DNA of 64,000 nucleotides. Source: Pecten maximus. Taxonomy: Eukaryota. The position numbers and the translations under genes were made by a program. The stretch is taken from NCBI RefSeq assembly GCF_902652985.1, contig NC_047031.1, positions 27,900,001 through 27,964,000 on the forward strand. Reading direction: 5' to 3'. The notes under the pieces are model-generated. The model ran no database searches. It had not been told where the DNA came from and was given only the letters and a program-made list of their open reading frames with translations. Position 1 is the first letter of the stretch, and every line of letters starts with the position of its first letter. Below, piece after piece: positions 1 through 64,000 of the stretch.

Positions 1-620
1 CTGTTTGAACAGTTGATAACTCCTGGCCATTCTCGGAACTGTTTGAACAGTTGATAACTCCTGGCCATTCTCGGAACTGTTTGAACAGTTGATAACTCCT
101 GGCCATTCTCGTAAATGTGTAACTGTATGTAAAGTTGATGATTGCAGGCCATTATCGGAACTGTATATTCAGTTGATATATCCTAACCATTCTCGGAACT
201 GTTTGAACAGTTGATAACTCCTGGCCATTCTCGTAAATGTGTAACTGTATGTAAAGTTGATGATTGCAGGCCATTATCGGAACTGTATGTTCAGTTGATA
301 TATCCTAACCATTCTCGGAACTGTTTGAACAGTTGATAACTCCTGGCCATTCTCGTAAATGTGTAACGGTATGTAAAGTTGATGATTGCAGGCCATTATC
401 GGAACTGTATGTTCAGTTGATATATCCTAACCATTCTCGGAACTGTTTGAACAGTTGATAACTCCTGGCCATTCTCGTAAATGTGTAACGGTATGTAAAG
501 TTGATGATTGCAGGCCATTATCGGAACTGTATGTTCAGTTGATATATCCTAACCATTCTCGGAACTGTGTGAACATTTGATACATCCTGGCTATTATCGG
601 AAATGTATTCTCGGAACTGG
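1..620. repeat. Minisatellite of 38-bp units with a 122-bp higher-order repeat, truncated by the window start
   Basis: Unit ctgtttgaacagttgataactcctggccattctcggaa recurs at 1, 39 and 77. Marker gtaaatgt recurs at 111, 233, 355 and 477 (122-bp period made of three diverged subunits). Confidence 0.95.
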
Positions 621-2970
621 GTTTACATTTTTTTTTTTTTATAAATATTGGCAATTCTTGTAACTGTATGTACAGTTGATAAATCCCGGTCATTATCGGA
701 ACTGTTGAAGCGATTATTTATTGTTATTATTTTCAGTAAAATTGACATCTGGTCAAATATTTCGTCTATGAAGCAGAAGACGTTTACCCTCCCAGAACAC
801 ATAGACATGTTCTCCGTACACTTGATCAGGGGTAACCGTTCAAATCTAGATTTTTTTGTTCACAATTTGCTCTCGTTGTATCGGATTTTTGTTACAGTTA
901 CGGCTGTTTCATCACGTCGATATTCCTCTTGTTATATGTTAATTAAAAGTTCTATAACATTCCATCAAATCCTTAAAATAATATTGATTCAGAATTATAA
1001 AAACGTCCTGGCGCCTGAGGAACAACTTTTTACTTGTGCGTGGTTACGGTTTAATGGATACGACCCCGGTCTAACTATCATTGTTATTTGACAATAGTCT
1101 CCATACATATCTTATGTTCACTGTCATTTTTAAATGAAAAATATTTACATTTTCACTTTGATCCGCCTCAATGAACATAGTAAACTCAGATCACTTCATT
1201 TCCCGTTGAAGATTATGGGTCGCGTGCTTCTGTTCTGAGAGACGAATCACTTTCTTGCCGGCGTGTGAATACATTCACTGAGTTTACAATGGCGATCGAG
1301 TTTTGTACCGCCTCAGACTTGAATGCACTTTCATTTTGTGAATGGTTACATTGTTATAAACGTATATAAACACAAGTGGAATAGCCGCTTTATGTGCTAA
1401 TAAAAGGCCAGTATAATGCAGAGAGTTTAGAAAACAGGATCTGACAGAACACTGACACTCTCGATAGCACCGAGCTCATGACCTACGTAGCGCAGTAGGT
1501 CTAATGTTAGCTGTATCTCGAATGCCATGCCTTGATACCATTTTAGTGGTCACAGAAAATAAACCTCAATTTTAACACTATTTAACAACACAAAACAGGC
1601 TGTAGCAGCAGTATGCTATATCGAGCACAGGGACACATTATTGTCGTAATTTGACTTAATCTAAACATATGGAACTCACAAGTCTCCGGCCGTCGAATAC
1701 CGCGATTTTCAAATCAATGTGTCTTTACTTACTATTATCAGAATTTACATCCCAAAACGCCAGTGTGACAATGTAATCCAATATTTTAGGAACACCATGC
1801 ACATCATCAGCTAACCTGCGACTAAAATCCACATTGTTACACTTTTCTGGAGCTCTGCATATCCCGGCTATTAGACTGCATCACATACGGTCACAGGGGT
1901 TCGGCGCTAAATTTTGAGTAACATATGACATAATAAAAAATCGAAAGACTAAAAATCCAACATTCATTCAAATTATCAAACCTTTCAAAATCCATTTTTT
2001 CAAGGCTTTAGAGAATTACATAAACTCTGTTTTTTACTGTTGTGATATTTCACTGAACAGCTGTCGTCTTCCTCATTTTTTTAACCGAGTCCCTATGTTA
2101 AGTACTCTGTGACCTCCGCTAGTTACGTGTCATACTGTGGCGGATTGACCAATCAAAAAGAAGCTTTCAAAGTCGGTCAATTGGCCACGCCCATACTGGC
2201 GAGAGTTCGATATATAGCGGTGTATTTGGATTGTTGTGAAGGTCCTGTTACCGAACATATTTTGATTTACGCAGCATGCATAACGACATGGACGTTTTGA
2301 CAAAGTCAGAGTTGATGTGTTTTTACAGGCTCAACTGTTATGTAAAAGTTGTGTGCACTTGTTTCATTTCATTTCGGATTTTACTTGACCTTAGATGCCT
2401 ACACCCGGACGAAATGAACGCGTCAATCAATAAATGACGTTAAGAATGATGTTAGCGATTTGTGTTAAATTTATTCAGTTAATTCATTCTTTTCGATTTC
2501 TTCACTTTCGATTCCAACATCATGGGTCATCAATCATAAATGGTGCAGAGTGTTAAATTTCGCTACGAGTCGAACTTGACGCCATATTGTTTTGATTAGA
2601 AACGGGGTGTGGCTTAACAGGATAGATCATGGTTCTATCCCAGATTAGAACATGGTCCGTAACCAATCAAAACACGCGTTGCAAACGAATCGTGTTAGAA
2701 TATACAATATCATGAATACTTGTTATAAATGAATATTTTACCTTGAAAATATCGTATTTATGTGTATCAACATCGTAATAATCAAAACGTGTATGGGACT
2801 ATATTTTGTGTTGCCTTGGCGACGAGAATAGCTGACTGTCTGCTGTTCCACGACTGTGCACACATGTACGATAAGTATAACAATGATACAAAGTGACGCA
2901 CTTACGTCACACTGTTGCGACTGACCTTTGCAATCTGGTGGCGAAGTTTTTAATTTTGTTAACGTAAATA

Positions 2971-3129
2971 TAAGGATTGATTGTCAATTTTGTTGCTTGC
3001 ATGGACTGATGAAGGGAAGTGAACCTCGTGCAAATGGTACATGAACTGCTTCGCAGTTCACTTCATTTGTACGAGGTTCACTTCCCTTCATCAGTCCATG
3101 CAAGCAACAAAATTGACAATCAATCCTTA
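2971..3129. mobile_element. Near-perfect 159-bp palindromic (foldback/MITE-like) element
   Basis: taaggattgattgtcaattttgttgcttgcatggactgatgaagggaagtgaacctcgt is matched by its reverse complement ending at 3129. The centre is tgaactgc-ttc-gcagttca. Confidence 0.75.
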
Positions 3130-3715
3130 AATAATTTGCTTATCTTCATGACTTTTCAAACAAGCGAAGTTAATCGATGGATTTAATCATACTAAACACT
3201 TACTAGCGTTATACTAATATAAATAAATACATGTAATATGATCATATGCTATCGAAGTCATTCATCAAAATTTAGAAAACATTTACATTGAAAACAAGAA
3301 CAGGTACAACCTTAATGTACATGTGTTTTATTAATTGAAAACATATAACAAACTATGATAGTTTAAAATTGGTCACCAACGAAGTAAAAACGATTTTTTT
3401 CTGATGAAATTATACAAAGTGCAAGGTGTGTATATATTTAATGAATGTTCACGTAACAATGGCTCCAGACAAGATGGTGTAATGAAATCAATATAAAAAC
3501 TGAAGATGAAAATCCCTGTCCGATCTAAATCGACAGCTGTCGAGATAACATGCAAATTAGGCACCCAAATAAGGATCCTAGATTGCACACGTAACTCTAT
3601 TCTCACTCAAGAGGGACAATAATGTACGATATTCGGATATTTAAGAGCATCTTATGATACACGTAGCTACAGGAGGTTTACAGAGTGTTAACATAAAATC
3701 AACGAATACAATATA

Positions 3716-6700
3716 TTAAACCGGCACGAACTGTCCACTATATCTCCTGGTCGTTGTTCCAAACCGAGAATTTGAGACTGGAGTACAAACGAAACTGTCG
3801 TTTATCGCCACTTCCGGTTTAGATTGTTCTTTTTTAGTTTGCCCTTTCCGGTTTTTCTTGAATGATGACGTCACGCACACTGGACAGGTAATTGCGGTAA
3901 ATACCAAGAAACTTCCCGAACATACCAGAATGGTGAAATTTATACAGATCTGGTGAAAGTCATCTCCTGGAGAGAAATAAAACAGATCTCATAATTAATG
4001 AACATATATCACAATATAGAGGGTACCTCAATCATATCAAACATGTATAGGATTACTGAAGGTAAGGGTTCATGACCTGAGGTCTATAAAGTGGAATAAG
4101 TGGAGGAGAAGTAATTCTCTGAATGGTTTGTTATCATTTGTATTCTCATTTAGATTAATGTTGCTTGTTCATTTAGGAGGGTATATTCCTCCAAGTAATC
4201 ATGCCTCTATTGCATCAATATTATTTGACTTTTTAACTGAAATATTTGTATGGGAAATCATTGCAAAATTTAAAGAACATTCCATAGGTAAGAGTGCGCC
4301 CTTAAACCCAGTGATACTTTCACAGGGACAATGTTAACATTAACTTAAATACCTCACATAGACACCAAAACAAGGAACATTATAATAACAATTGGCGAAC
4401 CAGGTATTCACCGCCAAATTAACAGCTATAAATTATTAAGACTTTGGTTTGCATTGTCCTTGGAACAGACCTGACAGTTTTCCTCAGATGAAGCATGGAC
4501 TCCATGAATTGATAAACATAATCATATATATACTATTTATCAATGTGTATACGACAAGGTGTAGGTACATATATCAACACCCTTTCTAACGAAACGAAAC
4601 ATGTTTAATATAAAGTCACATTTGATCAAATAATCATATTATCAATTGTATTATGAATATACTTTTTGTACCTCGATCGTCAGTATCAAGCGTGTCCCCA
4701 ACGCTGATTAAGGCTCCCACGTTTACGTTTTCGTAAGCAACATCATCATCAGTCATACGCTTGTTCCGTCTATTGGACTTGACGGCAGGACCATCATTCT
4801 CCGCTAGACGCTTCCTTCTCCCATACACGACGTCCCCATTTGCACAATCCGTCTGTAATAATGAATGCACCTGTTACCATAATTCAGATTAAAATACTTA
4901 TTTGAAATAAACATAAAGTATAGTAGAACATGGCCGATGTGAATGAGTTAACATTGAGATAGCCAGAGTATTCGAGGTAACCAAGTATATTTAATATGTA
5001 ATTTTTAAATGATGAAATTGATTTTTTACTTCGAGTTTAGCAGGATATTCGAGTTCGAAGTAGCGAAATTTGGCTGTATAACCTATATATCTATCTACAG
5101 TACTGACAACGTTTTTCATGCTTTTGACACTCTTCTGATTTGCGAATCATGTCGGTTTTTTTTTTATTCCTAAGTCATTATCAGATCATATATCCATTAT
5201 GTAATACTTTCCTGCACATTTCCCCGATTTACCAGGAGTCACTCACGTCCGAACGTGTCACGTGACCACCCACGATAAACGTTTCAGATGTACACTACTG
5301 AAGGTAAAACTGGCAGCACAAGGTCCCGAGAGTTAAGGTTGCTTAGGACAATGTCAACATTTTATGTACGACGACATTATGTCATTTTTCAATTGTTCTG
5401 TTTCATGTGTGATTTGAAGTCAGACATGTTGCATTCTCCTTTATATGCCGAGTGGTTCCACTACCACTACCCTTACTCTCATTTCATCACGTGAGCTGGC
5501 CACGATTTGACCCGGATATGACCAGAATTTGTAAGGCGGGTGTCGTCAATGAAGAAGACAGATTTCCGGAACGCCCGGTTTTATTCCCTCGTGCTCTCCA
5601 TGTTCATTGTTTTATTCTCGTTTACTGATTTTAATTTAGAAATACAGTTTCCTTATTACATGTATATAGGTATACTCTGTTTTGCTTACCCGGGAGCATG
5701 CTCCAAAACAAAGCTGGAGCGTGCAGGAGAACGTCATGTCGACAATCCCGCCATTAAGGTCGGTCGTTCTAAAAGCGTCAAATGTAGAGGATATAACCCC
5801 CTGCACCGGATGGGCAAAGTTCGGGAACAGCTCGGTGTCAGTAGAACAACTACAACATAAAAGTTTATATCAAAATACTAAGACATCTCGTGTGTATTAT
5901 TTCTTTTGTTCTTTCCGGATTCCATACCGGAAGCAGTTGTTAGGCTCGCCCCTCAGAAGTTTAAACAGAATGGCAGACCACTTGTAAATTTTGGTGTATT
6001 TTTTTTATATACTAGAAAAACTTTTGAGAAATATTTGACTAAATTTTATCTAAATTTCGCATTGAACACTAGACAACGTCCCAGATAGTGATATCTATGA
6101 TGAAAGAGTAGCAAGCCGACATATTGTTTACCTTAACAACCTCACGTCATCTATTACTCGATACGAATTTAGAATTGGTTTGGTTTATTGTGTTTAACGT
6201 CCTATTAACAGCCAAGGTCATTTAAGGACGGACTCCCGTGCGTGCGACATGCATGTGTGTGGTGGGTGCGTATGTGTGTTTCGGGAGGTTGTGGTATGTT
6301 CGTGTTAAGTCTCCTTGTGATAGGCCGGAACTTTTGCCGATTTAAAGTGCTACCTCACTGAAGCATACTGCCAAAGACACCCAGCAGCAGACCCCACCCG
6401 GTCACATGATACTGACAACGGGCAAACCAGTCGTCCCACTCGAAATATGCTGAGCGCTAAGCAGGAGTAGCAACTACCATTTTTTAAGACTCTTGTATGT
6501 CTCGGCTAGGGGACAGAACCAAAAGCCTTCCTCACAGGGGCGAACGCTCAACTAAAGGCCAAAAGTGAGGCAGTGTCAAGGGAGACGTTAGGAAGAAGAA
6601 AATTATCAAGAAAGAAGAGAAAACATAAGATCCCAAGTTAAGTCGCCTCTTACGATCATGCAATGGGGGCAGCAGGTACAATTCTTACGCCCTACCTGCA

Positions 6701-9700
6701 GGGCAGTACGAATTTAGAAACCGATATATTTCTTTATAATTTCTTTATAATTCTCAGATAGCTCAGATGAGAACCATGGTTCTGGACCAATGAACTGCGA
6801 CATTACGTTGCCAAGGGGAAGGAAAATACTCTCAATGACTTATGACATATATAAGGTGGATTACAGTAACTTTTGAATACAACTATCTCATCCTCAACCA
6901 TAGTTGAACATGTCAGCATCTACTAATCTTATTTATCTTGTTTTTTAAATGAAGATCAGGATTATAATTGGACATCACAGTTCCTGTATCACCGCGTGTT
7001 TCGTCTCCTTACAACACAAACACTATCACTCCCTCCAAGATCTCACTGACAAGTCCTCACACATTCTCCATGTACCTGTTCGTCAACAGAATTATATCGA
7101 GTCCCACAGAACTCTATACTTACAAGTCCTTTATCATTTCAATCGTGTTAGCAGTACAATATCTCGCCTTTAAGTCGAAATCAGCTAAAACGAAATAAAT
7201 GTAAGTGTTACAGACAATCAAGGATATGAAAATACTTCTGTATTCAGTGGCAGAAAAAACTGCTGAATATGTCTCAACACTTTAGTACATTTAGTACAAA
7301 GGTAAACTATGTTTAGCACAAATAGTCATCTGATTATTTAAAAATAAAGTTTTATTATTTACTATACCAAAATATAGAACGTAAATACAATTATGTAGAA
7401 AACATGCCAAAATATTTGAATTGAGTAACGAACAAAAAAACAAGCATTACATTAATTGGCCCATGACCCTAATTGAATCTACTGACCCATAAACTCTGAC
7501 CCCAGTTGAATCGACATGGTGAGTATATCTGCAAGATCCACTTGACCAGCAGTCACCTCCTGACCGTTTGAGTAGAGGATCATCTTGGCCGTAGGTCGTA
7601 TCGTTATATTAACTCCCTCTTCGTCCACACCATCAACGCTGGATAAAAAAAAATGTCACGTGGTCATTTTCTAGAATGTGCGATATTTGTGTTAACCAAT
7701 TTCTCCCAGAATGCATTGCAGTTGTAATGAAGGGACCCGCAATGCGCTCTGGAAGAAATTGTGATTTATCTCTCCTTTAGATAGAAGACGAGGACGACAA
7801 TCCACGATTCTCCAGTGGGCCCACATTAAGTCGCCTTGTGCGATTACAATGCAGTGGTATACAGAAGGCCTTATTCCTGAATGTTATCTCCCTTTAGTAA
7901 ATTATCTGTCAAATTAATCACGGCACAAAATAGTTATAATGTTTTATTTGCCTACTTTTGTAAGACTTTTCAGTACAATAGTACCAACAAATTTACATTT
8001 TGTACGTATCACTGAATTTGTTTTTTATTAACATGTGTTAGTCATGCCTCTCTTAGTTTATTTAAACACAATAAGTCAGTAGTCAATATCCATTCATACA
8101 GCTGACGTTTTTTTGATTGACGTATATATACATATATATTTAGTGTAAAATCTGAACCGGCCCGGATTGATTATATATTTTAATCTAAATGGAGAAACCT
8201 ACTACACCAATTTCAATAAGTTAATAAGTTAACATGGTCTAACCTCGATAGAAACTTCGACTATTTCCCTCGATAAAACTCCCGATAACACCCACAACCT
8301 GACATACTGACATTTTACTGTACATATCAAGGTGTTTGTATTCTTCCTTAATAATATCATGGAATCTGCCTATCAACTTACAAAGTAAGATCACTTCCGC
8401 GTAGATCAATGGTGAACTCGAAAAGGCACTGAACCGGATATGATATGTCATTTCCGGTTTGATATTGAGGCTTCTTCTGTACGACCACTGTAAAGGCTTC
8501 GTACTGGAGAAACAAAAGCAGATCAACTTCAATCATTTTTAATTACAAATAAAAAAAAGAAGATCTCAATGATTTATATCCCGATTATATTAACTGTATA
8601 GATAGTGAAACGAAAATCTCTACCCCAATTACATGTACTATATATATGAAGTATTCCGGCAATCGCTACCCTGGTTATATGAATCATATAGACAGTATAC
8701 CGGAAATCCGGGTTATATGAACTAGATTAATAGTACACCGGAAATCGCTATCACGATAATATGAACTACATGTACAGGTACATGTAACTATGAACAACGG
8801 AAGAAGTTGCAATATCTTAACTCGTATCCGTTTAATTCTAATTTCGATTGAATCTCAAGATATTTAATATACAAATGTTGATTGTAAAATAAATAAATAA
8901 ACAAAAAATAGATCTCCACATTTGTATGTCCTTACCGGATCTATTCCACACGCGTCGAACATGAATTCGAACACAGTTGTGTTTGTGACCGTGTTCTGTT
9001 TACAGGCGGACCCGTGGCCTTGGATGTATATAATGCCGCCATTTGCCCCGCCCTCTAAGGTTAAGGTCAGCCGTGTCTCTGTACACATTTGCACTTTGAC
9101 TAAAACATATGTATTCAAAGCAAAACACATGTTAGATTTAGTTGGTAATAGAAAAAAACGTGTTGGATTTAAACGGAAATTACATAGCATATATACCAAT
9201 TAAAATGTACAGTTATACATACATGTACAGTGTTTGTGGGAAGATCTGAAAAACATGCAAAATACGTCTAAGATTTGTTTACCTAATAGAAAAAAATTAT
9301 ATCTTTTATAAATCAATACAGTTTGAGATTTGACCTTTGACCTAAGTGTAAACGAGTACAAGGGAGTATGCGGAGGAGTATGTGTTGACGTATGTTAACG
9401 AAATCAGAGAAACATCATCCTAGAATCCTTAAATTATATTGTCACATATTTGACCTTTAACCCATGAATGAGTTAGTTGGATGAGGTTGATTTGATTTAC
9501 ATTACAAGGAAACAAGTGTTACATAAAACAACAGGTCCGGAACATGTGAAACCAGCTCACGTGACAGCTGATGACTTTAATTATGATTGACAGCTCGTTA
9601 GCGGAACAACTTTGATGTCTATACAGGTATATATGATTAAGATATTGACGAGATATAGAGAATGATAATAATAGTAATACATATTTCATTTGTGGGTCAG

Positions 9701-10399
9701 GTATATTTTACACCAAACATTAATTAACATCATACACAATACACAATGCCGAGGCATATTTAAATTAATGACATTAAAGACATTTGAATCCATATCTTTA
9801 AAAACTAAAATATATTTGAGAAATATAATTTGAAAATCCTAATATCAGATGGTGGGAAAAGTGCGAGAGTGGTTTGGCCAATCCCTACCGACAAGTAGAG
9901 GTTCATCGGAACCTCGATGAACTTGCGATTACAGCACTGTCCGACTTATAGAATAATAAAATTCATACGTATTGAAACATTTAAATAAAAAATAGTTTTA
10001 AATGTAATTAATGTATGTTCTGATAGTGGATGGAGTACGAGGGTGGTTTGGGACACAATTACCGACCGGGATCCTCTATCGCTGTAATTTAGATAAACAG
10101 CTGATACACTGTACAAACTGTTACACAAACTTACACATACACTGCACGTGTATAGGTGATGCATATAAATTATGTATATCAAGGATTAGGGCGGGTCAAA
10201 TTCAGCTGGTTGGCCCGAAAATCTCGACCTGTCTTAAAAGACCATTTTTGTTTTCTCTCTTGAGCGGTCTTTATATACAGTTCTGATTTTATAAACGCCT
10301 ATATATACCAATCTTACCTGTTGGGTTGTACGCTAACACCAAATCTGGTGTTACCAAGCACATGACGAGAAGGTTAGTAAATCCCCGTATCCACCTCAT
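3716..10399 (-). CDS. Zona pellucida (ZP) domain protein, cuticlin-like, ~390 aa, 8 coding exons, with signal peptide, furin site and C-terminal transmembrane segment
   Basis: Exons (minus): 10318-10399, 8936-9099, 8382-8503, 7487-7638, 7124-7184, 5690-5849, 4672-4852 (or -4870), 3716-3966; all GT-AG and phase-consistent. Signal peptide MRWIRGFTNLLVMCLVTPDLVLA. ZP-N-like TVVVQKKPQYQTGNDISYPVQCLF. ZP-C-like CSTDTELFPNF...STFDAFR...MTFSCTLQLCFGAC. Furin site GRRKR. Hydrophobic ICINFTILVCSGSFLVFTAITCPVCV followed by basic KKNRK. Confidence 0.9.
6175..6706 (-). mobile_element. Full-length SINE-like retroelement (~532 bp) with 13-bp target-site duplication, in a ZP-gene intron
   Basis: TSD tacgaatttagaa at 6162-6174 and 6707-6719. 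Minus-strand 3' end ...ggctgttaataggacgttaaacacaataaaccaaaccaa has a simple-repeat tail. Internal tRNA-like A/B-box region (tggcctttagttgagcg...ggttctgtcccc) at ~6505-6562. Confidence 0.85.
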
Positions 10400-11049
10400 T
10401 AGGGGTTGATACCCTCCAGTCAATATAACGCATGAAACCATCTCCATTTGAGAAAACATCAAGCTGTTGTAGTTATCTCTTATAAAAAGAAAATTCAATT
10501 TAGTAGTTGTTTGTCGGCGTCGGAGAGATGGAGATGTTTCTGAAGGAGAATGTAAGTCTACATTGCATTCCTCTTATTTCACGACTTGCACATAAAACAT
10601 GTACTGTGAATTAAGCAATGTTTTGATAACCTAAACATATTCTTGGTTCCTGGGTTCACTGTACCTAAGACAGCATGGTTCCAAGTCCACCGTACAACAC
10701 CGTAAAGATTGTTTACAGACCAAAAGTTAGTCCAGATATGAAGTTTATCCCAAATAACAGACTTTTATCATACATTATGCAGGTGACACCTGAAAAAGAG
10801 AAGAAAGAAAACTTATTTATAACAGATTTTTGCTGGCCCAAGTTTGATCCACTACATCAAACTTCGTAAATTCTCTAACATAAATTTGCCAAGAGGGTCC
10901 TTAGTTATTAGGGTTTTCCCCATTCTATATATCAACGCTCTCCTATGGAATCTTAAGTTCTGATATTCCTCACGTTGATTGGAGAGGAGATGCTGTTATA
11001 TTAATACCCATGTTTCATTAGAGACCCAAGACACTGTGTTACACACATG

Positions 11050-12385
11050 CATATCGACTGTAGTATACACTGGTATACATTATTAAACATATCGACTGTA
11101 GTATACACTGGTATACATTATTAAACATATCGACTGTAGTATACACTGGTATACATTATTTAACATATCGACTGTAGTATACACTGGTATACATTATTTA
11201 ACATATCGACTGTAGTATACACTGGTATACATTATTAACATATCGACTGTAGTATACACTGGTATACATTATTAAACATATCGACTGTAGTATACAACTG
11301 GTATACATTATTAAACATATCGACTGTAGTATACACTGGTATACATTATTTAACATATCGACTGTAGTATACACTGGTATACATTATTTAACATATCGAC
11401 TGTAGTATACACTGGTATACATTATTTAACATATCGACTGTAGTATACACTGGTATACATTATTTAACATATCGACTGTAGTATACACTGGTATACATTA
11501 TTAAACATATCGACTGTAGTATACACTGGTATACATTATTAAACATATCGACTGTAGTATACACTGGTATACATTATTAAACATATCGACTGTAGTATAC
11601 ACTGGTATACATTATTTAACATATCGACTGTAGTATACACTGGTATACATTATTAACATATCGACTGTAGTATACACTGGTATACATTATTTAACATATC
11701 GACTGTAGTATACACTGGTATACATTATTTAACATATCGACTGTAGTATACACTGGTATACATTATTTAACATATCGACTGTAGTATACACTGGTATACA
11801 TTATTAAACATATCGACTGTAGTATACACTGGTGTACATTATTTAACATATCGACTGTAGTATACACTGGTATACATTATTTAACATATCGACTGTAGTA
11901 TACACTGGTGTACATTATTAAACATATCGACTGTAGTATACACTGGTATACATTATTAAACATATCGACTGTAGTATACACTGGTATACATTATTAAACA
12001 TATCGACTGTAGTATACACTGGTATACATTATTAAACATATCGACTGTAGTATACACTGGTATACATTATTAAACATATCGACTGTAGTATACACTGGTA
12101 TACATTATTTAACATATCGACTGTAGTATACACTGGTATACATTATTAAACATATCGACTGTAGTATACACTGGTATACATTATTAAACATATCGACTGT
12201 AGTATACACTGGTATACATTATTTAACATATCGACTGTAGTATACACTGGTATACATTATTTAACATATCGACTGTAGTATACACTGGTATACATTATTA
12301 AACATATCGACTGTAGTATACACTGGTATACATTATCAAACATATCGACTGTAGTATACACTGGTATACATTATTTAACATATCG
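11050..12385. repeat. Homogeneous 38-bp minisatellite, ~35 copies
   Basis: Unit catatcgactgtagtatacactggtatacattatt(a/t)aa repeated head-to-tail with very few variants. Confidence 0.98.
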
Positions 12386-12609
12386 TACTACATTATATAT
12401 CTAAATATATGTAATCTGAACATGAAGATTCAATTTAGGATGATTATTGGCACATTTTCAGAATATAAAAACATACATGTATTTATGAGTGGAAAATACA
12501 ACACATCTGCCAAACATAAAAAAACATGAAAACAATATAGACTTAATGCGCCTTTTCCAAATGATAATATTTGTGACGTCCCTTTTTATATCCCGACTTT
12601 CCCAGTAGT

Positions 12610-13140
12610 ACCACTGTCGAGGTCTAGAAGAAAAGACCCAGCTTTATGACGTCCCTAGCAACACTGACGAGTACTAGAGGGAAGAAACAGCCGTATGATG
12701 CCCATAACATCAATGATGAGTCATTGAATGATGAAAAAGAAGTACAATGATATACCTAGCATCACTAACGGATACAAGAAGAACGAAACAGGAGTATGAC
12801 GCCATTAATATCCCTGGCAAGTGTTAGAATTAAGAAACATTTATTTCGCCCTTAACATCACTGATGTGTCCTTGAAGAACGAAACAGACGTATGGTGTTC
12901 CTAACTTCACTAACGAGGTCTTGAATGAAGAAACGGTTGTGTTACGTCCTTAACATTGCTGAAGAGTCCTTGAATGACGAAACAGCTGTATGGTGTGCCT
13001 AACAAATCCACGATGAACACTAGAAGGGCGAAATAGCTGTTTGATGGCCATAACATCTGTGACGAGTCCTAGAAAGAGGAAAAGACGAAACAGCTGTATG
13101 GTGACCCTAAAATCCACAAGAGTCTTTAGAAGGTCGAAAT
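12610..13140 (+). ncRNA. Degenerate tandem array (~11 x ~49 bp) of minimal hammerhead ribozyme motifs
   Basis: Best unit 12953-12996: acattg CTGAAGA gtc cttgaat gac GAAA cagctg TA tggtgt. This gives stem I arms, CUGANGA core, stem II, GAAA, palindromic stem III and GUA triplet. Other units are mutated versions of the same consensus. Confidence 0.75.
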
Positions 13141-13347
13141 AACAGACAGAATTAGAAGAATAAAAAAAATACCTACATACACGGTGTCCTTTACAATGTT
13201 TAATACTGACTGTTGGAGTCGTGTGGACAGAGCACAAGGCACATGTCAACCTGGCTCGACCCATAGCTAACCTTGCTGTTACAATCAAACAGGTAAACTA
13301 ATAAACCCACTTGATCAGTAGCCCGGTCATTTGTTCTTAAATGCATT

Positions 13348-13820
13348 AACTAGAAAGGCCATGACAGCTACTGTCACGCCAGTGTTGCAGTGAGGTCAAC
13401 TTACGCACAGGTACCTGATAACTTGTTACAGTCTAAATGCATTAGGACCTTCCCTAGTGTGTATCGCAAACTTTTAGACATTTCGAAACGTCTGCAAAAT
13501 GTGATATACAAACTAGGAATGGTCGAAATACACGTATATTGCAACAAATTCTCAGTTTCTCGTGAACGTACGCGCATAAAGAACAGAGGTGATTGCTGAT
13601 AGTAGTAGTAGGGAACATTGTAGTAGTGTTGAGATACCAATGACCTTGACTTGTTTTCAAAGTCACGGGAATCAAATTTGTTAAATACTTCAATGATCTT
13701 CCTTTCGAGAGCCAAAATACCCATATGCCTGATATTTCGCCTGATGGTACTGTAACAAGGACAGAGCGCTGTTCAAATTCAACATGGAAATGACCTTGGC
13801 CTATTGTTAAGATCACGAGA
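13348..13820. mobile_element. Probable degenerate Helentron/HINE-type non-autonomous repeat
   Basis: Begins taactagaaaggcc and contains tgaccttgac / gaggtcaa / atgaccttgg motifs like those in the element at the window end. Confidence 0.3.
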
Positions 13821-14506
13821 ATGTGAAATATGCTGCATGCGGTCAAGTACACTATATATACTACACAGGATCAGCATCACGTTCCACATTGCGACGTGTA
13901 ATGGCCTTTGTATCCGCTAAGCTTTATACAACAAAAGCACCAACCGATATCATTTAAGTATTTCAACACCATTGCCTGACTCCGATAATACGTCTGTGAA
14001 TCACCTTTTTTTTAGAAACATCGGATACCATGTCCAGAAACATCACTAACATACTGGTATTACGGCCAATATGAAAATTGGAAACGGCAACATAACCGTA
14101 AATCTTAACAGGCTATGCGAGCGAGTCAGCCCGTCTGGGCCTTTTGTTCACATGAAACTGTGCACAGTTGATATGATAATGTAAGAAAATTAAACAATAA
14201 ATTTCCTAAGTCTACTCCAGTAAGAGGTATACCTTAAACATATGGTAAAGATTATCTGTATTGAATCTTTCGGTAGAAAATATATCAACTTGAAAAACAT
14301 TTTTGTGGTGTCGCTGTAAGAAGGCGGTATCCTTATGCGTCTCAACAATCTACCTATTAAATTGTAAGAGTGATAATCGATTCATTAATATGCGTGTAAT
14401 AATTTCCTTCAGCTAAGCGTGTCAAGCCTTGTCAGCTTACAAATCTTCGTAATTATTTCTCTTAAAATGACAACACTGGTGTCTTAGGCGATATTGTATT
14501 AGATAT

Positions 14507-14848
14507 TTTGACATATTTTTTATCATATTTATTTGATCTTTTTATTTATTTATTTTTTAAAATATGGATTCGTATATAACAAACTTGACTATTAATCAAT
14601 GATAACTTGTTAATGCACACGTCACAAAATGTTAGGATGGCGTGTTAAGTTGTTTGCGATGTGTTGGGAGTATTTGATATATTTTTATCATAATTATTTT
14701 ATTTTGTTTATTTATTTTTTAAATATGGATTCGTATATAACGAACTTGACTATTAATCAATAATAACTTGTTAAGGCACACGACACAAAATAAAAATTCT
14801 TGTATCTTTGTTAGGATGGCTTGTTAAGTTGACTGCGATGTGTTGGGA
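14507..14848. repeat. Local tandem duplication, two copies of ~170 bp
   Basis: atatggattcgtatataac(a/g)aacttgactattaatcaat...gttaggatggc(g/t)tgttaagttg...gcgatgtgttggga occurs twice in succession. Confidence 0.9.
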
Positions 14849-15309
14849 CTTGTGGTCGAGATGGTCGTCTGAACTTTACATTTGTGTAACCATCACCTGT
14901 CACCGGCTCTGAGGTCGTGATCAGCAGTTTACAGAGACCGATGACTTTAAGATGTGACTACCATGCAATACTAATGCTTCCATCTCGTAGATCACACGGT
15001 GTTATCGCATGTAGGCTACAATCAAAATATTCGGCGTCCGTGTAATGAGGTTGTGAGGCAGTTCAACATGGCGAATACCGCGATACTCCGAGCACTGACT
15101 TTTTTCGTTTCATGTAAGTATCTACACCTACATTTGATATTTATTTTCACATAGAAACACTGAAAATGATGTCGGATCAACAAAAAGCTTGATATCAATT
15201 CGGAAAATGTATACAGTGAATATTTTAAATTCATATAAATATATCCCTCTTTTAGATATTTTACAATGGTAGGTTTTCACGGTCTGTTCGCCGTTACAAT
15301 ATTTCCATT

Positions 15310-15620
15310 AAAAGATATATATATACATTTAATATAGTATAAAGTTGATATACATATATATACAATACAGTATATAGTAGATATAAATACAATATAGTTT
15401 ATAGTTGATATGCATGCAATATAGTATATAGTATATATATATTATACAATACAGGATTTAGTAGATATATATACAATATAGTATATAGTATAGATATATT
15501 ATACGGCATATATAGTAGATATATATACAATATTGTATATAGTAGATATATACATACGCTATAATATATAATATATATATTTATGCAATATCTTAGATAT
15601 ATATATATATAATGTAGTAT
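15310..15620. repeat. AT-rich low-complexity (tata/atag) tract
   Basis: Degenerate tacaatatagtatatagtagatata repeats. Confidence 0.8.
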
Positions 15621-15748
15621 AAATAATACATCTCCCTATATAGCAAGCCAAAATGTAAAGATCATGTAGAGGAGTATAGTATAACGAGCTATTTAGTATA
15701 CTCTCTTTATTGTGTGTTTTCTTTTGTAGTATTACCGTCACACCTATC

Positions 15749-15865
15749 ATTTCTTCACGTGAATTTCACGTGAAATTCACGTGAAATTCATGTGAAAAAT
15801 TTCACGTGAATTTCACTTTTTTGCCCTTTTCACGTGAATTTCACGTGAAATTCACGTGAAGAAAT
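15749..15865. repeat. 38-bp inverted repeat built from tandem TTCACGTGAA units (7 CACGTG E-boxes)
   Basis: atttcttcacgtgaatttcacgtgaaattcacgtgaaa and its reverse complement flank a short spacer. CACGTG at ~15756, 15767, 15778, 15803, 15831, 15842 and 15853. Confidence 0.9.
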
Positions 15866-16652
15866 ATTGCCTGTGTAGTATTACTGTTACATGTAATAAT
15901 GCTGTGACTTTAAACGTTTTAACTGCAGGTGATTGTTAATGGAAATAGTATGTTCACATTTATACACGTACGTACGCTTGCAATATTACAGAAGACCTGT
16001 ACTGTCTCATACATTTTAATTAAGTGCAATTAATGAATGACAAGGAAAAATTTCCTACGGCTGTAAATGTCCAATACACATCATGGTATATATTCCAACC
16101 TGGTGAGCAGCTTATTTTAAAATTTTATCAATTAAGGATCTTATATGAGTTGCTATGTACATTGTAGTAAGAAATTTACTAAAAGATTTCAATGATTTTA
16201 ATTGTCGTGGAAACATAAATTATTAATTTAGTCTTCTGAAAACCGTTTTACATTGTACGTAGCCACGATTAAGACTCTGTTAATTCGCCGACTTCTATAA
16301 GCTAATGAAAAAAACAAATAAAGTTACTAGCTTCCAATTTACCCCCCTTCTCATTGGCTAATATATGGTCACGTGGAGGTTAATATTTTTGTGATATTAA
16401 CCAGATGAATCTATTTTTAGAAATATCGAGTCAATATTGCGTTTGCGCGTCATAATTTCTGTGACACCACAATCAATGGTCATGTGTAAACCTGTTATCG
16501 TTAGGAATATATTGGTATTCTTTCTTGCAAACCAGTTTCATAATATAATAATCGAGAACTGATAGAACCTAGATATTGTTCTGTTCTCTGTCATTTTCGA
16601 CTCGCATCGACTGTCAAGTTATCGCTAAAACGAAACGAAGTGAAGTAACTCT

Positions 16653-19600
16653 ATGACAGAATGGTTTTATGTGAACACCGTCGTTATACCGTTGTGAGAG
16701 GCTAGTCTACCTAATTATCTAATGATGTAAACATACATGTAGCTTGTAAATTGTGAAACTTTTATTTATTTCAGGTATTAGTGTCAGTGCTGTGGCGGTC
16801 GTAACTAAACCTGAAGGTATTCTATTTTATAAAATCTTTATTCGAACTGATATTTTTTTCTGATTTCTGAATTCGAACTAGTACTTCCTTGTTTTCATTA
16901 ATGCTCATCCTGTTTTTCAGTTGCCGATATCGCTCCATTAGACTCCACAAAAACGAACCTCAATAAAGGTATGTTGTTTTGCTTTATTGCTATTCCAAAG
17001 ACCCGTAACAGCTAAGTCGGCGAGAGCGTTGGTCACGTTACCTCAGGCGAAGACTCGAGGTGCATGGTTTGACGCTCCTAACCCGTGTTGGTCTGTGTTT
17101 CCCTGGAAGATAAGAAACGGGCCGATCTGTGCTGTCGTAGTTATGTACTAGGGAAAACACTTTACCCTCTGGATGGCTGGCAGGTGACGGGCATCCCGAC
17201 TGTTTTTCAATGTGGTAGTCACCAACTACAACAATGAGACCCTGCCATACAATGACTTTGGCTGTTCAATGGGCGATATCTAACCCAGCAAACATCCCAA
17301 GGTTATTGTAGTATATTGTCTGTAGAATTTCATTGGTATATATAAGTGATGGTTATGACATTTAACATACATTATTGATTATATTAAAGAATTTCTAAAT
17401 TAAGTCTATTTGCTTTAATTTTGTTGTACTTCGTTTTCAATAAGAACGAGCATTCTATTTCATTTCCGTTGAAGTACATATTTAAGTGTCAATCTTTTTT
17501 TCCATTGGGAGCATTCCCCTTGGATTGCGTTTACTCGAGTTTTAGTAAATTATTTTCAACGACAAGAAGTGACATCAATACATCATTGAACTAATCTGTT
17601 TAAATATGTTTTTTAAGTTTGAATGAAAAGGAATAGAAACATCAACAAGCATACAATTCTTTCTGGTTTCTAATAAGTATTTTCATTGGCTTTAAATGTG
17701 ACGTCAACGTTTGTTTCGTCACTTTTGATTGGCTGCTACAGCGGCATGATATATTTTTAGAGAAAATAGTTGGGCAATAAATGTAGATTTCCACAAGGAT
17801 TGTGTATACTAGTAGTAGATTAAATCAACTTAAATGTAAGTTTTTATGTTATGGTATTATTTAACCAAACATCAGAGTGTACTCTCACCAACCAATTGAT
17901 TTAGTGTACACTCCGTTTTTTTTTTTTTTGTTTTGTTTTTTTTTCTTACATAAACAAATACATATTCAAGCTAAGTCTTAAATTCTTGCACAGGTCGTAA
18001 TCGTTGTGACGGCATATCTGTTCGCCAAATAGCTTAGATACCAACATGTTGAAATAAACAGCAATACATGGAATGATTTTGATATAGATAGGCATATATA
18101 GATATATAGATAAAAAGAAATGTATGAGTGTTTGACGATTAATTTCTACTAGGAATTGCTGAAACGAAACCGGAAGTTGCCAGCTTTACCATGATGGAGC
18201 GAATGATGAAGTCGTTAAAGCAGAAATCAGAGGGACCGAATGGTTTGTCAGAATTTCCACCCCTACTGACCGAATTAATGATGGGACTAGTCACTGGCGG
18301 TAGACACCGTAAGTATAACCTCGGACTAGTCACTGGCGATAGACACCGTAAGTTTAACCTCGGACCTCCTCAACGGTATTAATGATGGGACTAGTCTCTG
18401 GCGGTAGACACCGTAAGTATAACCCCGGACTAGCCACTGGCGGTAGACACCGTAAGTATAACCTCGGACGTTCTCAACGGTATGCCAACTGCTCTGACAC
18501 AGCATACAATTATGATCTATTTCGGGGATCGACATAGGTTTCATGTGTAAAGTACGTTATGAAACACTTGGAATAAAATGTATTATTATATTACGTAACA
18601 TGATCGAAGCATATAACCCTTTTTGATATTGAGATATAATGTTGTATATGTATAGATATATATTGAAACAGCAATGTCAGACGTCCATCCTATGTCAAAG
18701 ACGACGGGGATCCGTGACGGGAAATCACCATCGGTAAAGTCTACACATCTAGACCTAGAACAGTATGAACCTCCCTCTGGTAAAGGAAAGTCATCGAAGG
18801 GTAAGTATCAAGTCGATACATGTCGCCGGGTTTTCTTTATCACAATGAAATATTGTTTTATTGTCTTAGATACCTTGTCGGTGGTGAACTTCTAATGGCG
18901 AGATTAATAATTTATACCTTTGGGATGTGGCAGAGAAATCTCCATCTCTGGGGATAATGTTCTTGATGGAATAACAAAAGACTCTCTGCCGACATAAAAA
19001 CGCGAAACTCGCAGTGTCTTGAAACCTTCAGTAGAATTAGTAGTGACGTTTTTGTATACTGTACTTCAATGATAGCTATTTAGATATTTTGTTTCAATCT
19101 TATTTGAAGGACGATTGACTGCAGAGAGTTCAATATCTGATATCATGGCACACTTGTCTGACATTCCAAACCTTGGAACTTCTACCTCATCACAAGGTAT
19201 GTATACTCTTTGCTGATATTTGATACGCTGATGTGTAAATAACGTTTTTATTATACTGTGTTTAACGAACACTTTACATTAACATTTATATTTAACATTC
19301 ATGAGGCTGACGAAGGTTATACTTTCGTAAAAGTTGGTTAAAACTTTTCTTGTATTTTAGTTCTGCCAGTCTGATGAAAAATGATTTTATCGGAATTTTG
19401 TTGTTTAACCGTGATTAGTCTAATAATCTTTTGAACAACTGCATGGGCCCTGATCTTGTTATCGCCAACACCAAAATAGCTTAACAACCAATATTCTTTA
19501 ACCAAAACTTTCCAAACTATGGCATTGGTGAGACATGTGAGCCTGAGTAATAACGTATCTTTATTTACTCTTAACGTCTGTGTACCTTCTTTGATTACAG

Positions 19601-21866
19601 ATAAAACTGAGTACGGGAAACCTGTATCCGGAGGCTTTGATACACCAAACACGTCGAAGTCATATCTAAGTAAGTCCGTTTTCCTGCTCCTGGTTTACTT
19701 CCATTTTCAATATTTGAAGTGAATACTAGGATTAGTAATGATTTCTGTAAAAATGCTTTATTTACTAAAATTTTAGAGAAATACCACATTTGGCGCGCCA
19801 AAGTTATTTTTCGGTATAAAGTGTGTATAGAATGTGACATTAGCGCAATGTTTTAAGCCCGTTAAAATAGACAAGATAAAACTGAAAACTATTGCCGTTA
19901 AGTTTGTGGTTTAAAATAAACAGCGACAAACATGCCATGTACATATGTAAAGGTCCTTACAAATGTATCAAGCCAAAGACTTCAGTAACATTTAGTTAAC
20001 GATATTATCATGCACAATGTGTGCGGTTAAATTTACGTTCTATGCGTAAATGTTTTAGCATTCTAAACGCTCTGCTATCATTCCGTGAAATTGAGATTGC
20101 TTTAGGTAGTTAATGCTGTTTCATAAAATAACATGTTGAGGGCGATTTCGGTTAGTCTGTATTTACAATATATCTTTTACGGTCAATAACCACACTCACC
20201 CTGTTTAAATATGCTTATAAAAGTGGAGTAATATTTTCAGGTATGAAACTTAAAGCTGCTGAAGATTTATTGAAGACATCTATGATAACTCTAACAGCAG
20301 CGAACGACATCATTAATACATTAGTAACTGGTGCCAGCGATCTGGATAATGTAAAAGGAACAACTACACCAGTGACTATGATAGGAAACGGCCATGAACC
20401 ATCCGGAGGGAGTCACCGAGATCATATTTCAGGGAATAGTCTGGGCGATAATTACAAACCTACAAACGGACTAAATGGAGCATTCTACTCAGATCATGAT
20501 CCGAACACTGAAACGAAAATAGACAAGACTTCAACTGGATCTCGTCGAACAGGAAGTATAGTAGACAATAGAGACTTAACGCCATTTGAGAGTATATTTG
20601 GAGAGATTGTTCCAGTACCGGAACGCGGTCAGATTCAGACCCCTATAACCAAAAGACATCTCGGTGAAAAGGACTTTGTGAAGTCGGGTAAAAATTCCTT
20701 ACAACCAAACACCAAGGACAAAGACATATTTTCTCATCCCGTGGACTTTCCTCACCAAGCGGAGCCATATCCACATCTAACAGGAAACGGTAAATCGCCG
20801 GGTATGATGCCACCTCCACCACCAATTGACATGCGTGCTTTTCCAGGGTCGATGATGTCACAGTTTGAATCACCTGTACCCCCGCAACATTCAAGTATGC
20901 GCTAATATTTGTTTTAACAATCACTTAATGAGCGATTCGGCTAAAAAATCCAGCACTATAAAATGACTAAATTTTCGTACTCATTATTCTGCTCTAAAGA
21001 CTTTATTTTCTAATGACTCTGCGCATCTTTTTTTCTAGAGGATTCTACTAATCCCGAAAAATCCATTTTTTTTACAAATAAATTTACAGGGAACTGGAAC
21101 TTCATGAACAAAATATATTATCCAATAAAATCAGGGAAAACATTTAACATTAAATGTTTAACAGTAATGTAAAGCCCTGTTGGGCATAATATGATCACGT
21201 CAAGATTTCGCCCTCTTCAACACTCTAATCATATTTTTTTTATATACATTGTCTGGTAATTGTACATGTATATGATGTTTTAAGTGCCGATGGGAGGACC
21301 AAACCCGGGCTTCAATCCAGGACAATTCGCCGGCGGGCCAGGACCTGCACTAAATCGGGGATTTATGTCTCAAGGAGGTCCTAGAGGTTTCATGACCGGG
21401 TAAGTTCGATATAAGGATAGTTCATGCCAGCACCACATTTCAAAAACTGTTACTAGTATCCTTATATCCCGAAACAACAGCAGATTTGGACTTAACTCGT
21501 GTTTTGTAGTTAAGTCTTTTCGTAATGCAAAGTTATCTGCTTTTGTTAGCAGATATTGATTCCTACGTCATTAATTTGTGAGAGTAACGTCATGGATATT
21601 GTTAGAAAATTATGTAATTTTGCACGCAAACTAATGACGTAACAATCAACCCCTGCTGACAAGAGCAGATTATACTGCACTTGGAAAAGACGTGATATAT
21701 AGGTGTATATAGTTATAAAAAAAGTATGACTCGGGTAGTATATTACGGACTCAATCGGTCAGGTTGGATTAATGAAATATTACAAGAAAATGTTGGCCTT
21801 AATATCATTTGAAAAGAAAAAGATTCGTAATAACTAAATACATGTTTGTATTATTTTTGTAGATGA
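16653..21866 (+). CDS. Uncharacterised low-complexity, probably secreted protein (~445 aa) with Pro/Met/Gly-rich C-terminus; first exon uncertain
   Basis: Phase-consistent exons: 16775 (or 16782)-16816, 16921-16968, 18153-18308, 18672-18800, 19110-19196, 19601-19669, 20241-20894, 21285-21399, 21863-21866 (TGA). Candidate first exon 16653-16693 spliced to 16782 gives MTEWFYVNTVVIPFVSAVAVV. C-terminus GMMPPPPPIDM...MPMGGPNPGFNPGQFAGGPGPALNRGFMSQGGPRGFMTG. AATAAA at ~22150. Confidence 0.75.
17000..17295 (+). mobile_element. Degenerate tRNA-derived SINE
   Basis: A-box-like agctaagtcgg and B-box-like ggtttgacgc. The 3' end aatgactttggctgttcaatgggcga resembles the 3' end of the 6175-6706 element. 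Confidence 0.55.
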
Positions 21867-23338
21867 AGTGTCATACCGGGAAGAATGCTTTAGGACATCC
21901 ATCATTGAACTCGACCATATGTATTTCAAATGATAAACCGATCGTGCCAGAAAACATTATTTGAATTTTTTGATACTCTTATCTAACGGAGAAATATTTT
22001 GAAAATATCCATACATAATGTTGATTCTATTTGCGAGCAATATACTTTTTCATATTCATTATTGTAAGGTTTCCAAACGACTGACTCTTCTCTTTAAACA
22101 TCCATGTGTCATTGATTTGTTGCTGTTCATATTAATGTACTTCCGGTAAAATAAATGTACTTCTGGTAAAACGTACCCAAGACGAGCATTTAAACATACT
22201 CTTGAGATTTCGAAGTGTTTGTCAGCTTTAGACAAATTTTGTAGGAATATATAATTAACAGTGGTATTAGTAAGTGAATTTCAATCACTATAAGTATAAT
22301 GGTGGTTTATGCTCTCATATCAACCACAAGTATTTAACGGCTCGTTTCAACCACGACCAAATTTAAAAATACATCTGAATGCATGAAATATCATTGTACA
22401 TACTATTTAGTAATAAATAACTTTGTGTTAATCATGGAATAATGAAATAGAATTGATTCCAATGTATGATTTGCTTGCATTCATTTATTAATTGACAGAA
22501 AGCACTATTATTATCATTTCGAATTATAACTCATAATCTCTGCTATACCTGGTTGTTTCAAGATGTCGGAATCTTTAAGTGAAAACTTATGAACCTTCCG
22601 TCCATCTTCAGTTATGCTGTAACCAACGAGGACATGTGTTATTTATGTTTGAAGATTTGTATATATACAATTGAAAATATTAAAATGTTCCATCTCAAAG
22701 TAATCATAGGAACAGGTGATAATTAACAGCTAAACTATACTATGCATGTACTATACGTAACACAACTATACGCGAGAACTTCCAACAAGTAAATTTGTGT
22801 CTCCAGCTTATGGCTGACACGTCATTTAACATTATAACTAATGATAGTGTTCGAATGCACAACAAAATTCGAGTATGAACGTATAGCCCAGATTGTGTAG
22901 TTTTATTGGTAAACTCGTGATGTTGCGAGCTTCCTCGACACATTTATATGCAACTCATGTGCATATTTACATAGGTGAGATACATATATTCATTTTCTTC
23001 CTGATGAATTAAAGATAAACGCTCATGAGGGGAATGCTGGATAACTTATCCTCGGCGCATCATCGACCTCGGCATTAAACGGTCTAACCCCAGGGTTAAC
23101 GTAAGTGTATAATATACCAGTATTAAGGAGAAGTGTCGCTATTTATGTCTTAATTGAAGCAATTAAATTATGACGAAGCTATATGATCATACAAACATGA
23201 TAAACAATATACATAACTGTTTATTGTGGTTATTAATTCTACAGGGACAATGAACAGTAAGGCTAAATATAAATAAAGGCATTGAAACTTAATGATGATT
23301 TGTCGTCTGGATTCAATCACAAGCTTTCAGTAACACAA

Positions 23339-26300
23339 TCAATGCATAGGACCTGAGCGACCTGTAAGGTAAATAAAACAGTGATAAGACCAGGCGATGT
23401 TCCAAACTTATAATACATGTAGCTGACATTTAAAATCTCTGTTTAAACATTATTGGTATGACTGGGTTGGTGAGGGTATAAGCTTGATGAATAAACATAA
23501 ACGCAATGCGAATAAAACGAAGATATTTCCTGGAATAAGCCACATAGTAATATATATATATATATATTCGATTAGAGGCAAAACTTAAAAAGGCAGTCAT
23601 TGATCCAACTTCATGAGTTCAAAATGTGATATCTCATTACATCAGATTTTCTAAAATTTTGTGATAATGACAAGATTATTACATTAATATGACATGAATG
23701 TATTTTTTTATCGCCACGTTATCAAGTTATAATTTAATTTAGTATGAAACACGCATTTTCATTGGCTGAAATAATGTTGTTATACCTCCATAACATTTTT
23801 GACGTTGCGAAATGCAACGTCATTTTTGATTGGCTTATGGCGTTGCGTAATAATTTATCACAGAAAAGAGTTCGCCAAAGAAAGTGAAATATCTTGGTGT
23901 GTATAAGACGAAATTAAATTATAAGAACTAACATTAATTATTTTTTCTGTTATACAGTCATAACATAAAAAACTGGAGTGTACTCTCTTCATAAACCGCT
24001 TCAGTACACTCCAGTTTTTTTCTGTTATGACTGTATAACAGAAAAAATAATTGATCCTTAAATACATTGAAAGCACAACAGATTAAAATATACGTTGTAA
24101 ATATGTTCATAGTGGAACATTTTACAGTATTAAAGCTTAAGACCATTGTACTTACAGCGACATTGCCGACAGTGTGCCACGTCATAGACTATACAGGACG
24201 GATGACAATCCGGGGGGAGGGGGCGGCACTGACCTGTGGATATAATACAGGTTCATCGTAAACTTTAAAAAAAACTTAATATCCTCAACAGTTAAAAAGG
24301 TAAAATGGTCATTAGAAAATTGGAGAAGCTAAAATCAAAACACAGCTATCATAAGCACTGGTCATGTTTTTCATTAAGTTGAAAAGCATTAATGTCCAGC
24401 ATAATACAAGAACGTAGACTTAGAAGTAATCGATTGAAAAATCGTCCAACCGCGCAATTACGCGACCCACCATTAACATCACGGGGCCACGACAGTATAA
24501 ACGTACTGATCATGTGTACACAAGCTTTCAGATTTACCTTAATTTGAAAATGATATGGAAGGGGCGTAACTCCCGTAACAATTGAGGATAAGTAAAGGTG
24601 AACCACTTGATAGGATTTTTTTTTTAAATCCGCTTTAAATTGTAGACATTTTCCTTTCTACCTATGGACGAATAGACATCCTTATTTCTGTAAGCTAACA
24701 ACTTCCTCCGGGGGTAAAATGAATAGAAATAAAGCAAAAAATTCAGCTAGAAAACTTCTGTATGATGACATTATTAAGCATTCATAGTAAATAAACTCAC
24801 TTCCTCCGCCACTGCCACCACCGACAGACATGCCTCCGGAACCACCCATAAAACCTCCACTGCCTCCCATTGTTCCACCGGACGCATTACTGCCGATAGA
24901 AGAACCACTGGAGACAGCCCCACCACTGCCACCTCCTGAGGTTGCACCACCTACTTGTGACGTCACTACCACCTGTGCCTGATGGCCACCTTAAAATGTG
25001 AATTTTACAGAACACCTGGTTACATACAGTTAACATACACTTATGTTCGCGCCGATGACCTTTAAGATGTTGTTACGCTAATTCATCAATACGCCAATCT
25101 ATTCAAATTTGATTATACGCTAAATTTTGAGTGCGCAAAAACAAGTTCGTTTGAAGTATCTACATTGAATCTAGATACAGTAAAATCCCATTATCTTGAT
25201 CTTTGATTATTCGAAGACGTTACTTATTTCGATGAAAAAGCTATAAATCAAATATCAAATATGCTGTTATCCTGTGTACTCGGGATATCTCGAAGGTTTT
25301 TTCATAACTCAACTTTAGATATAAAACATGTCGTTACATTGAGTACTCGGATTATCTCGAAGTTATTTCAATAACTGTACACTTGTATTTTATATAGATA
25401 AGTATGATGCGGAGTGTTTCTCTTGCATGATGATTATTCTTTCTTTTCCTATTTTGTCAAAACAAGTGTACATTTCTCTACTATCGGGTAAAAGATTTAT
25501 ACCTGTATCGCATTCGTGGCAGTGTTCTGTAGAGCTGGTTTGTACCTGGACAGCTTGTACTGTGTGGTGATTCTCTGTACATTCATGACAAGCTGTCAAA
25601 CAGAAACATTTTTTTTTTAATTTGAGAACATAAAATCATGATAGATTATAACACTGATTCGTCTTTCCTGTTAACTGTTAATTTAATGTGTCTATTACTC
25701 GGTCTTTATTGAATGTTGCCGTTGTATTACACATTTACTCATTTGCACACATGTTTAAACATGTGAACATTTAAGAACGCCTTACTTTCCTTTTCCACAC
25801 ATGAACACGTAGGACATCCATCTGGACCCGCGCTGCCCATGTGATAACCGTGTGTACATGACGTCATACACTTTTCCGTTTGTGGACACTTCTTCAAAAT
25901 GGCGACAACGGCAGCTTGGTTCGGTTTAGGGGTAGGTGTTGGCTGTACACACTCGTGACATTCTGGTAAAAACAATGTTGCAGAATTTCAAAAAGTGGCT
26001 GTATATATCAACAGCTACTCACGGATTATTACAACGAACTGGATATTGGCTTCGAAGTTATTTTGGATACCGAACTTTACGACTTTGTATATGCAAAGTT
26101 CGACACGAAAACTACAGATAAAACATGTCTATATTGTTAAATAGTAAAGTTTAAAATGCAACAAACAAAACGCAGAATTATAAACATGTATACAGAAGAT
26201 GGTAGCAGGCCGGCACAGCAGAACAAATAACCACACAAACTAAAGCGAAAAGCATCCAAACAAAAAGAAAGTTAAACTTTCGGTAGCTTGATATGTGACC

Positions 26301-29300
26301 ACATGCGCGGTAAACACGCACCCTCCTCGTGAACACAGTCACATAAAGGACAACCATCATATCCACGCTTGTAACCAGAGTCACAACGTTTAGAACATGC
26401 AAACGTCTCCAAGCAGCTGATTTCTTTATTTTGAGATGGATGTTCTATAACAGAGTAAACATAGAAACAGTGAATTTGAAGATTATATCAAAATATGGGT
26501 CAAAATTTTGAGGGTTGGGGGTTGGAGGGTTGGTTGTTGAGTGTGTACTGGACCGATAATACAATAAATGTTACTTTCAACACATTTCATAATTTCTAAC
26601 ATTGATTTTCGGAAAGAACATGAAGTACACGAGTATATTTTGAATTGTATTACCGTGACATAATCGAATGAACACTATTGATAGGTGCGAAGAGTCTTGG
26701 TGATCGTTAGTTCGATTGTCATATTCTGAAGTCATCAATTGGATGGAGAAACTTACTTTGATCCTCAATGCACTCACATGTTGGACACGAGTCAAGTCCT
26801 CTTGCATACCCTAGAGAACACGTGACTGAGCATTTGAACGGTTTTGGGCAGGATGTACCCAAAGCAGCTGTAAATGTAAGGTCAAATGTGTACTGTGTAC
26901 TCTGTAACGTACGAGACCTTGAGAATATGCATTATTTATATCGACCAATCCTCGAAGTAATTTAAGTTAACCGAAAATATAACCCAAAACCTAAGTTGAT
27001 TTTTGCCTTATCTACTGCCCATGACGCCGTGAGAACGTTTAAACATTATACAAATACAAACATAATTTGACATCTAAATAAACTGAAAATTTCTTTCCTA
27101 TCTGAAGTTTCCATTCTTCAATTAGTTTTCTTGTGATCTCCCTAGGTAGCAATAGTACAATAACTCATGTTGCTACTAGAACGATAAATCACTTATAACT
27201 ATACAAATACATTTTTTTGTTTACAAAATATTAACGCTGGACTGTTTCATTATTTAATCTATTGATTTATTGTGTTGTTTTGTTAAATGTTAATTATATA
27301 TTTACCCTGCTGCGGTAGGACATTCCTGTCACCCGCGGTTTGTGTATCGACTGCTGATTGGATGATATACTTTAATTCACTCTCCTCATCTGCCCCTTCC
27401 CCATTTTGATGAGGAAGTCCTGTCATCACTTCTCCGGATCCAGCCAGGCAGGAACAAACTGGACAGCCATTGTTATCCACGTCATCAAACGAATATCCTA
27501 ATGGACATGTTGTCATACAGTGCATAGTTCCCGGACAATTTTTTATGATATGGTCTATTGTGTTTTGAGAAGTTGTGGATCCTGGTTGGGTATTACCATC
27601 GTGTCCACCAAATCCTCCACTCATTGGACTGTGACCCCCGAACAAAGACCCCAAAGTTCCTCCAATTGATGCACCTCCAGAACTACCAATGGACGGTGGT
27701 TTATTGCCGCTAGAGCCGCTTGTTGGTCCGCTACCAAATCCTTCGCCTCCAGATCCTGACGAAATTCCAAAGGGAGAGTTGCTGCCTCCCGAGACACCAG
27801 GAAAAGGCCCACCGCCAGAACTACTGTTTGTAGCAGCAACAGAAAAGGGCCCCTGTCCTGCTGATCCACCAGCTGCAGCTTGTGCAAATGTACTGAAATG
27901 GAATCCACCGCCATTGTTACCAAATGGACCTGCACCGCCAGCATTGAACGGGCCACCGGACCAGTTTCCCTTACCACCTTGAGAACCCTGACCTGGAGTA
28001 AATTGTCCAAAGGTGCCATTGATCTGAGAAGGAGGTGCGAGTGTCGAGCCATTAGGACCAGAAAGTGTCTGCACAGATCCCCCGAACTGGTACCCATTCA
28101 GAAAAGTAGGAACACCAGCTGCTGGTGCATTACTTCCCGACTCCGAAGATCCTGGCGTGAAGAGAGATTGTCCTGATGATGGACCACTGCTTGTCGCACC
28201 AAAAGGTGAGTTATTGCCGGAAATAATAAACGGTGAACTTCCACTTGATGCAGCCGATGCAGAACCACTGCTTGCACCAATAGAAGGTGAACCTCCGCCT
28301 GACACTCCCGACGATGAACCGCTGCTGAAACTACTGAAAGGGGAACCACCGCTAGAAATACCGAAAGGTGAACCTCCGCCTGACGTTCCCGACGATGAAC
28401 CGCCGCTGGAGCTACTGAAGGGTGAGCCACCACCCGAAATACTGAAAGTTGAGCCTCCGCCTGACGTTCCCGACGATGAACCGCTGGTTGAGCTACTGAA
28501 AGGTGAACCACCGCCTGAAATACTGAAAGGTGAACCTCCGCCTGACGTTCCAGACGATGAACTGCTGCTGGAGCTACTGAAGGGTGAACCACCGCCTGAA
28601 ATACTGAAAGGTGAACCTGCATTTGAAGTTTCCGACGATGAACCGCTGCTTGAGTTACTGAAGGGCGAACCACCGCCTGAAATACCGAAAGGTGAACCTC
28701 CGCCTGAGGTTCCCGACGATGAACCGCTGTTGGAGCCACTGAAGGATGGGCCACCGCCTGAAATACCGAAAGGTGAACCTCCACTTGATGTTCCCGGCGA
28801 TGAACCGCTGTTGGAGCCACTGAAGGGTGGGCCACCGCCTGAAATACCGAAAGGTGAACCTCCACTTGATGTTCCCGGCGATGAACCGCTGTTGGAGCCA
28901 CTGAAGGGTGGGCCACCGCCTGAAATACCGAAAGGTGAACCTCCACTTGAAGTTCCCGACGATGAACCACTGCTGGAGCTACTGAAGGGTGAACCACCGC
29001 TAGAAATACCGAAAGGTGCGCCTCCACCTGACATTCCTGACGACGAACCGCTGCTGGAGCTACTGAACGATGCACCACCACCATTAACTATCTGCTGTCC
29101 TGGTTGTAACGTGATTGAACTACTGCCAGTTCCTGTTATTGTGTTTGTACTACCCGATTCACACTCATTACACGTTTCTTTTCCGTTGTTTGAAGGCACA
29201 CCTACATCATGATGGGCTGTAACTGCCACCACGTGGGTTGTCACGTGATCACAGTCGGTGCATGCCTGGTGCCCAGTAGCCGATGGTGCTATTATCACCT

Positions 29301-32300
29301 GTTGTTGACCTGATGCTCCGTTAGTTTGCGTTCCACATGTATCGCAATGTTCTGTGTTCATATAAAGAGACGCTTCTTTTAAACAGAAATATTGCCACAT
29401 ATCTAGATCCATATATCTTACCGGCCTGCTACCATCTACCGCATGTTCTAACATGACCTATATCATACTTTTTACGATAATATTCGAAATTGTATCATAA
29501 AAAAATAGTTTTAAAACATCAATATCCGTGATTTCATCATATATGTCACATTTCATAGATTAGATTGCAAAGGCATTTTTATATCAAAGTGAACACGTTC
29601 GGCACGATTTAACGCCGTCTTTCATGACTACGTTTATAATCACTGTATTCTAGATTATATATCATTACACGACGACATATACTAGACCAGCTATATGATA
29701 CCATAAAGTTACCTTCGTGGTGTGTTTGAACTTGTTGCACGGTCACAATTGTTAGACATTCACATGTTGGACAACCGTCGTCTCCACATTTGTAGCCGTC
29801 GTGGCACGGCGCATGACAGGAAAATGCGGCTGGACACTTCATAGGCTTCTGTATCACCATGACAGCGGTCGACCCAACAGCTACGTAAGATACGGACAAT
29901 GAATGCGTTCATTTGTCATATGACATCTTGCACATAAATAATCCGAACCAGTATTGATGAGACTGAGACTTTTTTAAAACATTTAATTGTGCAAAAATAT
30001 TATACAATCCTATTGTGAGGTAAATAGCTCTACTTATGGAGACCCCGACGTTTTCAGTCACGTTTACGAATAATGACATTTTGACATCAGTTAAGATTGT
30101 ATCTCTTTCTGTTAATTTCACAACATAGTAATTTATTCGAAACTGACTATATTATCATAATGTTTATATTGACACATTTTTATTTTATTGACATCGCTCC
30201 GCGATTTCACGTTTAAATGAGTCCTCGACTGACAAAACAGTTTTAATGTACAGTTTCCATTTTCGTTTTTTTTTTTTTTTTTTTTTTGTATCCGTGTCTT
30301 TTGTTTTTTGTCTTGTTTGTACTTACACGCAGGCGCGATACACTCGCAGACAGGACATCCGTTACTGTCACATTTGTAGCCAATGTTGCAACATACGTCA
30401 CAGTGCAATTCTGCCGGGCATGTGACCTGTAAAACCTCGACCACGTGAGCTGAAAAGACAGGAAAGTAAAAAAGTGAGATAACTGAATAACTGTAATAAA
30501 AGGATACTCTGGGCAGATGAATCATAAAATAGTACAAAGACCGTTGTCACGATTACGAGATGTTTACTTACCTACTTTACTCACAATAACTAAAGGCTTG
30601 ATATGCAGTCTAAAGTTGCCATGCATGAAGTACTCACAGACAGTCTGGATACAGCTACACACTGGGCAACCATCAGGACCCGTGTTGCCTAACTGGTACC
30701 CGGACGTACACGACAGCATGCAGTTCAAAGTCTTTTCACACTCGAGTGGCTTTGAAGCTGGAGTTGTTGGCGCCGCTGTAGGTGCTGATGTAGATATAAA
30801 ACAAAACACTCGTTAATCTGGGTGTCCCTCCTCAAATACATTGTACAGTATATACTCTTTGTATATCAATACAAGTGATGAAACTATGTTGTTGTATAAC
30901 ATTGCATGATAATTTACTTACGCGGTAAGCACGTGCAAGTTTGGCAACCGTCACTTCCGGTTTCTCCGAGAGTATATCCGGTTTTGCAAGATAACATACA
31001 CAGATATGTTTGCATACATGTCTTTGTTGGTACCGGCTTCGGGGCTGGGGTTGTTTCTGATGAAATAACATATTCTAGTCAATAATATCTTGTAACTATG
31101 GTAGTTTAGTCAGAATCTAAGCGTGTACTGATATCATGGATACAGTCAATAACACAAATGTGGAAATTGAAAAGGTATAGAAAAGAAGCAGCTCGAGGTC
31201 AATCATGTTATTACCATAGACTTAGAGATAGAGTAATAGCATGTATCAATTTTATACAACAACTAAATTCAATCCATTGTGTTGCTTTTAAGCCAGGTCC
31301 ACCTTATTGTTCACGAGAAAGAATAAATCATCGAGATGTTTCAATCGTTATACATTTGTACCAAGTACTTTGCAAGTTTTCGACTCGGGTCAAAACAACC
31401 CTTTTGAATGTATAACTGAATTATAAGGGAACTAATGCATGTAGGTGACCAATATGTGGGACACATTATTATATATATTATTACCTGGCATACAGGAGCA
31501 GGACTGGCAGCCATCATGTCCCATGGCTCCGAGTGTGTATTTAGTATGACATGTGGCCATACATAATTTGGTGCCCGTACATGACGAGTGGTGTGTTGCC
31601 TGCACGAACTGCACGTGTGCTACATCAATAAAAATTGAATCGATCAAAGGACATGTCAGTAATTATAAATTAATATATAAACGTAATGTTACAAATTAAC
31701 AGAAAAAAATACTCACAAACTGGGTCAGAACCAACACGCCGCAATGTGAAAGAGTAGGGCTTTATCACGGATTAAACTCAACTTAAGAATGAATCAGTGG
31801 TTGCAATTACCTTAACAACAAATTCTGTAAACCAATTCCTTTTCTCGGCAACTTCATTTCGCGTTTCATGCATAACGTTTTTTTTTTTTGCGGTCGTTTT
31901 TTTCGCGATTTACAGTAATAAAAGACCTACATGTACTCTACCTATGATTAAAACTTTTTCGCGGAAATTATTTTTGCTAGTTCTAATCGCTCTTGAAAAA
32001 GAGAATACTAATCACATGCGAAAATAAGTTGATCTACAGTAAGGCTTTATCACAGATTCAATTGCGCTTAATGAAAATAAAGCTTCATCAGAGATTCAAC
32101 AGAGCGAAATAAAGATAAAGTTTTATAACAGATGTAACTAAGCTTAGTAAAAATAAAGCTTCATCACATATTCAATTGAGCTAAATAAAACAAGGCTTTA
32201 TCACAGATATAACTTAGCTTAATAATAAGTAAATCTTTAACACAGATTCGACTCAGACCATGATAATTTTTTGTGAGTTGATATCAGTAGTACATTACCT

Positions 32301-35300
32301 GTTGAATGTGACACTGTATTGACTGTGTGTGACGTGGTGTGTGACGTCGTGGGTGCGTGGTGGGGACATGTGCACGAACGACAGCCATTACTGCCTACAG
32401 CCCCCAGGGAGTATTGTCCATGGCAGGTTGTCATGCAAAGGAGGGTTCCGGAACATTCCTTTAGTGGTTTCTCCTTAGCTGGCTGATGATTGGCCCCCTA
32501 GATGGTAAAGTCAATTATATAAAATACATATGGAACTATACATGTACTTAATTTTCAATTAAATATCAAAATTTTGATCATGGCCCGATGGTATAAAGGT
32601 ACATTAAAGAGATTGAGTAATGTTATATTACATAAAAATTCAGCAACTTTCGATTTTTCTTTTTTTTTTTTTTGTGATATATTTTTTGTATGTATAAAAA
32701 TATGTTGGTCAGTTGCTCGATCATGAGGATTTTGTCCGGGTATTCTGGGTTACTCTACACCATTATTAATCGCTGACCGGTACTATCCGGTCAAACACGA
32801 GTAATTCAATATGCATGTACATGTATCCTAATCGCTATAACTATCAATAATGATTTACTTCTATGTCTACGCCTTTAGCAGGGTAAAGAAATAATTAACA
32901 AATATACAGTACCGATGATGACTAAATACCTGTATGGATCCGAATGGACTGCCCCCTGCTAATGTGCCAGGTTTAAAGTTAGGGAATGATCCGCCGAACC
33001 CTCCTCCACCTCCTCCTCCTCCTCCTCCTCCACTTATCATTCCTATTTAAAAATAACACACTGTAAAACATAAACTATATAGATATAATCAAGGAGGTTC
33101 TTGCTAGCATACATGGATATTTATCAAATGAACACGCACGCTGGTTATTGCTAAAGAAATACATGTTCCCTACTCGTCCCGCTAAAATAATAAGATTGAC
33201 ATTGACCCAAAAAACTCAGTAGATCGAACTTGATCTAGCTAATCATATTGAAGTTACATACCACTATTTACCGGCAAACCTTCAAGTATGGTTGTAAACA
33301 GTGCGGAAAACTCAGTGGACGGACTGACAGTCATATGGACAGACAGACGGACGGGGAGCCCAGGAAACCGAAAGTCCCTCCACTGGTAGGGGACTAGTAA
33401 CTAGCTACAATTGATTTATTCTAGGACATCAGTATTGTGATACAGTACCATATTGTTACATCTATCATAATAAAGCATAACAATTGATAAAATAATATCT
33501 ACATTATTTTATCCTTTGATATCTTTGAATATATCATTCCGTGTTTTTAATAGTTATCATCATTTTAAAAACTTCTAATATAACTCATTCAAAATAATGT
33601 CATGTTATTATTTGATAACAGATATATGATTGTGGAAGTAGACAAAAACGAGCAGGCAGGCCACTAGGCTATATACAACGGACGTAGTATCGATTATAGT
33701 TTGAATACTCCTATCCAATCAGAGGGCAGCAGGTCACTAGTTATGACTGGTACTACCGTAGACTGGTCAGGCCCTGGTCATAGATACATGTATAGGTCCC
33801 TCATCAATAGAAGATATTCCTTACCTGTCATTCCATAATACCCTCCGGGATGAAACATCACTGCAACAACAAGTACTCGAAATGAAAGAAATGGCGAAAT
33901 TAAGTCTTCATATGTGTATGTATGTGTGTGTTGCTAAAAGGCCAATTATTAAATGACCGATAAACTATTTAGAGTCCACAATATATCGCTTTTTAAAATG
34001 AAATAATTTTTAATGTTATGAAAAAAAACAATGTATTTGATTAGTATAATGTTTAGCAACAGAACATTACTGCGATACATATTATGACACAACCAAACAG
34101 TAAATATCAGAATTAATTAAAAAAAAAAACCTATTTACTTTATAAAGTAATCTAAATCCAAACACAGAAAATACAATGTTCTACAGAACAATATATACGT
34201 ACGTTCCCCGCATGCGCACTCTTTACATCCTCTTTCATCTATCTTCACACAACCAGGTATACAGTTGACTCGTTGAGGACAAAACGTGTATCCGGCTAGA
34301 ACACAAAGTATTAAATGATATGAAATCACCATTTTTTTTCAAAAATTCCTTCATAAGAAGCATTATTTGATGCGTTTGTCCACCCTTACACATTTTTATA
34401 TCGGTAACGATTCATTGATATTGGTATCTCAGCAGCATACATGCATCGTGCACCAGGAGTAGCAATTAACTAATAACAGTCACACAAACTCGCATTTGTG
34501 TATATGCAACTGAAAAAACTGTGTCCGTGAATCGTCACATACTGATCAATGTCATCGGTTTATTTCAGAATCACTGACTGTTACATGGCAATTTTACAGT
34601 CGTCTTTGATGTTGAATATTTGTAGTAATGAATTTGGATAATTCACCAAAAAGAGCAATGACTATGTCTTCGAGACGAAACCATTAACTGTATTTAGTAT
34701 TATATTAATGTTACAATACTGCACATATAAAATCAATAACTAATGCTACATACAAGATAAGGTTTGGATTTGATGTTACTAGTATTATTTTGGAAATATA
34801 TTGTTGACAATTAAGAATACAACCAAATATATTTACATTCCTAATGTGGTTTGCTGATATGAACATACCAAGTGAAAACAACAAACATATGACCATGAAT
34901 ACACTATGAAAACCGTATGAAAACATTGTCTCTCGTGCAAATCACCTTATTAATCGGGTCATATTAATACGCCATCGACAGTAAGACAGGAAGAGTAGCT
35001 TCCCTTGGATCGATAACGTTGGTACGAGATAAGTGTTAAAACTATTGAATGATTGTATTTAATATTATTTTTACTTTAATACTTCTTTCCTTTTGTTTTA
35101 TACAAAATTAAACAAAACAGACCGGAAAATGCGGAACGACATTAAAACAATGGCGTGGTGCATAGGCGGGATCTCCCGGCTGTTCTAATAATTTGGCGTT
35201 TCGTTGTATACATGACAAATTTTTCTTTTTAATAAAATTTCTCGTTTTCTCGATATAAATTTTTAAATCAAGGTTATGTAAATATATGAATTGGATAGAT

Positions 35301-35525
35301 TTTTTTAATTTTCATTGCGGCTATGAATACCAGTAGCTAGCTACATATCCTCCGAGGCGCGCTACCGCGCGCCACGGGATATGTACACCTGTAGCTAGCT
35401 ACTGGTATTCATAGCCGCAATGAAAATTAAAAAAATCTATTCAATCCATATATAAATAGAGATATTGTAGTACAATATAACTTACCTGTGCTTGTGACGG
35501 CAAACATAAGAATCCAAATTAACAT
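23339..35525 (-). CDS. Large secreted protein (~1340 aa, 18 coding exons) with ~12 antistasin-like 6-Cys modules and a central Gly/Ser-rich repeat domain
   Basis: Exons (minus): 35486-35525, 34203-34295, 33825-33860, 32930-33042, 32299-32497, 31485-31619, 30922-31056, 30638-30784, 30327-30449, 29713-29880, 27306-29351, 26757-26867, 26322-26444, 25786-25962, 25503-25592, 24801-24989, 24156-24233, 23339-23361; all GT-AG and phase-consistent. Signal peptide MLIWILMFAVTSTAG. Repeated C-x4-C-x3-C-xxGY-x(n)-GCPxCxC modules. Minus-strand AATAAA at ~23220. Confidence 0.88.
23936..24052. mobile_element. Hairpin (MITE-like) element in the last intron of the large Cys/GS gene
   Basis: Arms ttttttctgttatacagtcataacataaaaaactggagtgtact and agtacactccagtttttttctgttatgactgtataacagaaaaaa. 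A related degenerate copy lies at ~17680-17915. Confidence 0.7.
28270..29075 (-). repeat. Coding 81-bp (27-aa) tandem repeat, GGSPFSISGGGSPFSSSSSGSSSGTSG, ~9-10 copies
   Basis: Visible in ORF 27283-29454 and in the DNA as recurring gaaaggtgaacctcc...gacgatgaaccgctg. Confidence 0.95.
33170..33400 (+). mobile_element. Helentron-associated (HINE/DINE-1-like) non-autonomous element remnant
   Basis: ggacggactgacag...ggacagacagacggacgg tetranucleotide-type microsatellite followed by 3' hairpin agtccct-ccactggt-aggggact. Confidence 0.55.
35282..35453. mobile_element. Palindromic foldback element (~170 bp) in intron 1 of the large Cys/GS gene
   Basis: ttttttaattttcattgcggctatgaataccagtagctagctaca pairs with tgtagctagctactggtattcatagccgcaatgaaaattaaaaaa. 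GC-rich centre ggcgcgctaccgcgcgcc. Confidence 0.75.
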
Positions 35526-37059
35526 GGTGATATTTTCTAATCCTATGTAATGTCGTTTGTTGCCGTCTTTCATTTAATGACGGATGGTTGTTCGTTCTCT
35601 AGCACAGTGCTGTGTGTAGACGACGATAGTCAATCTAACATCGGACCGGAGGCCCGGACCAGCTATCCGGATACAGATTACAGCACACGATCGTATGATA
35701 ATTATTACCTAATCCATCTCTAGCATCTTGTTTATCAATTAGCAGGTGCCCACTTGAGTCACGGAATGAAAGGTCAATGTTGACAAATCGAACGTAATCT
35801 TTCTTTTAGACTTTCGTCTGCCTTCTATCCAGATACGTGTCGGAATACGTTCATTTGTAAGAAGCCATGATTATTCCACAGGAACGTCAATTAACTGGCC
35901 ATAATGGTATACAGTCTATACATACGTAACATTAGTTCTAAGTCTGGCTAGACGTCTTGAACAGTTGCAAAGTAGCAGTTATCTATTGGCTAAAAGGAAG
36001 ATTCATGTATATGATACACAGCAGAACTGCAATATCAATGTATCAATACAAACAACATATATTTACATTAACCGGAAATAATTTCAACTTAGAAATCAAG
36101 GGAAGAGTATTAAAAGTAAACATATATAGATTTTCGTGACGACTCGAAAAAATACATTAATCAAACGAGCAGGTGTTCCGGTACAGAAATGGTCTTCTGC
36201 GTCATCGAGACTCTCCTTTCATTTCGTCACGTTCACGAAATGAAAATACTTTGGCGACAAGGGCACTATGAGGCATATCAACATGTATAGGACACACCTG
36301 ACTTCATATCGCCACAGGAAGTATACTATTATATCCGAGTGAGATCGACCGTGATGTAATATTTCTCGTCCTCCTCCTCTCGTTGTGTTGTTAGTTTCTT
36401 CAGTAATAATCTAAATTAAAGTCTTTTTTTCCTTTAAGTGTATCTGTGTGAATCTATATTCGCACGTGAGTTAGACTCACCATTTTGTTATTATGTCGGT
36501 AGTATATGTTGTTTTTGTACTCGTTTTATCGATTTTCAATTAGAATTACGTTTTTTTGTTATTATGTCGGTATTCTATGTTGTTTTCCCCTAGTTTTATC
36601 GAGTTTGAATTTTGGTTTCGTTATCATACCGTTATTCTCTGAGTTTTTTTTTTCTGTCTTTTATTCGAGTTGAGTTAGAATTACTGTTTTGCTATTTTGT
36701 CTGTGTTCCCTGTTTTGTATGTACCACTTATGTAATATACCATTAATATGAGGCATACTACCGTTGGCCATTCAGGTCAGAAACCGACTGTGACGCCGTA
36801 ATAGGGACAATGTTGTGAAGGCAAAAAAGTTATCCACCTTCTGTTTTCACTTTAAAATAGATTTTGTGAAAATCACAAGTGAACAGTGGGATTACTGTTA
36901 GACAAGTAACGCTTCTATATCCAACTTATGATTATCAAAACCTTGATATCAACAGATTAAAAATCCTATTTTTTTAGCTTTTGCCTTTATTTATACAACA
37001 AAAGAGAAATCGTAACGAAAATATTTTGAATCAGTCCTTGTTTCATCATGCGTCCATAG

Positions 37060-40000
37060 CTCTGAAAAAAAACCATGAGACGAATCAGAAAACATGTCAC
37101 TGGATGCATGTATGGTATATATTGACAATGTGACGTCATTGTCGCGTTATTCCGTCTCCATGGCAACGATACCTGAAGAGGCCAGTAACATTTCTATGTC
37201 ACGACAATTTACCTTCGATGGAAATTTTCATTGCGATGACACTATGGAGCAGCCCGTATGTTTACCCTATTTAATAAGATATCGTCCATAGATAACCCTG
37301 TCCTTATTGGATGTTAAACATTATCAAACAACACAAACAAATGTCATTGTCTTCACAGAACACTTAACAATATCAAATAAATAAAAGAAAGTCCATTCTC
37401 GTCATAGGACACTAAACAATATCAAACAAACACACAAAACAAAAGCCAGAGTCGCCAAAAAAGGAAATACGACGTATATTGTCTTCATAGTACGCTAAAC
37501 AATATAAAAAATAAGACAAAGTACATGTCGTCACAAGACGCTAAATATTTAGTCTTCATTGGCCGCTAAACAATATCACTCAAACAGAACAAAGGTAATT
37601 GTTTTCATAGAACGCTAAACAATAACAATCAGTTAAACAATACAATATGACAAGCCACCAGTAACAGCCACATACATGGAAATCCGGTTGGTAAGGGTTC
37701 ACATTCACATAGTGGACATCCGTTTGCATCCGACTTGTAACCAGCGAAGCAGTCGGTCATACATGAGAAAATTCCTGGACATACAATCGTCGCCATTGAA
37801 GTAGTGGTCAACGGGATAGTGGAGGGCGCATGCGTAGGAGCGTGAGGTGTTGTTTGAACAACAGGAATCACAACCTGTTCAAATTGGGTTTTTTTTTTAT
37901 AAGTTACTTATGTAATATAAATAATTCCCATTTCAAATTAGCTGTAAGAGTGAACATACATAACTGTTAAGAAATTGTATTTGATTTTAAGACTTTAGAT
38001 AAATGTTATATATCTGATTAAACAACGAGCAAAAACTTTGATATAATGGTACAAAAAAGATATACTAATCCTGATAAACATTTTGAACTGTGATGCAACT
38101 TATAACTACTTAATTTTGTCATCATCAACTTTAAAAAAAAATATTTTAGAGATAATTATTATTTATCTTAATACTCGTATGACATTGGTGTTACCTTTGG
38201 AGTTGTAATTATTCTCGCTGTAGTTGCCGGAGATGTTTGAGGAGTTGTTGTTATTGGCGTTGTAGACGTCATTGTTACAGATGCCTGTGTTCTTAACGTT
38301 GTTAATTGACTTCCAACAGTTGTCGAAGATGTCGGTGGGCTCGAGGCTGCTGGTGAACTAGTTATGATCGCAGGATTATTGCTATTAATGGTTGGCGTTG
38401 TCTGGGCTATGGGGGCACCTGATCTTGGTGGTTTTGTGGTTAGTGCAACAGTCTTAGGTACACTTGTAGCTGATGTTGATACACCAGGGATAATAGCTGT
38501 TGAAGTTGTATGAACATTCGGATTTTTTGAATTTTGAGTTTTTGTTGAGGTTGCCGTAGTAGGATTTGATGTGTGTATTACTGTGGTTATCGGTCCGGCT
38601 ATAGTTGAACCTGTCGAAGGTGAGGGCGTTGTAGGTTGTGAAAGCGTTGTAGGGGTAGGTGTTGATGAGAGAGCTGAAATCAGGTTTAAAACAAGCAATG
38701 AGTTCTTAATACACAGGTGTGACTTGCTAATGAATATATGACAAGAGTGAGCAAGTAATGATGCTTAATATAGCTACTGTTACATACCATTAACATTATT
38801 ATTCTAGTAGGACGTGAAATAAACATGTAATATAAACCAAACCAGACAAGAGATTACATTTGATCAATTTTATTCTACATGGGATTCCTTGTTAACAACA
38901 TAAAATATATAATTTATAAAGAGCCTGTCCCAAATGGCACATAGCCTCACAGGAGACAGTTAAAAGCCTGTAACAATCTGATTTAAACAGTTGTTGTAAT
39001 TTACTGATGTTTCTATAACCTCATTGGAATATCATTAATTTCCGTATTTGATGTGAAGTGACAATTTGTGGTTACTGTTGATATGCCAAGTGGTAATTTG
39101 TCAACATATGTTTCTCATTTGAAGGATGTGATACCTACCTCCATTTGGATTCCACTTCGGATGATGTAAAGCAGAATATCCCTATCCTTCCGGAACCTAT
39201 ATTTTGGTAATGTTTTCCATAGTTTTATCGAAAGTGATTTTGAATTACGGTTTCTTATGAACATCTGTATGTTATTCTTATGATAAGAACGTCTCATCAA
39301 TGATGGATTACTTACGGCACTGACAATGTGGACAGCCAGTCTTGAAGTCTATAGAAGGAGCACATGGGCTGTGACAGTTCATCCAATCGTTGTTACACGG
39401 CTGCATCCCAGGTATATAAGCTGGACATAAGGATTCACTATGTCAAGACTCATCAAAATCAGCATTTATTATTTTTAACTATCTATATATGGAATAGCCA
39501 AAAAACATAAAACAAAGAAAAAACCTGATTGTAAGAACAATGAGCTACACTCATTTTCTAAATCATGTTTCGATAAAGATAATTCTGCAGCTTTTATGAT
39601 GGTCAAATTCAGACCGACTATTTCATTTTAACATTGACAATTTCAGCGACAAAACTAATAATAGAATATTAGATAAATTCTCCATAGTCCACTTGTTTAA
39701 ATTCTTATAGAATATTTGATATTTCATTAACAATCCTTATTTTAGATCCAGTAACATACTGTGTTCACGGAACAATATTTTACTATAATATATGTTGTGT
39801 CAGCAAACTAACGGCCTAAAGGGTTGGCAGGGTTTCTGCTTGGTTGTACCACTGGCCCGCCGGGATTGGAGGGATCGAGGTTTGGATTCGACATATGATT
39901 GGCTGGGTCTGTACAGTCACACGTACATCCGGCGGAGCTACGTACAAAACACATTGGTGGACAGGTGAATATCAGCTTTGAACAACTATCAGTTCTGATT

Positions 40001-41040
40001 GAGGATGAGCTGAACAGAAAACCTGTAATTTGGAAAAAATATTAATTATTAATATATAATATATCAAGGGCATACATTTTGTCAGCGATAGTATAAAGAG
40101 GAAGCAGAACATTTCAGCATATTTCTTCGAAATATGAGTAAATATATATATTTTCCTTATAAACGATTTAAAAAAAAGCTTTTCTGATCATCAGGTCACA
40201 TATCCGATAAAGTCACTGACAATTTAACGTGATATATCAACATCTCCAAATACATATGTCATACTTATCAGTAACACTGATGTCAATACAGTTAATTATT
40301 AAGTGTTCAACGCCAATGTTCGCAGTCTGTAAGAAGATTTGATCCTCTGTTACCAATGGTAGTATAAATGAAGAGCCCATTCGGTACATTCGAGACATAT
40401 GGTAAATGCTAAGTGTACAAATGATATTATCATCAAATGCTTTTCACAGTTTCTGATTGGCTAAACATGCTGATTGAATTGGTGTTTCTAAAAATAGATG
40501 AAAACTGAATTATTTCCCCTTGATATTGTCGTAGAATATCTTGCATACTTTTGAAACATGACAAACAATAATTTTGAATATTGAAATTTCAAATCAGCAT
40601 AAGAATTAGTGTAATGAATGCATTTTAATGTATTAGTTTACTTTTGATTGTGTGGTTTTCAACGATATAATGAGTTATTAACAAATGCTTCACGAATCAG
40701 TCTCGATCATCACATGTACAGATTGTACTTGCAATCTGTGGTGCGTGGTTATCAAAATCAAAACTGTCTTTTTAAAATAAAACTATAATGGCCTTTTGAT
40801 ATCGGCAAATACATGGTTTCATTAACCAGAACAAAATAGTAACCTCGGATTTCGTCCTCGGTTGAATTTTTTTTCAGGTTAATAAAACCATGTATCGACT
40901 TTTACAAAAGGCTATAGATGTATATTTTTCAATAATATAGAGTAAAAGAAAACAGATAAGATACAATAAATAGTCGTCTACTTACATTCCACGCCGTATA
41001 ACTGGGAAACTGCTACAATAAACCATGTCCAGGAATCCAT
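37060..41040 (-). CDS. Secreted protein (~349 aa) with three antistasin-like Cys modules and a mucin-like Thr/Ser/Pro domain
   Basis: Exons (minus): 40986-41040, 39813-40022, 39316-39420, 38195-38673, 37676-37874, 37060-37061 (split TAG stop). Signal peptide MDSWTWFIVAVSQLYGVEC. Modules CNNDWMNCHSPCAPSIDFKTGCPHCQC and CPGIFSCMTDCFAGYKSDANGCPLCEC. If the last intron is unspliced, the stop is at 37629. Confidence 0.85.
37300..37630 (+). repeat. Degenerate tandem repeat of a SINE-tail-like unit
   Basis: gtcttcataggacgctaaacaatatcaaac-like unit recurs ~6-7 times. Confidence 0.7.
40783..40917. mobile_element. Degenerate palindromic element in intron 1 of the mucin/antistasin gene
   Basis: ctata..gccttttg...atacatggttt-attaacc is matched by ggttaataaaaccatgtat...caaaaggctatag. 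Confidence 0.5.
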
Positions 41041-42955
41041 TATGCAATGCTATTACTGCTTGGCTGAAATATGGTATCCTTCCCACCGACCACTTGACCT
41101 ATCCACTCTTAGTGACCTTTCGTTCGATCTATGTCCATCAAACCGTTTGTATCAAATTGTATAGCAATATTCTAAAATTTAACATGCATACGAGAAATCT
41201 TATTGACACCATTTTAGATATACATTTACTCTTACATTTTCTTGATCTGCGATTCTACTTATGTTGAGTGATAACATCTGTTAATAAGTACTTAAAACAA
41301 TCCACTACTTATCTAGCCAGATTATATATTATTACAACGCTGTATTTGCGGAAAGCATAGTCAGTTTTAAGTATTTACGAAGATATGCACTTAATATCTA
41401 TTCAATTCCAAGCTATGAAAATTATATCCTGACATAAGCGAAAACGATAATACAATGACACTAGCTTTAAATGACATGGGAGGTAAGATTATGCGACTGA
41501 TGTGCATGGTGTTTTACTTCTGTTTCGCGAAAACTGTTAAATAGTTACTTTTATTCTGCTGGAAGCTAACCAGACTTTAATTAAACACGTATATGATGGT
41601 AAAAACTTTGATTACATTAAGAGAAGACACCCCTTTACTTTACAATTTAATATATATTTACTGTAAATATGTGCACAACGCCTACATATCCTACGCAAAT
41701 GACGTTTCAGTAATTGTTTACGACACCATGCTGTAGTAAGACAATAGTCGGCCTAACAATACTGTAGATATTTAATACCGGTGTCGAGGTCAAGACCTCT
41801 CCGATAAGTAATGGCTATCGTACTTGACCGTGGAATAGAGCATACTTAGGGATACGTAGGTCTCTTTTATCAGCTCCTGCCAGGCGTGCATTGTATTTGC
41901 CACGTTATATGGCACACAATGCAAAAATCGACAGTTTTTTAATACCGTAAATTTGATTATTTTTATTTTCCATTGTGTCGTGTGTCGCTTAATCAATGAA
42001 AGTATAGTCCATGGATAACTTTGATGTTATGGAAGTTGAAAGATAATGTTACTGAGGATTTTCCGTTTAAAACTATATATAGAACAGAATCATTCAATAA
42101 TTTAGAAAAAATAAATGCGTCTTCAACTAATGGGTGTACTCGTCAAGGATATTCGGTGCTTCAGACGTAATCATAATTCAATTTGCATGTTGTATGTTTG
42201 AATGTCGTGTGACAGCCTTATTGTAAACTTTGGTTATATATATTAGTCACTAAACTAGACATTTAACAGTGTTGGTAAGACAGGGTACTATATAATGTAC
42301 ATATGATATTTCCGTAAAACTTTCGTGTTGTATAATGTTTGATGAATTATTTGTTTTTCATTGCAAAACAATTTAGTATAAAATGTTCTGTACTTTATGT
42401 CATATTTCAGTTATGACTTTGTTTATCATCTACAATGCTTTTCAAAACATTCAGAAGATTAAATTATATAGTCTAATCACGTGCATACCAGTAATAGGTT
42501 CACGTTTTCATTGCATGGTCTAATACAGGAACCGTGATATATAGAATTTAATAACTCATTGTGCATGCGATATCGATATTTATGTCATTTATAAATTATG
42601 TGAAGTTTTTTAATATTAAGTATCAAAAATCTCATTGTACATACGATATTTATGTTTATGCCATTTATTCAGTATGTGTAGTTTTATAATAGATCGCTTA
42701 ATTGATGAAAATGTAAATGATATCACTGCGACGAAGTATTACATACTACACGGACATCTGTATCGTGTTTAAATATAAACTTAGAGATCCTTAACTACAA
42801 TGTACTAATCGATTAAAGATGAACGATGGATTTTACTGTCCGTAAGAACTTTAAACTGTCTAACATAAAGACTGATTATATAAACAACGATACACAAGAC
42901 AACGATACAATGTTTATTTTGTAGACAATGCTTACATAATATATTTGTATCACAT

Positions 42956-45900
42956 TCAACTCCAAATGTCTTCATACCACGACGACTTGCCATTTTCTGA
43001 AATGATAAAGTCATAATTGTTACACTTCCCTAAATTCGTCTGTTAGTGTTACTTTGTTTTACCTGCATGCTATCTCGTTACTAAATTATCTGATCTCCAT
43101 ATGTTTGAATATTTGATAGATGAAGCCATGTGTATGTACTTGTCCCAAATGTAAGATTTTTACAGAAAGTTGCAATCTTGTGGAATGAAAGCATGTATTA
43201 TGGAAATTATGAAGATTTTAGAGATGTCATTTTTGATTGCATTGAACGAAAAGACGATTCAAAAGATTCAAAATAAGGCATAAACAATTCAAAATAAGGC
43301 CATATTTAAAAATGAAATATAGCCGGTAATAGTTATCATGATCAATTGAACACAAGCATGGATTATTGTATATCTTGTTGTAAAGTAATTCTCAAAGTAG
43401 TGTATCTTGTTAATTCATTGGGGGAAAATGAATTTAGAAAGTCTTAGTCCGTCTCTGCTTGGGCTACTGAATTTTCGATATAATAAGTGATAATTTCATG
43501 ACAATATTATTTTCATTATTTATTAATTTGTCAATTATTTATAAGTTCTATAGTTTGTCTGGTGCTTAATCCCTTTTTGTCACAAGGTATGTATAAACTG
43601 TATCGGCTAAAATCTTTAATTGCATGTACACATGACAAACTTACCGCAGATACAGATGGTACATCCAGCCTCATCAAATCCGACACACTGGCTCGGACAG
43701 TCGCTAGGATTGGAACGACATCCGGTTTGTTCTGAATGGAAACCGGAAGTAAATATCACTTAACAACGACAATTACTATCTTTATTGTCAGTCAACAGTT
43801 ACATACACATGCATTGTACGTGTCTATCCGTTGTTTCGTGTATGACATACATTCATTATGCAGTTTTCGTTTTCCCCGTGTTGTTCCCTCAAATGAATTG
43901 TACTTTAAATACAAACTGGCAAGCTATACCGATGTACCTCGTCGGGAATAACCGGAGAATGAACGGCTGGCTGAATTGGCTATCTCTGACATGCCTTTAA
44001 ATGTTCGTACAACCAGTTACCTTTTCTCCCAAAAAAATGATTGCACAGTCCGTTTGGTAATTAAATTTTAATAGGGGAGTTGACATAATATGATATTAAG
44101 TCATATAATAATTAATAACCTGTTTTGTCGGTACTTACTGGTATCGGATTCGCCATTGCTACTTTGTTCATGCGTTGTTACGTGGGGTTGTTTGCTGTCA
44201 CCATCTAATGATATAAATACATGTACAGTGATATTGTTCAAAAGAAGGCACACATAGGGTTTTAAAATAAGATATGCGAAATAAAAAGAGAATCTACTCT
44301 GTAAGTAATATCCAGAAGGTAACTATATCAAACAAATACCATTACGTTTATGAAAAGGAAGCTATTTGGAATCATAACAATAGCGTATGGAATTTACTTG
44401 TACTGGTGCAGGTTGTATACAAGCTGATGTATGGAAGAGAAGTATAAAAGTAAAACTGAATCATTAATATTTGAATATATGGAAGGATCCTCGGGTTTCT
44501 CAACGCTGACCTTCTTTCCTCTATTATTCGAGCTGAGAGAAGAAACAAGAACAATAATTAAGACAGGTGTTTGTACACTTACTACAGGTACAGACAGGTA
44601 ATGTTTGTACACTTACTACAGATACAGACAGGTATTGTTTGTACACTTACTACAGATACAGATAGGTATTGTTTGTATACTTACTACAGGTACAGACAGG
44701 ACACAGATTGTTGGGGTCGATGGTTATACATCTGTGACGACATCGTGTCCAGGTTACCTAACAAACACCAGTGTCTTGGTCATCACCTGTAGTCGTGGCT
44801 GTTCCTATCGACAATAAACCATCTAGATAAATAAACCGATGAATTATAGATATTTTATCGTCATTTTACCATGATCACAATTAGATTAAACACTAATAAA
44901 GCATAACATATTTGTGTAGACACAAGGGATATACAGTGATATTTTCTTTGTACTCTACTGTGTCAAAACTCTAGGTATTTTGTACATCTTATAACTATGT
45001 ATTATAGTATTTTGGAATGTATCATCGGTTGAGATTGTTGCATAGATTCTTTGATACGGGAGGCGCTCGAAATGCAATCAGGACTATCTGTCGAATAAAG
45101 GTAAAGAGGAAACTATTCAACAATACTTTTTAGTGGCTATGTGAAATATTGTCCTCGTAGTCTATTTTATTGAAATTAATTAACGTATTTAAATGTACGC
45201 TTTTACTTGAAGGGATATGTTGTGTCTCCCCTCTTACACCAGATATTCCATCAGATCTCCCTCCTGATCCTCCAGAGATTCCATGTGACATTCCTAAGGA
45301 CCCTGGAAATTCCCATAGCTCAGATTGTACCTCGGGTCTTTCACCTAAAGAATACACACATGGAACTATTTCTACATAGAATAGCCTTATGTCATATATA
45401 GCCATAAATGATATATATGTATAATTGTCTCGTTTAATAGCGATTTACATCCTATCTATACAAAAAAAAAAGAATTACAAGACAGCGAATTTTGTGTTGC
45501 AAATTTAACAACCGTTTTAGTTTAAATTGTTGCGTACCTAACTGAACTGTCATGTCGCAAGGCAATCGCAATGGCTGCGGTATTTCTTACAACGGTAGAG
45601 TCAATCAGGGGGCAGATATTCTAATGACTTGGGTATGTCATACTAAGGGTCGGATACTTTCGTGAGTTAGAGTAAGGATTATGAAATTATAAACACGTTT
45701 CAAAACAAATTGAGAGTTACAGTAGAGCCACCACTGAATAAATCATGCTTCTGTATCTTCAGCTAAAGGCAAAACGTGAGACGGTGCCAATGGAGATATT
45801 AGGAAGAAGAAAGCTGTTAAAGATAATTCTGAATTTAGCCGCCTCTTACGATCATGCGATTTAAGCTGCAGGTATAATTCTTACGCCTAATTGAATATTT

Positions 45901-47780
45901 CAACAAACCTTGAACACTATTTGACTGTGCCATCGTACTCTGCAAGCTCGTCATACCACCAGGGCCAAACTTTGGTGGGTTGCCCGAGCCGGACACTATC
46001 CCCGATGAGAACATTGTTTCAGCCAGGTGGCCTAAATTAGTATCAACATAAGTATAATATACATGTACTATATATAGAGGTTACACAACGAGTTGTTGTT
46101 GGATATGGAACTTAATTCTCACTTGGAAGTTATTTCTTAAAGTTACAAAAGACACGAGCTCTAGTGAGTGTCTCTTATTTCGCGTATGCAAATACGGTGT
46201 ATTGGTGACCCCGCGACCCGGTGATTTGACGTCATTTGATTATTGATGACGTCAATAACAATTGCAGCTCGGGTCAAAGTTCGAATTCTTGACCAATGAC
46301 AAGATCGGAAAATTAAATTAAACTAGTTGAATATAACATATATATATATATATCAAACAGTCGGCACATTTATACAATAGCTTGAGAGTGGACTATATTG
46401 GTAGAAACATGAATCTACAGAAAACATTATCTTTTGAATGAGTTTGAAGGGTCTGTATTTCAGTATGTATTATTCAGGTTATATCTTCGATGTATTGTAG
46501 CTGATTATGAATCGTCAATATTTTCTTTTCAAGATCAGTATACATATCATTCATCGTATTGAAATGAATTTGTCTAAGATAAGTATGATATACATGTATA
46601 ATATTATTTCACTAAACGCGCAAGGCAGGTATAAGATAGATTCTATAAATATATCGAAAAAAATAAAGCTTTTTTTATTTCAATTATTAATGTCCACCCT
46701 CATACCTAATGATGTCGTAGTTCATTATACACTTTGGACATTGAAAAAAATCATAAATACGCCGAAAATCACCTGTATTATAATTAGTTGAATGTCCAAT
46801 GCTGTGCATGCTGGACGCCAATCCACCGGAGACCATGTTTTGTTGTGTCTGGAAGAAGGGGTTCCGAACGGCTTCCTGGTTATGCGACACCTCTGTTGTC
46901 ATACTTTGACCATTATTAAAACTGAGGTGTTGAGACATAGAAGCAGGATTGGAAACACTCTGATGGTTGTTGATATTATTGGAGTCTCCAGTTTCCGTTA
47001 AACTTGCAGCCATAAATGGGCTGGTGTTATCTTGGTTGTAGTTATCTCCCTTTTTCTGAAGATTACACATAAATGGGATACCGTAACAATCCGACATCAT
47101 AGTGTCAAAGAACAGTCCTACAAATAGAAATATTGGTAATAACTCATCAAGACTTTATAATACAGTCATAATGATTTACACATTTACCATACAATAATGA
47201 CATTAAATAATTTTTAATTCAGTTTTTTTTAATTTCTTCTCTTTTTGTTTCAGGGAATTCTTCTTGACAGCTTATAATTAGTGTTGTCTGGCTCTAAACG
47301 ACCGCACACAAATTAAGGTATATATAGAAAAAAAACTAAAAAACTAAAAAGGAATTTCTGTAGAATATTTACAGGCCCGAGGGATATTTTTATCAACTTG
47401 CATTCTTCAGCTACTAATTAGCGTCAAGCATTCAAGTTCAAGTAATAAAATTCATGTCCTGATGAAAGATGAAAGCGAGAACGTAAGTTGACGCTAAACA
47501 TAACAACAACTGTATTAATCAGTTAATATAAACAATGTAAGAGTTCGTTATATGTTTTATGTTTTGTTTTCATGTCGAAACTGTAATAAGTGAATTTGAA
47601 AGTATCAGTTAAGCATTAAATGCGTTATTGCGTATAATTACAAGGTATAAATTTATATTTTGTACAAAAAACATTCTTGTAAATTTTATTTCATGTAAAA
47701 ATTAATCATTTTAAGATGAAATATTTACCTTGGATGACACATGATTGAATAAGAAGAAGAGCAGGTAAGGTATATTCCAT
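42956..47780 (-). CDS. Third antistasin-module secreted protein (~338 codons) with an in-frame TAG; possible pseudogene or null allele
   Basis: Exons (minus): 47729-47780, 46773-47117, 45909-46031, 45207-45371, 44685-44822, 44139-44204, 43645-43731, 42956-42996. Signal peptide MEYTLPALLLIQSCVIQG. Modules GVC*VTWTRCRHRCITIDPNNLCPVCTC (TAG at 44758-44760) and GCRSNPSDCPSQCVGFDEAGCTICIC. AATAAA at ~42913. Confidence 0.72.
45760..45890 (-). mobile_element. Fragment of the 5' part of the SINE family seen at 6175-6706
   Basis: ctaaaggc..aa.gtgag..gtg..aa.ggaga..ttaggaagaagaaa and gcctcttacgatcatgc...gcaggta.aattcttacgcc match 6550-6695. Confidence 0.75.
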
Positions 47781-48258
47781 ATTTTCGTCTTTAGATTCGG
47801 TTCTTCAGGTGTTTACACGAATACGGATTATCAGTTACGAGCGTAGAAGGGGCATAACTCTGTTTACCTTTAACAGGTGGCTGACTGATAGCCTATCGAT
47901 TACTTGATACATATTGTCAAGTGAGATCACAATTAGTTCTGTATCTTCAGTTTATATGATAGTGTGACCTTAGTCGCCTTCCATTTCCCTTGTTTACCTG
48001 TATCTGTGACGTCACACTGGACAACTTGCAACGACAGGTGACTAGAAACACCTGGAGTGTCCATATACCATTATGGGAATTGGGATGATCTATTGATGAA
48101 ACAGTAATATATCCAATACTTCTGAATATGTTTAGTATACAATGATGTCATAATCTGTATACAACCATATCTTTCTCTGAAAACAATGATGATGCAGGAA
48201 ACAGTTTATCACTAATTGGTAACAAGTGCCGCTTTCAAAATGGCATCTGATATATTCT

Positions 48259-48262
<4 letters not shown>

Positions 48263-48297
<35 letters not shown>
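48263..48297. repeat. (TG)n microsatellite
   Basis: About 17 TG units. Confidence 0.95.
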
Positions 48298-48300
<3 letters not shown>

Positions 48301-49097
48301 TGTTTTTTTTTAGGTTCATATAAATTTTATTTTTCTAAGTCGCAAACATATACATCAATGTCCTCGTGTAAGAGGGTTATCATTCGCCATACTTCAATCA
48401 TTCCAGTGCATGTAGGCATAATACTCTTTCTCGATCTCTCTCCCATTCACACATCCATATATACCTCGCCCTTTCGCACGGCATTTACATCAAAAACATA
48501 CCATGTATATTATCATTACTAATCCTTCGTATAAAGTATATAACGTATGTATGTAGATATGCCTTAAAATTAAGTATGTTTGTTATAAATGTGCGTATAT
48601 TTGAAGATATATTCTTAATAATCAACATAGTGTCTATTTACAGTTTATTCTAGTAACAATTGAAATGTATAAAATGTGCACGAAAGTCAACAGGTACACA
48701 TGACCTCCCCATACGTAGTAAATACTCATGAGGGGATGAGTCGGGGATTACCGACAGGTCAAGAAAGACTAAAGGACTGTAATATGATTGTAAAGGACGA
48801 TTAATGAAAAGTTAAAGGCAATGATAACTTGGTACATTAAGATTATATCAACGTGTTTCTGTTAAAATATTTAGATAACGTACGAGTATGCATATGACCG
48901 TTTTTATCTGCGGTAAACACACTATCAGATAAACTAAAACGCGGGAGTCCCGTGTTCTATCATCAAATCTGCATCACGTGAAATTAAGATAATATCCATT
49001 TACTATAGTTTGCACTTTATCGCACACCTATCACTAACAAATAAACAGTTCATTTACGACAACGTTTGCTACCTGTTGTGGATACGAATCATTGAAG

Positions 49098-57967
<8,870 letters not shown>

Positions 57968-59665
57968 ATCATAAGGAAATCACCACCAAACACATTGTAG
58001 TGTAATTATCGAATCGTGAAATACAATGTTACAGTGCCATAATAAATCAACTCCAACAACAACATTGTCACATCACTGTAATTGAGGACTGGTCCGTCGT
58101 GAGAGTAAGAGCACACATCAATGTTTTCCTCTTCACCAGACATCATCTTGTATTAAAATCTTTGTCAAAATAATCCGTAGTCTATTTATTGTATACCATG
58201 TTTTTCCTATTATCTTTCCGCGAAAGTCCACTTTGCACCAAGGTAGACAGCTGTTGTCGGTTTGCTAACATACACTATGTACATCCATTATCAGTATAAT
58301 AGCTCTGAGGTTATATAGCGACGTAAATCAGGTTTACAATGTGTATGTTATATAATCGCTATACTGAGAGTAGTGACACCGGTGATCCTTCAGCCATTTA
58401 ACATTCATGATGTACAAATGTATAGTGTGAAATGGAGACATGCACTTCCTGAAGTATTTGCTTTAAATAAAGATGTATAGGAAATAGTGTTTGTTATTCT
58501 GTTTACTGTAGTGTGTAAGTGTTGTTGTATCATAAACCTGGGCTTCCTTTCTAATCACTACAATTACAAGGAGGCAAAATTATTTTATTGTGAAATTTGT
58601 CAAACTAAAAAACTTACATTTTTAATGCAGCTTTGGGCAGTGAAAATATAAGATTTTGCAATAAAATATTAGATTTTGCAAAGAAAATATAAGTTTTTTT
58701 TTTCGTTTTTGACCAATAAGAGCTAATATTTGTATTCACCTCATTGAAAGTTGCCAATTTTCCCGATCGATGCGAAGATAGATAAATGGGTATTTTGCTG
58801 TAATTCTGAATTGTGTGTTTTTTTTGTTTTTTTTTTTGTTTTTTTTTTTTTGGACAAAATATTCACTTGACGTTTACTTTTCAACCACAAATTCTCCGAA
58901 AACAGCGGAACACGCTTAGATTGCGTTGATCAGTCATTTCAAATGGCACAGTCAAGTTAAAATATATGTGATATTCAACCAATCAATATCTTCTTATTAT
59001 TTTTGATTAATATGCCTGTCCTGTTGGGTGTATATTTTTGTAGTAATCATTTGTAGGAATTCTCTGAAATGAATTCACTACTGCTTTGTTGTGTAAGGGG
59101 CGTTATATCATAAACATAGGTATCCTTACATATCCAGAACTTTTTCGTATCTCTACACTAGTCAATATACTTTTACTGTATGTAAGAAATAATGCTTTGG
59201 TATCAAATGATGGAAACTAAAACGGAATCAATGCTATCAAAACACGAGCAAGTATTTCTAGAATAGTGTTTCAACTATCGTCAGATTTATATCATTTCGT
59301 GAGGCTGAAGATATTCTCTGATATTATTTACGGATTATACATTTGACTGCAAAGAGGATATCTATCAGTGTCTTCGGTATACCAAATATTTTTCACCAGT
59401 GAAAAAGTTAAGAATCTTAGCCACAATAGTGAAATATATGTGTTATTACTAAAGATACTGTTGGGTGATGATAGATATTCTGTTGATAGCAAGCAAGGCA
59501 TTGCTTGGTCAAATCAGAAAAAAGTGTTTTTTCATTAGTGAAAAATATCAGAAAAAGTAACATTTTTTTCACAAGTAAAAAATATCACTTTTGTAGAATG
59601 AATCATTTTCAATAGTTCACCGGTAATAATGTAATAACTTCGTATATGTATTTTGTGATCTCTCA

Positions 59666-60073
59666 TTACACAATCCAGTCCTGGCCAGGTGTGTACATGT
59701 TTATATTCCCTGAGTGAGAGAGTGGAATGAATGACCGCCGAACACATGTGACTGTGCATGCATCACGAGTATTCTCGAAGGTGCATGCGCAGCAACATAT
59801 TTTCGCACACCTCAACCCATTACCCAAGACATACAACAAGGTAAAACCATTGCCGGACACTTGACCCTTAAACCTGGCATTATTCAGCATATTAAAAGAC
59901 ATCAAAGAACCTTTACTAGAGTAGGTGTGTTGTCAGTCAATCTACTGCTTGCATTTTGATTTAAGGGTACACCGGCTTATCTCTGATATAAAACAACCAT
60001 GTTAACTTTCATATAGCAAAACAAAAAAATACTGATTACTACCGGCCGGTATTAGTAAATATAACAAATACAT
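59666..60073 (-). CDS. Candidate small secreted Cys-rich protein (2 exons, ~90 aa)
   Basis: Possible exons 60043-60073 (MYLLYLLIPA, weak donor gtagta) and 59666-59910 (GSLMSFNMLNNARFKGQVSGNGFTLLYVLGNGLRCAKICCCACTFENTRDACTVTCV...DWIV*). The phases match. Confidence 0.3.
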
Positions 60074-63000
60074 AACTAAGTTTAAATTAAAAAAAAAATG
60101 CTGCGAATGGCATATTCATTATGGTTATAAAACAGACAATCTACATACAATTTAGTTTCATATTGTATTTCGAAAATAACAAAGTTGTGCAATTAAAGAT
60201 AGTGTTGAGGCATTCAAGGGTGATGGTCATGTTATGCCATTATGTAAATACTTGATTTGAACGTAATTACAAACCTGGAGATAACGCTGAGATTACAGTT
60301 ATGATCTTGAACCTGAATGTAAGTGGATACCGATATATGACAAGATACCCCTGTTGTCAGGCACATTGTTTAATTAAAACACTGCTTATCGCTGTCTTCT
60401 GTACATCTGTGCCTTTATTTGTGAGAAGACAGGACTAGGTCATTGGGTACACGACTAGTTTGTTTTATTTATACCAATAATTTAGGCAAAAGTTAATTAA
60501 ACTATTTTAATGAACTTGATATAAAACAAAGTAAGGCGATGAATTAGAGGACGCTTGCCATCCGGAACGTCGAGGCCCATTTGTTCTAATGGTAATTAGC
60601 TTAATCACTGGGTTAGTGCAAATATAATTTCCCCTTCTCTTGAAGACACGGGTTTGTGTTATTCTTAAAAAATTGGATAGGAAGAGATTGACAAGTGCTA
60701 TAGTTACATACAATAACAAAATAATTTTACCACAAACGATTTTTTCAATATTGTAATACTGTTGTTAAACTATGATTAGCTGTAGTCACATTTTAAAAGA
60801 ACTGGATTTTGTCTTATTTTGTGTTAATTGTCAGTGTCTGTCTTCCCCCCTCCTTCATTGTTATTTTGTTGGTATTCTCTGTTGCTTCAGTATAATGTTC
60901 AATCAATTAATTAGATATGCTACATCGCAGACAGCGTGTACACTGTTTCTAACAAAATACATATAATTGCATCCACAATACAGAAATAAATTTAAAAAAA
61001 AAACTAACATCGTCCCAATAATGATCGCTAATCTGCATGGAGCATGTACACACAATAGAGAAATGTGACAGAATAAGATTAGTTTATTGAGTGTGTTGCT
61101 AACGTAAAGTATGAGTTTTAAATTGTAATCTATTATAATCGTTTTCAATCAATTAAATTTACTTTGTTTCGGAGGTGTAGCATGTTAAAATATAATATTT
61201 CTGTGTCACGATTTTGTGACAAATGTTACATAATAATTATGTTATCGAATTCCCATATTGATATAATACCCTGTGTCCCCTCAGTTCGGGTCATATAGGA
61301 TACCTACATTCCAGGGTGTCTAATATGATGTCAACCCTCGTTATCTGTCAAGGACAATGTTCTCTCACCGCTGCCTGACCCATATCACTTCAATAATTTG
61401 ATTAAATGTCACTGGCCTATCAGGTCACTAATGCTGGGTACTTTGTTTTGGGTTAAAGGGTTCTATCAACAGCTTTTGTCGCTAGGTACATTGTATTTTG
61501 TTTGGGGTTTAGCGTTCTATCAACAGCTTTTGTCGCTTGATAATTTGTTTACGGTAAAAATGCCCCAACAACAGCCTTTGTGGCTTGGTACTTTGTTTTT
61601 TTTTAAGTTGATGCAGTCACTCAAAATGTGGCCATTTTGAAACGTCTTTACGACGAAACGTTACTCCGTTTCGGTGTTTACCTGTACTAAGTTAAACAAC
61701 GTTTTACCTATTTAAATCGTGATGCATTTTCTTTCATAATTTCCCACACATCATGTTAATTATTAGCCATTTATTATAGGATAATTATATGCCCCGTTAT
61801 TCATTCTTACATTTATATCAGGCCAGCTTTGATTTCCATCACATCCTTTTGGGATGTTGACGATTTGTTTTGCTTGAATTTGTTTTTCTTTTTTTTTATT
61901 TCCTTGTGCCATCTGAAGGCAGACATGTATAATGCTTGTGGTCATGCCTAGTGGTTCCGTTGTCATCAACCATTTTGTAAATGTTGACAAACCTGTACCA
62001 CGAATTGACCTAGATTTGATTGACGGGTGTCGATTAATCAGAAACACCCGATTCAAATTGTTATGTAATTCGTCAAGTCAAGTATTTTTCATGAAATGTT
62101 TTTTTATTAATATATGTATATTTAAAAAAAAAATTACTGGTTGATTTATTTTCTTTTTTCCATTTATTTGTTGTTGTTGATTCGTAGTTATTCTGTCAAC
62201 ATTTTCTATTGTTTTCATATATTAAAAAGTAATTAACCATTATTTCCTTTGCTCAAGCCATGTCAATTCCATACATTATACATCTTACTATGATCATTCA
62301 GTTACATATTGTAGCAACCCTCAATATACCCAAACATCCACAAACACTATTTATTTCATTGCACTCCCTCAGTAAATACTTACACAAACACCTGGATTCA
62401 CCGGGCGTATTTTAGCTGTAATCATATTCATATCAAAGTTCATATCTTGGCAGTGATCTTTTAAAGCGGTTGTTGTGCTGAAAATATTATGCTAAAATAT
62501 GACTGCAGTAACTTTAAGTAGTTTCGATATGATAGAGAGTTCAGCGATTTCAACTTAATATTTGAATACTTGATAAAGTTTAGTTTAGTTTAAACATATT
62601 TTATTGTATCAAATATATACAATAGGATTGGGCACAAGTTTTCCAACTTATATCAAGCCCTTTCCATACAATATTATATAACACTTACAAAATATACAAG
62701 ATGACATTAACAATAAAATAATTATTTAGTGTGGAAGTGTGGATAAGGGAAGGGTAAGGATGGGGTGTAAGAAGGTGCAAGTATGTGAAAAGAATGTGAC
62801 AATCTCCTTCATTTTAATTCTTTTATGAAATAATTTAGACGTTTCCACTAGTAATTGAAACATCCTTTTTAAGACTGCGTGAATGATTTTTCTCGACCCA
62901 GATGGCACAAGTACACAATCCACTACTCGTAACTTTGATAAAGGACATGCGTTTTATTTTGCCATTGTTTTATAAAGTATATAGTAAGCTTGTGTATGAT

Positions 63001-63580
63001 TCACATATAATGTCAGATGTCATAGGAGTAGGACAGAGAAATAAGGTTGTTCACCGGTAACCATTTACGTCTGCAAAGTGCGAAGGGAAATCACTTGGTG
63101 ACTCGTATGAATCCTAATAATACTTTTACAAAATTAAAAAACAAAAAATATGTCTAATATTGCAATTGATATATTAGAGAAAAGATTCTTTGTCATAATA
63201 ACCACTGACAGCCAAAAAAAAAAAAAAAAAAAAAAAGTTTGAAAAAAAATGTACATGTAGCTCTTCTGTTAAAAAATGGATGCTTCCTTATGTGGCGGGT
63301 GTATACTTCGAGGAGTTCCGAGTGGTACCATCGTCACTTTAATCTTGTTATATCCTCGCATGTTATACGGACGAAGGCGCTAGTCAGGGACTTGCTCGAG
63401 TAATTGGTCTCAACATGGAGCACATGATATCAGACCCGGTCACACTGTACTGTCATATGTCCTGGTCGTCACCGATTTCAACCTAACAGGTCAAATAGGT
63501 CATTTCTTATCTCTTCCTCTACTTCACCCATATCGTATTGGAAATGTTGACATGAGCCGTGTATCTTAAGTTGTCTTTAC

Positions 63581-63778
63581 TTAAACAGTAAGGTATCTGT
63601 TTATCACTTTAACCATCTCCTTCAGTGTAGTTTCTATGTCCGCCTTATCGTGACTCTTGATGAACATGTGGTTATTCCCATTACACCCCGTAGATATGGC
63701 AATTGAAAATGGACTCTTGCTAATCACCCTTGTTTGACCAGTTGAAGTGCAAGGGTAGTCTTTCTGATGAGGAAACAC
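63581..63778 (-). CDS. Possible terminal exon of a gene continuing beyond the window
   Basis: Polypyrimidine tract and AG (ttttcgtttgtttattctttttttcgatgtaag) precede an open frame VFPHQKDYPC...VINRYLTV*. No recognisable domain. Confidence 0.3.
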   Translation of the reverse strand: MFPHQKDYPCTSTGQTRVISKSPFSIAISTGCNGNNHMFIKSHDKADIETTLKEMVKVINRYLTV

Positions 63779-63849
63779 CTTACATCGAAAAAAGAATAAA
63801 CAAACGAAAACAAACTAGATTTGATCAAGATCAAAACACGGGATTGCCA

Positions 63850-64000
63850 ACTAGAAAATGATCGCAGACATGTTCTCGTTCTGACGAACGCTTTTGTACG
63901 TTTTACCTACGATTTCTCTTCGTTTTTCTCTTCGCTTCCCTTCTTTAACCGATCAATTGACTTTCAACCTTGTCTATGACCTTGAACTTCGAAGGTCAAG
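63850..64000 (+). mobile_element. Probable start of a Helentron/HINE-type repeat, truncated by the window end
   Basis: actagaaaatg... followed by the tgaccttgaacttcgaaggtcaa stem motif. Confidence 0.35.

What the first reader, a model, noticed from the sequence alone, without database searches (positions are those of the whole stretch)
12610..13140. Second, more diverged hammerhead array 42 kb away on the opposite strand implies a mobile family
Seen: ~11 more diverged units of the same 49-bp consensus on +, between the divergently oriented ZP gene and the low-complexity gene. At least one unit (12953-12996) keeps an intact core with stem I acattg/tggtgt and stem II gtc/gac; predicted cleavage is after A12990. 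Both arrays have ~10 units and an AATAAA shortly downstream on the ribozyme strand (13159; 54679-54684), which is weak evidence in AT-rich DNA. Inference: similar-sized arrays at separate sites and in opposite orientation fit insertion of multimeric cDNA from rolling-circle reverse transcription of a small circular RNA better than local slippage.
Basis: partly seen in the sequence, partly recalled or inferred. Interest (0 to 1): 0.8.

Follow-up and report, generated by a model that had tools for sequence, protein, structure and literature searches.

The report
Decayed hammerhead-ribozyme minisatellite copy
This stretch is a worn-out copy of a 49-base tandem repeat, common in this scallop-sized genome, whose unit is a self-cutting "hammerhead" RNA motif; it is the multiplied ribozyme segment of an older ~390-base mobile repeat and looks like ordinary DNA-level repeat growth, not a new 49-base RNA replicon.

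Summary
12601-13160 (+) carries about 11 decayed 49-bp units, 63-84% identical to the family consensus against 53% for shuffled units. Only one unit (12949-12997) keeps an intact hammerhead core, with predicted cleavage after A12990.

The family is dispersed: a 3-unit query gave 636 candidate places on at least 15 large contigs. The rolling-circle cDNA reading is not supported:
- Array length ranges from 1 to at least 49 units, and 1 is the commonest.
- Arrays usually sit between a conserved head and tail that belong to a ~390-bp retrozyme-like monomer. Array B at 54.7-55.2 kb has both; array A has neither left.
- Nine of 26 arrays have a consensus with a dead core (G12 mutated), and six have no intact unit.
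- Within arrays the core mutates as fast as the rest, and there is no excess of compensatory stem changes.
- Higher-order repeats containing truncated units exist, and a ribozyme-free piece of the tail is also amplified at one locus.
- Units are about 6% from their array consensus, while the neighbouring tails are about 21% from theirs.

A and B share no flanks, so this is not a segmental duplication. All sequencing runs were assembled contigs, so transcription could not be tested. This scan has already reported the same family on other DNA of this genome at least nine times.

The parts
12601..13160 (+). Array A: about 11 decayed 49-bp hammerhead units (A1-A11). Neither the head nor the tail module can be detected beside it.
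   Evidence: Head and tail HMMs find nothing in 12450-12660 or 13100-13400.
12949..12997 (+). Unit A8, the only unit of array A with an intact catalytic core and the G10.1-C11.1 pair. The hammerhead spans 12953-12996 and the predicted cleavage is 3' of A12990.
   Evidence: Rfam RF00163 gives 23.8 bits, E 0.003, below the gathering score of 34. Core check. The minimum-energy fold of the isolated unit is not the hammerhead fold (z -0.63).
54690..55179 (-). Array B: 10 units of the same family, mean 0.87 identity to the consensus. Three units have an intact core (B4, B7, B10).
55176..55298 (-). Head module (H) of the parent element, directly upstream of array B.
   Evidence: nhmmer with the head HMM, E 2.5e-13. 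Alignments.
54602..54691 (-). Tail module (T) of the parent element, directly downstream of array B. It contains the AATAAA at 54684-54679, which is a private variant of this copy.
   Evidence: nhmmer with the tail HMM, E 1.7e-18. A genome search with this stretch found 6 other loci.
45657..45742 (-). A third relic of the same parent element in the window: a tail module with no recognisable unit upstream.
   Evidence: nhmmer with the tail HMM, E 3.9e-9. Sequence shown.

Best explanation
Array A is an old, neutrally decaying copy of a genome-wide minisatellite. Its 49-bp unit is one canonical metazoan type I hammerhead: helix I 6 bp, helix II 4 bp, helix III 2 bp capped by the palindromic loop AGCU.

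The unit is the ribozyme segment (U) of a ~390-bp retrozyme-like repeat with the module order T-X-H-U. That repeat spread through the genome long ago, presumably by way of RNA. Most copies are fragments of the form H-U-T with a single U.

In a minority of copies the U segment was multiplied in place into arrays of 7 to about 50 units. The likely processes are DNA-level tandem duplication: replication slippage, unequal exchange, and duplication of multi-unit blocks. This growth did not depend on ribozyme activity.

Array A has since diverged so far (units about 26% from consensus) that its head and tail can no longer be recognised. Only one unit could still form a catalytic core. It most likely has no function today.

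Shown here: the anatomy, the family distribution, the embedding in H and T, the amplification of dead cores, and the lack of selection on the core and stems. Inferred: RNA-mediated spread of the parent element and the DNA-level mode of array growth.
For: - Dispersed family: 3 units of B gave 636 candidates and 155 scored matches on 15 chromosome-scale contigs plus unplaced ones.
- Arrays are bracketed by a conserved head and tail.
- A single-unit copy used as query gave 133 candidates. About 20 of the 30 loci fetched have H-U(1)-T and the others have 7-21 units.
- The tail runs on into X and then H: L064 1515-1965 reads T-X-H-U-T with a period of 391 bp, and L056 is alike. A genome search with that stretch gave 608 candidates, with T+X contiguous in many and several tandem pairs 290-410 bp apart.
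- The array consensus carries a mutated G12 in 9 of 26 arrays, and 6 arrays of 10-21 units have no intact core.
- Substitution rate against the array consensus is 0.061 in the core and 0.062 outside it. Without CpG sites it is 0.049 against 0.060, Mann-Whitney p 0.6.
- Compensatory double changes in the stems: 16 observed, 17.0 expected from shuffling.
- L043 is an 88-bp higher-order repeat (a 49-bp unit plus a 39-bp truncated unit), 5 copies at 98%.
- In L035 a 41-bp ribozyme-free piece of the tail is repeated 8.5 times.
- Tails next to arrays do not form a subfamily (277 of 500 permutations reach the observed statistic). They lie 21% from the tail consensus, while units lie about 6% from their array consensus.
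- Single-copy U segments average 0.71 identity to the consensus with gaps counted as mismatches; 4 of 20 keep an intact core.
- A and B share no flanks.
- The helix sizes and the palindromic loop III match the canonical metazoan type I hammerhead described in PMC4209133. Mussel retrozyme monomers of 350-390 bp are reported in PMC7229834.
Against: - Array A itself has no detectable head or tail. Its origin inside an H-U-T copy is therefore inferred from the family, not shown at this locus.
- Array consensus sequences at different loci are 87-100% identical to one another's consensus. That also fits arrays formed before or at insertion. My sample of arrays was gathered by similarity to array B, which biases it towards consensus-like arrays.
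- No target-site duplications or exact element ends were resolved.
- There are no usable RNA data. All runs were assembled contigs and the runs labelled 'RNA?' are ambiguous.
- Adjacent units in A are no more alike than distant ones (0.70 against 0.71), so A carries no direct signature of block duplication.
Confidence: 0.78

Rival explanations
1. One reading: a 49-nt self-cleaved RNA is circularised, copied by rolling-circle reverse transcription, and the multimeric cDNA is inserted at new sites. That would explain arrays of similar size at separate loci.
For: - The family is dispersed.
- The unit is a complete hammerhead, and adjacent units can form an 8-bp helix III through the palindrome ACAGCUGU. 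Rfam Hammerhead_3-type hits span two units.
- Array A has no head or tail.
- A 2026 preprint lists retrozyme family consensus lengths down to 51 bp (10.64898/2026.07.22.740005).
Against: - Most arrays lie between head and tail in fixed order and orientation.
- The single-unit form is the commonest, and array sizes span 1 to at least 49.
- Arrays of dead-core units, and of 88-bp blocks that include a truncated unit, exist.
- There is no core conservation or stem covariation.
- Units are younger than their flanks.
- The two AATAAA motifs are not a family feature.
Confidence: 0.06
2. Arrays were formed once, or a few times, in a master copy of the parent element. They were then spread by retrotransposition as H-U(n)-T, with later gain and loss of units. 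On this view array A was inherited as an array and did not grow at this site.
For: - The array consensus is nearly the same at all loci (0.87-1.00 to the global consensus).
- Head and tail flank arrays in the same way at many loci.
Against: - Tails beside arrays do not cluster apart from tails of single-unit copies.
- Tails are about three times more diverged than the units next to them.
- Array-private fixed variants and higher-order repeats point to local turnover.
- Resolution is limited: the tail is only about 85 bp.
Confidence: 0.13
3. The array is a functional RNA-processing or regulatory element in the intergenic region between the ZP-like gene and the low-complexity gene. It would cut read-through transcripts.
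For: - One unit has an intact core.
- The array lies between what seem to be divergent genes: a weak ZP-N hit in the ORF at 8864-9199 (-), E 0.027, and an ORF at 20243-20905 (+).
Against: - Ten of 11 units are dead, and the surviving unit has a weak stem I with three G-U pairs.
- The surviving unit's neighbours cannot supply the dimer partner in the adjacent-unit fold.
- The fold of the surviving unit is no more stable than shuffled sequence.
- The family decays neutrally.
- There is no evidence of transcription.
Confidence: 0.03

Closest known systems
Metazoan non-LTR retrozymes (Cervera and de la Pena 2020, PMC7229834), e.g. the 350-390-bp repeats of the mussel Mytilus galloprovincialis
   Same: - A type I hammerhead with a short helix III and a palindromic loop.
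- AT-rich tandem-capable monomer of about 390 bp (T-X-H-U).
- Hundreds to thousands of dispersed, mostly fragmentary copies in a bivalve genome.
   Different: Here the ribozyme segment alone has been multiplied into 49-bp arrays inside copies of the element. The published monomers are 150-450 bp and repeat as whole units. circRNA expression was not tested here.
Short non-LTR retrozyme families in vertebrates (bioRxiv 10.64898/2026.07.22.740005): consensus lengths of 51-972 bp, with monomer, dimer and multimer copies
   Same: Tandem hammerhead-bearing repeats whose unit can be about as short as the ribozyme itself, with dispersed monomers and localised multimers.
   Different: The taxon differs. 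The preprint does not describe the short families as internal expansions of a longer element. Its proposed link to Penelope-like elements was not tested here.
Hammerhead-bearing satellite DNAs (newt satellite 2, Schistosoma Sm-alpha, Dolichopoda pDo500; PMC2837043, PMC4209133)
   Same: Tandem DNA repeats that each encode a type I hammerhead working as a dimer through an extended helix III.
   Different: Those monomers are 300-500 bp with much non-ribozyme sequence. In pDo500 the ribozyme region is reported to be conserved. Here the unit is nothing but the ribozyme, and it shows no conservation of the core within arrays.
Ordinary minisatellites that arise inside transposable elements
   Same: - Unit of 10-100 bp and copy number varying widely between loci.
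- Array-private variants and higher-order repeats.
- Another segment of the same element is also amplified (41-bp tail piece, L035).
   Different: The amplified segment happens to be a complete catalytic RNA motif.

Membership tests
Hammerhead ribozyme, type I (Rfam RF00163) | Conserved core C3 U4 G5 A6 N7 G8 A9 ... G12 A13 A14 ... A15.1-U16.1, a non-G residue at position 17, and the G10.1-C11.1 pair | tested here: met
   Met in unit A8 only (12953-12996). A2 has A at 11.1, A6 has U at position 9, A10 has G at position 3, and the remaining units have several core changes.
Hammerhead ribozyme, type I (Rfam RF00163) | Score at or above the curated gathering threshold of 34 bits | tested here: not met
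   The best score in array A is 23.8 bits. The best in array B is 30.6 bits, from a match spanning two units. A gathering-threshold scan of the whole window found nothing.
Hammerhead ribozyme, type I (Rfam RF00163) | Three helices around the core, supported by folding or covariation | tested here: inconclusive
   - Helices I (6 bp), II (3-4 bp) and III (2 bp plus the AGCU loop) can be drawn.
- The minimum-energy fold of A8 is a different structure, z -0.63.
- Across 565 units there are 16 compensatory double changes against 17.0 expected.
Hammerhead ribozyme, type I (Rfam RF00163) | Self-cleavage at the predicted site | not testable with these tools
   This needs in vitro transcription of A8 as a monomer and as a dimer, or raw RNA reads. 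Only assembled contigs were on offer.
Metazoan non-LTR retrozyme | [quoted passage not shown] | tested here: met
   Met for the parent element: T-X-H-U with a period of 391 bp in L064, the same layout in L056, and tandem pairs 290-410 bp apart. Not met for the 49-bp array itself, whose period lies outside the published range in PMC7229834. The 2026 preprint does list families of 51 bp.
Metazoan non-LTR retrozyme | Low GC content (<50%) and no LTR, PBS or PPT | tested here: met
   The units have GC 0.42-0.51 according to cmscan. No terminal repeats were seen around H-U-T copies.
Metazoan non-LTR retrozyme | Expression as linear and circular monomer RNAs | not testable with these tools
   No run on record as RNA holds the stretch, and all runs are contigs.
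Metazoan non-LTR retrozyme | Sequence relation to the pLTR of an autonomous Penelope-like element | not tested
No reverse-transcriptase-bearing neighbour recurs in the 1.5-kb flanks of about 50 loci.
Minisatellite | Head-to-tail unit of 10-100 bp, copy number varying between loci, array-private variants | tested here: met

The most novel reading that the evidence does not exclude
Transcripts of intact 49-bp arrays elsewhere in the genome are cut into 49-nt hammerhead monomers that circularise and act as the smallest known retrozyme or viroid-like RNA circles. Array A would then be a fossil insertion of such a circle's rolling-circle cDNA, which would explain why it has no head or tail.
Probability: 0.05. 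Interest if true: 0.85.

Novelty: new member of a known kind. Interest (0 to 1): 0.3.

Why it matters
A tandem repeat whose whole unit is a hammerhead ribozyme is a compact curiosity. It gives a natural series of intact and dead multimeric ribozymes for testing how adjacent units cooperate. I found no paper describing it in scallops.

This particular locus adds little. It is one decayed copy among hundreds, it shows no sign of function, and the evidence points to ordinary DNA-level minisatellite growth inside an already known kind of retroelement. Its main value is as a negative result against the idea of a 49-nt replicating RNA element.

Tried and rejected
- Segmental duplication of A and B: rejected. 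blastn with 1.5-kb flanks finds similarity only inside the arrays.
- Head or tail relics beside array A: none found. The nhmmer head and tail HMMs give no hit at all on 12450-12660 or 13100-13400.
- AATAAA as a shared polyadenylation signal: rejected. In B it is a private variant of the tail consensus, and in A it lies in an A-run.
- A larger recurrent neighbour, such as a reverse-transcriptase ORF, next to the element: none. An all-against-all comparison of masked flanks from about 50 loci found only unrelated repeats and one segmental duplication, L044/L052.
- Array-bearing copies as a distinct tail subfamily: not seen.
- Block-duplication signature within A: adjacent units are no more alike than distant ones. 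The loop II variant TTGAAT is shared by A3, A7 and A8, with TTGAAG in A6, which is suggestive only.
- RNA evidence: all 24 runs are Logan contigs. The 'RNA?' runs X6 and X7 give low-depth pieces over both the array and its flanks, which cannot be told from DNA. The depth peak at 12936-13002 is cross-mapping from the family at 90% likeness.
- Unit-number or empty-site alleles: no contig spans the array. DNA runs from other samples (X3, X5) cover it piecewise and collinearly, with only 1-8-bp indels. The listed 'skips' have sides of only 20-26 letters and look like family cross-mapping.
- Target-site duplications and exact ends of the parent element: not resolved from the alignment of nine copies.
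- Genome search with the upstream flank of array B: it found only itself, being too diverged.

Full report
**What is there.** The window is G000:C17:27900001-27964000 of a 918-Mb assembly in 3,983 contigs. Earlier notes of this scan call it the king scallop, and from memory the assembly size fits. I did not verify the species.

Between 12601 and 13160 on the + strand I count 11 head-to-tail units of 47-57 bp. A profile HMM built from the better-preserved array at 54690-55179 (- strand) finds nine of them at E<1. A5 and A11 fall below that. Their identity to the family consensus CCCTAACATCACTGACGAGTCCTAGAAGGACGAAACAGCTGTATGATGT is 0.63-0.84, mean 0.74. Shuffled units and random 49-mers of the window give 0.53 +/- 0.05. 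blastn aligns the two arrays over their whole length at 66-72% identity and finds nothing in 1.5 kb of flank on either side. The array is therefore real, and it is not part of a segmental duplication.

**The ribozyme motif.** The consensus unit is a canonical metazoan type I hammerhead:
- helix I, 6 bp (ACAUCA/UGAUGU);
- core CUGACGA;
- helix II, 4 bp with loop UAGAA;
- GAAA;
- helix III of two pairs closed by the palindromic loop AGCU;
- A at position 17.

This is the architecture described for animal hammerheads that act as dimers in tandem repeats (PMC4209133). Because ACAGCUGU is self-complementary, neighbouring units can form an 8-bp helix III. That is why Rfam's type III model also hits across unit borders.

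No unit in the window reaches Rfam's gathering score. In E-value mode, 12953-12996 scores 23.8 bits for Hammerhead_1 (E 0.003), 12855-12898 scores 21.5 bits, and 13034-13096 scores 22.5 bits for Hammerhead_3. Checked base by base, only A8 (12949-12997) has every core nucleotide plus the G10.1-C11.1 pair. A2 has A at 11.1, A6 has U at position 9, and A10 has G at position 3. A8 has three G-U pairs in helix I. Its minimum-energy fold is not the hammerhead fold and is no more stable than shuffles (z -0.63). Its neighbour A9 has no CUGA core and A7's helix III strand pairs poorly with A8's, so neither adjacent-unit (type III) fold is available.

**The family.** Three units of array B used as query gave 636 first-look candidates and 155 scored matches on 15 chromosome-scale contigs and some unplaced ones, at 76-90% identity. 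In 26 arrays for which I had sequence, the unit number was 7, 9, 10, 10, 11, 13, 13, 13, 15, 17, 17, 18, 18, 19, 20, 21, 24, 27, 28, 33, 34, 36, and 43, 47 and 49 or more where the locus ended inside the array. That both arrays of this window have about ten units is therefore coincidence.

**Arrays sit inside a larger element.**
- Aligning the flanks of arrays shows two conserved modules. The head, about 75-120 bp, reads ...CCATCCAGATTTTGACATTTCTTT..GACCTATTTGAGTTT..TAGGCCCTTA. The tail, about 85 bp, reads CAGTTTAATTCATTTTGGCTCTACTGTATCTAACTCTCAATTTGTTTTGAAAGGTGCTAATATC..GTGTCTTTTGT.
- Array B has both: head at 55298-55176, E 2.5e-13, and tail at 54691-54602, E 1.7e-18.
- A search with the tail found copies with one, two or no units.
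- A single-unit copy used as query gave 133 candidates. About 20 of the 30 loci fetched are head - one unit - tail, and the rest carry 7-21 units.
- In L064 and L056 the tail continues through about 170 bp (X) into the head. L064 1515-1965 reads T-X-H-U-T with a period of 391 bp.
- A genome search with that stretch gave 608 candidates. T and X are contiguous in many of them, and several pairs of hits lie 290-410 bp apart in tandem.

The parent is thus a tandem-capable monomer of about 390 bp with one hammerhead. That is the format of animal non-LTR retrozymes, including the 350-390-bp repeats of mussels (PMC7229834). Earlier notes of this scan reached the same conclusion on other windows, and I have re-derived it here independently. 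The masked flanks of about 50 loci share nothing else, so no larger element surrounds it.

**How the arrays grew.** Six results argue for DNA-level tandem duplication that does not depend on ribozyme activity.
1. The consensus of 9 of 26 arrays has the general base G12 mutated (GACAAAAC, GACTAAAC or GACCAAAC). Six arrays of 10-21 units have no intact core at all, so dead units were amplified. Overall, 37% of 565 units keep the core.
2. Against each array's own consensus, core positions change as often as the rest: 0.061 against 0.062. Without CpG sites the figures are 0.049 against 0.060, p 0.6.
3. Compensatory double changes in the helices number 16, against 17.0 expected from shuffling, and pair-breaking single changes are common.
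4. L043 is five copies, 98% alike, of an 88-bp block made of one 49-bp unit and one 39-bp truncated unit.
5. In L035 a 41-bp piece of the tail, with no ribozyme in it, is repeated 8.5 times. The element is therefore prone to minisatellite formation in general.
6. Units lie about 6% from their array consensus. The tails beside arrays lie 21% from the tail consensus, and single-copy units are about as decayed as the tails. Tails beside arrays do not form a subfamily.

A static multimeric cDNA inserted together with its flanks would be as old as those flanks. A cDNA of a 49-nt circle would have no head or tail.

**Caveats.**
- My arrays were found by similarity to array B, which favours consensus-like arrays.
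- The tail consensus may overstate the age of the tails.
- The near-identity of array consensus sequences between loci would also fit arrays that arose early, or in a master copy. I keep that as a rival at 0.13.

**Array A in this frame.** Its units are 26% from the consensus, against 13% for B, and about 29% from each other. At that age a head or tail would be hard to recognise, and none is found. Directly upstream lies an unrelated, very homogeneous 38-bp satellite (11050-12385, 35 copies, 98%), which may have displaced older sequence. The loop II variant TTGAAT occurs in A3, A7 and A8, with TTGAAG in A6. The others have TAGAAG-like loops. That is easier to explain by local duplication than by copying a single circle, but the sample is small and adjacent units are not measurably more alike. 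The two AATAAA motifs are not a family feature: in B the motif is a private change in the tail's TTTAATTCAT.

**Surroundings.** The ORF at 8864-9199 (-) has a weak ZP-N match (E 0.027, below Pfam's cut-off). The ORF at 20243-20905 (+) has no Pfam match.

**Reads.** All 24 runs offered are assembled contigs. DNA runs from two other samples cover array A piecewise and collinearly, with single-base differences and 1-8-bp indels. No contig spans the whole array, so unit-number polymorphism and empty-site alleles remain open. Two runs guessed to be RNA give low-depth pieces over both array and flanks and prove nothing about transcription. The very high depth over 12936-13002 is cross-mapping from the family onto the best-preserved unit.

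**Comparison and novelty.** The hammerhead is canonical, and the parent element fits the non-LTR retrozyme format. Expression was not tested, and neither was a link to Penelope-like elements. A ribozyme-only 49-bp repeat lies below the 150-450-bp range given in PMC7229834. However, a 2026 preprint lists retrozyme families with consensus lengths down to 51 bp (10.64898/2026.07.22.740005). I found no paper on such repeats in scallops. This scan has already reported the same family on other DNA of this genome at least nine times. The present locus is one of its most decayed members.

**Verdict.** A mobile family is supported. Rolling-circle cDNA of a small circle is not supported. Interest is low to moderate.

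Noticed in passing
window 11050-12385: A very homogeneous 38-bp satellite (35.2 copies, 98% matches, unit CATATCGACTGTAGTATACACTGGTATACATTATTAAA) ends about 220 bp upstream of array A. It is unrelated to the hammerhead unit.
   Followed up: no
window 45657-45742 (-): A third relic of the parent element in this window: a tail module (E 3.9e-9) with no recognisable hammerhead unit upstream.
   Followed up: partly
L035:1559-1916 (G000:C12, about 11.97 Mb): A 41-bp piece of the tail module, containing no ribozyme, is itself tandemly repeated 8.5 times at 91% matches. There is also an 88-bp higher-order period.
   Followed up: partly
L043:1079-1519 (G000:C11, about 11.46 Mb): An 88-bp higher-order repeat made of one 49-bp unit and one 39-bp truncated unit, 5 copies at 98%. 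All units have dead cores (GACAAAAC, ACGTG).
   Followed up: partly
G000:C6:8728841-8750286: Five 83%-identical matches to the tail module at a regular spacing of about 4.3 kb, suggesting a tandem repeat of a much larger unit that contains a copy of the element.
   Followed up: no
L044 vs L052 (G000:C3, 39.73 and 39.66 Mb): About 2.5 kb including a single-unit copy of the element is duplicated at 92-97.5% identity, about 70 kb apart. This is a segmental duplication.
   Followed up: no
window 51659-53596 and 1-608: Two further large minisatellites: a 33-bp unit repeated about 62 times (80% matches), 1.1 kb from array B, and a 38/122-bp repeat at the start of the window.
   Followed up: no
window 8864-9199 (-): This ORF has a weak ZP-N match (PF23344, E 0.027, below the cut-off).
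   Followed up: partly
window 12600-12861 in run X5: Two contigs cover the same part of array A, one with 1 difference and one with 18 differences in 261 bp. This is either a strongly divergent allele or a paralogous copy.
   Followed up: no
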